64,000 bases of DNA from an uncultured Actinomycetes bacterium (GTDB lineage: Bacteria > Actinomycetota > Thermoleophilia > RBG-16-64-13): contig CAVPLM010000017.1 in the NCBI GenBank assembly GCA_963706025.1, forward strand, positions 1,709 to 65,708, given 5' to 3'. Position 1 is the first letter of the stretch. Every line of letters starts with the position of its first letter. The notes beneath the pieces were generated by a model that was not told the DNA's origin, searched no databases, and worked only from the letters and a program-made list of their open reading frames with translations. A program made the translations under genes and the position numbers. This document shows positions 1-64,000 of this stretch, in pieces.

Positions 1-39
1 CCCTTTCCTGGATACATCCTTCGTCAACGTCGGCGTGCT

Positions 40-1367
40 CTACTCGGATACGCTCTGGCCTTCCATGCCCTCCAGCAACTGCGGCAGGTACCAGATCTGC
101 TGGTCGGTGGCGACTTCGCCCGTCGGCGAGGTAGGCGGTGCCGTCCTGGAGGTTCAGCGGGCCGGTCCAGAGGTTCAGACCGCCGGCCAGAGCCGCGATG
201 AACTCGTCCACCTTGGCGGAGGCATCGGCCGAGAGGCCTTCGCCCTTCTTGAAGCCGACGATGGAGGTGTCCGGGTTGTTGATGTCGGTCCAGTCGGGGC
301 CGACCCAGTTCCAGAAGCTGCGTCCATTTGCCGTCGCGGGCGGCGGTGGCGGCCTTCAGGTATTCCGGGCCCCAGTTGAAGTAGGGGACGCCCAGGGCGA
401 CCGTCGGGAGCTTCCTCGAGCGAGCCCACGAAGTCGTACGGGATGGCCCAGACCTCCTTGCCGGCGTCGGCCATCTTGCTGGCCTCGACCAGGGCCTCGG
501 TGGTGTCGATGCCGGAGATGACCACGTCATAGCCCTGGTTGAAGAAGTTGTCGGCCACCTGGGTCGGGTCGGAGGTGACGCCCGGGATGTTGAACCAGAA
601 GCCGATCCAGTTGACGCGTGAACTTCAGGTCGGCCGGGTCTTTCTTCAGATACTCGGTCCAGGCGTACCTGGCGCCCAGGTAGACGGAGGCGGCCAGGCG
701 GCGGGTCTCGTCGTTGATCAGCGGGCCGAGGTAGCCGATCTTGCCGGTCTGGGTGGTCAGGGCGGCGGCGACGCCGGCGATCATCTTGCCGTATTCCATC
801 TTGCCCATGATGTTGCTGAGGTTGGGCAGGTTCTGGAAGTCCTTGCCGTCCTTCCAGGCGCCGTCGCCGGAGGGTGGACGCACCGGGATGTCCGGGTGGG
901 CCTTGGCGAAGGCGATGGCGCCGTCCTTCATGTCGTCGGAGGTGAAGAAGATCATCTTGGCGCCCTGGGCGAGCAGCTCTTCGGCCAGCTGCTCGACAGT
1001 GGTGCCGGGCCGGTCGGCGGAGTTGGCCTTGTCGACGTAGACCATCTTGGCGCCGGGGAGCTTCTCCTCGACGTAGAGGCCGCCTTCGTAGTTGGCCTGG
1101 CTCCAGCCGTTGTCGTTGTAGGGGCCCACGAGCACCATGCCGAAGATGAACTCCTCGGGCGGCCGTGGCCGTCGTGGTGGTCGCGGCCTCGGTCAGCGGC
1201 GTCGTGGTGGCCGGAGCGAGCGGTGGTGGCTGTGGTTGCCGGGCAGCAGTAGTGGTGGTCGTCTCCTCGGTGTCGTCGCCACACGCGGCGGCGAACAGGC
1301 CGACGGGGACGAGGAGGATCACAAGTGCGCTGCAGATGAAGACGCGGCGTGATCGTGATGTGGGCAT
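40..1367 (-). pseudogene. BMP-family (PnrA-like) ABC transporter substrate-binding lipoprotein, multiply frameshifted
   Basis: Pieces in three minus frames (ORFs 24..1490, 527..1138, 175..558) join into one protein. It has a signal peptide with lipobox (LFAAACG), a Thr-rich linker, then GPYNDNGWSQANYEG...FNQGYDVVISGIDT. ATG at 1365-1367, TAG at 40-42. At least 3 frame changes. Confidence 0.7.
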
Positions 1368-1569
1368 TGCGGAGAGCACCTCACACTTCTTGTTCAGACT
1401 TGACGCCCAACGGTCCAGCATGCGGAGAACCGCCGTCTGATGCCTGGTGGACCCTCCTTTCGTCTTCTCTCTCAAGCGCAGGCGCCACACCGGCGTGACG
1501 CCGAGGAACCTGAGGCCATTCTAACCACTAACGGCCGCCGTGTTCCAGCGGTTGCTTCGGGGTTCGGGG

Positions 1570-3185
1570 TCACAGGTCGATGATCTTCATCTCGTAGATC
1601 TCGTCGATCTCCAGGCAGCGGTCGATGGCTTCCTGGGGCACGTCGTTGTCGACCTAGGATCATGATCGAATCCCTGGAGACCGTTGTCCATGCCGCTGGA
1701 GGTGACCATGCGCGAGATGTTCACGTCGAACTCGCCCATGAGTGGTGCCCACCCTCCCGATGACGCCGGGGACGTTCGGTGAGGAGCGTAAGGAGCCTGC
1801 CCTCGGGCACGAAGGTGATGGGGAAATCGCCTATCTGCACGATGCGCGGGTGCCTGTGCTCCAGCACGGTGCCGGCGATGACGAACTCCTTGCCGTCGCC
1901 CTCGGTGACGATCATGCCGGATGAGGTTGCGGTAGTCGCCGCTCTCCAGGGAGATGGTCTCGCTGACCTCGATGCCCGATCTGCTCGGCCAGGAGACCGG
2001 CGTTGACGAAGTTGACGTTGCCGCGGGACATGCTGCCCTCGAGGATGCCCTTGAGGGCGACCAGCGACAGGATCTTCGCGTCGGCGGGGTCGTCGATTTC
2101 CTTGCCCGCGAAGACGATCTCCACGCGCTTGACGCTGTCCCGGCGGATCTGTCGGTAGAGGATCCCCATCTGCTCGGCCAGACGGATGAACGAGCTGCAG
2201 CTTCGTGAACGATCTCCTCGGAGAGCGTGGGGATGTTGACCGCGTTCTTGACGATCTCGCCCTTGAGACCGGCGATGACCTCGGCCACCACTTCTTCGCC
2301 CACCCGTTTGGACGCCTCGAAGGTGGAGGCTCCCAGGTGGGGCGTGCCCACCACGGTTCGAACTCGTAGAGCGGGTGGCTCTCCTGGGGCTCGTGCACCC
2401 ACGTGTCGACGCCCACAGAGGCGATGTGGCCCGACTTCAGCCCCCGGTAGAGGGCCTCCTCGTTGAAGAGCCCGCCGCGGGCGCAGTTGACCAGACGCAC
2501 GCCGGGCTTCATCAGGGCGATCTGCTCGTCGCTCGACCATGTTCACGGTCTCTTTGGTGCGGGGCGTGTGGATGGTGATGAAGTCGGACTCCTGGAGTAG
2601 CTCCTCCAGGGTCGTCTTCTTCTCCACGTTCAGATTCGTGAAGCGGGAATCGGGGATGTAGGGGTCGTAGGCGATGACCCGCATGGCGAAGCCCCGCGCT
2701 CGCTGAGACACCAGGCCCCCGATGCGCCCTAGACCGATGATGCCCAGGGTCTTGCCGTAGAGCTCGCTGCCCTCGAACTGCTTGCGCCCCCACTTCCCGC
2801 TCTTGATGAAGCGGTCGGCCCAGGGGATGTTGCGGCTGCTGGCCAGCAGGAGGCCCATGGTGTGCTCGGCGGCGGAGATGACGTTGCTCTCCGGGGTGTT
2901 GCAGACGATGACGCCCTTCTGCGTGGCATAGGGGACGTCGATGTTGTCCAAGCCCGAGCCGGCTCTGCCCACGATGCGCAGGTTGGTCGCAGCGTCGAGA
3001 AGCTCCTTGTCGATGAGGGTCTCGCTGCGCACGATGATGCCGTGGTACTCGGGGATGATGGCGAGCAGCTCGTCACTGGCTCAGCTTGTACTGACGTCCA
3101 CCTGGCAACCCGCCGAGAGCAGGGCGATGGCGTCATCGTCCATGAGCTCGGCCACAAGGACCTTGGCATCTTCGAGGTCTTCCAA
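1570..3185 (-). pseudogene. serA: D-3-phosphoglycerate dehydrogenase, multiply frameshifted plus an in-frame TGA
   Basis: TTG 3183-3185 lies behind a GGAGG. NAD fold GIIGLGRIGGLV and a C-terminal ACT-like end ...EIYEMKIIDL with stop at 1570-1572. The protein reconstructs only by hopping between ORFs 1587..3032, 1721..2512 and 1912..2169. In-frame TGA at 3081-3083. Confidence 0.8.
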
Positions 3186-3293
3186 CCTGCCTCCCTCGAG
3201 CCGCGCGCGGCCGGCGCGCCGGGTTCACGTTGAGCGAGCCCTAGGCTAACACACGGTCGCGCCGTGCTTCCACAGGCTGGGGAGGCGGCAGAA

Positions 3294-3333
3294 GGGGCGG
3301 AGGCGGCGGGCTTCCGCCCGCCGCCTCCGCCCC
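3294..3333 (-). terminator. Perfect 18-bp stem / 4-nt loop hairpin downstream of the FTR-like gene
   Basis: GGGGCGGAGGCGGCGGGC-ttcc-GCCCGCCGCCTCCGCCCC, between the stop of 3356..3712(-) and the serA start. No clear U-tract. Confidence 0.5.
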
Positions 3334-3355
3334 TCGAGATCGAGTCCGATCCGAC

Positions 3356-3712
3356 TCAGGCGTCGCCGCTAGGCCACTGGAAGAAGAATTTCTCCGGTGG
3401 ACGCCGCTCGGGCACCGTCGTGTGGGGGATCGTCCCTTCGTTCCATTCTTTCGATACGTACAGGTTGCAGTAGCAGCTGCCAAATTGCGCGACATCGGGC
3501 TCGCGGTAGTCGCAGGGACAGATGATGTCTCGGTCGGCCTCCCGGTCTGCGGAGGCCAGACGGCAGGGGCAGCACATGTAGCCGTACCGCTCCTTGTTGG
3601 TCAAGAGACCCCCTATGAGTTCCATGACCATCTGCTGGTTATCACTGAAGAAGTAGCCCTTGGGCTCGTTGACTTTCTTCAGGCGCTCATACATCTCTTC
3701 AACAGTACTCAC
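3356..3712 (-). CDS. Ferredoxin:thioredoxin reductase catalytic-subunit-like protein (FTR/FDR family)
   Basis: 118 aa with the CPC-x16-CPC-x8-CYC cysteine pattern (CPCRLASADREADRDIICPCDYREPDVAQFGSCYC). The GTG start overlaps the stop of the upstream gene (GTGA). Confidence 0.8.
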   Translation of the reverse strand: MSTVEEMYERLKKVNEPKGYFFSDNQQMVMELIGGLLTNKERYGYMCCPCRLASADREADRDIICPCDYREPDVAQFGSCYCNLYVSKEWNEGTIPHTTVPERRPPEKFFFQWPSGDA

Positions 3713-3966
3713 AGCCCCAGCGCCTCCAGGATCTCGAGTTCGCGGTAACCGACGATGACCTTTGTTCGCCGATGAGCGATAGTGGGGAACGAGGTCTGCG
3801 GATTGACCTTCCGCACCTCGTCCAGGACCTTGCCCATCTCGTCCTTGGAAAGAAGGTCCACGAACACATAGTCATACACGACGTTGTTGTCGTCGAGCAG
3901 CTTCTTTGTGTTCCTGCAGTGACCGCAGGTGCTGAGTGCGTATAGGAAGACTTTCGGTTGATCCAT
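3709..3966 (-). CDS. Glutaredoxin/NrdH-like small redoxin (CGHC active site)
   Basis: 85 aa, KVFLYALSTCGHCRNTKKLL...FPTI thioredoxin-fold pattern. Translationally coupled to the FTR-like gene. Confidence 0.75.
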   Translation of the reverse strand: MDQPKVFLYALSTCGHCRNTKKLLDDNNVVYDYVFVDLLSKDEMGKVLDEVRKVNPQTSFPTIAHRRTKVIVGYRELEILEALGL

Positions 3967-4131
3967 GTCGTCACCTTTCCGTTGTCACCGGGTTCACAGT
4001 TCCCGGGTTGCCCGCATCGCGGAAGGAGATACCCCAAGTCACCTGGAACTATGCTTCACGCGTCGTGACATAATGGCCCCGTCGGCTGCCGGTGGCGTTG
4101 ACGGGGGACCCTGGCTGAACGGGAGGCGAAC

Positions 4132-5425
4132 GTGAGATATGGCCTGATCCGGCCGCGGATGCGTGTGCTCCGAGTGATCGTGGGGAGCTTCGTGCTGGCC
4201 TTCGCCCTGCTCTTGGCGCTGTCGGCTGTCGCCTCGGCTCAATCCTTCTCGGACGTCAGGGGAGACGAGTGGTTCGCCGAGGCTGTGGACGCACTGGCCG
4301 CGGAAGGGATCGTGAGCGGGCGCGACGACGGCTCGTTCGGACCTTCGGACCCGGTCACCCGGGCCCAACTGGCGGCGCTCCTGGCCCGCACTCTCGATCT
4401 GCAGGACTTCCCGTACACCCCGTTCATCGACGTCACCACCCAGGATTGGTTCTCCGGGCCCGTAGGCGCTCTCTATCAGACGGGTATCGTCTCCGGGACC
4501 GGCCCCATCACGTTCTCTCCCCAGCTACCCGTCAGCCGCCAGCAGGCGGCCACTCTCGTCATGCGGGCACTGTCCTACACCCAAGAGAGTGAGCCGCCGG
4601 CCGAGGGAGACCACGTTCTACCCCCCGGTACGGCCGATCTCTGGCTGGCCGGTTTTCGCGACCGGGCTCTGATCGGGCCTGAGCACTCCGAGTCCGTCGC
4701 CAACGCCTATCGGCTGGGCATCATCGAAGGGGCTCCGGACGGCTGGTTCTATCCCTCACTGACCCTTACCCGAGCTCAGATGGCGGCCGTGCTCTACCGG
4801 GCCTTCCTGCAGCCGGTCGTGGCCAAGAACACCTACCCGGTGGAGTTGGAGGCCCTGTCGTACTACCCGGCCCAGTCGGTTGGCTCAGAGGGGCCTCTCG
4901 GTGTCGTTCCTGGAGTCCCGGCTCACGGCTCTCTGCTTCCCTTGCGGACCGGTCGACGGCGTCTACGACTACCGTACCAAGGACGCCGTGATGGCCTTCG
5001 AGAAGGCGGAACGGCTCAGCCGGGACGGCAACGTCGGGCCGGAGGTCTGGCAGCATCTCTTCAGCGCCCAGACCCCCACGCCGCGTCTGGCGGGGGGCGG
5101 TGATCGGGTAGAGGTGGACATATCCCGGCAGATCCTTCTGATGATCAAAGACGGCAAGGTGACCAAGGTGCTGCACGTGTCCACGGGCAAACTGGGCACT
5201 CCCACCGGTCATGGCAAAGTGCGCAGCAAGAGCCAAGGTTGGACCCATTGCCCCGTGGGGTGGATGTACTCACCGTCGTACATCATGCCCCACATCGCCA
5301 TCCACGGCTACAAGAGCGTCCCCCCGTGGCCCGCCAGTCACGGCTGCGTCCGCGTGCCGGTGTGGACGGCCGACGAGCTGTACGACGAGCTGCCCCTCGG
5401 GCTTCCGGTGGACGTGTACTACTAG
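4132..5425 (+). pseudogene. SLH-domain L,D-transpeptidase (3 SLH repeats + PG-binding + YkuD domain), one frameshift near 4893
   Basis: Signal peptide, then SFSDVRGDEWFAEAVDALAAEGIVSG-type SLH repeats. The second frame (ORF 4880..5425) carries GPVDGVYDYRTKDAVMAFEKA and the catalytic HGY...SHGCVRV. Confidence 0.75.
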
Positions 5426-5490
5426 AGCCGTGACTGCCACGGTGGGACCACCAGTGCCGAGCATCGGCCGCGCTGCGCGGTCCGGGCTCC

Positions 5491-6846
5491 CTAGCCGACG
5501 AGTTCCCTCACCAGTTCCTCGAACACGGTGTTGTGGAGATCGACGTCCTCGTCCGTGGTCTGAGGTGATATCAGCACCATGGTGTGGAAGGGCGTGAGCA
5601 AGATCCCGCGGTTCGCCATGTAGACATGGACCAGGGTGTCCAGCTCGTCATCGAAGGCCCTTTCCGCCTCTTCCCCGTTCCTGGGCGGATCTTTCACGAA
5701 CCTGTATTCGGCTCGACAGCCGAGGCGATTCACGTGCCAGGGCAACTCATACCTCTCGATGGTCTCGGACACGCCGTCGGCCAGCCTCGTGGCCACGGTG
5801 ATCATCTTCTCGAAGGCGGCTTCGGTCAAGACATCACTGAGGGTCGCCTTGATGGCCGCCATCTGGAGTATCGTTCCGGCGACCGTGCCGCCCGTTCCTA
5901 TTCCGAAGTGCTTGCCCGGGATTCCCAGCGGCGGGGTGGTCAGTCTGTCAGACATCTCTTGCGTAAGACCCATCGCCGCCGCGGGGAGTCCTCCGGCGAT
6001 CGACTTGCCGATGGTGAAGAAATCCGGTTCGAGGCCCCAGCCGCGAGTGCATCCACCCGGTCCGGCGCAGATCGTGTGGGTCTCATCCATGATCAGAAGG
6101 GTGCCGTACTTGCGCGTGATCGCGCGCAGGGCCGCGTGATAGCCGGGCTCGGGCCAGATGATGCCGGCGTTGGTCATCGCCGGTTCGGCCAGCACGCAGG
6201 CCACGTCGCCCGGGGCCAGTGCCCTCTCCAAAGCATCGACATCGTTGAACTGGATGACGCGGGAGGCGGGGTTCGGCAGGGCGCCGATGACCTGTCGGTG
6301 CTGCGCCATCCTCGGCCCATGCTGGACGGACACCAACGCTTCATCGACGCTACCGTGGTAGCAGCCGTCGAATACGAGGACCAGGTTCCTTCCCGTAGCC
6401 ATGCGGGCGAATCTGATGGCGAATCTGTCGGCATCGGTGGCGGTGGTGTAGATCTGCCAGTAAGGCAGGCCGAAGCGGCGGGCAAGCTCTTCACCGACCC
6501 AGATGGCGTCCTCGGAAGGCAGCATGGTGGTCATGCCTCTGTAGACCTGTCTGCAAATCGCTTCGGCAGTGGCTGCGGGAGAATGACCGGTCAGGGACCC
6601 GGAATCGCCCAGAGCCAGGTCGACGTAGGTGTGACCGTCCAGGTCTTTCAGGCGGGCGTTCTTCGCCTCGCTGACGAAGATGGGGAAAGAACCAGGCCAC
6701 TCCGTCATCCAGCCCATGGGGACGCCTCTGAACAGCGACTTCTTGGCGCGCTCGAAAAGGTCGCGCGACTGGGGACGGTCGGCGACGTAGCGCTCTTCTT
6801 CACGCCTCGTGAGCGCACCGATCTTGTCTCTGGCGATCACTGACAT
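5491..6846 (-). CDS. Class-III (GSA-aminomutase-like) PLP aminotransferase
   Basis: Intact 451 aa. DETHT...FTIGKSIAGG PLP-lysine region. GSA-aminomutase/omega-transaminase-like layout. Confidence 0.75.
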   Translation of the reverse strand: MSVIARDKIGALTRREEERYVADRPQSRDLFERAKKSLFRGVPMGWMTEWPGSFPIFVSEAKNARLKDLDGHTYVDLALGDSGSLTGHSPAATAEAICRQVYRGMTTMLPSEDAIWVGEELARRFGLPYWQIYTTATDADRFAIRFARMATGRNLVLVFDGCYHGSVDEALVSVQHGPRMAQHRQVIGALPNPASRVIQFNDVDALERALAPGDVACVLAEPAMTNAGIIWPEPGYHAALRAITRKYGTLLIMDETHTICAGPGGCTRGWGLEPDFFTIGKSIAGGLPAAAMGLTQEMSDRLTTPPLGIPGKHFGIGTGGTVAGTILQMAAIKATLSDVLTEAAFEKMITVATRLADGVSETIERYELPWHVNRLGCRAEYRFVKDPPRNGEEAERAFDDELDTLVHVYMANRGILLTPFHTMVLISPQTTDEDVDLHNTVFEELVRELVG

Positions 6847-6912
6847 GGTGCCTTCCTTCGTCTCGCGAGCGGACCTAGCCCAAGCGGTGGGTCTGCCGCC
6901 GTTCCCGGCAGC

Positions 6913-8167
6913 CTAAGGGGCCGGAGTCTCGTGCAGCAAACGCCGTCGCAGCAGATCGAGAGCGGCCAAGGCCGCCCGCTCCCTGATCTGGTCTCGGCGC
7001 CCGAAGAGGCGGAGCCGCTCCACCTCGGTGACACCGTGCACCACACTGCCGATGAAGACCAGCCCGACCGGCTTCTCCTCGCTCCCGCCGTCGGGGCCGG
7101 CGACACCCGTGGTGGAGAGGGCGCAGCTCGCACGCAGCAGTCGTGCCGCTCCCTCGGCCATGGCCGCCGCCACCTCCTCACTCACGGCTCCATGGGCGGC
7201 CAGCAGCTGCGCGGGCACGCCGAGGACTTCGGTCTTCACGTCGTTGCCGTAAGCGGTGACCCCGCCGACGAAGTAGTCGCTGCTGCCCGGGACGTCGGTG
7301 AAACGCTTGGCGACCAGACCCCCCGTGCACGACTCGGCGACGGCTACCGTCAGTCCGGACCGGCGAAGAAGCTCACCCGTGATCTCCGGCAATCCCTCGC
7401 TGTCCACGCCGAACACCCTGTCGCCCAGGAGCGCGCAGATGCGCTCCTGCAGGGTCGTCCAGCTTCCGGGTCCCTTCGGGGGTCGCCGGGCCCCGCAGGA
7501 TCACGGTGAGGCCGTCCAGCTGGGCTCGGGTCCCGATGTCCACCTCCGAGCCGCGCCAATCGAACTCCGCGAGCATCTCCGCCACCATCGACTCCCCGAT
7601 GCCGAAGGTGCGTATCCGCCTGACCGCGTGGCCGCCCTCCGCGCCCGCGCGGGCGCGGAGCAGCGGCTCCACGGTGCCTTCCCACATCTCCTTGAGCTCC
7701 CAGGGCACCCCGGGCAGGGCGACCACGAGAGTGTCTCCGTGCTGCACGAGGAAGCCGGGCGCCGTGCCCGAGATGGGGATGGCGGAGGCTCCTCGGGGAA
7801 GCGAGGCCTGCTTGCGGTTGCTATCGCCCATGGTGAAGCCCCGGGAGGCGAAGCGCTCGCGGATGAGCTCCAGCAGGTCCTCGTGGTGTTCGAGCGGACG
7901 GCCGAGGGCTTCGGCGGCGGCTTCGCGGGTGAGGTCGTCTTCGGTGGGGCCCAGCCCGCCCGAGAGCACGAGCACCGCCGGGCCGCGCGCCAAGCTGTCC
8001 CGGATGGCCGCGACGATGGCGGGGAGTTCGTCGGCCACACAGAGGGCGTGAGTGGCGAGGATGCCCAGATCCAGTAGCCGCTCTCCCAGGTAGGCCTGGT
8101 TGGTGTTGACGGCGTCGCCGCGCAATAGCTCGTCGCCGGTGAAGATCATCTCGGCCGCATTGTCCAT
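6913..8167 (-). pseudogene. cinA: CinA: MoCF-type domain + nicotinamide-nucleotide amidase (PncC) domain, one frameshift near 7460
   Basis: N-terminal part in ORF 7373..8167 (IFTGDELLRGD..., SGGLGPTEDDLT). C-terminal part in ORF 6913..7416 (AVAESCTGGLVA..., STTGVAGP). Confidence 0.8.
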
Positions 8168-8682
8168 CGGTCATCCGCTCCGTTCTTCACAAGGGTCGCG
8201 TGACCCTGTATCATACCCGGTCACCACCGAAGTGCTGATGGAGAACGATGAGATGAGCGACACGACCACACGCGCAACCGAGCGGCGCACCAGCGCCCAG
8301 CTCCCCACCGGGGCCGGTTTGCGGTGGCATCGTCAGCACCTTGGTCCTTTCCGCGGCTGGCAGCCTTCGTGGTTCTAGCCCCTCGCGGTACGCGGGGGGC
8401 GCCTCCAGCGGCCGGATGATCCCGCGATCATCGTGGCCGGGTTCGGGCGCAGAGATGCGCCATCTGGCTGGCAAGTGACCACGAAAGGGATACAGTGCAA
8501 GATCGAGACGACAACCCAGAAGCCGTGAGCGCCGCCATTGGTGCGCCGGCCGCCGATGCAGCCGGCGCTACCGATGCGGCGCCGCCGACGAGGCCGGCGG
8601 TGCTCATGCCGAGAACACCGGTGCCACCGGCCTCGGCGCTCCTCTCGACCTCTCCGGCATCAAGTACGACTCCCGAGGCCTC

Positions 8683-9009
8683 GTGCCGTGCATCGTCCAG
8701 GAATGGACCACGGGCGAGGTCCTCATGCTCGCCTACATGAACGCGGAGTCGCTTCGCCGGACTCTCGAGACCGGCACCACCTGGTTCTTCAGCCGCTCGC
8801 GCAACGAATTCTGGAACAAAGGGGCCACCTCCGGCCATTTCCAGAAGGTGCGCGAGCTCCGCTACGACTGCGACGGCGACACCCTGCTCGCCCTGGTCGA
8901 GCAGACGGGCGCCGCCTGCCACACCGGCGACTTCACCTGCTTCGACGGCCGATGGCTCAGCTCTCCCGCCGGAGAGCGGCCCCCGTTTCTCGCCCGCCGA
9001 GAAAGGTAG
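8683..9009 (+). CDS. hisI: Phosphoribosyl-AMP cyclohydrolase
   Basis: [29 protein letters not shown]...CHTGDFTCF. The conserved [10 protein letters not shown] lies in frame upstream of 8683 with no start codon. The true start is therefore probably upstream (GVG 8495 frame plus a frameshift). Confidence 0.75.
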
Positions 9010-9015
9010 GCGGCC

Positions 9016-10552
<1,537 letters not shown>

Positions 10553-10555
10553 GTC

Positions 10556-11308
<753 letters not shown>

Positions 11309-11323
11309 GGGCCGGTGACGGCG

Positions 11324-12405
11324 ATGGCGACCGAACTGCTGACGCCGATGTTGACGCCGACGCTGACGTTCACCGAAGTGCTGCAGCGTCTGGCCGAGGG
11401 GCGAGACCTCGCCGCGAGAAGAGGCCGCCGCGGCGCTCGACGAGCTGGTCGACGGCGAGGTCAGCGATGCTGAAGTCGGCGCCTTCCTCATGGGCCTTCG
11501 CGCCAAGGGGGAGACCGCCGACGAGATCGCCGGCCTGGCGGAGGCCATGCGCCGGCGGGCCGTGCGGGTGAGTCGTCCCGGAGCGAGGATGCGCTGGTCG
11601 ACGTCGTCGGCACCGGAGGGGACGGCCGCGGTACGTTCAACATCTCCACCACGGCGGCCTTCGTGGTGGCGGGGGCGGGGGTGAAGGTGGCCAAGCACGG
11701 GAACCGAGCGGCCAGTTCGCGCTGCGGCTCGGCGGACGTGCTGGAGGCTCTGGGGGTGCGGGTGGACCTCCAGCCGGCGGAGATCGCCGCCTGCATCGAA
11801 GAAGTGGGCATCGGGTTCATGCTGGCTTCGCTCCACCATCCCGCTTCGGGCAGGGTGGCAGGCGTGAGGAAGGCTCTGGGGGTGCGGACGGTCTTCAACT
11901 TCCTCGGCCCGCTGACCAACCCCGCCGGAGTCCGCAGATTGCTGCTGGGCGTGAGCGCGCCGGAGTACCTGGAGGTGCTGGCGGGGGCGCTCGCGCGCAT
12001 GGGATGCGAGCGAGCGCTCCTCGTCCACGGTGAGGAGGGGATCGACGAGTTGTCGGTGACCGGAGCCAGCACGGTGCTGGAGGTGAACGAAGGACAGCGT
12101 GGCGCCGGCCCGCACCTTGTGCCCCGAGGAGCACGGGATCGCCCGTCACGAACCGGCGACCTTGACCGGGGGCGATCCGCAGGAGAACGCGGCCATCACC
12201 CGGAGCGTCCTCGGCGGTAAGCGCGGCGGTCCTCGCGATGTGGTGCTGCTGAACGCGGGGGCGGCTCTGTACGTGGCCGGGGTCGGCCGGTTCCATAGAC
12301 GAGGGCATAGGGCTGGCCCGGGCGTCCATCGACTCCGGCCGGGCCTCCCGGGTCTTGGAGGAGATGGTGCTGTTCACCAACCGAGCGGGGGCTGCATCAG
12401 GATGA
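11324..12405 (+). pseudogene. trpD: Anthranilate phosphoribosyltransferase, about 3-4 frameshifts
   Basis: Pieces in ORFs 11490.., 11663.. and 12099.. ([54 protein letters not shown]). Stop TGA at 12403-12405. Confidence 0.8.
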
Positions 12406-13330
12406 GCCCATCCGGCCATATCGCGAGCGGCGCCGAGGCCGGAAGGTCCGCCGGCGCGTCCACAGGCGCGCCGCCGTCGCGCTTGCGGCGCGCCGACTGG
12501 AACGCCGACCTACCTGGACCGGATCGTGCCTTCCGTCGTCGCCCGCCTGGAAGCACGGAAGCGGCAGGTCCCGCTGAGCGGAGCTCGAGGCTCTGCCCGC
12601 GCCGCGTCACCGATCTTCCTTCGCCGATGCTCTGCGGGCCGCGGACGTGTCGCTCATCGCCGAGGTCAAGCGGGCCTCACCCAGCAAGGGTCCGATCCGT
12701 CCGGGACTGGAAGTGGGTCCCCTGGTGAGGGCCTACGAGGCGGCCGGCGCCCGGGCGGTCTCGGTGCTCACCGAAGAGGACCACTTCCTGGGCGGTCCGG
12801 ATGATCTCCGGGCGGCCGCGGCCGCAACTCAGCTTCCTCTGCTGCGCAAGGACTTCATAGTGGACGCGTACCAGATCCACGAGGCCCGGGCCTGGGGAGC
12901 CGACGCCGTACTTCTTATTGCCGCCCTGCTTTCTGACGAGGAGCTGCATCGTTTCGCGGGACTGGCCGTCGAGCTGGGGCTCGACGTGCTGCTGGAGGTG
13001 CACGACCGGCCGGAGATGATCCGCGCGTTGTCGCTCGAGATGGTGATCATCGGGATCAACAATCGCGACCTGCGCACGTTCACGGTCTCTCTGGGGGTGA
13101 CACTCGACTTGGCCGGCCTCGTCCCGCCTGAGCGGCTTCTGGTGAGTGAGAGCGGGATCTGGACGCATGCCGATATCGTGCGGCTGGCGGCCTGCGGGGT
13201 TAGCGGAGTGTTGGTGGGGGAAAGTCTCCTGCGAAGCCCCGACGTGGGGGTCGCCGTCGAGGAGCTGATGCGACCCGTTCCGGTGGTGGCCCGAAGACCG
13301 ATCGTCACTGTGAACAGAGAGGAGGCCTGA
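12402..13330 (+). pseudogene. trpC: Indole-3-glycerol-phosphate synthase, about 2 frameshifts in the N-terminal part
   Basis: ATG 12402 overlaps the trpD stop (ATGA). LIAEVKRASPSKG, LRKDFIVDAYQI, IGINNRDL in ORF 12647..13330. Confidence 0.8.
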
Positions 13331-14167
13331 TGATCAAATCGCTGTTGGTGCCCATCGACTCGTCCGCCCATGCTCGGGCCGCACTGGATCATGCCTTGGG
13401 GCTCGGCAAGCTCTACAAGGCCAGGTTGACCGGCCTGTACGTTCTCGATATCCGATACTTGGAGATGCCGCCCTATCTCGACTATTCCTACACCTTCGAG
13501 GCAGTGCCTCCGACTCTCGTCACTCTCGACGTCATGGAGAAGTTCAGGGTCAAGAGCGAACGCATCCTCAACGATTTCCGCGAGGCGGTCGAGAGGGCGG
13601 GGCTATCGGTGGAGACTCGCACCGAGGAAGGGGTCCCGAGCCAGGTGATAGCCGATGTCGGAGACTCTCACGACCTGGTCGTGATGGGCAAGCGAGGCGA
13701 GCATGCCAAGTGGGGTCGCGATCTTCTGGGTTCGACTGCTGAGCAGGTAGCCCGCCATTCGGCGACGCCGGTGTTCTTGGCGGAGGGCGATTCCCGGCCC
13801 ATGGACAGAGCGCTGGTCCTCTTCGACGGCAGCCATCCGGCGAACCGGGCCCTCAAGCTGGCGGCCGATGTGGCCGCACATAGCGGTATGAGATTGAAGG
13901 TCGTGACCGCGGACGACGACGCCTCCCAAGGACAGTTCACTCAGGAAGAGGCCAAAGCCTATCTGGAACCGCGCGGCCTCGAGGTTACGTACACGGTGGT
14001 GCCCGGGCGGGCGGCCAAGGCCGCCGCGGGCCTCCTGGCAGAGGAGCCTGCCGACCTGGTGATACTGGGCATGCGTGGTCACTCGGCGCTCCACAATCTC
14101 ATCCTGGGTAGCACGGCCGAGCATCTGCTGCGCTCGGTGGAGACTCCCGGTCCTTCTCGTGCCATGA
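13330..14167 (+). pseudogene. Tandem universal stress protein (UspA family), C-terminus shifted by one base
   Basis: Two USP repeats (LLVPIDSSAHA..., VLFDGSHPANRAL...GSTAEHLLRSVETP). Removing one C from the CCC at 14146-14148 gives the typical ending ...ETPVLLVP with stop at 14165-14167. Confidence 0.65.
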
Positions 14168-15180
14168 CCGCCGTGGACATGAGAATACGGGTGCTCACGC
14201 CCGACGGCAGCCGGGATCTGGCACCGGAAGACCTGCCGGCTGTGCTCGCCGGGCTGGCGGCACCCGGCTGCCCGATCACCTGGGTCCACGCCGATCTGCA
14301 GGCACCCGTGGTCCAGGCGCTCGACGACATGGGCCTGGATGAGATCGCGGTCAAGAGCCTGCGCGATGGACCGGAACGTCCCCGTGTGGAGGAGTTCGCC
14401 GACCATCTCTACATCTCCCTTTTCTCAGCCGAGACGCCGATAGGCCGCGCCAAGAGCCCTTCCGCCGGCGTTGAGCCGGTCGCAGCAAGGGTCGACCCTG
14501 CTTGAGCTGCGGGAACTGAGGCTGTTCCTCGGTCCCGGTGGCTCATATCGGTCGGGCGCGTCGACGATGCCGACTACGAGACTCTCGCGGACAGGATGAG
14601 ACGGCAGGTGTTCTCGCGGGAGAGGGGGGCCAGTTTCATCGCCTATCACATCTGTGAGTGGCTGGTGGAGAGCCTGCAGCCGGCCCTGGAGCGACTGGAC
14701 GACCGGATAGACGCTCTGGAGGACCAGGTGATACTGGCCACCGGCGAGGCTTCCATGCAGGAGCTGTTCGGCCTCAAGCGCGATCTTGTCGACCTGCGCA
14801 GGCGGGTGGCGCCTTTGCGGGACGTGATGCAGCGGCTGGGGTCGCACGGGGTGCTCTATGTGGAGCCTGAGGCCGAGGTCTACTTCCGCGACGTGCACGA
14901 CGACGTCATGCGGGACATCGAGCTCCTCGACACCTATCGCGACATCCTTTCGTCGGCCCTGGATCTGCACCTCTCCAGCGTGTCCAACCGGCTGAACCGG
15001 GTGATGAAGCAGTTGGCCGTGGTGGCCACCATGTTCATGCCCCTGTCGTTCATCGTCGGCCTGTTCGGCACCAACTTCTTCGGCATGCCCTACAGGAGCA
15101 ATACCTGGTTCGTCATCATGTTCGTGCTCATGTTCATCTCGGTCGTGGCCATGCTGGTCTATACGTGGCGGAGGGCCTGA
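14164..15180 (+). pseudogene. corA: CorA-family divalent-cation transporter, at least 2 frameshifts
   Basis: N-terminal cytoplasmic domain in the 13330 frame after ATG 14164. C-terminal part in ORF 14596..15180 with two TM helices and FGTNF in place of the canonical GMN. Confidence 0.7.
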
Positions 15181-15198
15181 GTCATCGGCGGCCCGGAT

Positions 15199-16101
15199 GT
15201 GATCGCGCGCCGGTCGATGCGACCGGATGGTCTCCCGCCGGGCCCGGTGGTGAAGATCTGCGGCCTCACCCGGGCGGAGGATGTCGTCTTGGCCCGCGAC
15301 CTGGGAGCCTGGGCGCTGGGCTTCGTGTTCGCGCCCAGCCCGCGCCGGCTCACGCCGGCCGCGGCTCGGGAGCTTGTCGACCGTGTCGCGGCGACCCTCT
15401 GTCCAGCGCCGGGATCTTCGTCGGGCCTGTGCGCTGGGCGGCCCCTGCGTACAAGCGGCGACCGCAGCTCCTCTCGCCGTCGGCGTGTTCGGAGACGTGC
15501 CGGCCGCGGAAGTCGCGCGGATCGTGGAGCAGGTGGGGCTGGACGCGGTGCAATTGCACGGGGGATCGGGGCCCGAGGCCGGGTTGGTCAGGGAAGCGCT
15601 GGCAGGGTGGGAACCTCCTTTGCGGCTCGCCGGTCCGTGTCCGGTCGCAGGGCGGTCCGAGGGCGGCTCGAACCCCAGCCAGCCCCCGACAGGTTCTGCG
15701 CCCGAAGAAGGGTCGCTCGGCGTCTTGATCATCCAGGCCGTCCCGGTGGCTCTCGCCAGAATGACCGGGGCGCTCTCCGGGATTTGGTCGAGCGCGCGCG
15801 TGCCGGCGCCGACCTGGTCCTGCTCGACACCCGGGACGGCGGGGCGCTTCGGAGGTACCGGCACCCCCTTCCCCTGGGGACTGGCTCGAGAATCAGCGGT
15901 AGGGTCTCCGCTCCTGGTGGCCGGAGGCATCGATCCGGACAACGTGCTGGCGGCCCTGGAGGAATCCTCCGCTTGGGGGGTGGACGTGTCGAGTGGGGTG
16001 GAGGTGTCGCCGGGAGTCAAGGATGCCCGACTCATGGAACGGCTCTTTGCCCAGGTGGCTGAGGCGCGGCGCGCCGCCACTCGCGCGGATGGACCACGGA
16101 C

Positions 16102-16105
<4 letters not shown>
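15199..16105 (+). pseudogene. trpF: Phosphoribosylanthranilate isomerase, several frameshifts
   Basis: VKICGLTRAEDV (ORF 15199), GVFGDV...GLDAVQLHG and FGGTGTPFPW...LLVAGGIDPDNV...GVDVSSGVE (ORF 15281..16105). Longer than usual. Confidence 0.7.
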
Positions 16106-17284
<1,179 letters not shown>

Positions 17285-17288
<4 letters not shown>

Positions 17289-18085
17289 GCGCTCTCACCG
17301 AGGTCTTCCGAGATGCCGGGCACCCACTGCTCATGCCGTACGCGGTAGGTGGCTATCCCGATCCGGACTCGTGTCTCGAGATCCTCCGTACCTATGCCCA
17401 AAACGGGGCCGGCATCATCGAACTGGGGATACCCTTCTCTGATCCACTGGCCGATGGGCCTGTGATCCAAGCGGCCTCGCAGGTGGCGCTCCGGCAGGGG
17501 GTGCGGCCGGCACAGGTGCTCGATCTGGCCGGCCAAGCTGCCGGTGAGGGCGCGAAGGTAGTCCTTCTCAGCTATCTCAACACCATCCTGGCTCTGGGGG
17601 CCGCTGAGTTCTTCGACCGCTGTCGCGATCGCGGTGTCCTTGGGGTGGTGATACCCGACCTCCCGGTGGAAGAGGCCGGGGAGTTGCAGGCCGTCGCCGG
17701 GGCCAGGGGAGTGGACCTGATCCTGCTTGCGGCTCCCACCAGCACGGACGCACGGCTGGCCCGCATCGCCGCGGCGGCCTCGGGTTTCATCTACTGCGTG
17801 TCCACCACCGGAGTGACGGGGACCAGGGCCGCGCTCCAAACCGGTCTCCCTGAGTTCGTGGCCCGGATCCGGCGGCACACCGACCTGCCTCTGGCGGTGG
17901 GATTCGGCGTGTCGACCGTAGAACAGGCGGCCACAGTGGCAACGTACGCCGATGGCGTCATCATCGGTAGCGCCTTGGTCGAGATGGTGGCCGCCGGCGA
18001 GGGCTTGGCCGCCTCTTTGGTCCGTATCGGCTCCTTCCTCCGGGAGACGGACGCGGCCATCGAGGCGACGAGAAAAGCCGGGTGA
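17285..18085 (+). CDS. trpA: Tryptophan synthase alpha chain
   Basis: GTG 17285 overlaps the trpB stop (GTGA). ELGIPFSDPLADGPVIQ, YCVSTTGVTG, GFGV motifs. Intact. Confidence 0.9.
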
Positions 18086-18127
18086 GGATACAGATGCGAC
18101 TGAAGCGCCGGGTGAGGGCGCCTCTCC

Positions 18128-18628
18128 CTACTGGGTGATAAGGATGCCCTCGGTCGTAAGGTAGTCTTTGAGCGCCTGCGGCCGCACCCCGTACAGCCCT
18201 GAAAGATAGGCCAAGTCGTCCTTGCGGATGGTCAGCAGGTCGCGGGAGGGATCGTTCCTCAGTTCCCGGAGGAATCCCAAGTAAGTCTCCAGAGGCCGCC
18301 GCTCCTCAGGGGCCAACCTGTCCAGATGGTCAAGGCGGATGCGAAGCGGTCCGTTGCGGGTGAGGGTGCGCTGGAACTCGGCGTCGTCTTCTATGTCGAG
18401 CAGAGACATGGGTGACTGGCCGTAGATGGAGGCCAGCTCGTAGAGCCGCTCGAGGCTGAGGCTGCGCTTTCCGCGCTCATAGGCGCTGAGCGTCGACACC
18501 ACGAAGGAGCCGCCCGACCGTTCGCAGACCTCCTGCAGGCTGAGGCCTCGGTCTTGGCGCAACCGGCGCAGCTTCTCGCCTACCAGTTCCGCGTAGCGCT
18601 TCTCTGTCGCTTCCTGCGCTCTCTCCAT
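18128..18628 (-). CDS. XRE-family helix-turn-helix transcriptional regulator
   Basis: 166 aa. LRRLRQDRGLSLQEVCERSG...STLSAYERGKRSLSLERL is a typical HTH_3 pattern. Convergent with trpA. Confidence 0.7.
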   Translation of the reverse strand: MERAQEATEKRYAELVGEKLRRLRQDRGLSLQEVCERSGGSFVVSTLSAYERGKRSLSLERLYELASIYGQSPMSLLDIEDDAEFQRTLTRNGPLRIRLDHLDRLAPEERRPLETYLGFLRELRNDPSRDLLTIRKDDLAYLSGLYGVRPQALKDYLTTEGILITQ

Positions 18629-18795
18629 AGCAATGAGTGTAGCAGCACTCCCTCAGGATATCTATACCTTTTTTTATGCAACGACAGCGTCGTCTCTCAC
18701 GCCTTGACTCTTGTTTCGTGAGGTCCGTGGAGATTCCTTCCCTGTCCTCCTCGGTCGTGAGCCCGAAACCGCTCGAACAGGGGAGGGAAAGCCGA

Positions 18796-18881
18796 TGCCG
18801 AAGGCGGGGGTCGAACCCGCACGAGGTGTGAGCCTCACTGGAGTTTGAGTCCAGCGCGTCTGCCAATTCCGCCACTTCGGC
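18796..18881 (-). tRNA. tRNA-Leu (anticodon CAA), class II with long variable arm
   Basis: Hand-folded: acceptor GCCGAAG/CTTCGGC, anticodon stem CTGGA/TCCAG with loop CTCAAAC, variable arm GAGG..CCTC, T-arm GCGGG-TTCGACC-CCCGC, discriminator A. CCA is not encoded. Confidence 0.85.
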
Positions 18882-19270
18882 GCATCCGTGAACAGCAGGT
18901 AGCGGCGAATATTATAGTCGACGGCGACCGGATCCCATGGGCGTGGGCAAAAAGCCGTCCCCGAAGGCCCCGGACTGAGGAGCCGGGAACGTCCTGTGCG
19001 TGCCGAGCTTCCGCGGCCGGGCCTCCTTATGCAGCGGAATCGCATTCCATCAAGCGGGATGGAACCATGCACAACCCCTGGAGTGGCGCGGCTGTCCTTA
19101 TCCTTCGAATCCGAAATGATGTAGAGTAGAAATCACACTCGTACCTTACCCGAGTGGAGTTAGGATCCATCATCTTGGGTATTTCTCTTACTGCCCGTCG
19201 AGGTCGTTGTGGTGCGTCCACACGATCGGGCGTCCAGGTAGGCAGGAAACTGAAGCGTGGAGGTTGACGT

Positions 19271-20095
19271 ATGGAGAAACTCATCATCACCGTGGCGACG
19301 ACCGGAGCCATGACCACCAAGGACAACACACCTTATCTGGCCACGGCTCCCGAGGAAATAGCCGAAGAAGTCTACATGGCCTACCAGGCCGGCGCCTCGA
19401 TCGCTCACATCCACGTGCGCACGGACGAGGGCAAGGCCACCATGGACATGGATAAGTTCCGCCAGACCGTCGGCCTAGTCCGGGAGAGGTGCGACATCAT
19501 CATCAACATGACCTCGTCCGGGGGCCTCGGCTTCAGCGATGAAGAGCGCATCGCTCCTCACCTCGAGCTCAAGCCCGACATGGGCACTTTCGACGCCGGC
19601 TCCATGAATTTCTACAAGGGGGTGTTTCTGAACCCCCCCGGTTTTCTGGAGAAGTTGGGCACGGCCTACATCGAGAACGGCATCAAGCCGGAGGTCGAGG
19701 TTTTCGACGCCGGCATGGTCTGGAACGCCAAGCGCCTGCTGAAGGACGGCTTCCTGAAGGCTCCCATTCACTTCCAGTGCTGTCTGCAGGTGCACGGGGG
19801 TATGGAAGGGACTCCCAAGAACCTTCTGCATCTGGTCGAGTCCCTTCCGCCGGGGTCTACCTGGTCGGCCTTCGGCTGCGGTCCCACCGCCCTCGCCATC
19901 ACCACCATGGCCCTCCATATGGGCGGCCACGTGCGCGTGGGTATGGAGGACAATGTCTACTTGACCAAAGGCGTGCTCGCGAAGCACAACTACGAGTTCA
20001 TAGAGAGGGTCCAGCGTCTGGCTAAGGAATTCGAGCGGCCGGTGGCCACTGTGGCCGAAGCCCGCGAGATACTTGGACTGCCGCCCAAGAAGTAA
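19271..20095 (+). CDS. BKACE-family beta-keto-acid cleavage enzyme; candidate triacetate acetoacetate-lyase
   Basis: 274 aa. IITVATTGA...APEEIAEE...AGASIAHIHVR...MTSSGG...GGHVRVGMEDN is the Kce/DUF849 TIM-barrel pattern. Confidence 0.8.
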   Translation: MEKLIITVATTGAMTTKDNTPYLATAPEEIAEEVYMAYQAGASIAHIHVRTDEGKATMDMDKFRQTVGLVRERCDIIINMTSSGGLGFSDEERIAPHLELKPDMGTFDAGSMNFYKGVFLNPPGFLEKLGTAYIENGIKPEVEVFDAGMVWNAKRLLKDGFLKAPIHFQCCLQVHGGMEGTPKNLLHLVESLPPGSTWSAFGCGPTALAITTMALHMGGHVRVGMEDNVYLTKGVLAKHNYEFIERVQRLAKEFERPVATVAEAREILGLPPKK

Positions 20096-20177
20096 GGTGT
20101 CATACCGTCCCGGTCGCGGGGAGGGTTGCCGGATCGAAATTGCGACGACGGTCGCGGAAGGCAGGAGCGAGGGAAGG

Positions 20178-20520
20178 ATGAAAAAGGTCTCGGTTAGTGA
20201 AGCAGTGGAGTATGTGGCCCCCAAACACCACGGTTGCACCACGCTGCGGCTACAGGGTAAGGATGAGACGGGTATCTCGAAGTTCTCGGTAGGCTATTCG
20301 CATTTCCTGCCGGGCGGCGGAGCCGACTTCGACGCTTCCCCGACAGAGAAGGTCTATTTCTGCACTGCCGGTGAGATCACCATCACCGACAAGGACGGCA
20401 AGGACATAGTCCTCAAGCCGTTCGACTCGATCTTCATCGGTCGCCGACGAAGGCCGGTCCGTCAAGAACAAGACGCAGTTTCCCGCCAGCATGCTGGTGG
20501 TGATCAACTACCCGGCCTAA
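20178..20520 (+). pseudogene. Small cupin-domain protein, one frameshift near 20440
   Basis: ATG 20178 behind GGGAAGG. The beta-barrel-like sequence ...GYSHFLPGGGADFDASPTEKVYFCTAGEITI continues in another frame to ...MLVVINYPA with stop at 20518-20520. Confidence 0.5.
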
Positions 20521-20596
20521 GGCTGGATCCGAGGCAGGACCTGGAGCCGTGACGGATGTCACGAGCAGCGTGTGAACATGAATCTGGAGGAGAGAA

Positions 20597-21397
20597 ATGG
20601 CTGAACCAGCAAGACTGACGGTTGACGAGCTCCGTAACATCTTCGATCTGACCGGCAAAGTGGCGGTAGTGACCGGCGGGGGCGGTGCGCTCGGCCAGGC
20701 CTGCGCGAGAGGTCTGGCAGCGCACGGCGCCGATGTCGCCGTCGTCGACCTGAAGGTCGACCTCATGGACACGATCGTCTCGGAGATCACCGCCTTGGGC
20801 CGCAAGGCAGTCCCGTACGGGTGCAACGTTACCGACGAGGCCGGTGTCCAGGGCGTGATGGACGGTGTCGCCAAGGAATTCGGGAAGGTGGACATCCTCG
20901 TCACCACGGCGGGCATCGCCGGGAACCGCCAACCCGCCGAGACGTTCGACATGGCCGAATGGCAGAAGGTGATGGACGTCAACGTCCGCGGCACCCTCCT
21001 TTGCGCGAAGGCCGCCAGCGGCTACATGATCAAGCAGGGCGGGGGCAAGGTCGTCACCATCGGCTCGGTACGGGGCTTCCTCGGCCATCCCGGCGGGTAT
21101 GCGGCATACGGCACTTCCAAGGGTGCCGTTCAGCTGCTCACCAAACAGCTGGCGACTGAGTGGGCGAAGTATCACATCAACGTGAACTCCATCGCCCCCG
21201 CCATCTTCTGGACGCCGCTTACGCAGCAGATCCTCGACGACCCGAAGATGTATGAGCTCTTCATGCAGCGTATTCCCTGGGGCCGGGCCGCAATACCGGA
21301 CGATTTCGTGGGTGCCGTCGTCTATCTCTCGTCTCGAGCCTCTGATTTCGTGACCGGTCTCATCCTGTCCGTCGACGGCGGCGCGGTGGCCGGATGA
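20597..21397 (+). CDS. Short-chain dehydrogenase/reductase; candidate phloroglucinol reductase
   Basis: 266 aa. TGGGGALG Rossmann motif and YGTSK catalytic motif. Stop overlaps the next gene. Confidence 0.8.
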   Translation: MAEPARLTVDELRNIFDLTGKVAVVTGGGGALGQACARGLAAHGADVAVVDLKVDLMDTIVSEITALGRKAVPYGCNVTDEAGVQGVMDGVAKEFGKVDILVTTAGIAGNRQPAETFDMAEWQKVMDVNVRGTLLCAKAASGYMIKQGGGKVVTIGSVRGFLGHPGGYAAYGTSKGAVQLLTKQLATEWAKYHINVNSIAPAIFWTPLTQQILDDPKMYELFMQRIPWGRAAIPDDFVGAVVYLSSRASDFVTGLILSVDGGAVAG

Positions 21398-22356
21398 TGA
21401 AGCTGGAAGATGTCAAGAGGATCGCCATTATCGGTGGCGGCAACATGGGCCACGGCTGCGCCATGGTGTTTGCCGGCGCCGGCTACCCGGTCGGTCTCTA
21501 CAGCCGCAGGGCCGAGACTCTGCAGAAGGCCGTCGAAGGCATGCGCGCCGACCTGACTTTCTTGGCCGAACGTGGTCTCGGAAAGCTCGAGGAAGTCGAG
21601 GCGACCATGGCCCGCGTGACGACCACGCAGGTCATGGAAGAAGCGGCCGCCGATGCCGACTTCGTGCTGGAGTGCGTCGCCGAGGATATGGCCCTCAAAC
21701 AGGACACCTTCCAGAAGCTGGACCAGATGTGCAAGCCGGATGCGATCCTGGCCACGAACACCTCGGTGATGAGCCCGACTGAGATCGCGAGCAAGTCGGC
21801 CATAAGGCAGAGGATCCTGGGCACCCACTGGTGGAACCCGCCCTTCCTGATCCCGCTCGTCGAGGTAGTGCAGACGGAAGAGACGCCACCCTGGGTGATC
21901 GATGTCACGATGGATCTTCATCGTGCGATCGGCAAGCACCCGGTGCATTGCCGCAAGGACGTGCCCGGCTTTGTCGCGAACAGGCTGCAGCACGCGCTGT
22001 GGCGGGAGGCCGTGTCGATCGTGGAGCGGGGCATCGCCGACGCCGCCACCGTGGACGAGAGTCTCAAGTACGGCCCGGGTCTCAGGTTGCCCGTGCTGGC
22101 TCCGCTCGAGAACGCCGACATGGTCGGCCTGGACCTTACCCTGTCCATACACAGCTATGTGCTAAAACACCTGGAGGATTCCCACGAGCCTTCCCCGCTC
22201 CTCAAGGAGAAGGTGGAGAAGGGCGAGCTGGGCTTCAAGACCGGCGGGGTCGGGTTCCAGGAATGGACGCCGGAGGCGCAGAAGGCGCTGCGCGCCAATC
22301 TACTCACCTACTTGACCAAGGCCGTCCGTGAGATGAAGGAGGCCGAGGCCACGTAA
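21394..22356 (+). CDS. 3-hydroxyacyl-CoA-dehydrogenase-family NAD(P) oxidoreductase; candidate 3-hydroxy-5-oxohexanoate dehydrogenase
   Basis: 320 aa. IAIIGGGNMGHG N-terminal Rossmann fold, HWWNPP and ENADMVGLD C-terminal domain motifs. Overlaps the SDR stop (ATGA). Confidence 0.75.
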   Translation: MMKLEDVKRIAIIGGGNMGHGCAMVFAGAGYPVGLYSRRAETLQKAVEGMRADLTFLAERGLGKLEEVEATMARVTTTQVMEEAAADADFVLECVAEDMALKQDTFQKLDQMCKPDAILATNTSVMSPTEIASKSAIRQRILGTHWWNPPFLIPLVEVVQTEETPPWVIDVTMDLHRAIGKHPVHCRKDVPGFVANRLQHALWREAVSIVERGIADAATVDESLKYGPGLRLPVLAPLENADMVGLDLTLSIHSYVLKHLEDSHEPSPLLKEKVEKGELGFKTGGVGFQEWTPEAQKALRANLLTYLTKAVREMKEAEAT

Positions 22357-22461
22357 CGGCCGGCGCGCCACGAAGAGCGAGCCGGCGACGACGGACAATC
22401 CGGGCGCACTGGACGCCCGTATGTCGAAACTGTAACGAGAAGAAGGAGAAAAAGGAACACC

Positions 22462-23421
22462 ATGGGAAAGAAAGTATTCGTAGACCTGACCCATCCATTC
22501 AGTGCGGAGATTCCTCGCTGGCCGTATTTCGTTAAGCCGGTCATCGATTCGATGCACACCTTGGCAAAGGGCGGCGTCCTCACGCAGAGAGTCGATTGTG
22601 TTCAGCACACAGGTACTCATGCGGACGCACCTCGTCACGTTATGGAACGCGAATTCAACGGCAAAAGAGCTCGTTATACCCATGAAATGCCTGTTGACGC
22701 GTACACGGGTGACGCAGTCTGCCTCGAGATCAAGATCCACAAGTGGGGCCTGATCCTGCCCGAGCATCTCGAGGATGCCTGCAAGAGGGCGAACATCAAG
22801 CCGGAAGAGCTCAAGGGCATGGTTGTCTGCCTGAATACCGGCATGCATCGCCTGTTCGACGACTCCAAAGACTACTACCACTATGCCTGCGGTACCGGCG
22901 TCGAGGCCGGCAAGTGGTTCGTGAAGCACCAGGTCAAGTGCGTTGCCATGGATTCGCAGGCACTGGATCATCCGCTTCATACGGCTATGGGCAAAAACGG
23001 CCCACCGCAGATGAATCTGCCCGGAGCTTCGGGCAAGCCTATCACGGTAGAATATGCCGAGCAGTTCGGTGAAGAAGCGTATGCCGAATTTGAGAAAGCG
23101 GCCTACATCAAGCTGCATGGCCAAGCCGCTTATGATGCCAAATTCGGTGATCTCGAAGCGCTTGGAAATGAGGGAACCTGGGAACCCTGCCACAAGCAGA
23201 TGCTGGGTCACGGCATCGTCGGCGTCGAGAACCTGGGCGGAGACTTGGACAAGGTGTCCGGCAAGCGCTTCCGCTTCTTCTGCTTCCCGATCCGCTGGTA
23301 CATGGGTGACGGCTCGATGGTCCGCTGCGTGGCCGAGATCGACGAAGACGACCTGAACGACGTTCCGGATAGGACGTACACGTACTGCGGTACTGGGTAC
23401 GGCCCGATCTCCGGTTATTGA
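22462..23421 (+). CDS. Cyclase-family (kynurenine-formamidase-like) metal hydrolase; candidate dihydrophloroglucinol cyclohydrolase
   Basis: 319 aa. VDLTHPF and QHTGTHADAPRH (HxGTHxDxPxH) motifs. RBS AAGGAG upstream. GC about 50-55 % in the stretches I counted, lower than its surroundings. Confidence 0.75.
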   Translation: MGKKVFVDLTHPFSAEIPRWPYFVKPVIDSMHTLAKGGVLTQRVDCVQHTGTHADAPRHVMEREFNGKRARYTHEMPVDAYTGDAVCLEIKIHKWGLILPEHLEDACKRANIKPEELKGMVVCLNTGMHRLFDDSKDYYHYACGTGVEAGKWFVKHQVKCVAMDSQALDHPLHTAMGKNGPPQMNLPGASGKPITVEYAEQFGEEAYAEFEKAAYIKLHGQAAYDAKFGDLEALGNEGTWEPCHKQMLGHGIVGVENLGGDLDKVSGKRFRFFCFPIRWYMGDGSMVRCVAEIDEDDLNDVPDRTYTYCGTGYGPISGY

Positions 23422-23486
23422 CATTCGGTCCGGCCTCGCTCGTCGTAAGGCGAGGGGGTCGGTCCGGTACGGAATGTTGTATGCAG

Positions 23487-23512
23487 CCCCCCGCCGGTTA
23501 TTCGGCGGGGGG
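23487..23512 (+). terminator. Rho-independent terminator after the cyclase-family gene
   Basis: CCCCCCGCCG-gttatt-CGGCGGGGGG (10-bp perfect stem) followed by CTTTCTTG. Confidence 0.6.
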
Positions 23513-23729
23513 CTTTCTTGGTGCGGCTCCCGCTCCCCCGACAGCGGTTCACTTGCTGGGATGTTATTCCGCAGAACGGGATACTGCATTGAGAAGCCTG
23601 CGGGATGCCCGTGGAGACCGCGGGTGCCCGTGGGTTTCGCGTGTAGAATGAAGCCGATACCAGAGTCCGAGTGCCGGTCGTGCCACAGGGGGCAAGGGCC
23701 GCAACAAGGTGAACGGAGGTAAGGCACGC

Positions 23730-26330
23730 ATGGGAAAAGTGGAACGGCTGACAAACTGTACGACGGGCGGTCCCGTATTCGTGGATGTGAAAGACGGCAA
23801 GATCATCCGCATGACGCCCATCGACCTGGATGAGCACGATGCACAGGGCTGGACGATCGAGGCTCGGGGGCGCGAATTCAAGCCCCGGAGGCGGACCACG
23901 CTGTCTCCACACGCCGTGGCTCAGAAGTCGATGGTCTACTCACCCAAAAGGATCCTGACCCCGCTCAAGCGGGTCGATTTCGACCCGAAGGGCGCCCGCA
24001 ACATGCAGAACCGGGGCGTGTCTGGATACGAGCCCATTTCGTGGGACGAGGCCCTTGACATCGTCTGCGATGAGGTCGTCCGGGTGAAGAGGGAGGTCGG
24101 TCCGGCGGCGATCCTCTCTACTCCGGGTTCCCACCACCTGTGGGGGAATGTGGGTTATCGCCACAGCACGTATTTCCGCTTCATGAACCTGGTCGGCTTC
24201 ACCTACGGTGAGCACAACCCCGACAGCTGGGAAGGTTGGCACTGGGGCGGCATGCACATGTGGGGCAACAGCCACCGTTTGGGCATCCCCGAGCAGTACG
24301 ATCTGCTCGAGGACGCCCTCAAGCACACCGACATGGTCGTCTTCTGGTCCTCAGACCCGGAGACCAGCGGGGGCGGCATCTACTCGGCCTTCGAGAGCAC
24401 CCCGCGCCGCTTCTGGATGAAGGAGCTCGGGATCAAGATGGTGTTCGTCGATCCCTACTTCAACCACACCGCCGGACTGTACGCCGACAAATGGTTCTCG
24501 CCTCGTCTGGGGACCGACGTGGCTTTCGGGCTGGGCATCGCCTTCACCTGGCTCACCGAGGATCTCTACGACAAGCAGTATGTGACCGATCGCACCGTCG
24601 GCTTTGACGAGTGGAAGGACTACGTGCTCGGTAAGAGCGACGGCGTTCCCAAGACGCCGGAGTGGGCCGAAGTCGAGAGCGGCATCCCCGCGCGTGAGAT
24701 CCGGGCTCTGGCTCGCGAGTGGGGCTCCAAGAAGACCATGCTGGCCGCCGGCGGCCTGGGCGGCTGGGGCGGCGCCTGCCGTGCGGCCACAGGCAACGAG
24801 TGGGCTCGGGTCATGATCGCCCTAGCGGCGATGCAGGGTTACGGCAAGCCGGGCAGCAACATCTGGGGCACCTCGCAGGGTGCTCCGGCCGACGAGTCGT
24901 TCTTCTTCCCGGGCTACGCGGAGGGCGGAATCTCCGGCGACGTCGACAACTCGGCCGCTGGGTACGAATTCGTGTATCGGATGTTCGCGAACACCCGCGG
25001 GGCCACTCGGACCGCTCATCACTCGACCGAAGGCCAGACGGTGCCGCGGATCCGGATCCCCGAGGCCATGATGCACGAAAAGGTGGAGTGGAGAGGCAAA
25101 GGCTTCTGCGGCTCGTCCATCGAGTCGCAGTTTCAGAAGTACGAGTATCCCGCACCAGGCTATCCGCATGTGGAGATGTACTGGAAGTACGGCACCTCTT
25201 TCATCGGCACGATGACCGAGACCAACCGCTATGTGACGGCGTATCGGGAAGGCAAAGTGCCTTTCGTGGTCAACCAGTCCATCTGGTTCGAAGGGGAAGC
25301 CCGGTTCGCAGACGTCATCCTGCCGGCCTGCACCAACTTCGAGCGCTGGGACATCAGCGAGTTCGCCAACTGCTCGGGCTACATCCCTCATACCGGTGCC
25401 GGCCAGTGCAACCACCGGATGATCGTATTGCAGAAGAAGTGCATCGAGCCCCTTGGGGAGAGCAAGTCGGACTACGAAATCTACCGCATGTTCGCGGAGC
25501 GGCTGGGCATCGGCGAGATCTTCACGATGGGCGGCAAGGACGAATACCAGTGGGTCAAGGACTACTTCGACGCCACCGACCTGCCGAAGAACATCAGCTG
25601 GAAGGATTTCGAGAAGAAGGGCTACTACGTGGTGCCCTTCCCGGCCGACCACAAATCCACCCCGGCCATGCGCTGGTTCGCCGAAGGGCGCAAGAAGGAC
25701 ACGCCGGACTGGGGCCCGCATCCCGCGGACACCGTCGCGCTGGAAGGTCTGCAGACTACGACCGGCAAGATCGAGTTCGTGTCGAGCAGCCTGAAGCGCT
25801 TCGAAGCCGGCGGGGTCGTCGATCCCGAACGGCCGATCATGGGCCCGCAGTACATCCCGTCCTGGGAGGGCCATCGCACCGAAGAGCTTGTCGTCAAGTA
25901 CCCGCTGCAGATGGTCTCCCCGCACCCGCGCTTCAGCTTCCACACCATGGGCGACAGCAAGGAGAGCTGGCTGAACGAGGTGAAGGACCACCGGGTGCTG
26001 GTGAACGGCCACCGCTACTGGATCATGCGCCTGAACACCAAGGACGCGGAGGCTCGTGGCATCGAAGAGGGCAACCTCATCCGGGCGTTCAACGATCGCG
26101 GCTCGGTGATCCTCGCCGCCCAGGTGGGCGAGCGGGTACCCGCGGGCACGGTGCACTCCTACGAGTCCTGCGCCGACTACCTGCCGCTGGGTGAACCCGG
26201 GTATTCGCCGGACACTGCAGGGTGCGTTAACATTCTCGCGCCTAAGCGCTTCATAACGCCGACGTCCACGGCCATGGCCAACAACTCCTGCCTTATCCAG
26301 GTGGAGAAATGGGAGGGAGAAACTAAATGA
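23730..26330 (+). CDS. athL: Pyrogallol-phloroglucinol transhydroxylase-like large (bis-MGD) subunit, copy alpha1
   Basis: ATG 23730 lies 10 nt after GGAGG. MGKVERLTNCTTGGPVFVDVKDGKIIRMTP..., PDSWEGWHWGGMHMWG, SQSIWFEGEARFADVILPACTNFERWDISEFANCSGY. Collinear with my memory of Pelobacter AthL. No twin-arginine motif and no N-terminal Cys cluster. Confidence 0.85.
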   Translation: MGKVERLTNCTTGGPVFVDVKDGKIIRMTPIDLDEHDAQGWTIEARGREFKPRRRTTLSPHAVAQKSMVYSPKRILTPLKRVDFDPKGARNMQNRGVSGYEPISWDEALDIVCDEVVRVKREVGPAAILSTPGSHHLWGNVGYRHSTYFRFMNLVGFTYGEHNPDSWEGWHWGGMHMWGNSHRLGIPEQYDLLEDALKHTDMVVFWSSDPETSGGGIYSAFESTPRRFWMKELGIKMVFVDPYFNHTAGLYADKWFSPRLGTDVAFGLGIAFTWLTEDLYDKQYVTDRTVGFDEWKDYVLGKSDGVPKTPEWAEVESGIPAREIRALAREWGSKKTMLAAGGLGGWGGACRAATGNEWARVMIALAAMQGYGKPGSNIWGTSQGAPADESFFFPGYAEGGISGDVDNSAAGYEFVYRMFANTRGATRTAHHSTEGQTVPRIRIPEAMMHEKVEWRGKGFCGSSIESQFQKYEYPAPGYPHVEMYWKYGTSFIGTMTETNRYVTAYREGKVPFVVNQSIWFEGEARFADVILPACTNFERWDISEFANCSGYIPHTGAGQCNHRMIVLQKKCIEPLGESKSDYEIYRMFAERLGIGEIFTMGGKDEYQWVKDYFDATDLPKNISWKDFEKKGYYVVPFPADHKSTPAMRWFAEGRKKDTPDWGPHPADTVALEGLQTTTGKIEFVSSSLKRFEAGGVVDPERPIMGPQYIPSWEGHRTEELVVKYPLQMVSPHPRFSFHTMGDSKESWLNEVKDHRVLVNGHRYWIMRLNTKDAEARGIEEGNLIRAFNDRGSVILAAQVGERVPAGTVHSYESCADYLPLGEPGYSPDTAGCVNILAPKRFITPTSTAMANNSCLIQVEKWEGETK

Positions 26331-27166
26331 AGAAGTGGAACATGGTCATCGACCTTGCCCGCTGTCACGACTGCAACGACTGCTTCTTGGCCGACAAGGA
26401 CGAGTTCGTAGGCAATGACTTTCCGCCGTACTCCCTGGCTCAGCCCTGGTCGGGTCACCGCTGGATGAACATCGAGCGCAAAGAGCGGGGCCAGTATCCC
26501 ATCGTCCAGGTGTGCTACCTGCCGCGTCCCTGCATGCACTGTGACGAGCCCCACTGCCTGAGGGACTCGCCCAAGAAGACGATCGAGAAGCGCAAAGACG
26601 GCATCGTTCTCATCGATCCCAAGAAGGCCAAAGGCCACCCGGAGATCGTAGACACCTGCCCCTACGGCTCCATCTACTGGAACGAGGAAGCTCAAGTGGC
26701 CCAGAAATGCACGGGCTGCGTGCATCTGCTCGAGGATGACTGGACCGAGACCCGCTGCTCGCAGGTGTGCCCCACCGAGGCCATCAAGCTGGTCATGGCC
26801 GAGGACGAAGACATGGCCGCGATGGTAGCCGCCGAAGGACTGGAGGTCATGCATCCCGAGTTCGGCACCAAGCCTCGGGTCTACTATAAGAACCTCTACC
26901 GCTGGACGAAGGTGTTCGTTTCCGGCAGCGTGGCCTACGCAGACACCGATGAGTGTGCAGAAGGCGCCCGCGTGATGGTGGCCGAAGTGGGCCATTCGGT
27001 GGGCGAGGGCGTGGTCAACAACTACGGCGAGTTCGTTGTCGACAAGCTCGAGCCGGGCAAAACGTACACCGTCGTCGTAACCGCCGGGGGGTACCAACCC
27101 TATTCGGCCGATGTCACCCTGGACAAGAGCCTCAACATAGGGCTGATACAGCTCGAAAAGGCCTAG
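26327..27166 (+). CDS. bthL: Transhydroxylase-like small subunit (3x[4Fe-4S]-type + C-terminal Ig-like domain), beta1
   Basis: ATG overlaps the alpha1 stop. VIDLARCHDCNDC, CMHCDEPHC, VAQKCTGCVHLL, GTKPRVYYKNLYRW, then a CarboxypepD_reg-like tail. Confidence 0.85.
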   Translation: MKKWNMVIDLARCHDCNDCFLADKDEFVGNDFPPYSLAQPWSGHRWMNIERKERGQYPIVQVCYLPRPCMHCDEPHCLRDSPKKTIEKRKDGIVLIDPKKAKGHPEIVDTCPYGSIYWNEEAQVAQKCTGCVHLLEDDWTETRCSQVCPTEAIKLVMAEDEDMAAMVAAEGLEVMHPEFGTKPRVYYKNLYRWTKVFVSGSVAYADTDECAEGARVMVAEVGHSVGEGVVNNYGEFVVDKLEPGKTYTVVVTAGGYQPYSADVTLDKSLNIGLIQLEKA

Positions 27167-27220
27167 ACCGCGAGTATCCGACCGCCGCGGCCGCATCGCG
27201 GCCGCGCGTGCTGCGACCAT

Positions 27221-27246
27221 CGGGGCCCGCCGCAAGGCGGGCCCCG
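27221..27246 (+). terminator. GC hairpin (11-bp stem, GCAA loop) between beta1 and alpha2; possible terminator or attenuator
   Basis: CGGGGCCCGCC-gcaa-GGCGGGCCCCG. A second 9-bp hairpin lies at 27186-27206. No U-tract. Confidence 0.35.
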
Positions 27247-27371
27247 AAGCCTTGGGCGAAACGCCAGAGGGCGCGCCGCTCTGTCGGGGGATCGACCCTC
27301 GCAGCCGTCTATGCGTGGCCCCCACACGCCGCTAAACTGGGATTCGTCGACGCCCAAGCGAAGGGGGATGC

Positions 27372-29978
27372 ATGCCAGACGGGAAGGAGCGGGCCGGAGG
27401 GGGCGAGAAGACCATAGTCCGCGACCTCAGTTGGTGCGGGGTGGGTGCCGGTGCTAACGCATCGATGGTGGACGTGAAGGGTGGCAAGATACTCCGCATC
27501 CGTCCCGCCCGCTATTACGAGCGGTACAGCAAAGAAGAGGTCAAGCCCTGGGTCATGCACGCTCGGGGCAGGACTTTCGAGCCCAGCGAAAAGAGCCTCA
27601 TCCCTCCGCTCAGTATCGCCTACAAGAAGCGAGTCTACTCCCCGGCCCGCATACGCTTCCCTATGAGGCGGGTCGATTTCGATCCCAGGCGCCAAGCGGA
27701 GAGGCGCAACCCTCAGAACCGGGGAGCGAGCAAGTACGTCCGTATCTCCTGGGACGAGGCCCTCGAGATCATCACGAGCGAGATGCTCCGCATCAAGGAG
27801 ACGTACGGTCCCACCGCCCTCCTCTACCAGTCCGACCAGCACGGCGAGAACAAGGTGGTGCACGGTCCCCACGGCTGCGGGCGCAAGCTGCTCAGGCTCT
27901 TTGGCGGCTACACCCTTCAGGTCCGCCAGCCCGACAGCTGGGAGGGCTGGTGGTGGGGGGCGAAGCACGTGTGGGGCTGCGAGCCGGTCGGCCAGCAGAT
28001 GCCTCAGAAGAATCTCCTTCTCGACATCTCCGAGAACGCCGAACTCCTCCTCTTCTGGGGTTGCGACCAGGAGACCAACACGTGGGGATGGCAGGGGCAA
28101 CTGCCCAGCCGCTTGACCTATTGGTGGACCGAGCTCGGCATCAAGCAGATTTATGTCGCCCCGGACTGCAACTACGCCAACGCGGTCCACGCCGACAAGT
28201 GGATCCCCGTCCTTCCCAACACCGACGCCGCCCTCTATCTGGCCATCGCCCATCACTGGTTCAAGAACGGGACCTACGACAAGGAGTACCTCCACAGCCA
28301 CGCCTACGGGGTGGACAAGTTCGAAGCCTACGTCATGGGCGAGGAAGACGGGGTCGCGAAGACCCCCGAATGGGCGGCCCCGATCACCGGGGTTCCTTCG
28401 CGCACCATCAAGGCGCTGGCGCAGGAGTGGGCCTCCAAGCGCACCACGGTCGTTATCTGCAACGGGGGCCCGGGCATCCGCGGCCCCTATGCGACCGAGC
28501 CGGCCCGGCTGCAGGTGCTCTGCCTGGCCATGCAGGGACTGGGCAGACCGGGCTGCAACCAGGCCAAGATGATCGAGTGGGGTCTGCACCATGACCTGGA
28601 ACAGATGTCGCCCCCGGCGCCCTCGGTGTTCACCAGCCTGCTCGACGCCTACACGGGTGGTACTCCGGCCGACACCAATCACCCCTCGTTCCTCCCCAAG
28701 ACCCTGGTGCCCAAGGCCATCCTGGAAGGGTCGTGCGACTGGTGGGGCAACGAGAGCGAGTTTGCCGTCCGCGAGAACCAGTTCGTGCACTACAAGTACC
28801 CGGCCGACGGCTGCTCGCGGGTCCACATGATCTGGACCGATTCCCCCTCCTGGATAACCTGCTGGAACGACGGCAACAACTTCATCCGGGCCCTGCGCGA
28901 CGAGTCGATCGAGTTCATCTTCTGCCAGCACCCCTGGCTGGAGAACGACGCCCTGTTCGCCGACGTCATCCTACCGGTGAACACCAAGCTGGAGGAGGAC
29001 GACATCGGCAGCGACGTGTTCGGAGGGCAGATGAACCTGCTCTTCCCGGAGCCTAGGTGTATGGAGCCCCTGGGCGAGTCATGCAGCGACTACGAAGCTG
29101 TGTGCAAGATCGCCGAACGGCTGGGGCTGCTGGAGGAGTACACAGGGGGTAAGACCATCCCCGAACTGATCAAGCTCGGCTACGAGACTTCCGGCGCCGG
29201 CCATCTTGTGACTTGGGAACGATTGCAGGAGAAGGGCTACTACGTGGTCCCGCCCGATCCCGACTGGGAGAAGATCCCAGCCGGGCTCATCCAGTTCTAC
29301 GAGGATCCAGAGGGGAAACCGCTCACCACGCCTACCGGCAAGCTGGAGTTCTATGCGACCGGCCTGGCCGAGCATTTCCCCGACGACGACGAGCGAGGGC
29401 CCGTGCCGAAGTGGATCGCGCAGGGCGAGACTCACGAAGAGAGCTTGGGGACCGAGCGGAGTAATAGGTATCCCCTGCTGGTCATGAGCAACCATCCCCG
29501 CTGGGGGGTCCACTCCCAGCACGACGACATCACCTGGTTTCGGGAGATCGAGACCTGCAAGGTTCGGGGCTCGGACGGCTACCAGTATCATCCCCTGTGG
29601 ATGAACCCCAAGGACGCCGAAGCCCGAGGCATCAAGAAGGGCGACGTGGTCGGCATCTTCAACGAGCGGGGCATGGTCCTCGCCGGCGCCTACGTGACCG
29701 AACGCATAATGCCTGGGGTGGTGGGGATCGACCACGGGGCGAAATACGACCCCATCGTCCCCGGTGAGATCGACCGGGGCGGAGCTATCAACACCATCGT
29801 CCCCCGCAACACGACCTCCAAGAACGCGGTGGGAATGGTCGTATCCGGTTTTCTCGCGGAAGTGGAAAAGGCCGATCTGGAGGCTTTGAAGGCCAAATAC
29901 CCCGAAGTCTTCGGGCGCGAGTGCCACCCGGCTGCCGGCCCGTGCCTGGCCGGAGTGCTCATGGAGGCTGTGGAGTGA
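27372..29978 (+). CDS. Transhydroxylase-family molybdopterin large subunit, divergent clade, copy alpha2
   Basis: Intact 868 aa. RBS AAGGGGGA. PDSWEGWWWGAKHVWGCEPVGQQMPQKNLL, MIWTDSPSWITCWNDGNNFIRA, CQHPWLENDALFADVILPVNTKLEEDDIGSD. No TAT motif. Confidence 0.85.
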   Translation: MPDGKERAGGGEKTIVRDLSWCGVGAGANASMVDVKGGKILRIRPARYYERYSKEEVKPWVMHARGRTFEPSEKSLIPPLSIAYKKRVYSPARIRFPMRRVDFDPRRQAERRNPQNRGASKYVRISWDEALEIITSEMLRIKETYGPTALLYQSDQHGENKVVHGPHGCGRKLLRLFGGYTLQVRQPDSWEGWWWGAKHVWGCEPVGQQMPQKNLLLDISENAELLLFWGCDQETNTWGWQGQLPSRLTYWWTELGIKQIYVAPDCNYANAVHADKWIPVLPNTDAALYLAIAHHWFKNGTYDKEYLHSHAYGVDKFEAYVMGEEDGVAKTPEWAAPITGVPSRTIKALAQEWASKRTTVVICNGGPGIRGPYATEPARLQVLCLAMQGLGRPGCNQAKMIEWGLHHDLEQMSPPAPSVFTSLLDAYTGGTPADTNHPSFLPKTLVPKAILEGSCDWWGNESEFAVRENQFVHYKYPADGCSRVHMIWTDSPSWITCWNDGNNFIRALRDESIEFIFCQHPWLENDALFADVILPVNTKLEEDDIGSDVFGGQMNLLFPEPRCMEPLGESCSDYEAVCKIAERLGLLEEYTGGKTIPELIKLGYETSGAGHLVTWERLQEKGYYVVPPDPDWEKIPAGLIQFYEDPEGKPLTTPTGKLEFYATGLAEHFPDDDERGPVPKWIAQGETHEESLGTERSNRYPLLVMSNHPRWGVHSQHDDITWFREIETCKVRGSDGYQYHPLWMNPKDAEARGIKKGDVVGIFNERGMVLAGAYVTERIMPGVVGIDHGAKYDPIVPGEIDRGGAINTIVPRNTTSKNAVGMVVSGFLAEVEKADLEALKAKYPEVFGRECHPAAGPCLAGVLMEAVE

Positions 29979-30029
29979 TGCCTGCGCCGTTACACTAGGA
30001 TCTGTCGACGCGTGACGTAAGGGGGACAT

Positions 30030-32655
30030 ATGCCTGACGGTGAAAAGCGGGGCAACGGAGACGAGAGGACCGTCGTCCGCGACATGTGTTTCATCGGGAT
30101 CAGTTGGGGCGGCAACGCCTGCATGGTCGATGTCAAGGACGGCAAGGTGCTGCGCATCCGCCCGGCCCGCTTCTACGACAAGTACACCAAGGAAGAGGTC
30201 AAGCCCTGGGTCATGGAAGCCCGGGGCAAGACCTTCGATCCGGGGGAGAAGACGCTGCCGCCGCCCTTCAGCATCGCTTACAAGAAACGGGTCTTCTCGC
30301 CCGCCCGCATCCGCTACCCCATGAAGCGGGTGGATTTCGACCCGGCTGGCGCCCCCGGCTCTGTCGGCCCGGGGGGCCGCAACATCCAGAAACGCGGTGT
30401 GAGCAAATACGTACGCATATCCTGGGACGAAGCCCTCGACATCATCACCGGCGAGATGCTCCGTATCAAGGAGACCTACGGCCCCACCGCCATCCTCTAC
30501 CAGAACGACCAGCACGGCGAGAACAAGACCGTCCACGGACCGCACGGCTGCGGGCGCAAGCTGCTCGACCTCTTCGGAGGCTACACCCACCAGGTCCGTA
30601 ACGCCGACAGCTGGGAGGGCTGGTACTGGGGAGCCAAGCACGTGTGGGGCTGCGAGCCCATCGGCCAGCAGCTCCCTCAGAAGAACCTGCTCCTCGACAT
30701 CTCGAGAAACGCGGAGCTCCTCCTCTTCTGGGGCTGCGACCCGGAGGCCACCCCCTGGGGCTGGGGCGGGCAGTTGGTCAGCCGTTTCAACTATTGGTGG
30801 ACGGAGCTGGGGATCAAGCAGATCTACATCGCCCCGGACGTGAACTACGGCAACGCCGTCCACGCCGACAAGTGGATCCCCGTCCTTCCCAACACCGACG
30901 CCGCCTTGTATTTAGCCATCGCCCATCGCTGGTTCACGAAAGGCACCTACGACAAGGCCTATCTGGAGACCCACGCCTACGGGGTGGAGGAGTTCGAGGC
31001 CTACGTGATGGGCGAGGAAGACGGGGTGCCCAAAAGCCCGGAGTGGGCGGCTCCCATCACCGGGGTGTCGGCCCGCATCATCAAGGCCCTGGCCGACGAG
31101 TGGGCTTCCAAGCCCACCACCATCGTCATCAGCAACGGGGGCCCGGCCATCCGCGGCCCCTATGCCACCGAACCGGCCCGTCTACAGTGCCTCTGTCTGG
31201 CCATGCAGGGGCTGGGCAGACCGGGCTGTAACCAGGCCAAGATGATCGAGTGGGCGCTCGCCCGCGATCCCGAGAACCAGGCAGCGCCCAAGCCCGAGGT
31301 CTCCATCAGTCTGGACGCCGCCTACCGGGGCGACGGACCGCCCGAGTACAAACGCGACTCCTGCATCCCCAAGACCCTGGTACCCAAGCTTATCCTGGAG
31401 GGCGAGGGCACCTGGTACGGCAACCGCTACGGCATGCGGAGCGACCGGCTAGACCAGTTCGTCCAGTACAAGTATCCCGCCGACGGGGCCTCCAAGATCC
31501 ACATGATCTGGACCGACTCCCCCTCCTGGATCACCTGCTGGAACGACGGCAACAACTTCATCCGAGCCCTCAGGCACCCCGACATCGAGTTCGTCTTCTG
31601 CCAGCACCCCTGGCTGGAGAACGACGCCCTCTTCTCAGACGTCATCCTGCCGGTGAACACCAAGCTGGAAGAGGACGACATCGGCAGCGACATCTTCAGC
31701 GGGCAGATGGATATGCTCTTCCCCGAGCCCCGCTGCATGGAGTCGCTGGGCGAGTCGTGCAGCGACTACGAGGTGGTCTGCAAGCTGGCCGAGCGCCTGG
31801 GACTGCTGGAGGAGTACACGGGGGGAGAGAGCATCCCCGAGATCATCAAGTCCGGCTGGGAGTATTCCGGCGTGGCCGACAAGATCAGTTGGGAGGAGTT
31901 GAACGAGAAGGGCTACTACGTGGTCTCCCCCGATCCCGACTGGGAGAAGATCCCCGCCGGCTTCATCGAGTTCTACCAGGACCCGGAAGGACATCCCCTC
32001 TCCACCCCCACCGGCAAGCTGGAGTTCTACTCCACCGGCCTGGCCGAGCACTTCCCCGACGACCCGGAGCGCCCCCCCGTGCCCAAGTGGATCCCGGAAG
32101 GGGAATCCCACCAGGAGACGCTGGGGACCGAGAGGTCGAAGAAGTATCCCCTGCTGGTCATGAGTAACCACCCCCGCTGGGGGGTGCACTCCCAGCACGA
32201 CGACGTCACTTGGCTTCGGGAGATCGAGACCTGCAAGATCCGGGGGAAGGACGGGTACCATTACCATCCCCTGTGGATCCATCCGCTCGACGCCGAAGCC
32301 CGGGGCGTCAAGCACGGCGACGTGGTCTCCATCTACAACGAGCGGGGCACCGTGCTGGCCGGGCGCCTACGTGACCGAGAGGATCATGCCCGGCGCCGTG
32401 GGCATCGACCACGGGGCCAAGTACGACCCCATCGTCCCCGGGGAGATCGACCGGGGGGGGGTGATCAACACCATCGTCCCCCGCAACTGCACCTCCAAGA
32501 ACACCGTGGGCATGGTGGTCTCCGGCTTCCTTGTCGAGGTGGAGAAGGCCGACCTCGAGGCGCTGAGGGCGAAGTATCCGGAGGCCTTCGAACGCGAATG
32601 CCACCCCACCGCCGGCCCGTGCCTGGCCGGAGTGCTGATGGAGGGGGTGGAGTGA
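30030..32655 (+). pseudogene. Transhydroxylase-family large subunit, copy alpha3, single +1 frameshift at about 32361-32363
   Basis: Same clade as alpha2. The reading ...VLAG|AYVTERIMPG is broken by an extra G (gccgggcgcctac versus gccggcgcctac in the paralogues). The C-terminus continues in ORF 32371..32655. Confidence 0.8.
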
Positions 32656-32745
32656 TACCTGCGCCTGCTGGGCCGCAACGCTCTGGGCGCGCCCGGCCGG
32701 CGCCGTTACACTGAAGACCGTCGACGCTTGACCGAAGGGGGATAC

Positions 32746-35340
32746 ATGGCGGGAAGCGAGAAGCGTGGCAAGGGAGGCGAGAGGACGATCGTCCGCGACA
32801 TCAGCTGGTGCGGCGTCTTCAACGGCGCCAACGCCTGCATGGTGGATGTCAAGGACGGCAAGATGCTTCGCATCCGACCGGCCCGCTACTACGAGCAGTA
32901 CACCAAAGAAGAGGTCAAGCCGTGGGTGATGCATGCCCGGGGCAAGACCTTCGAGCCTAGTGAGAAGAGCCTCGCGCCTCCGCTCAGCCTGGGCTACAAG
33001 AAGCGGGTTTACTCCCCCGCCCGCATCCGCTACCCCATGAAACGGGTGGACTTCGATTCCAACGGGGAGCGCAATCCCCAGAACCGGGGCGTCAGCAAGT
33101 ACGAGCGCATCAGCTGGGACGAGGCCCTCGACATCATCGCGAGCGAGATGATCCGGATCAAGGAGACGTACGGCCCGACCGCCATCCTCAACCAGTCCGA
33201 CCAGCACGGCGAGAACAAGTGCGTCCACGGCCCCCACGGCTGCATGCGCAAGCTGCTGAACCTGTTCGGCGGTTACACCCTGCAGGTCCGCCAGCCCGAC
33301 AGCTGGGAAGGCTGGTGGTGGGGGGCCAAGCACGTATGGGGTTGCGAACCGGTGGGCCAGCAGATGCCGCAGAAGAACCTGCTCTACGACATCTCCAAGA
33401 ACACCGAGCTTCTGCTGTTCTGGGGGTGCGACCAGGAGACCACGGTCTGGGGCTGGCAGGGTCAACTCACGAGCCGCCTCAGCTACTGGTGGACGGACCT
33501 CGGCATCAAGCAGATCTACATCGCCCCCGACGTCAACTACGCGGCTGCGGTGCACGCCGACAAGTGGATCCCCATCCTGCCCAACACCGACGCGGCCCTC
33601 TATCTGGCCATCTGCTATCAGTGGTTCAGAAACGGCACCTACGACAAGGAGTACCTGGAGACCCACGCTTATGGCGTCGACAAGTTCGAGGATTACGTGA
33701 TGGGCAAGGAGGATGGGATTCCCAAGACCCCGGAATGGGCCTCCCCGATCACCGGCGTGCCCTCGCGCATCATCAAGGCTCTGGCCGATGAATGGGCCTC
33801 CAAGCGGACCACCATATGCATCGGCAACGGGGGCCCCGGCATCCGCGGCCCCTATGCCACCGAGCCCGCTCGGCTGCAGGTCATCTGCCTGGCCATGCAA
33901 GGCCTGGGCAAGCCCGGCTGTAACCAGTCCAAGATGATCGAGTGGGGCCTGCTCGACAACTTCGAGCAGATGTCGCCGCCGGCTCCGTCGGTGTTGACCC
34001 ACCTTGTCGAGGCGTACACCGGCAGCACCCCCATGGAAACGAATCATCCGTCGTTCCTGCCCAAGACCCTGGTGCCCAAGGCCATCCTGGAGGGCGCGTG
34101 CGATTGGTGGGGGAACGAGCACGAGTTCACCTCTCGGGAGAACCAGTTCGTCCACTACAACTACCCGGCCGAGGGCTGCTCGCGGGTCCACATGATCTGG
34201 ACCGACTCGCCCTCCTGGATCACCTGCTGGAACGACGGCAACAACTTCATCCGGGCCATGCGCCATCCCGACATCGAGTTCATCCTGTGCCAGCATCCCT
34301 GGCTGGAGAACGACGCTCTCTTCGCCGACGTCATCCTGCCGGTCAACACCATGTTGGAGGAAGACGACATCGGTAGCGACATCTTCAGCGGGCAGATGAA
34401 TCTGCTGTTTCCAGAGCCGCGATGCATCGAGCCTCTGGGCGAGTCCCTAAGTGATTACGAGATCGTGTGCAAGATCGCCGAGCGGTTGGGGCTGTTGGAG
34501 GAGTACACGGGCGGGAAGACCATCCCCGAACTGATCAAGCTCGGCTACGAGACTTCCCGGGCCGCTCACCTCGTCAGTTGGGAAGAGCTGAACGAGAAGG
34601 GCTACTACGTGATCCCTCCCGACCCCGATTGGGAGAAGATCCCCGCCGGCCTCATCGACTTCTACAACGATCCGGAGAGGTATCCGCTTTCCACGCCGAC
34701 CGGCAAGCTCGAGTTCTACTCCACCGGCCTAGCCGAGCACTTCCCCGACGACCAAGAGCGGGGGCCGGTGCCCAAGTGGATCGCGAAGGGGGAGAGCCAT
34801 GAGGAGACCGTCGGCACAGAGCGCAGCAAGAAGTATCCGCTCCTGGTCATGAGCAACCACCCCCGCTGGGGAGTGCACTCCCAGCACGAAGACATCACCT
34901 GGCTGAGGGAGATCGAGACTTGTAAGGTCAGAGGACCGGACGGCTATCAGTACCACCCCCTGTGGATCAACCCGGTGGACGCCGCAGCCCGGGGCATCAG
35001 GAAGGGCGACGTGGTCAGCGTGTTCAATGAGCGGGGCACGGTCCTCGCGGGGGCCTACGTGACCCAGCGCATCATGCCCGGGGTAGTGGGCATGGACCAT
35101 GGGGCCAAATACGATTGCATCGTCCCCGGGGAGATCGACCGGGGCGGGGCCATCAACAGCATCGTGCCCAGGAACACCACCTCCAAGAACGCCGTGGGGA
35201 TGGTGGTCTCCGGCTTCCTGGCGGAAGTAGAGAAGACCGACCTGGAAGAACTGAAGCGCAAATACCCGGAAGCCTTCGAAAAGCCGTTCCATCCGTGTGC
35301 CGGACCGGGGCTCGAGGCCTGCATCCTAGGAGGAGAATGA
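32746..35340 (+). CDS. Transhydroxylase-family large subunit, copy alpha4
   Basis: ATG 32746 behind GAAGGGGGA (the track ORF starts at an upstream TTG, 32728). Intact. Very similar to alpha2 by eye. Confidence 0.85.
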   Translation: MAGSEKRGKGGERTIVRDISWCGVFNGANACMVDVKDGKMLRIRPARYYEQYTKEEVKPWVMHARGKTFEPSEKSLAPPLSLGYKKRVYSPARIRYPMKRVDFDSNGERNPQNRGVSKYERISWDEALDIIASEMIRIKETYGPTAILNQSDQHGENKCVHGPHGCMRKLLNLFGGYTLQVRQPDSWEGWWWGAKHVWGCEPVGQQMPQKNLLYDISKNTELLLFWGCDQETTVWGWQGQLTSRLSYWWTDLGIKQIYIAPDVNYAAAVHADKWIPILPNTDAALYLAICYQWFRNGTYDKEYLETHAYGVDKFEDYVMGKEDGIPKTPEWASPITGVPSRIIKALADEWASKRTTICIGNGGPGIRGPYATEPARLQVICLAMQGLGKPGCNQSKMIEWGLLDNFEQMSPPAPSVLTHLVEAYTGSTPMETNHPSFLPKTLVPKAILEGACDWWGNEHEFTSRENQFVHYNYPAEGCSRVHMIWTDSPSWITCWNDGNNFIRAMRHPDIEFILCQHPWLENDALFADVILPVNTMLEEDDIGSDIFSGQMNLLFPEPRCIEPLGESLSDYEIVCKIAERLGLLEEYTGGKTIPELIKLGYETSRAAHLVSWEELNEKGYYVIPPDPDWEKIPAGLIDFYNDPERYPLSTPTGKLEFYSTGLAEHFPDDQERGPVPKWIAKGESHEETVGTERSKKYPLLVMSNHPRWGVHSQHEDITWLREIETCKVRGPDGYQYHPLWINPVDAAARGIRKGDVVSVFNERGTVLAGAYVTQRIMPGVVGMDHGAKYDCIVPGEIDRGGAINSIVPRNTTSKNAVGMVVSGFLAEVEKTDLEELKRKYPEAFEKPFHPCAGPGLEACILGGE

Positions 35341-36164
35341 TGGGCAAGGTAATGGTCATTGATCTGGCCATCTGCAACGGCTGCCACAACTGCCAGGTGG
35401 CCTGCAAAGACGAGCACGTGGCCAACGACTGGTCGCCTATCGCCAAACCGCAGCCCGATACGGGCCAGTTCTGGAACAAGGTGATCAACCTGGAGCGGGG
35501 CACGGTGCCCAAGGTGCAGGTGACCTACCATCACTCCATCTGCCAGCACTGCGAAGAGGCTCCGTGCATCGAGTCCTGTAACGCTCATGCCATCTACCGT
35601 CGAGCGGACGGCATCGTCATCATCGACCCAGAGAAATGCCGGGGAAACCAGCTCTGTCTGGAGGCCTGCCCCTACGAGAACGTCATCTACTTCAACGACG
35701 ACCTCAACATCGCCCAGAAATGCACCTTCTGCGCTCACCTTCTGGACCAGGGCTGGACGGAGACCCGCTGCTCGGATGCCTGTCCCACGGGAGCATTCAC
35801 CTTCGGAGACGAAGACGACCTCGCCGAAGTGATCGCGAAAGCCGAGCTCCTGAAACCGGAGCTCCCTACCCGCCCCCGGGTCTACTACCTACACCTGCCC
35901 AAGAAGTGGATCGCCGGGGCCGTCTATGACTCCGAAGCCGATGAGTGCACGGAAGGAGCCACCGTCACCGCCACCAACCGGGAGACAGGGGAGAAGGTAG
36001 CCGCGACCACCGATAACTACGGCGACTTCTGGCTCAAGGACCTCCCGGATGGCACCTACACGCTGCTCATCGAGAAGGAGGGGTATCTCACCCAGAAGCT
36101 GGGTCCCGTAGACGCCACCCAAGAGGACCAGAACCTGGGCGATATCGTGCTCTGGAAGGCCTAG
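35337..36164 (+). CDS. Transhydroxylase-family small FeS subunit, beta2
   Basis: ATG 35337 overlaps the alpha4 stop. MMGKVMVIDLAICNGCHNCQVACKDEH, CQHCEEAPC, CTFCAHLLDQGW, PRVYYLHLPKK, Ig-like tail. Confidence 0.85.
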   Translation: MMGKVMVIDLAICNGCHNCQVACKDEHVANDWSPIAKPQPDTGQFWNKVINLERGTVPKVQVTYHHSICQHCEEAPCIESCNAHAIYRRADGIVIIDPEKCRGNQLCLEACPYENVIYFNDDLNIAQKCTFCAHLLDQGWTETRCSDACPTGAFTFGDEDDLAEVIAKAELLKPELPTRPRVYYLHLPKKWIAGAVYDSEADECTEGATVTATNRETGEKVAATTDNYGDFWLKDLPDGTYTLLIEKEGYLTQKLGPVDATQEDQNLGDIVLWKA

Positions 36165-36218
36165 GGCGGGGTCCTGGAGACGACCCCGGGCATCTGATCG
36201 CCTACCCAACGGAGGAGA

Positions 36219-37052
36219 GTGTCGATGGCAAGGTCCGGGGGCCGGCCGAGATCACCCGTTCATGATCAGTCAGGGGAGGAGAGCGATCTCTTCGTCCAGG
36301 CTCTTGCCCGCGGTCTCACGATCCTGGCGCTCTTCGACATCGAGCATCCCCAGTGGAGTCTGAGCGAGATCTGTGCGCGCACCGGCATCTCCAAGACCAC
36401 GGCCTACCGCATGTTGCGGACCCTGGAGTGGAAGGACTTCGTGGTCTTCGATCCCGAGACCGACCTCTACCATCTGGGCAGGGCCACGATCCCGGGGGCC
36501 TACCTGGCGCTGTCGTCCGTCAGCTTCGTACGTGCCGTTCATCCGTTCCTGGAGGAATTGGCCGAAGCTACGGGGGAGACGGTGGAGCTCACGGTGGAGG
36601 GGGCCGGAGGAGCGGTAGTGGTCGATCAGGTTGCCACCACCCATCCGTTCAAGCCCAACCTCCCCATCGGCCGTGTCCTCTCCAGCGTGGCCAATTCATC
36701 CTTTCGCATGCATGTGGCTTTCAGGCCTGAAGCGGAGCGACAGAAGATCTTGCGTTCCGCCCAACTGAGGTTCACTCCGAACACCGTGACCGATCCCGAA
36801 GAGATCGAGAACCAACTGGCCGCGGCCATCCGCGACGGCGTCTCGTACGACATCGAGGAGCAGGACCTCGGCGTGTGCGCGGTCTCCGCGCCGGTCTTCG
36901 GCGCAGATCGCGGCGTGAGGGCGGTTGTCACCGTCGTGGCGCCATCCGAGCGTTTCGGGCAGCGAGAAAAAAGGAAGAACACAGAGGCGGTGAAGAACAT
37001 CGCGGCGGAGATGACCCGCTACCTGAGCCGGGTGACATCCACCGCTCGTTGA
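36219..37052 (+). CDS. IclR-family transcriptional regulator
   Basis: 277 aa. LARGLTILALFD...WSLSEICARTGISKTTAYRMLRTLE winged HTH plus an IclR effector domain. Confidence 0.8.
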   Translation: MSMARSGGRPRSPVHDQSGEESDLFVQALARGLTILALFDIEHPQWSLSEICARTGISKTTAYRMLRTLEWKDFVVFDPETDLYHLGRATIPGAYLALSSVSFVRAVHPFLEELAEATGETVELTVEGAGGAVVVDQVATTHPFKPNLPIGRVLSSVANSSFRMHVAFRPEAERQKILRSAQLRFTPNTVTDPEEIENQLAAAIRDGVSYDIEEQDLGVCAVSAPVFGADRGVRAVVTVVAPSERFGQREKRKNTEAVKNIAAEMTRYLSRVTSTAR

Positions 37053-37093
37053 CTCCGGCCTCGGACAGTGGCATAGTGTACCAGCGGACGAAG

Positions 37094-37121
37094 GCGGAAT
37101 AGAGATTCCGCTAGTCGGAAT
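37094..37121. promoter_or_regulatory. Candidate operator: GCGGAAT-AGAG-ATTCCGC palindrome plus a third CGGAAT half-site
   Basis: 7+4+7 perfect inverted repeat at 37094-37111 and CGGAAT again at 37116-37121. It lies 40-65 nt upstream of alpha5, just downstream of the IclR gene. Confidence 0.35.
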
Positions 37122-37160
37122 AGGGGAGTAGAAGAGAGCAAGCAGTACTAAGGAGGCACT

Positions 37161-39761
37161 ATGGCGGAAGACCGGGCCAAGAACAGCAAGTCGGGCGAAC
37201 GCACGCTGATACGGGACATCAGCTTCTGCGGCGTGCCCGAGAACGGCTCCAACGCATCGATGGTGGACGTCAAGGACGGCAAGATCATCCGTATCCGCCC
37301 GATGCACTACGACTGGAAGTACGATCCCGAGAAGGATATGAACCCGTGGAAGTTCGAAGTGCGCGGCAAGACCTTCGAACCCAGCATGAAGACCCTCATC
37401 CCACCGTACTCCATCGCCTACAAGAAGCGCGTCTATTCGCCTGCCCGCATCCGCTATCCCATGATGCGGGTCGACTTCGATCCGAACGGAGAGCGCAACC
37501 CGCAGAACCGGGGCGTCAGCAAATACAAGCGCATCTCCTGGGACGAGGCTCTCGACATCATCACCGGCGAGATGAGCCGCATCAAGGAAAAATACGGGCC
37601 CACCGCCGTTCTCTACGAGAGCGACCAGCACGGCGAGAACAAAGTGGTGCAGGCCTGCCACGGCGCCGGCCGGAAGCTGCTGCGTCTGTGGGGCGGCTTC
37701 ACCCAGCAGAACCGTCAGCCCGACAGCTGGGAAGGCTGGTGGTTCGGGAGCAAGCACTTCTGGGGTTGCGAGCCCGTCGGTCAAGGGAAGCAGAGCAACC
37801 TGCTCTACGACATGTCCAAGAACGCCGAACTGCTCCTGTTCTGGGGCTGCGACCAGGAGACGACCCCATGGGGCTGGCAGGGCCAGCTCCCCAGCCGTCT
37901 CAGCTACTACTGGACGGAACTCGGCATCAAGCAGATCTACGTGTGCCCCGACCTCAACTACGCCGCCGCCGTCCATGCCGACAGGTGGATCCCGGTCCTG
38001 CCGAACACCGACGCGGCACTGTATCTGGCAATCACCTACCAGTGGTTCAAGGACGGCACCTACGACAAGGAATACCTCGCTACTCATGCCGTCGGCGTGG
38101 ACAAGTACGAGGCCTACGTCATGGGCGAAGAGGACGGCGTTCCCAAAACGCCTGAGTGGGCGGCGCCGATCACCGGCGTGCCTGCACGTGTGATCAAGGC
38201 GCTGGCCAAAGAGTGGGCCTCCAAGCGCACTACCGTCGTCATCGGTAACGGCGGCCCCGGCATCCGCGGACCTTATGCGACCGAAGCGGCTCGTCTGCAG
38301 TGCGTTTGTCTGGCCATGCAGGGCCTAGGCAAGCCGGGTGTCAATCAGGCCAAGATGATCGAGTGGGGGCTCTTCGACAAGCCGGATCAGTACGCTCAAC
38401 CCAAGCCACTGCGTGTGCCCAACCTGCGTGCTGCGTACACCGGCGGTCACCCGGACGAGACCAACCATCCGTCTTTCATCCCCAAGACGTATATCCCCAA
38501 GGCCATCCTTGAAGGCGAATGCGATTGGTACGGCGTCGAGTGCGAGACGGCCGACCGCACAGATCAGTTCGTGCACTACAAATACCCGGCCGACGGCTGC
38601 TCCCAGGTCCACATGGTCTGGACCGACTCGCCGTCCTGGATCACATGCTGGAACATGGGCAACGAGTATATCCAAGCCATGCGCCATCCCTCCATCGAGT
38701 TCATGTTCTGCCAGCACCCGTGGCTCGAGAATGACGCCCTGCTGGCCGACATCATCCTGCCGGTCAACACGAAGCTCGAAGAGGACGATATCGCCGGCGA
38801 CATCTTCAGCGGCCAGTACAACCTGCTCTTCCCCGAGCACAAATGCATCGAGCCGCTGGGTGAGTCCTACAGCGACTACGAGATCGTCTGCATGATCGCC
38901 AAGCGTCTAGGCCTGTACGAGGAGTACACCAAGGGCAAGTCCATCCCCGAGCTGATCAAGTACGGTTGGGAGACCTCCCGTTGCGCCGACCTCATTACCT
39001 GGGAGGAGCTCAACGAGAAAGGCTACCTCGTGATCCCAACCGCCGATGGCTGGGAGAACGAACCGGCCGGCTTCGAACTCTTCTACAAGGACCCGGAGAA
39101 CTACCCGCTCTCAACACCGACCGGCAAGCTCGAGTTCGAGTCCACCGGCCTACTCGAGCACTTCCCGGACGACCTGGAACGGCCGCCGGTACCGAAGTGG
39201 ATCGCCCAAGGCATCAGCCACGAGGAGACCATCGGCACCGAGCGCTCCAAGAAGTATCCGCTGCTCGTCTGTTCCAACCACCCGCGTTGGGGCGTGCACT
39301 CGCAGCACGACGACATCACCTGGCTGCGTGAGATCGAGACCTGCAAGATGACCGGTCCGGACGGCTACCAGTACCACACGGTCTGGCTGCATCCGTCGAC
39401 GGCCGAGTCACGCGGCATCAAACACGGGGATATAGTGTCCATCTTCAACGAGCGCGGCACCGTGCTCGGCGGCGCGTACGTCACCGAGCGCCTCATGCCG
39501 GGCGTCGTCTACATCGACCATGGCGCCAAGTGGGACCCGATCGAGCCAGGCGTGATCGATCGTGGAGGCGCCATCAACACCATCGTTCCCAAGAACACCA
39601 CCTCGAAGAACGCGGTGGGCCATGCGGTCAGTGGCTTCCTGGCCGAAATCGAGAAGACCGACATGGAGGAGCTGAAGCGCAAGTATCCGGAAGCCTTCGA
39701 AAAGCCCTTCCACCCCTGTGCGGGTCCCGGTTTAGAGGCCTGCATCATGGGAGGTGAATGA
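37161..39761 (+). CDS. Transhydroxylase-family large subunit, copy alpha5
   Basis: Intact 866 aa. RBS AAGGAGG. Same clade as alpha2-4 but the most divergent (for example WWFGSKHFWGCEPVGQGKQSNLL). Confidence 0.85.
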   Translation: MAEDRAKNSKSGERTLIRDISFCGVPENGSNASMVDVKDGKIIRIRPMHYDWKYDPEKDMNPWKFEVRGKTFEPSMKTLIPPYSIAYKKRVYSPARIRYPMMRVDFDPNGERNPQNRGVSKYKRISWDEALDIITGEMSRIKEKYGPTAVLYESDQHGENKVVQACHGAGRKLLRLWGGFTQQNRQPDSWEGWWFGSKHFWGCEPVGQGKQSNLLYDMSKNAELLLFWGCDQETTPWGWQGQLPSRLSYYWTELGIKQIYVCPDLNYAAAVHADRWIPVLPNTDAALYLAITYQWFKDGTYDKEYLATHAVGVDKYEAYVMGEEDGVPKTPEWAAPITGVPARVIKALAKEWASKRTTVVIGNGGPGIRGPYATEAARLQCVCLAMQGLGKPGVNQAKMIEWGLFDKPDQYAQPKPLRVPNLRAAYTGGHPDETNHPSFIPKTYIPKAILEGECDWYGVECETADRTDQFVHYKYPADGCSQVHMVWTDSPSWITCWNMGNEYIQAMRHPSIEFMFCQHPWLENDALLADIILPVNTKLEEDDIAGDIFSGQYNLLFPEHKCIEPLGESYSDYEIVCMIAKRLGLYEEYTKGKSIPELIKYGWETSRCADLITWEELNEKGYLVIPTADGWENEPAGFELFYKDPENYPLSTPTGKLEFESTGLLEHFPDDLERPPVPKWIAQGISHEETIGTERSKKYPLLVCSNHPRWGVHSQHDDITWLREIETCKMTGPDGYQYHTVWLHPSTAESRGIKHGDIVSIFNERGTVLGGAYVTERLMPGVVYIDHGAKWDPIEPGVIDRGGAINTIVPKNTTSKNAVGHAVSGFLAEIEKTDMEELKRKYPEAFEKPFHPCAGPGLEACIMGGE

Positions 39762-40591
39762 TGGGCAAGGTCCTTGTCATCAACTATGACATCTGTAACG
39801 GCTGCTACAACTGCCAGGTGGCCTGCAAGGACGAGCACGTGGCCAACGACTGGTCGCCTATCGCCAAGCCGCAGCCGGACACCGGCCAGTTCTGGAACAA
39901 GGTCTACGACAACGTCCGCGGCCAGGTACCCAAGGTCAAGGTGACTTACGAGCACAGCATCTGCCAGCACTGCGACGAGGCTCCCTGCATCGAGGCCTGC
40001 AACGTGCACGCTATCTACAAGCGCGACGATGGGGCGGTCATCATCGACCCCGACAAATGCCGCGGCAACCAGATGTGCATCGCGGCCTGCCCGTACGAGA
40101 ACGTGATCTACTTCAACGACATGCTCAACATCGCTCAGAAGTGCACCTTCTGCGCACACCTCCTGGATGACGGTTGGGCGGAGCCCCGTTGCGCGGATGC
40201 CTGCCCCACCGGTGCCTTCACGTTCGGCGAGGAGGACGATCCCAAGATCAAGGAGCTCATCGCCAAGGCGGAGCCGCTCAAGCCGGAACTGGAAGTCAAG
40301 CCGCGGGTGTACTACATCGGTCTGCCCAAGAAGTTCATCGCCGGGGCGCTGTTCGATCAGGAGGTCGACGAGTGCGCCGAAGGCGCTACCGTCAAGGCCA
40401 CCAACACCGAGACAGGCGACAAGTACCAGGCCACGAGCGACAGCTACGGCGACTTCTGGCTGAACGGCCTGAAGAACGGCACCTACACCTTGCTGATCGA
40501 GAAGCCCGGGTACCTGACGCAGAAGTTCGGCCCTGTCGATGTCACTCAGAAGGACATGAACGTGGGCGACATCGCCATCTGGAAGGCGTAG
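39758..40591 (+). CDS. Transhydroxylase-family small FeS subunit, beta3
   Basis: Overlaps the alpha5 stop. MMGKVLVINYDICNGCYNCQVACKDEH... Close paralogue of beta2. Confidence 0.85.
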   Translation: MMGKVLVINYDICNGCYNCQVACKDEHVANDWSPIAKPQPDTGQFWNKVYDNVRGQVPKVKVTYEHSICQHCDEAPCIEACNVHAIYKRDDGAVIIDPDKCRGNQMCIAACPYENVIYFNDMLNIAQKCTFCAHLLDDGWAEPRCADACPTGAFTFGEEDDPKIKELIAKAEPLKPELEVKPRVYYIGLPKKFIAGALFDQEVDECAEGATVKATNTETGDKYQATSDSYGDFWLNGLKNGTYTLLIEKPGYLTQKFGPVDVTQKDMNVGDIAIWKA

Positions 40592-40641
40592 CCGCCGCTC
40601 GATCGACCTCGGGAGCGCTGTGTTAGACAGGATGACCGACT

Positions 40642-40671
40642 GGGGGCCCGCCTTCTAGGAGGCGGGCCCCC
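40642..40671 (+). terminator. Hairpin terminator after beta3
   Basis: GGGGGCCCGCC-ttctagga-GGCGGGCCCCC, 11-bp stem. Confidence 0.45.
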
Positions 40672-40827
40672 GCCGCTCTGTTGCGTGGTGCGTGGACTTG
40701 GCGAAGTGACTAGAATGTAAGTGCGCACTAAGTTACAGAAAGGGGGTTGGAGCAGGCTGGTTCGGTTAGGACTATGAGCGATTGCAGACGCGACGAGGAA
40801 CGGGACTAGTCCTAGGAGGAGGGAACC

Positions 40828-42276
40828 ATGGATGACCGTGATAGAGACGTGAGCATCCGACAAGTAAGCCGCCGCGAGTTCCTGAAGATAGCAGGTGCCG
40901 CCGGCGCAGCCGTCGGCCTGGGCGCAGGACTTGGCGGCCTGGTGGCCGCATGCGGCGAAGAAGAGACTACGACTACCACTGCGGCGCGCCACTACTACCA
41001 CCGCGGGTGCGACCACGACCACCGCCGGAGCCACCACGACTACAGCGGGCGCGCCGGCGGCCGGCAGAGAGATCAAGATAGGCTTCGTGGCGCCCCTCAC
41101 AGGCCCTCTGGCCAGCTTTGGGGTGGCCGACCGATACTGCCTGGAGCGCTGGGAGGAGTATGTCGTCGACGGGCTGGATTGCGGAGACGGCAAGACGCAC
41201 CCGATCAAGTTCTACCTCCAAGGACAGCCAGTCCGATACCAACCGCGCAGCGCAGGTGGCCGGCGACCTCATCCTCAACGAGAAGATCGACATCATGATG
41301 GTCGCCTCCACTCCGGAGACGGTCAGCCCGGTGGCGGATCAGTGCGAGGCCGATGAGCATGCCCTGCTACAGCAACGATGCGCCGTGGCAGGCCTACTTC
41401 TTCGGTCGCGGCGCGAGCGTGGATACGCCCTTCAAGTGGACCTACCATCATTTCTGGGGTCTCGAGGACATCATCGCCGTCTACTTGGCCGCCTGGGAGA
41501 AGTCGGGCAACGAATAAGATCGTCGGGGCGATGTGGCCGAACGACTCGGACGGGAACGCGTTCTCCGATCCCAACACGGGTTTCCCGGCCGCCATCATGC
41601 CCGCTGGGCTACACGATAGTCGACCCGGGTCGGTATCAGAACGGCAGCGAGGACTTCACCGCTCAGATATCGCAGTTCAAGAACGAGGGATGCGAGATCA
41701 TCACCGGGGTACCCATCCCCCCCGATTTCACCAACTTCTGGAAACAGGCCACGCAGCAGGGCTTCCAGCCTAAGGTTGGCAGCATCGCCAAGGCCTTGGA
41801 CCTCCCTTCGGGCGTCGAGGCGCTGGGAGACGCCGGCAACAACTTCACGGTCGAGTGTCAGTGGACCCCGCGGATGCCGTTCAAGTCGTCACTCACCGGT
41901 GAGACCTGTCAGCAGTTTGCCGACGAGTTCGAGAAACGTGCCGGCATTCAGTGGGCCCAGTATCTGCTGCACTATGCCGTCTTCGAGGTGGTCGCGGATG
42001 CGCTCGGGCGGTGCGCGGATGTCGACGACAAAGAAGCCATCATCGAAGCGATCGGCACTACGAAGTTGGATACGATAGCGGGTCCGGTCGACTTCACCTC
42101 GCCGGTATGCGAAGGCACCATGCATCCGGTCAAGAACGTATACCGATCCCCGCTGGTGAGGGGCCAGTGGGTCAGGAGTGAGCGAGCAAAGTACAAGTAC
42201 GAGTTCGTCGTAGTCGACAACACCAACTACCCGACGATCGAGGTCGATGCGCGAGCTCCTGCCGCTGGAGTACTGA
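40828..42276 (+). pseudogene. LivK-type (type-1 PBP) ABC substrate-binding lipoprotein SBP1, at least 4 frameshifts
   Basis: TAT-like SRREFLKIAG plus lipobox LVAACG, then a Thr-rich linker. Collinear pieces in ORFs 40828.., 40895.. and 41118.. (REIKIGFVAPLTGPLASFG, DSQSDTNRAAQV, FTAQISQFKNEGCEII). Probable end ...LLPLEY with stop at 42274-42276. Confidence 0.7.
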
Positions 42277-42308
42277 ACGCCGACCCGACCTTGAGATAGG
42301 AGAGAGGT

Positions 42309-42335
42309 GCGACCCGCGGGTAGCCCGCGGGTCGC
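42309..42335 (+). terminator. Hairpin after SBP1
   Basis: GCGACCCGCGGG-tag-CCCGCGGGTCGC, 12-bp perfect stem. Confidence 0.4.
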
Positions 42336-42480
42336 GGGTCATGGCCGAGGCTCGGTGCTCTGGGGATTTGGGCGTGTTCCAGTGAAAGGGGGCTTGGAAG
42401 GCTGATCTCGTCAGGAAAATGGCCCTGAAGAAGAGGGGCAGCGCGCGTGACTACAATCACCACAGCCCAGGGAGGAATCA

Positions 42481-43983
42481 ATGGATGGCGGAACAGAAGA
42501 ATTGAGCGCCCCTAGCGAAGACCGCGTCGACGAGCTTGAGCGCAACTGCGTCAGTCGCCGCGAGTTCCTCAAACTGGCCGGGATTGCCGGCGCTGCCATC
42601 GGCATGGGTGCCGGTCTTGGCGGAGCCGTGGCTGGGTGCGGCGGAGGAGGAAGAAACTACTACCACCGCGGGCGCCACGACGACGGTGGCGGGCGCCACG
42701 ACGACTACGGCAGGCGCCACGACCACGACCAGCGCCGGAGCGGAGCTGGGTCGAGAGATCAAGGTGGGCTTCTCGTCTCCGGGGACGGGGATCTATGCGT
42801 CGTTCGGGGTGCCGGATGGCTGGTGCGTGGACAAGTGGAACGCGATCTTCAAGGACGGGCTTCTGTGCGGAGACGGCCTGGTGCATCCCATCACGATCAT
42901 CGTCAAGGACAACCAGTCCGACTCGAACCGGGCCTCACAGGTTACTGGAGACCTCATCAACAATGACAAGGTGGACATCGTCATCTGCGACTCGACTCCC
43001 GATACTCGTCAACCCGGCATCCGACCAATGCGAAGCAGCCGGGAATGCCGTGCGTGTCCAATGACGCCCCCTGGCAGGCCTACTTCTTCGGGCGAGAACG
43101 GGGACCCCGAGGTAGGTTTCAAGTGGACATATCATCATGTTCTGGGGGCTCGATGAGATACATCGCCAACTTCCTCGACATGTGGGCGAAGATTCCGACA
43201 CGAACCAGGTCGTCGGCGGTATGTGGCCAAATGATGCAGACGGGAACGCGATGGTAGATCCGGCATGGCTGACAGAGAGTTCGAGGAGCTCGGCAGGACT
43301 GGACCGATCATCGATCCCGGCGCCTATCCAGCTGGGAACTGAGGACTTCACGGCCAGATGATCTCGCTCTTCAAGAACGAGGGGTCGAGATCATCACCGG
43401 CGTCATGCCTCCCCCGGACTTCACAAACTTCTGGAAGCAGGCTATACAGCAAGGTCTTCCAGCCTAAGGTCTTTCTCACCATGGCCAAGGCCCTGCTCTT
43501 TCCGCAGTCGGTCGAAGCTCTGGGTGAGATTGCCGCCAACTACGACAACGCGAGTGCTGGTGGTCTCCATACCATCCCTTCAAGTCGTCGCTGACCGGCG
43601 AGACCACTGCCGAACTGGCCGCCGACTTCGAGAGCACGCGCCGGCACGCAATGGACCCAACCCATACTGCACTATGCGCTCATGGAGGTAGTCGCGGATG
43701 CGCTTGAAGCGCACGGCCGACGTTGACGACAAGGAGCAGATCTCGAGGGGGTGCGCGACTACCAAGATGGATACCATGGCCGGTCCTATCGATTTCACCG
43801 AGCCCGTCGATCCCATGGGACAACGCATCCGGTGCCCGAACGTCTACAAGACTCCGCAGGTCGGCTCCCAGTGGGTCAAGGGAACTGGAGAGTGGCTCGT
43901 TCGAGCTAGGCGATAGTGGCGAACCCGGATGGCACCGATGGTCCCGGTCCAGGCGGAAGTCCTGCCGATGCCGAAGATATTGA
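42481..43983 (+). pseudogene. LivK-type substrate-binding lipoprotein SBP2, heavily frameshifted
   Basis: Same leader as SBP1 and SBP3 (SRREFLKLAGIAGAAIGMGAGLGGAVAGCG). Fragments in ORFs 42481.., 42536.., 43137.., 43358.. and 43698... The 3' end is approximate. Confidence 0.6.
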
Positions 43984-44234
43984 AGCAGCGGCCCAGGCGG
44001 ACGTTGCTGGTGTTGAAGTACTGCATGGCCAGGGCGGCTGCCCCAGGGCGGAATCGTCGTGACCGGATAGCTCCGAGTCACGAATCTGTGTGGACGAAGG
44101 CAGATCCAGCTTCTGCCGGTTATGAAAGGGCCGCCGAATGGGATCTCGGATGAGGGAAGTCCAGCGACCGGGGCCGCGCCACTTCAAGGCCACGAACGTG
44201 CCCAGGGCCGCGCCGATTCGCGACCAGCGAAAGG

Positions 44235-45095
44235 GTGAGCATGGAAGGCTACTCTATCTTCAGTGAGACCATTGCCGATATGACCTGGCCTGCGGTCGAG
44301 GAGGCGGCGCGCCGGAAGGCTCTCATGCTTGTTCCCATCGCGGTGATCGAGCAACATGGACCGCATCTGCCGCTGGCCACAGACACCTACGGGGCGTATC
44401 TCCTAGTTGTCCACATCAGGGCCCGGCTGGCCGAGGCCGGGGTCGAGGCGCTCATCGCGCCTCCGTACTACTTCGGCATGAATCCGACGACGGCCATGTT
44501 CACGGGGTCACTGCACATCGATCGCGAGACTATGGTCAGCATGCTTACCCAGCTATTCCACAACTACAACCGCTGGGGTTTTCAACGACAATTCATCCTG
44601 AACCATCATGGCGATCCCGCCCACAACGACGCGATAATGGAGGCCATCCGTGCGGTACGGTCCCAGGGAGTCGACGCCGTTTACACGATGGGCGGTTTCG
44701 TCCAGCAATTCATCGAGGAGGGCTACGCCTCTGCTTTCCACAAGCCGTTGCCGCTCCCGGAATCCGCGCTCCTCAAGGCTCCCGAGTCCGAGGCGACCAG
44801 GCTGGCCCGTGAGCGGCTTGCCAAGTCGGTCCTCCACGTTCATGCCGAGGAGTTCGAGACCAGCATGATCATGCGCTGGTATCCGGATGTGCTCGATCCT
44901 CAGACCGAGGTCGGGAACCTCCCGCCGGTGCTGCCCACCCCGAAGGAGTTCGATCAGGCCATCCAAGCCGGCAAATGGAGAGAGCTTTCGCCGGCCGGCT
45001 ATATCGGGGATCCATCAGTGGCGGCGGCGGAGACCGGAGAGATCTACGCGTTGGAGGCGGCCGACATCGCGCGCGCCATCGCAGCGCGGTTGTGA
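44235..45095 (+). CDS. Creatininase-family amidohydrolase
   Basis: 286 aa. PIAVIEQHGPHLPLATD, ILNHHGDPAHN, HAEEFETSMIM follow the metal-ligand pattern of the creatininase fold. Confidence 0.75.
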   Translation: MSMEGYSIFSETIADMTWPAVEEAARRKALMLVPIAVIEQHGPHLPLATDTYGAYLLVVHIRARLAEAGVEALIAPPYYFGMNPTTAMFTGSLHIDRETMVSMLTQLFHNYNRWGFQRQFILNHHGDPAHNDAIMEAIRAVRSQGVDAVYTMGGFVQQFIEEGYASAFHKPLPLPESALLKAPESEATRLARERLAKSVLHVHAEEFETSMIMRWYPDVLDPQTEVGNLPPVLPTPKEFDQAIQAGKWRELSPAGYIGDPSVAAAETGEIYALEAADIARAIAARL

Positions 45096-45182
45096 TGGCA
45101 GGGTTCGATCGAGATTCGCCTGTAAGGTAGGGGGAGAGCGGGACTAGGTGATCAGCGCAGTTGAAAAGAAAGGAGCGAACAG

Positions 45183-45611
45183 ATGAGCGTCAAGATCGAG
45201 CACATAGAGTGGCCAGACCGGCCGGATGTGATGATGCCCTATTCACCGGCCATCAAAGTCACGGGAGGGAGCCTGTTGTTCTTCGCGGGGGTGACGGCCG
45301 CTCCCGTCTATCACAGCCACCCCCACATTCCCGCGGAGTTCGACAACATACCCCCGGATATGGCCACCCAAGCCCGAATGACCATGGAGAATCTCAAGAA
45401 GTCGGTAGAAGCCGCCGGTGGCACCCTAGAGAACGTCGTGCACTGCAAGCGCTTCTTGACCAATCTCGACCTGCAGGACGATCTGAACAAAGTCTGGAAC
45501 GAGTACATGGGCAAGTACAAGCCCACCTCCACCACCGTCCAGGTACAGCGACTGGCCACCGACCCTCGCTGTCTGGTGGAGATAGACGCCATCGCCGTGG
45601 TAGACGACTAG
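45183..45611 (+). CDS. RidA/YjgF-family reactive-intermediate deaminase
   Basis: 142 aa. LFFAGVTA..., ...NVVHCKRFLTNL..., ...VEIDAIAVV is a typical YjgF pattern. Confidence 0.7.
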   Translation: MSVKIEHIEWPDRPDVMMPYSPAIKVTGGSLLFFAGVTAAPVYHSHPHIPAEFDNIPPDMATQARMTMENLKKSVEAAGGTLENVVHCKRFLTNLDLQDDLNKVWNEYMGKYKPTSTTVQVQRLATDPRCLVEIDAIAVVDD

Positions 45612-45650
45612 GGGCGGCGGCTGCATCCACCCACGTCACAAGGAGTCGCC

Positions 45651-46516
45651 ATGGAGAGGAAGCCCAATTGGGCGGCGCAGACCTTTCTCATCCTTCATCC
45701 CGCTGCGGTGGGATGCCTTCTCGGAGCCCTGATTCTCGACCCGGGCGGCGAGACTCGGGTGTTCGTGATCGCCTGCGTCACCGTCGCCCTGATCTTCGCG
45801 GTGGTGGGGGCGATGGTCCCTGTCCTAGCCATCAAGAAGCCGCTCCGATCGTATCGCTTCCTCGCCGGAGTCGGGCATTCCCCGCTCAGCCGCCAGGCGG
45901 CACTGGTGGGATTGTTCACGTTGCTGTTGCTGGTCTATTGGGTCCTGGTGCTCGCCGAGGTCAGCGCCCTATGGTTGGGTATCGTCACCGTGGCGGCCGG
46001 CGCGGCAGCCGTGCTGGCTGCCGGCCTGGTCTATCTGCTGGGGTCTCAGCCCGGCTGGCGCCATTGGTCGACTCCGCTGTTGCTCTTCGGTGATCTCTTG
46101 GCCCTGGGGGTGTCCACCGGCCTTGTGGTCGCCCTAGGGTGGCGAGACGTTCTGCTCGCCGGTTCGACCGGCGCCGTTGCCGCGCAGATCTTGGTGCTCG
46201 TGGGGGTGGTCGTCCTGGAAACCGGGATCTGGGGAAGGATCGGTCGTGTCGCCGGACGGGAGCCTCGGACGCAGGACCCGGCACTCGCCCAGGGCGGCCG
46301 AGGTTGGACGCCTCTTGCGAGCGCGGTGCTCGTGGCTGTGGCCGGCGTGCGGCGGCGGCCAGCTTCGCCTGGGAGTGGGCGATCATAGTCTGCTTCACCT
46401 GTCTGCTGGCGGCGCTGCTCGTTCATTGGCGAGCGTTCTTCGTCTCTGCTGCTCCCCATAGCTGGAGGGCCGAGGTGAACTGGTACGCGCCCACGCCTGT
46501 CGCCGGGAAGGAGTGA
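45651..46516 (+). pseudogene. DmsC-like polytopic membrane anchor, one frameshift near 46340
   Basis: Multiple TM helices. KKPLRSYRFLAGVGHSPLSRQAA resembles the DmsC SxLSRE region. The C-terminus continues in ORF 46139..46516. Its stop overlaps the next start. Confidence 0.5.
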
Positions 46517-49174
46517 CGGCCATGACGGAGAGCAAACCGCAGACCCTGGTCAACCCTGCTCTCGCCGGCGGGCAGTGGAAGAGGGTCATGTGCAAGCTGT
46601 GCGGCAATAAGACCTGGTGCACGGCCCAAGCCTACGTGAAAGACGGGATCATTCTCAGCGTGGCCGGCGATCCGGAGAACCCGATGAACGGCGAGACGCT
46701 CTGTGGCCGGGGCCAAGCGGCCATGATGAACGTCTACAACCCCTATCGGGTAAAGGCGCCCATGAAGCGCACCAATCCCAACAAAGGGCTCGACGAAGAC
46801 CCCGGCTGGGTGGAGATAAGCTGGGACGAGGCCCTCGACACGGTGGCGGCAAAGATGCGGGAGATCGCCGAGCGCGGCGACCCTCGCCGGTTCGGCCACT
46901 GCTTCGGGTTCGCCGCCTGGGCCAACATCGTCTCGGACGAGGCCTTCTGCCGCGCCTTCGGCAGCCCGTACGACATACAGGGCAGGGGCCACCTGTGCCC
47001 GGTCCACATCGGGGCCTCCTTCGTCAACGGGACCTTCCTGGATAAGCAGGACGTGGAGTACGCGAACTACTTCCTCACCATCGGTGGTAGCTTGGGCCCC
47101 AACTCCGGCAGCGCCCACGGCATGCGGGCCGTGTCCCGGGCCATGGAACGGGGCATGAAGCTGGTGGTCGTCGATCCGCGGATGAGCCCGGAGGCGGCCA
47201 TGGCCCAGGAGTGGGTACCCATCCGGCCCGGGGGCGACCTGGCCTTCACCCTCAGCATGCTCCACGTGATGCTCCACGAGATGCCGGTGACCGATCTGGA
47301 TCTACGCTTCATCAAGGAACGGAGCAACCTGGTCTACCTCATCGGCGAGGACAAGCTGTACCTCACCGATCCGGAAACCGCCAAACCGCTCGTGTGGGAT
47401 CCGGTGGACGATGGTGCGAAGACCTTCGACGATCCGACCATCAAGGACTACGCGCTCGCCGGTTCTTACGGGATCGACGGGCGTGTAGGCACGCCGGCCT
47501 TCGCTCTTCTCAAGGAACGGATGGCGGAATACACGCCCGAATGGCAGGAGCAACACACCACGGTCCCCGCCGAGACCATCCGCCGCATCACCCGGGAGTT
47601 CGTGGACGCGGCCCAGGTCGGAGCCACCATCACTCTGGACGGTTTTGAGTTCCCCCTGCGCCCGGCCGTCATCAAGTCGGAGCGGGGTGCCTACTCCACC
47701 ACCCATGGCGCCTATCAGCACTTCGCCGTCAAGATCGTGGCCGGCCTGGTGGGAGCCACCGACGTGCCCGGCGGCTTCCTGGGTTCGGAGCAAGGACCCG
47801 TGCTCAGCCCCGGACCGGACGGGGTGGTATCGCCCAAGCAGGAGGCCCAGCCGATTCCCTGGCAGCAGCCTCCTTCTCTGGACCTGCGGGAATTCTACCC
47901 CCACCGGCACACCGGCCCCTATCTAGTCTGGAAGACGGTGCTCGATCCAGAGAAATACGGGGTCGACCACAACCTCGACATGCTCATGGTCTACGGCAGC
48001 AATCCCATCCACTCGAACTGCACGCCCATGCGCGCCATCGAGGCGTTCAAGAAGATCCCGTTCATGGCGGTCGTCGCTTTGGTCTACGACGAGACCACCC
48101 AGTTCGCGGATATACTTCTGCCCGAGAGCACCATCCTTGAGCGGCATGCGCTCCTCGAGTACGGCGACCACGTCGTGCACGCGGCCGATGAGGCCATCCT
48201 GCGTACCCGTACCGTGCAGGTCACCAAGCCGGTCATCGACCCGGTCTGGAACACCCGCCAGGCTGACGACATGTACATAGAGATCGCCGAGCGGGCGGGA
48301 TTCCTCTTTGGCGAAGGCGGACTGAACGCGGAGCTCAATCGGACCCTCAACCTGTGCGACGAGCACAAGCTCGACCTGAACACCAAGTACCTGACTCCCG
48401 ATCTGATCGACCGGATCACCCGCTGCCATTTCGGCGACGAGTACGGGATGGACTACTTCGACGAGCACGCCCTGATCCCCGATCTCCTGCCCAAGGCCGA
48501 GGCCTACAACTTCTACTATTTCCCCTGGGGAAAAACCCGTCATCCGCTGTATCTGAACCAGTTCTACGCGAACGGTCAGGAGTTCAAGAGGAATCTGGCC
48601 GGCGCCGGTCTCGAAGCTCCTCCCGGATGGGACCCCGCTACCTACTGGGATCACTGGGAGCCCATCCCGCGGTGGGTCGGACGCTGCGACGAAGCCTACG
48701 CGGAGGAATACGATCTCAGGGCCATGGTCTGGACCACGCCGCAGACCCGGATGTGCTCAGGCGACCAGATAGGCAATCCCTGGGTGCGGGAGCCGGTGGA
48801 CGAGTTCGACCCTTACGATCTCGCCATCCTCATCAACAGCGAGACCGCCCGCAGGAAGGGTCTTAAAGATGGGGATCAAGTGAAGGTGGAGGCTTTCTGG
48901 GGCGGTACAGCTCAAGGCATGCTCAAGGTAACGGAATTGATCCACCCGGAGGCGCTCGGGTTTCCCCGGCCACCATGGCTTCAAGGGGCGCCTGCGCAAC
49001 CCCATCACCTGGAAAGGACCCGATTTCAACGATCTCCTCTCCGATAGGGAGGGAGAGTTCGATCCCATCTCCTGCGCGACCGACATCAGTCCCCGGGTGC
49101 GCGTGGTGAAGCTGGGCGCCGATGGTGCGAGTGCCGCCCGGGCGAACCCCGAGGGTCAAGGAGGTGCGCCATGA
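46513..49174 (+). pseudogene. Molybdopterin (bis-MGD) oxidoreductase catalytic subunit, cytoplasmic type, one frameshift near 48960
   Basis: N-terminal FeS motif CKLCGNKTWC...LCGRG. KAPMKRTNP, ISWDEALD, VVVDPRMS. No twin-arginine motif. The last ~70 aa (PGHHGFKGRLRNP...) are in a shifted frame ending at TGA 49172-49174. Confidence 0.8.
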
Positions 49175-49824
49175 GATACGGCATGGTCATCGATCTCTCC
49201 AAGTGCTCTGGGTGTATGTCGTGCGACGTGGCCTGCAAGCGCGAGAACTTCACCCCTCCGGGCGTGCACTGGAGCAAGGTGCACATCTACGAGACCGGCC
49301 GGTATCCTCACTCCAAGCTGCGTTCGCTTCCGGACCACTGCATGCACTGCGAAGAGCCGGCCTGTGAGAAGGCCTGCCCCACCGGGGCCACCAGCCACCG
49401 GGCCGACGGCGTGGTGACCATCGACAACGATTGCTGTGTGGGCTGCGGCTACTGTGCCCTGGCCTGTCCCTACCAAGCCCGGGTGCTGAACCGTGGCGAA
49501 CCTAGACCTTACCATGAGCCTCATGGTTTTACGCCGTTCGAGGAGATAGGCTACTTCCAGCGCTTGGGACCGGTGGAGCACGGCAAGGGGGTCATTGAGA
49601 AGTGCACCTTCTGTGTCCACAGGCTCGACCAGGGAGGAGAGCCGTCCTGCGTGAGCACCTGCCCCGCAGGCGCCCGGACCTTCGGCGACCTCGACGACCC
49701 CGAGAGCGAGGTGGCACGGCTGGCGGCCGGCGGCGCGAAGGGCCGCCTGGACGAGCACGGTACCAAGCCCAAGGTCTTGTATCTCTTCCTGGACGAGCAT
49801 CTGGGCAAGGGGATGGCTGAATGA
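49171..49824 (+). CDS. 4Fe-4S ferredoxin-type electron-transfer subunit (DmsB/PsrB-like)
   Basis: 217 aa. CSGCMSCDVAC, CMHCEEPACEKACP, CVGCGYCALACP, CTFC...CVSTCP. ATG overlaps the alpha stop. Confidence 0.85.
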   Translation: MRYGMVIDLSKCSGCMSCDVACKRENFTPPGVHWSKVHIYETGRYPHSKLRSLPDHCMHCEEPACEKACPTGATSHRADGVVTIDNDCCVGCGYCALACPYQARVLNRGEPRPYHEPHGFTPFEEIGYFQRLGPVEHGKGVIEKCTFCVHRLDQGGEPSCVSTCPAGARTFGDLDDPESEVARLAAGGAKGRLDEHGTKPKVLYLFLDEHLGKGMAE

Positions 49825-50465
49825 CGGCGTTCGAAGAGATCGCGGAGGCCCTGGATCGGTTGGACGAGGACACGGTCGAGCTCGTTCGCGAGGCTCTGGC
49901 TCGGGGTGAAGACCCGCTCGAGATCATCGAACAGGGCATCGTGGTTGGCATCCGCACCTGTGGGGACAAGCTGGCCGCCTACGAATACGGGGTGCCGGAG
50001 CTCCTCGTGGCCGGTGAGCTGGCTCAGGAATGCATCAAAGTGGTGAGGCCCCACCTGGACCCCAGCAAAGCGCCGGCCAAGGCCACAGTCGTTATAGCCA
50101 CCGTCCAGGGCGACATACACGAATTGGGCAAGAACCTCGTTGCCCTCTTGCTGGAGCTTGCGGGTTTCACGATCGTCGATCTCGGGGTGGATGTGGCTCC
50201 GATGGCCATCATCGACAAAGCGGAGGAGACGGGCGCGACTGTCATAGCTCTCTCGTCTCTGATGGTGACCACGATGCCGGCCCAGCAGGAAGTCATCACC
50301 TATCTCAGGGATACAGGGAAGCGAGAGAGGTTCCGAGTCATCGTCGGCGGGGCGCCTACCTCGCAATCCTGGGCGAATTCGATCGGTGCTGACGGCTGGG
50401 CGGCGGATGCCCAAGCTGCCGTCGCGCTGGTCGAAGGCCTGTGCGGATCCGGTGATCGGCAGTGA
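49821..50465 (+). CDS. Corrinoid (cobalamin-binding) protein of the MtmC/MtbC/MttC type
   Basis: 214 aa. N-terminal helical cap plus a Rossmann domain with GDIHELG (DxHxxG), SSL (SxL) and VGG. ATGA overlap with the upstream gene. Confidence 0.85.
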   Translation: MTAFEEIAEALDRLDEDTVELVREALARGEDPLEIIEQGIVVGIRTCGDKLAAYEYGVPELLVAGELAQECIKVVRPHLDPSKAPAKATVVIATVQGDIHELGKNLVALLLELAGFTIVDLGVDVAPMAIIDKAEETGATVIALSSLMVTTMPAQQEVITYLRDTGKRERFRVIVGGAPTSQSWANSIGADGWAADAQAAVALVEGLCGSGDRQ

Positions 50466-51841
50466 TCGGGACCCGGGACATATTGGAGAGATCTCTCACC
50501 GGACCGGTGATGAAAGAGCGCGATTTCGACCTAGCCTTTGCCAAGAAACTCCGCCAACTCTACGCCGACGTGACCGGTTCTCGGGGGATGCCCGACCCCG
50601 ACCGGGTAGTTCCCGACGACGAGACCGCCGACCTGGTGTTCGCGGCAGCGGTGGAGTTGCTGGCCGAAGTGGGTCTATATAACAAGGACAGCCAGCGTGT
50701 CGTACAGGTCACTCGGGAGGAGATCCTGGAGATCGCGTCAAGCCGCCTCTCCGAGATCGAGCTGGGCACTGGGGCCGAGCGCGTCACTGTACGGGAAAGA
50801 AAGCCGGGCTCCACTTTTCCCCCGGTCATAGTGACCGGCCCGGTGGGAGGGCCCTTCACCGAGGAGTGCTATCTGCCCTGCCACCTCTCCTACGCCCAGG
50901 AACCCACCTGCCAGGGCCTGCTCGGCGGCGTTCTCCTGAGTTGGCAGGGAATCGAGAACATGGCCGGCCGGCCCAACGAGCTCATCGTGACCGCTGCGGA
51001 AGGCGAGCTCATCGCCCGGGCGGCAGAGGCTGCGGGGAAGCCCGGTCTTTACCTGGGGCCCTTCCCGCCGGGCGGGATCTCCCCGGAGGCGATCTTCTGC
51101 AACCACTCGGCGGCGGGACTCCCGCCGGCACGGACTCAGATCCCCATCCAGCTCATGCCGGAGCTGAAGCTCAGTTGGAGCAAGATCGATCTGGCCCTCT
51201 ATTGTCAGGCCCATGGGGTCCACCCGTGGACCGACATCGTCTCGGTGATCGGGGCCTTCTGCCGGAACGCCCTGGAGAGCTCCATCTCTCAGACGGCTGG
51301 GGTGCTGGGCGCCTGGACCTTTACCGGGGGATCCACCGCTTCGGTCTGGAGCACCGACATCGAGGGTCTCTGTACCCGGAAGCGGAACCTGTGGGCCAAC
51401 TGCGCGACCACGCGGGCACTGGAGCGTCACGTGGGAAACCCGGTCTTCCTGCTCGGGTACGCTTCGGCCGGACCGTGCACCGAGATGGCCTTGCTCGAGA
51501 CGGCGGCCTATTCCGTCGCCTACACGGCCAGTGGAGGCGAATTGATATGGGGGGGATCCACCTGCAACGGCGTGGATACGAATGCCTACGCGGGCCTGCA
51601 GGGCCGGATGGTGGGGGAGGCGGCTGAAGGCGCGTGCGGTCTCTCGGTCGACCGAGCCAATCAGATCATCGAAAGGCTTTTCGCCGCTTTCGAGGCCGAC
51701 CTCCCCGTCGCGCCCAAAGGGCTCACGTTCGACCGGTGCTACGACCTAGATTCGATCCGGCCCACGCGTCAGTATGCTCAGCTATACCAGAGGACGAAAG
51801 ACGCGCTGAGCGCGGACTTTGGGCTGAGTTTCACCCTTTAG
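50462..51841 (+). CDS. MtmB-family (monomethylamine-methyltransferase-like) protein without pyrrolysine
   Basis: 459 aa with no in-frame TAG. GYASAGPCTEMALLETAAYSVAYTASGGE and KGLTFDRCYDLDSIRPTRQY parallel methanogen MtmB as I remember it. GTGA overlap with the corrinoid gene. Confidence 0.75.
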   Translation: MIGTRDILERSLTGPVMKERDFDLAFAKKLRQLYADVTGSRGMPDPDRVVPDDETADLVFAAAVELLAEVGLYNKDSQRVVQVTREEILEIASSRLSEIELGTGAERVTVRERKPGSTFPPVIVTGPVGGPFTEECYLPCHLSYAQEPTCQGLLGGVLLSWQGIENMAGRPNELIVTAAEGELIARAAEAAGKPGLYLGPFPPGGISPEAIFCNHSAAGLPPARTQIPIQLMPELKLSWSKIDLALYCQAHGVHPWTDIVSVIGAFCRNALESSISQTAGVLGAWTFTGGSTASVWSTDIEGLCTRKRNLWANCATTRALERHVGNPVFLLGYASAGPCTEMALLETAAYSVAYTASGGELIWGGSTCNGVDTNAYAGLQGRMVGEAAEGACGLSVDRANQIIERLFAAFEADLPVAPKGLTFDRCYDLDSIRPTRQYAQLYQRTKDALSADFGLSFTL

Positions 51842-52081
51842 TGGTGGGGCCTGGGGGTTTTTTTCGTAGGCTTGGTGTATATTCAGCCACGCACACGAAT
51901 GGCAGCCGGTGACTTTCGGCCGAGCGACTCATCGCATCGGTTGACCCTGGAGTACGGCGGTCGTGTGCGAACATGGGGGAGCGAGCAGCGCTGAGGGGGG
52001 TGATCCGAAACCACGGGGATCCATTTCTAACTCGAGCTGTCGTCTTCGTCTAGTGGCAATCTCTGCAAATAGGAGGGGAAC

Positions 52082-53535
52082 ATGTCTGACAAAGAGGAGA
52101 ACGGTCTTACTGAGAAAAGCGTGAGTCGGCGCGAGTTTCTCAAGATCGCAGGTATCGCGGGAGCAGCCGTAGGCGTCGGGGCCGGCCTCGGTGGGCTGGT
52201 GGCCGCGTGCGGCGAAGAAGAAGAGACCACCACCACGGCGGGCGCGACCACCACCACGGCGGGCGCGACCACCACCACGGCGGGCGCAACCACCACCGTG
52301 AGCACCGGGGCCGAAGTGGGCCGGGAGGTCAAGATCGGCTTCGTCACCCCGCTCACCGGCCCGCTGGCTTCGTTCGGCGTTCCCGACAAGTACTGCGTGG
52401 AGCGGGCCCAGGAAGCCATCGGTGACGGCGTCGTCTGTGGCGACGGCATGAAGCACCCGGTCACCATCATCACCATGGACAGCCAGTCCGACTCCAACCG
52501 GGCCGCGCAGGTCACCGGCGACCTGATCAACAACAACAAGGTCGACATGGTGACCGCCGCGTCCACGCCGGACACGGTCGCGCCCGGTGGCGGACCAGTG
52601 CGAGGCCAACGGGATGCCCTGCATCACCAACGACTGCCCGTGGCAATCGTATATCGCCACCGGCAGCGGCGGGGACATCACCGCCGTCTTCAAGTGGACC
52701 TACCACACCTTCTGGGGCCTCGAGGACGTGCAGGCCAACTTCCTCGACATGTGGAGCCAGGTGCCCAACAACAAGGTCGTGGGGGCCATGTTCCCCAACG
52801 ACGCCGACGGCAACGCCTGGCTGCCGGGATGGGCGCCGGTCTGGGAGCCGGCCGGCTATACGGCGGTCATTCCCAGCCAGTTCCAGAACCTGACGGAGGA
52901 CTTCACCGCCCAGATCACCGAGTTCAAGAATGCGGGCTGCGAGATCGGCGTGGGTGTTTTCCTCCCGCCGGACTTCACCAACTTCTGGAAGCAACGGGCC
53001 CAGCAGGGCTGGAATCCCAAGATCGGCACTTATGCCAAGGCCCTGCTCTTCCCGCAGTCCATCGAGGCGCTGGGTGATCTAGGGACTGGGCTGACCACTG
53101 AAGTCTGGTGGACCCCGGCCCACCCGTTCACCTCTTCGCTGCTTGGTGAGACCTGCCAGCAGTTCGCCGACGAGTTCACCAAGCGTACAACGCCAGCAGT
53201 GGACCCAGCCGCTGCTGCACTTCATCGTCTTCGAGATGGCGGTCGACACCCTCCAGCGGGCGACCAGCGTTGACGACAAGGAAGCCATCCTGGCTGCTAT
53301 CAAGACCACCAAGCTGGACACTATCGGCGGTCCCGTCGACTTCACAGCGCCGGTGATCGGTGCCACCCCGCCCTTCCAGGTGGGTCCGTGCCACATCGTC
53401 GAGAACGTCTACAAGACCCCGTTGGTCGGTGGACAGTGGCGTAAGGGCACCACGTGGCCGTACGAGCTGACCATCTGCAGCAACGCTGCCGGCCCGATGA
53501 TCCCGGTGCAAGACAAGGTGCAGTCGCTGGTCTAG
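52082..53535 (+). pseudogene. LivK-type substrate-binding lipoprotein SBP3, about 3 frameshifts
   Basis: SRREFLKIAGIAGAAVGVGAGLGGLVAACG leader, then a TTTAGA-repeat linker. Pieces in ORFs 52082.., 52587.. and 53143..53535. Confidence 0.7.
52226..52288 (+). repeat. 3 x 21-nt perfect/near-perfect tandem repeat encoding (TTTTAGA)3 in SBP3
   Basis: ACCACCACCACGGCGGGCGCG repeated at 52226, 52247 and 52268 (last base A in unit 3). Degenerate versions occur in SBP1 (~40970-41060) and SBP2 (~42655-42735). Confidence 0.9.
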
Positions 53536-53572
53536 GCCTCACAGATCAGAGGTTCGGTCTCGGCTTGCAGAA

Positions 53573-53610
53573 GGGGCCGCGACACGCGGGCGATCGCGTG
53601 TCGCGGCCCC
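53573..53610 (+). terminator. Strong hairpin terminator after SBP3
   Basis: GGGGCCGCGACACGCG-ggcgat-CGCGTGTCGCGGCCCC (16-bp perfect stem) followed by TTCGCTGG. Confidence 0.55.
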
Positions 53611-53777
53611 TTCGCTGGCCGGGTCCGAAGTCGCGCTGGGCGTGTTTCTTGACCTCGGACCGCGCAGTGTGACATCCTGTTACGTTGTGCGTCAGAGTCT
53701 TCTCCGGTCGGACCGGCGCTCAGTCTAATCTAAGAGGATCAAGGGGGAGTGGGGGATTCGCATGGAGGTGATTCCAC

Positions 53778-54503
53778 TTGACGGTAGCGCTTGAAACCCA
53801 AGGCCTTCGGAAGTCTTTCGGCGGGGTCTTGGTGATCGACGACCTGAGCATCAGCGTGGACCAAGGGGAGGCTCTCGGCATCGTCGGTCCCAACGGGGCA
53901 GGCAAGACCACTTGGTTCAACCTGATCACCGGCGCAGTGAACGAAGACGCCGGCAAGGTGATCTTCGAGGGCAGGGACATCACCGATCTCTCTCGGCACG
54001 AACGGTGCCGCATCGGCTTGGGCCGCACCTTCCAGATTCCGAGGCCCTTCACGGGCATGACCGTCTTCGAGAATGTCCTGGTGGGTGCCACCCACGGCCG
54101 CAAGATGGCGGCCCGGGCTTCTTACGCCCATTGCGTGGATATTCTGGAGTGGACCGGCCTGCACAAGAAGGTGAACGTTCTCGCCGGGTCGCTTAGCCTG
54201 CTCGATCGCAAACGCTTGGAGCTGGCCCGGGCTCTGGCCACCGATCCCAGTTTGCTGCTTCTGGACGAGATCGCCGGCGGCCTCACCCAGGTCGAGGTCG
54301 AAGAACTGATCGAAGAGATCAAGAAGCTCAGGACCAGGGGCGTCACCATTGTCTGGATCGAGCACATCGTTCACGCTCTCCTGGCTGTGGTCGATCGCAT
54401 CACCGTCATCCAGTTCGGCCGCAAGCTGTGCGAGGGAGACCCTCACGAGGTCATGAACAGCCAGGAAGTCCAGGCCTGCTACATGGGAGGGACGCCGGCA
54501 TGA
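53778..54503 (+). CDS. ABC transporter ATP-binding protein, LivG type
   Basis: GPNGAGKTT Walker A, LSLLDRKRLELARAL signature, LLLDEIAGG Walker B. TTG start. Confidence 0.85.
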   Translation: MTVALETQGLRKSFGGVLVIDDLSISVDQGEALGIVGPNGAGKTTWFNLITGAVNEDAGKVIFEGRDITDLSRHERCRIGLGRTFQIPRPFTGMTVFENVLVGATHGRKMAARASYAHCVDILEWTGLHKKVNVLAGSLSLLDRKRLELARALATDPSLLLLDEIAGGLTQVEVEELIEEIKKLRTRGVTIVWIEHIVHALLAVVDRITVIQFGRKLCEGDPHEVMNSQEVQACYMGGTPA

Positions 54504-55198
54504 GTCTGCTCGAGATCGACAACGCCAGCGTCTTCTACGAGGACTTCCAGGCTCTCTACGACCTCTCCCTCAAGGTGGAAGAAGGTGAGATATTCGCCTG
54601 CATCGGCGCCAACGGGGCAGGCAAGTCCACCCTGCTCAGGACCATCTCCGGCGTGCTCGTCCCCCGTATGGGACGCATCCTCTTCGATGGGCAGTCCATC
54701 GATCATATGCCCCCCCACAAGCGGGTGGAGCTGGGTATCTCCATGGTGCCGGAAGGTCGCCGGGTGTTCCCCAGCCTGAGCGTGCACGAGAACCTGCAGA
54801 TCGGTGCCTGGCGTAGCCGCAAGGGTCCCTGGAGCACGGATGCCGTCTATGACATGTTCCCCCTCCTACAGCCCCTCAGGAAGCGTCAGGCCTCCGGTCT
54901 TTCCGGCGGCGAGCAGCAGGCTCTGGCGATCGGGCGCTCGCTCATGAGCAATCCCAGGCTCATCCTGATGGACGAGGTCTCGTTGGGTCTGGCTCCGGTG
55001 GTCATCAAACGGATCTACGACGCCTTCCCGAAGCTCCTCAGTTCTGGCTGTACCATCCTCGTCGTCGAGCAGGACGTCCAGCACGTGCTCACAGTGGCCA
55101 ATCACGTGGCCTGCTTTCTTGAGGGTCGGATCGCCCTTGAGGGTGAACCCAAGGATCTGACCACCGACCAGATAACCGCGGCCTACTTCGGAGTGTAG
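54500..55198 (+). CDS. ABC transporter ATP-binding protein, LivF type
   Basis: ATG 54500 overlaps the previous stop. GANGAGKST, LSGGEQQALAIGRSL, ILMDEVSLGLAP. Confidence 0.85.
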   Translation: MSLLEIDNASVFYEDFQALYDLSLKVEEGEIFACIGANGAGKSTLLRTISGVLVPRMGRILFDGQSIDHMPPHKRVELGISMVPEGRRVFPSLSVHENLQIGAWRSRKGPWSTDAVYDMFPLLQPLRKRQASGLSGGEQQALAIGRSLMSNPRLILMDEVSLGLAPVVIKRIYDAFPKLLSSGCTILVVEQDVQHVLTVANHVACFLEGRIALEGEPKDLTTDQITAAYFGV

Positions 55199-55200
55199 AT

Positions 55201-56073
55201 ATGGACTGGATCAACGCAGCTGTCCAAGGCATCCTCCTGGGTGGCCTCTATGCTCTGTTTGCCACGGGCTTGGCCCTCGTCTTTGGGACGATGCGCCTGG
55301 TCAACCTGGCTCACGGTGACCTGACGGTCCTGCCCGCGTACGTAGCGCTGATGCTCGTGAACGCGTTTCGCTTCAACCCGTTCTACTCCATCCCGATCAC
55401 CATGGTGGTCATGTTCGTCGTCGGCTACTTGCTCCAGCGGGGCCTTCTTAACCTTATCGTAGGCAAGGGGGACGTAGCCGGGGTGATCGTGACCTTCGGT
55501 CTCTCGATCGTGATCCAGAACGCCTTGTTGCTGGCTTTCACGGCCAACTCCCAGGGGCTCGACGCCGGCACGGTCGAGAACTTGAGCATCAAGGTCAACG
55601 ACCGGCTGGCCATCGGCTGGTTGCCGCTGATCATCTTCCTCATGTCCCTGGTGGTCATCACCGGTCTGCAGATGTTCCTGAGCCGGACCAAGATGGGGCG
55701 CGGCTTCCGTGCCATATCGGACGATACCGATGCCGCCCGGCTCATGGGCATCAACACCAAGCACGTGTGGGCGATCGCCATGGGCGTGGCGCTCGGCATC
55801 GTTGCGATCGGCGGGGTGATGATGGGCATCCGCACCACCTTCGATCCTTTGCTCGGTACCCAACGCCTGATCTACGCGTTTGAGGCCGTCATCATCGGCG
55901 GCATGGGATCGGGATGGGGGACCCTTTTGGGTGGTGTGATTCTGGGGTTATCTCAGACCTTGGGCGCACAGGCCTTCGGCTCGGCCTGGTCCATCCTGGT
56001 CGGGCACGTGGTCTTTGTGGCCATCCTGGCGTTTAGACCACAAGGCCTCCTCGCGAAGACGGTGACGACATGA
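55201..56073 (+). CDS. Branched-chain-amino-acid-type ABC permease, LivH type
   Basis: 290 aa polytopic. GLALVFGTMRLVNLAHGD is typical of LivH. Confidence 0.85.
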   Translation: MDWINAAVQGILLGGLYALFATGLALVFGTMRLVNLAHGDLTVLPAYVALMLVNAFRFNPFYSIPITMVVMFVVGYLLQRGLLNLIVGKGDVAGVIVTFGLSIVIQNALLLAFTANSQGLDAGTVENLSIKVNDRLAIGWLPLIIFLMSLVVITGLQMFLSRTKMGRGFRAISDDTDAARLMGINTKHVWAIAMGVALGIVAIGGVMMGIRTTFDPLLGTQRLIYAFEAVIIGGMGSGWGTLLGGVILGLSQTLGAQAFGSAWSILVGHVVFVAILAFRPQGLLAKTVTT

Positions 56074-57146
56074 ACGCCAAGGCAACTACAGCCGAAACCG
56101 GCGGCAGGCAGTTCTCAGTCCATGTCGCTACTCGGACGAACTACATGATCCTCGTTTTTGGGGTGCTGGTCCTTATCGTGTTGGCCGTCTTTCCGCTTTT
56201 CGGAGGGATACCGTGGACCCGCCGGCTGGTCGACTTCTTCACCCTCCTAGCTCTGGCTCAACTCTGGAACCTCATGCTTGGCTATGCCGGCATCATCTCG
56301 GTGGGGCAGCAGGGTTTGATCGGCATGGGGTCCTATGCCCTGTGGTTTTTTGCAGATGTCCTGCACATCAACCCCTTCATCAGCGTGGTCTTCGCCGGCA
56401 TCGGCGGCGCGATCATCGCCCTCCCGGCGGCGGCCCTGGTGTTCAGACTCAAGGGTGGCTACCTCGCCATCGGCACCTGGGTCATAGCGGAGATCCTGCG
56501 GTTGATCGTAGCCAACATCAAGAGGACCGGCGGCGGGTCGGGGATCACCATCCAGGCGGCTACTCAGTTGGGTACGGAAGTGCGGGTGCCGGGAACGTAC
56601 TGGTGGGGACTGGCCTCGGCGATGCTTTCCATGGGGGTCATCTACTTCTTGCTCCGATCGCGCACCGGTCTGGCCTTGAAGGCCATGCGTGACAACGACC
56701 TGGCCGCGGAGAGTTCCGGAGTGAACCTGTGGCGCGCCAAGCTCTACACCTACGTGATCGCCGGGGCCGGGTGCGCCGTGGTGGGAGCGATCGTGGCCAT
56801 CCACCTCCTGAGGGTCCAGCCCGCCGCGGCCTTCAGCATCAACTGGACGGCATACATGCTCTTTATCGCGGTCATCGGGGGGGTAGGCACGATCGAGGGG
56901 CCGGTCATCGGTACCATCATCTACTTCGTCCTCCGAGAGACGACCAGCAAGTATGGAGAGTGGTACTTCATCATTCTGGGTCTCCTGGCCATCGTTGTGA
57001 CCGTGTGGAGCCCAAGCGGCATCTACGGTTACATCTACCGGAAGACCAGTTTCCTTCTGTTCCCGCTCCAGCGCAAGCTCGCATATAGGGATGAGCCGGG
57101 ACGAGCGACCCCCGTCGCTGCGGAGAGCGGCGAGACGCCCGGCTAG
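56070..57146 (+). CDS. Branched-chain-amino-acid-type ABC permease, LivM type
   Basis: 358 aa polytopic. LMLGYAGIISVGQQGLIGMGSY is typical of LivM. Overlaps the LivH stop. Confidence 0.85.
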   Translation: MNAKATTAETGGRQFSVHVATRTNYMILVFGVLVLIVLAVFPLFGGIPWTRRLVDFFTLLALAQLWNLMLGYAGIISVGQQGLIGMGSYALWFFADVLHINPFISVVFAGIGGAIIALPAAALVFRLKGGYLAIGTWVIAEILRLIVANIKRTGGGSGITIQAATQLGTEVRVPGTYWWGLASAMLSMGVIYFLLRSRTGLALKAMRDNDLAAESSGVNLWRAKLYTYVIAGAGCAVVGAIVAIHLLRVQPAAAFSINWTAYMLFIAVIGGVGTIEGPVIGTIIYFVLRETTSKYGEWYFIILGLLAIVVTVWSPSGIYGYIYRKTSFLLFPLQRKLAYRDEPGRATPVAAESGETPG

Positions 57147-57175
57147 ACCGCATTGCCACAGACTGATCGCGTGCC

Positions 57176-57203
57176 CGGGAGGCCGCCGCAAGGCGGCCTC
57201 CCG
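57176..57203 (+). terminator. Hairpin terminator after the permease gene
   Basis: CGGGAGGCCGCC-gcaa-GGCGGCCTCCCG, 12-bp stem with a GNRA loop. Confidence 0.5.
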
Positions 57204-57435
57204 ATCGTGGTTGATGTCAGACCGAGTCTGTATACTGCGGCGCGCTGTTTCGAGCCCACCTGCGGACCAACCGCAAAACACTCGGTCGAGCCGCGCACAC
57301 TGCAGCACAAACGGCCGGATGCAGGGAACGGACACGGTGGCTGAAGGTTCCGCATGTCAGGACCAGACCCAGCGCGGTTCGTCTCGTCGGTAGGCTGCGA
57401 AGCGACCCCGGGGGCCCGAAGGGAAGGGGGTAGGG

Positions 57436-58305
57436 ATGAGTGCTGATCCGAGCGTACGTTCTGTCGCCCGTGCAGTGTCCATCCTGGAACAATTCACGGT
57501 CGACCGCCCCGAGCTTACTTTGACCGAGATAAGCGTGGGTATCGGCCTTAGCAAGAGCACCACCCACCGCCTACTGGGCACCCTCGAAGCCGCTGAGATT
57601 GTGGAGCTCGACAAGCGGACCTCGCGGTATCATCTCGGTCTCAAGATCTTCCGCTTGGGCAGCGTGGTGTCCAAGAGCATGGATCTCGTCAAGCAGGCCG
57701 ACCCTCTGCTTTCAAACGTTACCGAGGAAACCGACGAGTCCTCGTTCCTGCAGGTCGCCGACGGCAACGAGGCCCTTTGTCTTCGCCGCTTCGACGGCAC
57801 CCATCACGTGCGGGTGCTGTTCATGGAAGCGGGCAGGCGCTCGGCTTTCAACTGCGGCGCCGGCCAGCGAGTCCTCCTCGCCCACCTGCCGGAATGGCGT
57901 TGGGAGGAGGTCGTGACCAGTCACACCCGCCGCATGACCCAGTATTCCCTGGTCAGCCGGGAGGAGTTGGAGCGCGACCGGCGCGAGATCCGGGAACGGG
58001 GCTACACGGTGAGCTGGGAGGATGTAACCCTTCACGCCTGCGCTCTGGGAGCCCCGGTACGCGACGCGACCGGTGCCGTGGTGGCGGCAGTAAGCATCTC
58101 CGGGATCGTGCAACGATTCTCGGCCGAACGCCTGCCCACCCTGATCCGTAGGATCATGGAAGTGGGAGACGAGCTGTCCCGTAGGCTAGGGTATCTGCTC
58201 CAAGAGACGGATGGCCGCTCCGCGGCCCCCTCGCGGTCCGGTGGAGATATGCCGGGCGCGAAGAGTTCCAGCGAGAGACGCGATCGTCCGTCAACTGAGG
58301 GTTAA
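57436..58305 (+). CDS. IclR-family transcriptional regulator (second copy)
   Basis: 289 aa. VARAVSILEQF...LTLTEISVGIGLSKSTTHRLLGTLE plus an effector domain. Confidence 0.8.
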   Translation: MSADPSVRSVARAVSILEQFTVDRPELTLTEISVGIGLSKSTTHRLLGTLEAAEIVELDKRTSRYHLGLKIFRLGSVVSKSMDLVKQADPLLSNVTEETDESSFLQVADGNEALCLRRFDGTHHVRVLFMEAGRRSAFNCGAGQRVLLAHLPEWRWEEVVTSHTRRMTQYSLVSREELERDRREIRERGYTVSWEDVTLHACALGAPVRDATGAVVAAVSISGIVQRFSAERLPTLIRRIMEVGDELSRRLGYLLQETDGRSAAPSRSGGDMPGAKSSSERRDRPSTEG

Positions 58306-58429
58306 CGGACGCTTCGGCCCTTTCTCTCATGCGCAATGCGGGTCGAGAGTATGGTTTAATACTCGAGGGTGAGTTGTGGGTGTTGCTGGGTTTTGCCGGG
58401 GTGTGAGGGCGATAAGGAGGAATCGACTG

Positions 58430-58705
58430 ATGCCCAGCTGGATAGGACCGTGGGAGATAGCGATCATTCTGGTGTTGATCTTGCTCATCTTCGGCCCGAG
58501 GAAACTGCCCGAACTCGGCTCGTCGCTTGGCAAGTCCATCCGCGGCTTCAAGAGAGGCATGAAGGACGGCCAGGACGAAGGTGAGGCGACGGTCTCCGAA
58601 GCGCACGAAGCGGCGGAGCAGAAAGCCCCCGAGCCGCCCAAAGCTGAGGCCCAACCAGCCCCGTCCGAGTCTGTGAAGTCGGACACGATCGAGAAGACCG
58701 GATAG
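58430..58705 (+). CDS. tatA: Twin-arginine translocase subunit TatA/E
   Basis: ATG 58430 lies 9 nt after AAGGAGG. WEIAIILVLILLIFGPRKLPELGSSLGKSIRGFK is the TatA signature. The track ORF starts further upstream at 58376. Confidence 0.85.
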   Translation: MPSWIGPWEIAIILVLILLIFGPRKLPELGSSLGKSIRGFKRGMKDGQDEGEATVSEAHEAAEQKAPEPPKAEAQPAPSESVKSDTIEKTG

Positions 58706-58735
58706 GGGCGATGCCGCCCCCAAGGCGGCGCCTTC

Positions 58736-59869
58736 ATGTCCACCGGCGAGAGCTTCGTCTATCTCGAGATCGCAGAAGCGATCCGTAGGCTCATCGTATC
58801 CGGGGAGCTCCAGCCCGGGGACCGCCTACCTTCCGTCCGGGCCATGGCCCAACGCTGGAGATGCACACCCAACACGGTCAGCCGGGGCTATGCCCTGCTT
58901 TCACGCGAGGGGCTGGTGGTGGGCCATCGGGGCGGCGGCACCCGCGTGGTGTCGACCAGGGCCGAGTCAAGTGCGTTCGCGCCTCCGGAGTGGGAGTGGG
59001 CCAATCTGGTCAATCGGGCCGAGAACTACCTGCTCGAAAGCCTGAGTCTGGGTCATAGCCCGGGGCACGCCGAAGCCGCGCTGGCCGCGGCCATATCCCG
59101 CTGGCAAGATCTGCGACGGCCGGCTTCTCCCCAAAAGGTCGTGACGCTCGCGGATCGGAACGATCGAGAGGTGCGATTCTCCGGCAGCCACGATCTTTCC
59201 GTCGAACTGCTGGGACGAGCGCTCCTCGAGCGGACGCCTCCGGTGATGCTTTCGATCGACTTCATCGGCAGCCTGGGGGGGCTCATGGCCCTGGCCCGAG
59301 GCGAGGCCGACATCGCCGGCACGCACTTGTTCGACGAAGCCACAGGGGCGTACAACACGCCTTTCGTGCGGCGTGTCCTTCCCAATCGCAGAGTGGTGCT
59401 TCTGAACCTCGCGCAGCGGGTGCAGGGGCTTATCGTGCCGGCAGGGAACGCCCAGGGGCTGCGGTCGATCGCCGATCTGGCCGGGCCGGCGGTCCGCTTC
59501 ATCAACCGCCAGCCGGGCTCGGGTACGAGGGTGTGGCTGGACATCCGTCTGAGACACGAGGGCATGTCTTCCGAGGACATCTCGGGGTATGACCAGGAGG
59601 AGTCGACCCACCTGGGAGTAGCCCGCGCCGTAGCCGAAGGCCGGGCCACCGCTGGTGTCGGCATCAGTGCCGCGGCAGCCGCGTACGGCCTGGGTTTCGT
59701 ACCCCTGGGCGAGGAACGTTACGATCTGGTGATCCCTTCGGAGATCTGGGATACGCCGGCTCTGCTGTCGCTGCGGGAAGTGTTGACCTCCCAGCACTTC
59801 AAGGAGGCCATCTTGGCTCTGGGCGGCTACGACGTTTCTCAGACGGGGAGCGAGACCTTGCTCGACTGA
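58736..59869 (+). CDS. GntR-type HTH regulator fused to a PBP_like (COG1910 molybdate/tungstate-binding-type) domain
   Basis: N-terminus LPSVRAMAQRWRCTPNTVSRGYALL. C-terminus GSHD..., GEADIAGTHL, NRQPGSGTRVWLD, THLGVARAVAEGRA..GVGI, YDLVIP. Confidence 0.7.
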   Translation: MSTGESFVYLEIAEAIRRLIVSGELQPGDRLPSVRAMAQRWRCTPNTVSRGYALLSREGLVVGHRGGGTRVVSTRAESSAFAPPEWEWANLVNRAENYLLESLSLGHSPGHAEAALAAAISRWQDLRRPASPQKVVTLADRNDREVRFSGSHDLSVELLGRALLERTPPVMLSIDFIGSLGGLMALARGEADIAGTHLFDEATGAYNTPFVRRVLPNRRVVLLNLAQRVQGLIVPAGNAQGLRSIADLAGPAVRFINRQPGSGTRVWLDIRLRHEGMSSEDISGYDQEESTHLGVARAVAEGRATAGVGISAAAAAYGLGFVPLGEERYDLVIPSEIWDTPALLSLREVLTSQHFKEAILALGGYDVSQTGSETLLD

Positions 59870-60019
59870 CTCGGCGCTGCCTGGCGCCGCCCCGACTCGG
59901 CCTGCCGAGACGGCCCGACCGAGCCCCGGCTCGGCGCTGCCGACCCTCAGCCGACCGTTCGTTGTAGTCGCGTCCTCGGTGCTAGTCTTAGCTGGGAGCG
60001 GACCAGAAGGAGGAGCGGA

Positions 60020-61351
60020 GTGGGCACTACCCTGACCAAAGGCGACATCATCCTCATGGCGGAAGAGCGCGATGTCAAGTTCATCCGCCTGTGGTTCACG
60101 GATGTGCTGGGTTTCCTCAAGAGCATTGCGATGACCCGCCGAGAGCTTGAGGGCGCCCTCGAGGAAGGGATGGGCTTCGATGGCTCGTCGATCGAGGGCT
60201 TCGCTCGGGTCCACGAATCAGATATGGTGGCCATGCCCGATCCTTCCACCTTCGCCATCCTGCCGTCGATCCCGGAGACCGGGGGCACCGCCCGGATGTT
60301 CTGCGACATCATCCAGCCCGACGGCCGGCCCTACGATGGGGACCCCCGTTACGCGCTGAAGCGTGTACTGGCGAAAGCTGCCGACCTGGGCTATACGATG
60401 TACGTGGGTCCCGAGCTGGAGTTCTTCTACTTCAAGGACAGCGCGCATACCGAGGTCTTGGACCGGGGGGGCTACTTCGATCTGACCTCCCTCGACCTCT
60501 CCACCAATGTGCGCCGCGACACAGTCACGGCGTTGGAGTCGATCGGCATCGAGGTGGAGTATGCCCATCACGAGTGCGGCCCGTCCCAGCACGAGATCGA
60601 TCTCCGCTATAAGGACGCCTTGACCATGGCCGACTCGGTGATGACCTATCGCCTGCTGGTCAAAGAGGTGGCCAACGCCCAGGGTATACATGCCACTTTC
60701 ATGCCCAAGCCCATGTTTGGCGAAGCGGGTTCGGGGATGCACGTGCACCAGTCGCTCTTCAGGGGGCAACGGAACGCTTTCTTCGACCCGGACGATGCTT
60801 ACCACATGACCTCTGTAGGCAAGGCCTATGTGGCCGGGCTGCTCCACTACGCCCCGGAGATGTGCCTGGTGACGAACCAGTGGGTCAATTCCTACAAGCG
60901 TCTGGTGGCCGGCTACGAAGCTCCTATCTATTGTTGTTGGGCCCGTCGCAATCGTTCGGCGCTGGTCAGGATCCCCATGTACAAGCCGGGCAAGGAGCAG
61001 GCGACCCGGGTGGAACTGCGCAATCCCGACCCGGCGGCGAACCCCTACCTGGCTTTCGCGGTGATGTTGGCCGCCGGCCTGAAGGGCATCGAGGATGGAC
61101 TGGAGCTACCGCCCGAGGCCACCGACAACATCTATGAATGGTCCGCGGAAGAGCGGGATGAAGCGGGCATCCCTTCATTGCCGGGCGATCTCGAAGGGGC
61201 CATCATCGCCTTCGAGAACTCCGAACTCATGCGGGATACTCTGGGCGATCACATCTTCGAGTATCTGATCAAGAACAAACGGGCCGAGTGGGACGCCTAC
61301 AGGGCTCTGGTGACCTCCTGGGAGGTCGATCGGTATCTCGAGATCCTGTAG
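60020..61351 (+). CDS. glnA: Glutamine synthetase type I
   Basis: Intact 443 aa. VKFIRLWFTDVLG, GFDGSSIEGF, HHECGPSQHEID, GSGMHVHQSL, NSYKRLV, RNRSALVRIP. Confidence 0.9.
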   Translation: MGTTLTKGDIILMAEERDVKFIRLWFTDVLGFLKSIAMTRRELEGALEEGMGFDGSSIEGFARVHESDMVAMPDPSTFAILPSIPETGGTARMFCDIIQPDGRPYDGDPRYALKRVLAKAADLGYTMYVGPELEFFYFKDSAHTEVLDRGGYFDLTSLDLSTNVRRDTVTALESIGIEVEYAHHECGPSQHEIDLRYKDALTMADSVMTYRLLVKEVANAQGIHATFMPKPMFGEAGSGMHVHQSLFRGQRNAFFDPDDAYHMTSVGKAYVAGLLHYAPEMCLVTNQWVNSYKRLVAGYEAPIYCCWARRNRSALVRIPMYKPGKEQATRVELRNPDPAANPYLAFAVMLAAGLKGIEDGLELPPEATDNIYEWSAEERDEAGIPSLPGDLEGAIIAFENSELMRDTLGDHIFEYLIKNKRAEWDAYRALVTSWEVDRYLEIL

Positions 61352-61402
61352 GGAGGCGCCTGCCGATGCCGGCGCGGGTCCCCGCGGGAGGAGGATAGGC
61401 AC

Positions 61403-64000
61403 ATGGAGTCCGTCTGTTCCGGCGATCAGCGGGGACCGATCTTTCTCTTGGACGGCAGCAACATCGCCTATCGGGCCTTCTTCGCTCTTCCTCAGGACAT
61501 CGCCACATCGGGTGGCTTTCCCACGAACGCCCTCTACGGGTTCTGTCTGATGATGGTCAAGATCCTGGGCGAGTATCATCCCGCGGCCGTCATCGTGGCC
61601 TGGGACTCGCGCGAGAAGACCTTTCGAGCCGAGGAGTTCGAAGAGTACAAGGCGCATCGAAAACCCATGCCCGATCTACTCTCGGAGCAGTGGCCCTACT
61701 TCTCTGAGCTCTGTTCTGCCTTCGGGTTTGTCAACCTGGTCGTGCCCGGGCTATGAGGCCGATGACATCCTGGCCACTCTTGCCCGCCAGGCTGAGGCTG
61801 AGGGCCGGCCCGCCGTCATAGTCACGGGGGACCGGGATGCGCTGCAGCTGGCCGGTCCCTGCGTGCGCATCATGGCCAACACCCGAGGCGTGACGGAGGT
61901 CAAGGTCTACGATCCCCAAGCGGTGGAGGAACGGTTCGGCGTGCCCCCCCGGCTCATCCCCGACCTGATCGGTCTCAAGGGAGACACTTCCGACAACATA
62001 CCCGGCGTTCCCGGGATCGGGGAGAAGACGGCCGCCCAGTTGCTGATCCAGTTCGGCTCGTTGGAGGAGGTCCTCGCGCACACGGACGAAGTCGCCGGGG
62101 CCAAGCGCAAGGAGCTGCTGCGAGAGCATCGCGAGACCGCCCTCCTCTCCAAGAGACTTGCCCTGCTCGACCGCGATGCTCCGATCGACTTCCATACGGC
62201 TGAGGTGCAACCCCACCAGATCCAGCGCGACGTGCTGGAAGAGTTGCTCACGCGTTTCGAGTTCACCTCGCTGCTCGAGCGACTAGAGCCGCTGCTCGCC
62301 ACGTCGCCACCTTCGGAGGCGGGACCGTCTGGACCGTCCGGAGCGGCTCTGCCTTCGCCTACGTCGGCGCCGGAGGACGCCGCTGCCTGGGAGAGCCTTC
62401 TAGATTGGGATCGAGCGGTGGGGCTGGCGGCAGACCGGCAAACGGCGGGTCTCTGGCTGGCACAGCCGGGGTCGGAAGCCGCCCCCGACGCATACGAGTC
62501 GTATCGAGTGGTCGAAGTCCAAGATCCCGCGCCGCACGCTTCGGCCCTCCGCGACCTCTTCGGCCTGGGTGCGGCCGTCTGCCACGATCTCAAGTCGGCC
62601 CCGGTGCTGCGCGGATTGATCGATAAGGCCGGCCACGACACTTACGTCGCCGCGTACCTCCTGGCTCCGGGCCGCAGGGAGTACCGCCTGGAGGACTGCG
62701 CGCGCGAGGCGGCGATCCGCCTACCGTCGTGTGAGCTCGGGGTGGGGGAGGCAGCCGCGGCAGCGACCGGCGCAGCGGCCGGCGCGGCCCTCGCGCCGAG
62801 CCGGCCCTCCGGCGGCCGCCAGGCCTCGGCGCCGAGCTGGCCACCTCACCGGGCCCGGCCGCCGCGGCGCTGACCGTCCCCGTCGCCGCCTGGCAGGAGC
62901 AGATGCTTCGCGACCAGGGTATGTGGGATCTCTTCCAGGAGATCGAGTTGCCGCTGACCGGGGTGCTCATCGCCATGGAGTCGGCCGGCATACACCTGGA
63001 CTGCTACCGCTTGGGGGAGATCACCGGCAAGATCCAGGATCAGTTGGAGGAACTGGAGGCCTGCATCTTCGAGTTGGCCGGCGAAGAGTTCAACCTGGGC
63101 TCGCCCCAGCAACTGGGCCACATCCTGTTCGAGCGCCTGGGGCTTGCCCGGCAGCGCAAGATCAAGACCGGCTATTCCACCGATGCGAAGACGCTCGAAG
63201 CCCTCCGCGACAGCCACCCCATCGTGGGCCACCTTCTCAACCATCGCGAGCTTTCCAAGCTCATGTCCACCTATCTCCTCGCTCTTCCCCAGGCCGTGGA
63301 TCCGGGCACCGGGCGGCTGCACACCACCTTTCACCAGACGGTGACGGCCACCGGCCGGCTCTCCTCGAGCGATCCCAACCTGCAGAACATCCCGGTACGG
63401 ACGGCGCTGGGCGCGCAGATCCGCCAGTGCTTCACAGCCGAGCCGGGAAACATCTTGGTGGTGGCGGATTACTCCCAGATCGAACTCCGTATCATGGCCC
63501 ATCTCTCGGGCGAGCCTGCTCTCCTGGATTCGTTCCGGCGGGGCGAAGACATCCACACGCGCACGGCGGCGGAGGTCTTCGGCCTGGCGGAGGACGAGGT
63601 CGGCTCCACCCACCGGCGCTACGCCAAGGCCGTCAACTTCGGGATCATGTATGGGATCTCGCCTTTCGGGCTCAGCCAGAATCTGGGTATAGAGCGGGAG
63701 GAAGCCGCCGCCTACATCGAGCGCTATTTCGAACGCATGCCCCACGTCAAGGCCTTCATCGAGAGCACCATCGAGCTGGCCCGGCGCCAGGGATACGTGG
63801 CCACCGTTTTCGGTCGGCGCCGCCCCATTCCCGAGCTTGCCTCCGGTAGTTTCCAGGAGCGTTCGCTGGGGGAAAGACTGGCCGTCAACTCGGTCATCCA
63901 GGGCAGCGCCGCCGATATCATCAAGGTGGCGATGATCCGCTGCCACGAAAGGCTTGAGAGGGAGTCTCCCGGCGCCCGCCTGGTCCTACAGGTTCATGAC
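61403..64000 (+). pseudogene. polA: DNA polymerase I (5' nuclease + polymerase domains), at least 2 frameshifts, truncated by the window end
   Basis: LLDGSNIAYRAFFAL..., frameshift near 61748 (extra G in CCCGGG), EADDILATLA, GDTSDNIPGVPGIGEKTA. The polymerase motifs RLHTTFHQTVTATGRLSSSDPNLQNIP, DYSQIELR and QVHD lie in a third frame with no stop before 64000. Confidence 0.85.

What the first reader, a model, noticed from the sequence alone, without database searches (positions are those of the whole stretch)
19271..23421. Phloroglucinol-degradation-like module directly upstream of the transhydroxylase genes
Seen in the sequence: the gene order is BKACE-family enzyme, cupin, SDR (TGGGGALG/YGTSK), 3-hydroxyacyl-CoA-DH-family enzyme, then a cyclase-family hydrolase (QHTGTHADAPRH). 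A clean terminator follows, and then alpha1/beta1.

Established knowledge, from my memory of the recently characterised clostridial pathway: anaerobic phloroglucinol breakdown uses four enzymes.
- An SDR phloroglucinol reductase.
- A Mn-dependent cyclase-family dihydrophloroglucinol cyclohydrolase.
- A 3-hydroxy-5-oxohexanoate dehydrogenase.
- A BKACE-family triacetate acetoacetate-lyase.

Inference: together with alpha1/beta1 this would encode the whole route from pyrogallol to phloroglucinol to acetoacetate plus acetyl-CoA in one locus, in a high-GC organism unrelated to Pelobacter or clostridia. The cupin has no assigned role in that pathway.
Basis: partly seen in the sequence, partly recalled or inferred. 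Interest (0 to 1): 0.6.

Follow-up and report, generated by a model that had tools for sequence, protein, structure and literature searches.

The report
Phloroglucinol breakdown operon beside pyrogallol transhydroxylase
This is a copy, in an uncultured soil actinobacterium, of the known oxygen-free pathway that opens the plant-phenol ring phloroglucinol, placed directly before a genuine pyrogallol-to-phloroglucinol enzyme; it is largely ordinary, but its two redox enzymes appear to have swapped cofactors and it carries a conserved small cupin of unknown role.

Summary
On the + strand lie BKACE (19271-20095), cupin (20178-~20520), SDR (20597-21397), HADH (21394-22356) and cyclase (22462-23421). 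A strong terminator hairpin follows (23485-23514), then alpha1/beta1.

- The cyclase is 84% identical to the characterised C. scatologenes dihydrophloroglucinol cyclohydrolase.
- The HADH is 50% identical to its triacetate-forming dehydrogenase, as close as characterised orthologues are to each other.
- The BKACE is nearer the clostridial triacetate lyase type (60%) than lysine-pathway Kce (42%) and lacks Kce's amine-binding Glu.
- The SDR falls in a sister clade of characterised phloroglucinol reductases.
- Alpha1 scores 1297 bits against the Pelobacter transhydroxylase.

The same gene order recurs in about 20 uncultured Actinomycetota genomes. The pathway is published and was already reported in many phyla, so this is a new member of a known kind.

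New details:
- Cofactor motifs look reciprocally swapped (reductase NAD-type, dehydrogenase NADP-type).
- A metal-free cupin accompanies 41 of 47 complete clusters. This window's copy carries a one-base frameshift, probably an assembly error.
- The cyclase gene alone is 87-92% identical in DNA across phyla, pointing to gene-level horizontal transfer.

The parts
18796..18881 (-). tRNA-Leu(CAA). Together with trpA and a BldD-like regulator (18128-18628, minus strand) it marks the conserved upstream border of the operon. G+C content drops here from about 0.67 to about 0.61.
   Evidence: ARAGORN; composition profile; the trpA - BldD-like - operon order is kept in about 24 related loci.
19116..19127 (+). 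Nearly invariant box ATGATGTAGAGT (ATGGTGTAGAGT in most relatives). It contains a -10-like TAGAGT and is the probable promoter of the operon.
   Evidence: Alignment of the upstream regions of the window and 21 syntenic loci.
19128..19270 (+). Conserved 5' leader of about 140 nt. Hairpin P1 pairs 19137-19140 with 19157-19160. Hairpin P2 pairs 19164-19169 with 19176-19181 and is followed by a U-rich stretch. P2 looks like a terminator in about 10 of 18 relatives and is weak in the window itself. The leader ends in the ribosome-binding site GGAGG.
   Evidence: 78.9% of cells paired against at most 59% for slid partners; covariation score reached by 3 of 500 shuffles. No Rfam family matches at E <= 10.
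19271..20095 (+). BKACE-family enzyme, the predicted triacetate acetoacetate-lyase (TAL). It has Met at the position of Kce Glu14 / CsTAL Trp16.
   Evidence: Pfam BKACE 335 bits. NCBIfam Kce model 328 bits, below its cut-off of 382. 59.7% identity to the clostridial cluster BKACE against 42.5% to Kce 2Y7D. Residue survey.
20178..20520 (+). Small metal-free cupin (113 aa if read through), a homologue of the Rv1717 family and a conserved companion of the pathway with no assigned role. This copy has a +1 insertion at about 20441.
20597..21397 (+). Classical SDR, the predicted phloroglucinol reductase of a sister clade to the characterised PGRs. It has Asp51 (VVDLK) where PGRs carry T-G-R-S/N, so it is predicted to prefer NADH.
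21394..22356 (+). 3-hydroxyacyl-CoA-dehydrogenase-family enzyme, the predicted (S)-3-hydroxy-5-oxohexanoate dehydrogenase (TfD). Its start overlaps the SDR stop by 4 nt. It has LYSRR where most orthologues have Asp, so it is predicted to accept NADP.
22462..23421 (+). Cyclase-family dihydrophloroglucinol cyclohydrolase (DPGC). Its GC3 is 0.70 against 0.82-0.85 for its neighbours.
   Evidence: 84.4% identity to CsDPGC, with the metal ligands and Trp20/Tyr22 kept. 468 relatives in genome contigs. Composition and trees.
23485..23514 (+). Intrinsic-terminator-like hairpin that closes the five-gene operon.
   Evidence: 13 pairs, 11 G-C, tail TTCTT.
23709..27166 (+). Alpha1 (probable start at ATG 23730, end 26330) and beta1 (26327-27166): orthologues of the pyrogallol-phloroglucinol transhydroxylase AthL/BthL, which supply phloroglucinol to the operon.
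   Evidence: 1297 bits over residues 8-871 against PDB 4V4C. Pfam AhtL-like_1st 100 bits; Fer4_11 plus CarboxypepD_reg in beta1.

Best explanation
The five genes form one operon for anaerobic phloroglucinol catabolism, as worked out in Clostridium scatologenes. The proposed steps are:
1. The SDR reduces phloroglucinol to dihydrophloroglucinol.
2. The cyclase-family enzyme (DPGC, expected to need Mn2+) opens the ring by a retro-Claisen hydrolysis to (S)-3-hydroxy-5-oxohexanoate.
3. The HADH-family enzyme (TfD) oxidises this to triacetate (3,5-dioxohexanoate).
4. The BKACE enzyme (TAL) transfers the acetoacetyl part to acetyl-CoA, giving acetoacetate and acetoacetyl-CoA.

The next transcription unit encodes a true pyrogallol-phloroglucinol transhydroxylase. 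The locus therefore links pyrogallol (from gallate and tannins) to ring cleavage.

Shown here: orthology or near-orthology of each enzyme, conserved synteny, and operon anatomy.

Inferred only: the substrates and activities in this organism; NADH use by the reductase and NADP use by the dehydrogenase, read from cofactor-pocket motifs; and any role of the cupin.
For: DPGC:
- 84.4% identity to the characterised CsDPGC.
- The HxGTHxDxPxH and H...E metal ligands and the substrate residues Trp20/Tyr22 are conserved.

TfD:
- 50.3% identity to CsTfD, against 52.1% between the orthologues CsTfD and ErTfD and 32.5% to a true 3-hydroxybutyryl-CoA dehydrogenase.
- The catalytic Ser/His/Asn and the TfD-type GLRLP insertion are present.

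TAL:
- 59.7% identity to the BKACE of a clostridial cluster whose DPGC is 91% identical to CsDPGC, against 42.5% to Kce.
- Kce's amine-binding Glu is replaced by a hydrophobic residue in every cluster-linked BKACE.

SDR:
- All DPGC-linked SDRs group together (SH-aLRT 87), apart from the KduD/Gno structures. The window's SDR lies in the sister clade of the one that holds PDB 5G4K.
- Both clades share the pocket motifs S-x-R and P-x-[IV]-F-[RW]-[ST]-x-L-T, which the outgroups lack.
- It is the best match of a classical PGR in the whole 3.66-Mb genome.

Synteny and operon anatomy:
- The order BKACE-cupin-SDR-HADH-DPGC, mostly followed by alpha/beta, recurs in about 20 Actinomycetota loci.
- Of 47 complete loci, 44 have a BKACE and 41 a cupin.
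- Alpha1 scores 1297 bits against 4V4C.
- The genes overlap or are closely spaced, and there is one terminator after DPGC.
Against: - The SDR is only 36-40% identical to characterised PGRs. It scores higher against KduD/gluconate-5-dehydrogenase structures (171 against 142 bits). It lacks the NADPH-binding T-G-R-S/N motif. The grouping with the PGRs has only moderate support (SH-aLRT 87).
- The BKACE has Met, not the Trp that Zhou et al. highlighted for TAL.
- The cupin is frameshifted in this assembly.
- No enzyme of this clade has been assayed.
- The organism is uncultured. The genome is a bin, 92% complete and 7% contaminated.
- Thiolase and CoA-transferase for the last steps are not in the locus.
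Confidence: 0.85

Rival explanations
1. The module degrades a different beta-keto or beta-hydroxy acid. Candidates are the lysine-fermentation intermediate 3-keto-5-aminohexanoate (Kce) or carnitine (carnitine dehydrogenase plus dehydrocarnitine cleavage enzyme). In this reading the SDR would be a sugar-acid reductase.
For: - The best NCBIfam hit of the BKACE is Kce (328 bits).
- The best NCBIfam and PDB hits of the SDR are gluconate-5-dehydrogenase and KduD types.
- The HADH also matches carnitine dehydrogenase models.
Against: - All those hits are below the curated cut-offs: 328 against 382, 220 against 279, and 153 against 592.
- A genuine clostridial PGR and a TAL-type BKACE give the same generic hits.
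- Kce's Glu14 is absent.
- The cyclase is 84% identical to a characterised DPGC, an enzyme with no role in those pathways.
- There are no lysine-fermentation or carnitine genes nearby.
Confidence: 0.04
2. The operon is a phloroglucinol-type pathway, but the SDR is not the ring reductase. It would act on another carbonyl, for example a side reaction or a different hydroxylated ring made by the many transhydroxylase-like paralogues. Dihydrophloroglucinol would then come from an unrecognised reductase.
For: - The SDR has low identity to characterised PGRs and a changed cofactor motif.
- Its closest relatives among the loci are at most 73% identical, while the neighbouring genes reach 93-97%.
- The genome holds more than 20 transhydroxylase-like alpha subunits and two further HADH-BKACE-SDR clusters.
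Against: - No classical PGR exists elsewhere in the genome.
- The SDR keeps the position next to the cupin and TfD that the true PGR has in Firmicutes.
- It shares pocket motifs with the PGRs that are absent from the outgroups.
Confidence: 0.08
3. The operon is decaying or inactive in this organism, the frameshifted cupin being a sign of pseudogenisation.
For: There is a one-base insertion at about 20441.
Against: - The out-of-frame tail is still conserved up to its stop codon.
- The other four genes are intact with high GC3.
- Several other genes in the window show similar single frame breaks against relatives, at about 12100-12284, 15411-15467 and 32362. Related long-read bins are full of such breaks. 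This pattern fits assembly indels.
- Some relatives lack the cupin altogether yet keep the rest (L001, L003).
Confidence: 0.03

Closest known systems
Anaerobic phloroglucinol degradation cluster of Clostridium scatologenes (PGR, DPGC, TfD, TAL; Zhou et al. 2023, mBio, PMC10470551)
   Same: - The same four enzyme families are present, with the same predicted chemistry.
- DPGC is 84% identical and TfD 50% identical.
- The BKACE lacks the Kce Glu.
- A cupin precedes the reductase, as in a related Clostridium locus (L078).
   Different: - The reductase belongs to a sister clade (36-40% identity) with an Asp-type (NAD) pocket instead of T-G-R-S/N.
- TfD has S-R-R instead of the Asp or Ile-Arg-Glu variants.
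- TAL has Met, not Trp.
- There is no thiolase, CoA-transferase, kinase, MFS transporter or regulator in the operon.
- A molybdenum transhydroxylase lies directly downstream.
- The host is a high-GC actinobacterium.
Pyrogallol-phloroglucinol transhydroxylase AthL/BthL of Pelobacter acidigallici (PDB 4V4C-4V4E)
   Same: - Alpha1 aligns over its whole length (1297 bits).
- Beta1 has the 4Fe-4S and carboxypeptidase-regulatory-like domains.
   Different: - Here the enzyme is genetically linked to the ring-cleavage genes.
- Zhou et al. state that the Pelobacter genome was not available, so its own gene context was unknown to them.
Phloroglucinol reductase of Clostridium sp. ATCC BAA-442 (PDB 5G4K/5G4L; Conradt et al. 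2016, as cited by Zhou et al.). Assigning 5G4K to that paper rests on my own memory. The PDB entry is titled only 'oxidoreductase, SDR family'.
   Same: - Classical SDR with the Ser-Tyr-Lys catalytic residues.
- Shares the motifs S-x-R and P-x-[IV]-F-[RW]-[ST]-x-L-T.
   Different: - 36% identity.
- The cofactor pocket is V-D-L-K instead of T-G-R-N.
- The C-terminus is different.
Rv1717 of Mycobacterium tuberculosis, a small cupin reported as a beta-galactosidase (Bharti et al. 2021, PMC7873859; NCBIfam NF050094)
   Same: - The window's cupin matches the Rv1717 model at 64 bits, E = 4e-17.
- Zhou et al. list an M. tuberculosis DPGC of 276 aa.
- From memory, Rv1714-Rv1718 are SDR, FadB3, cyclase, cupin and BKACE.
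   Different: - The score is below the equivalog cut-off of 175.
- The galactosidase assignment has no link to this gene context.
- The Rv1714-Rv1718 gene order was not verified here.

Membership tests
Dihydrophloroglucinol cyclohydrolase (DPGC, cyclase family PF04199) | High sequence identity to the characterised CsDPGC over the full length. | tested here: met
   259/307 = 84.4% identity to the sequence printed in the paper's supplement. Pfam Cyclase 106 bits.
Dihydrophloroglucinol cyclohydrolase (DPGC, cyclase family PF04199) | Metal ligands (HxGTHxDxPxH and the later His/Glu) and the substrate residues Trp20/Tyr22, which replace Ile32/Leu34 of isatin hydrolase. | tested here: met
   The window has IPRWPYF, QHTGTHADAPRH and EPCH...GVENLGG aligned with CsDPGC.
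Dihydrophloroglucinol cyclohydrolase (DPGC, cyclase family PF04199) | Mn2+-dependent hydrolysis of dihydrophloroglucinol. | not testable with these tools
   Needs an enzyme assay.
(S)-3-hydroxy-5-oxohexanoate dehydrogenase (TfD) | Catalytic His143, Ser122 and Asn194 kept. The CoA-binding Lys56/Asn221 of Hbd are lost, with a TfD-type insertion. | tested here: met
   NTSVMS, GTHWWNPP, ANRLQH and the GLRLP insertion align with CsTfD. Identity is 50.3% to CsTfD against 32.5% to Hbd 4KUH.
(S)-3-hydroxy-5-oxohexanoate dehydrogenase (TfD) | Use of NAD(P)+ (CsTfD prefers NADH by Km). | tested here: inconclusive
   The window has LYSRR where most orthologues have Asp. This suggests NADP, but from the motif only.
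Triacetate acetoacetate-lyase (TAL, BKACE family PF05853) | BKACE fold, and closer to cluster-linked TAL-type enzymes than to Kce. | tested here: met
   Pfam 335 bits. 59.7% identity to the L078 BKACE against 42.5% to Kce.
Triacetate acetoacetate-lyase (TAL, BKACE family PF05853) | Kce Glu14 replaced by Trp16, as in CsTAL. | tested here: not met
   The window and its whole clade have Met (GAMTT). Firmicutes have Trp; two other cluster types have Val or Ile. None has Glu.
Phloroglucinol reductase (PGR, classical SDR) | Membership of the clade of characterised PGRs. | tested here: inconclusive
   The window's SDR is in the sister clade. The joint group has SH-aLRT 87, and each subclade has 96-99.
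Phloroglucinol reductase (PGR, classical SDR) | Conserved T(G)R(S/N) motif that binds the 2'-phosphate of NADPH. | tested here: not met
   The window has V-D-L-K and 20 relatives have W-D-I/M-K. Other clusters have TGR[SN], TSRR or SGRT.
Phloroglucinol reductase (PGR, classical SDR) | Pocket motifs shared with 5G4K and absent from the KduD/Gno outgroups. | tested here: met
   GS-V-R-G and P-A-I-F-W-T-P-L-T in the window, against S-x-R and P-T-V-F-R-S-D-L-T in the PGRs.
Pyrogallol-phloroglucinol transhydroxylase (AthL/BthL) | Full-length similarity of the large subunit to the Pelobacter enzyme, and a small subunit with Fe-S and carboxypeptidase-regulatory-like domains. | tested here: met
   1297 bits, residues 8-871 against 1-870 of 4V4C. 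Domains.
[quoted passage not shown] | NCBIfam equivalog cut-off reached, and Glu14 present for the 5-amino group. | tested here: not met
   328 bits against a cut-off of 382. Met stands at the Glu position.
Carnitine dehydrogenase / dehydrocarnitine cleavage pair | The HADH reaches the carnitine dehydrogenase equivalog cut-offs. | tested here: not met
   153 and 144 bits against cut-offs of 592 and 414.
Rv1717-type cupin (NCBIfam NF050094) | Equivalog cut-off of 175 bits. | tested here: not met
   64 bits, E = 4e-17. This is a homologue, not an equivalog.

The most novel reading that the evidence does not exclude
In this actinobacterial clade the pathway has been rewired and has a fifth player.

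The reductase has switched to NADH (Asp51) and the dehydrogenase to NADP+ (Ser-Arg-Arg). Each phloroglucinol molecule degraded would then convert one NADH into one NADPH. That is the opposite of the clostridial arrangement, which drains NADPH and needs an outside electron donor.

The metal-free cupin kept in 87% of clusters would be a real accessory enzyme of the pathway. One possibility is a keto-enol tautomerase acting on dihydrophloroglucinol or triacetate.
Probability: 0.3. Interest if true: 0.6.

Novelty: new member of a known kind. Interest (0 to 1): 0.35.

Why it matters
Phloroglucinol and pyrogallol are the funnels through which flavonoids and tannins are mineralised without oxygen. 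This bears on carbon storage in wet soils. The locus shows that a widespread group of uncultured soil Actinomycetota carries the molybdenum transhydroxylase and the ring-cleavage genes side by side. That gives a clean genetic marker for 'pyrogallol to acetyl units' in metagenomes.

Three points could be tested directly with recombinant proteins:
- whether the cofactor preference of the two redox steps is swapped;
- what the conserved cupin does, which would also bear on the annotation of M. tuberculosis Rv1717;
- why the cyclase gene is nearly identical across phyla.

Tried and rejected
- NCBIfam holds no models for PGR, DPGC, TfD or TAL. Even the clostridial enzymes get only generic hits, so curated-family membership could not be used.
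- PDB by sequence has no close relative of the cyclase.
- The profile and Foldseek searches with the cupin found only generic small cupins (TM1459 type, structural-genomics entries). They gave no functional lead.
The window has 3 matches against 1.2 expected, and 10 of 100 shuffles reach that. The box is kept at the same place in only 3 of 21 relatives.
- RNAalifold on the full 18-sequence leader alignment predicted no structure. Only the two 5' hairpins get modest support. I did not build a covariance model.
- The M. tuberculosis Rv1714-Rv1718 gene order could not be verified. The control genomes of the genome search do not include it, and the Rv1717 paper does not mention its neighbours.
- The Collinsella aldolase variant of the pathway, recalled from memory, was not found in the paper library.

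Full report
**Observation**

- Pfam assigns them to BKACE (335 bits), Cupin_2 (weak), adh_short, 3HCDH_N + 3HCDH and Cyclase.
- The quoted motif strings are in the translations.
- SDR and HADH overlap by 4 nt. The other gaps are 76-105 nt.
- A 13-bp, G+C-rich hairpin followed by TTCTT sits at 23485-23514, after the cyclase gene.
- The next genes are a pyrogallol hydroxytransferase large-subunit homologue and a 4Fe-4S small subunit.

Two corrections are needed. The cupin begins at ATG 20178, not at the TTG inside the BKACE gene. It also has a single extra base near 20441, after which its conserved C-terminus continues in the +1 frame to a stop at 20518-20520.

**Comparison with the characterised enzymes**

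The pathway was published for Clostridium scatologenes by Zhou et al. 2023 (PMC10470551). It runs from PGR through DPGC and TfD to TAL. The supplement prints the DPGC and TfD sequences.

- *DPGC.* The window's cyclase is 84.4% identical to CsDPGC. It keeps the metal ligands and Trp20/Tyr22.
- *TfD.* The HADH is 50.3% identical to CsTfD. That equals the identity between the C. scatologenes and E. ramulus orthologues (52.1%). Identity to a true 3-hydroxybutyryl-CoA dehydrogenase is only 32.5%. It has the catalytic Ser/His/Asn and the TfD-type insertion.
- *Proxy for PGR and TAL.* I used a related Clostridium locus, L078, whose DPGC is 91% and whose TfD is about 75% identical to the C. scatologenes proteins. 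Its SDR scores 346 bits against the PDB phloroglucinol reductase 5G4K.
- *TAL.* The window's BKACE is 59.7% identical to the L078 BKACE and 42.5% identical to Kce. At the position of Kce's amine-binding Glu14 it has Met. Firmicutes cluster enzymes have the Trp noted by Zhou et al. Two other cluster types have Val or Ile. None has Glu.
- *PGR.* The SDR is only 36-40% identical to classical PGRs and scores a little higher against KduD/gluconate-5-dehydrogenase structures.
  - In a tree of all SDRs found beside DPGC genes, plus PDB outgroups, the cluster-linked SDRs form one group (SH-aLRT 87).
  - That group has two well-supported halves. One holds 5G4K, Firmicutes and Desulfobacterota. The other holds the Actinomycetota, Alkalibaculum and the window.
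  - Both halves share S-x-R after the catalytic Ser and a P-x-[IV]-F-[RW]-[ST]-x-L-T loop, which the outgroups lack.
  - A classical PGR used as a query finds no better match in the 3.66-Mb genome than this SDR.
NCBIfam has no PGR, DPGC, TfD or TAL models, and a genuine PGR gets the same gluconate-5-dehydrogenase top hit.
- *Transhydroxylase.* Alpha1 aligns end to end with the Pelobacter acidigallici transhydroxylase large subunit (1297 bits).

**Context in other genomes**

A scan of one genome per species found 468 DPGC relatives. I examined the best 80 loci.
- The order BKACE-cupin-SDR-HADH-DPGC recurs in about 20 uncultured Actinomycetota bins. It is mostly followed at once by alpha/beta. 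It is preceded by trpA, a BldD-like regulator and a tRNA-Leu.
- A second Thermoleophilia group has alpha ... SDR-SDR-HADH-DPGC-cupin-BKACE.
- Firmicutes have cupin-PGR-TfD-DPGC-TAL. Among the Firmicutes, only Alkalibaculum also carries the transhydroxylase.
- Of 47 loci with DPGC, SDR and HADH and at least 5 kb on both sides, 44 have a BKACE, 41 a cupin, and 21 a transhydroxylase alpha subunit within 7 kb.

The arrangement in the window is therefore a conserved lineage trait, not a one-off.

Zhou et al. already reported the four-gene cluster in Proteobacteria, Mycobacterium, sulfate reducers and Archaeoglobus. Notes of this scan record some 25 further copies. The module itself is a new member of a known kind.

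**What differs**

*(a) Cofactor pockets.*
- Characterised PGRs carry T-G-R-S/N at the end of beta-strand 2, which binds the 2'-phosphate of NADPH (Zhou et al.).
- The window has V-D-L-K and 20 relatives have W-D-I/M-K. By the established rule for classical SDRs, an Asp there favours NAD(H).
- In 19 of those 20 relatives the TfD has lost the Asp that most orthologues carry (MDL, QDV, YDV) and has Y-S-R-R/K instead, as in the window. L010 and L047 keep an Asp-type TfD. For L015 the TfD motif could not be read.
- Clusters with an Arg-type reductase mostly keep the Asp-type TfD.
- This reciprocal pattern suggests a swap: reductase on NADH, dehydrogenase making NADPH.
- The swap rests on motifs only. 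CsTfD, which also lacks the Asp, still prefers NADH by Km.

*(b) The cupin.*
- An alignment of 26 cluster-linked copies has invariant Tyr12, His17, Glu67, Glu92, Arg94 and Asn98.
- None of the four metal-binding His residues of its nearest solved relatives (TM1459) is present.
- The AlphaFold model is confident (pLDDT 86) but matches only generic small cupins.
- It matches the NCBIfam model built on M. tuberculosis Rv1717 (64 bits, below the cut-off).
- No paper in the library links a cupin to this pathway. Zhou et al. reconstituted the pathway in vitro without it, so it is at most an accessory.

*(c) The frameshift.*
- The out-of-frame tail is still conserved.
- Other genes in the window show similar single breaks, and related long-read bins are full of them.
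- An assembly indel is the likely cause.

*(d) The DPGC gene.*
- Protein identity between the window and Firmicutes is 85-88% for DPGC. It is 48-59% for TfD and TAL and 33-54% for the SDR.
- At DNA level the window's gene is 87-92% identical to copies in Desulfobacterota, including 86.8% to the isolate Desulfosarcina variabilis. That is more than to some syntenic Actinomycetota (79-86%).
- In a DNA tree the Actinomycetota form one clade nested in a Desulfobacterota grade, with very short branches.
- GC3 of the gene is 0.70, against 0.82-0.85 for its neighbours. It is likewise intermediate in low-GC Desulfobacterota.
- This points to horizontal spread of the cyclase gene alone, which then combines with different partner enzymes. 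The direction of transfer is not settled.

**Regulation (side observation)**

About 155 nt upstream of the BKACE start lies a nearly invariant ATGGTGTAGAGT box with a -10-like TAGAGT. It is followed by a conserved leader with two hairpins. The second hairpin is followed by a U-run in about 10 of 18 relatives. No Rfam family matches. Pair counts give modest support: 78.9% of cells paired against at most 59% when partners are slid, and 3 of 500 shuffles reach the covariation score. In the window itself the second hairpin is weak. This may be an attenuator and deserves its own study.

**Verdict**

With about 85% confidence the operon degrades phloroglucinol by the known route. Together with alpha1/beta1 it links pyrogallol to ring cleavage.
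- TAL products are acetoacetate and acetoacetyl-CoA.
- Thiolase and CoA-transferase lie elsewhere. Two CtfAB-like pairs are on contig C5.
- Occurrence in high-GC bacteria is not new.

Interest is moderate to low for the module as such. The cofactor swap, the cupin and the mobile cyclase gene are the points worth an experiment.

Noticed in passing
window 19116-19270: A nearly invariant ATGGTGTAGAGT box is followed by a conserved leader of about 140 nt with two hairpins. In many relatives the second hairpin is followed by a U-run. There is no Rfam match. This is a possible attenuator of the phloroglucinol operon.
   Followed up: partly
window 22462-23421 and L001-L080: The DPGC gene alone is 87-92% identical in DNA between Actinomycetota and Desulfobacterota. 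Its GC3 is intermediate in both phyla (0.70 here against 0.82-0.85 for its neighbours). The Actinomycetota clade is nested within a Desulfobacterota grade. This indicates gene-level horizontal transfer.
   Followed up: partly
window ~12100-12284, ~15411-15467, ~20441, ~32362: Single frame breaks relative to several independent relatives, in a trp-operon gene, in a gene between trpC and trpF, in the cupin and in the C-terminal part of alpha3. The Molydop_binding match of alpha3 is truncated. The pattern fits residual indels of a long-read assembly.
   Followed up: partly
genome contigs C1, C3, C5, C8, C14, C19, C29 (G000): The genome holds more than 20 transhydroxylase-like alpha subunits. Eight or more of them are 65-78% identical to alpha1. 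Only one DPGC orthologue is present.
   Followed up: no
G000 C14:98881-101951: A cyclase paralogue, 38% identical to DPGC, lies directly upstream of an alpha1 paralogue (65% identity). It could be a ring hydrolase for a different hydroxylated ring.
   Followed up: no
G000 C3:639915-642578 and C5:1104537-1106963: Two further HADH-BKACE-SDR clusters, 35-42% identical to the operon's proteins and without a DPGC. Their substrate is unknown.
   Followed up: no
window 18796-18881: tRNA-Leu(CAA) on the minus strand lies at the point where G+C falls from about 0.67 to about 0.61. The trpA - BldD-like - tRNA - operon order is conserved in about 24 related bins. If this is an island, it is old.
   Followed up: partly
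L004, L008, L027: These contigs are labelled Bacteroidales, Methanomicrobiaceae and Pseudomonadota. Their clusters and DPGC alleles are Actinomycetota- or Desulfobacterota-like, with full actinobacterial synteny in L004. The contigs are probably mis-binned.
   Followed up: no
L040-L051, L055, L064 (Thermoleophilia group 2); L023: These clusters carry a second SDR (39-45% identical to the window's SDR) next to the PGR-like one. L023 has one Arg-type and one Asp-type SDR side by side.
   Followed up: no
window 19036-19048, 23558-23570: The GGAAT-N3-ATTCC boxes proposed earlier as an IclR operator are not more frequent than chance. They are conserved in only 3 of 21 relatives upstream of the operon.
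   Followed up: yes
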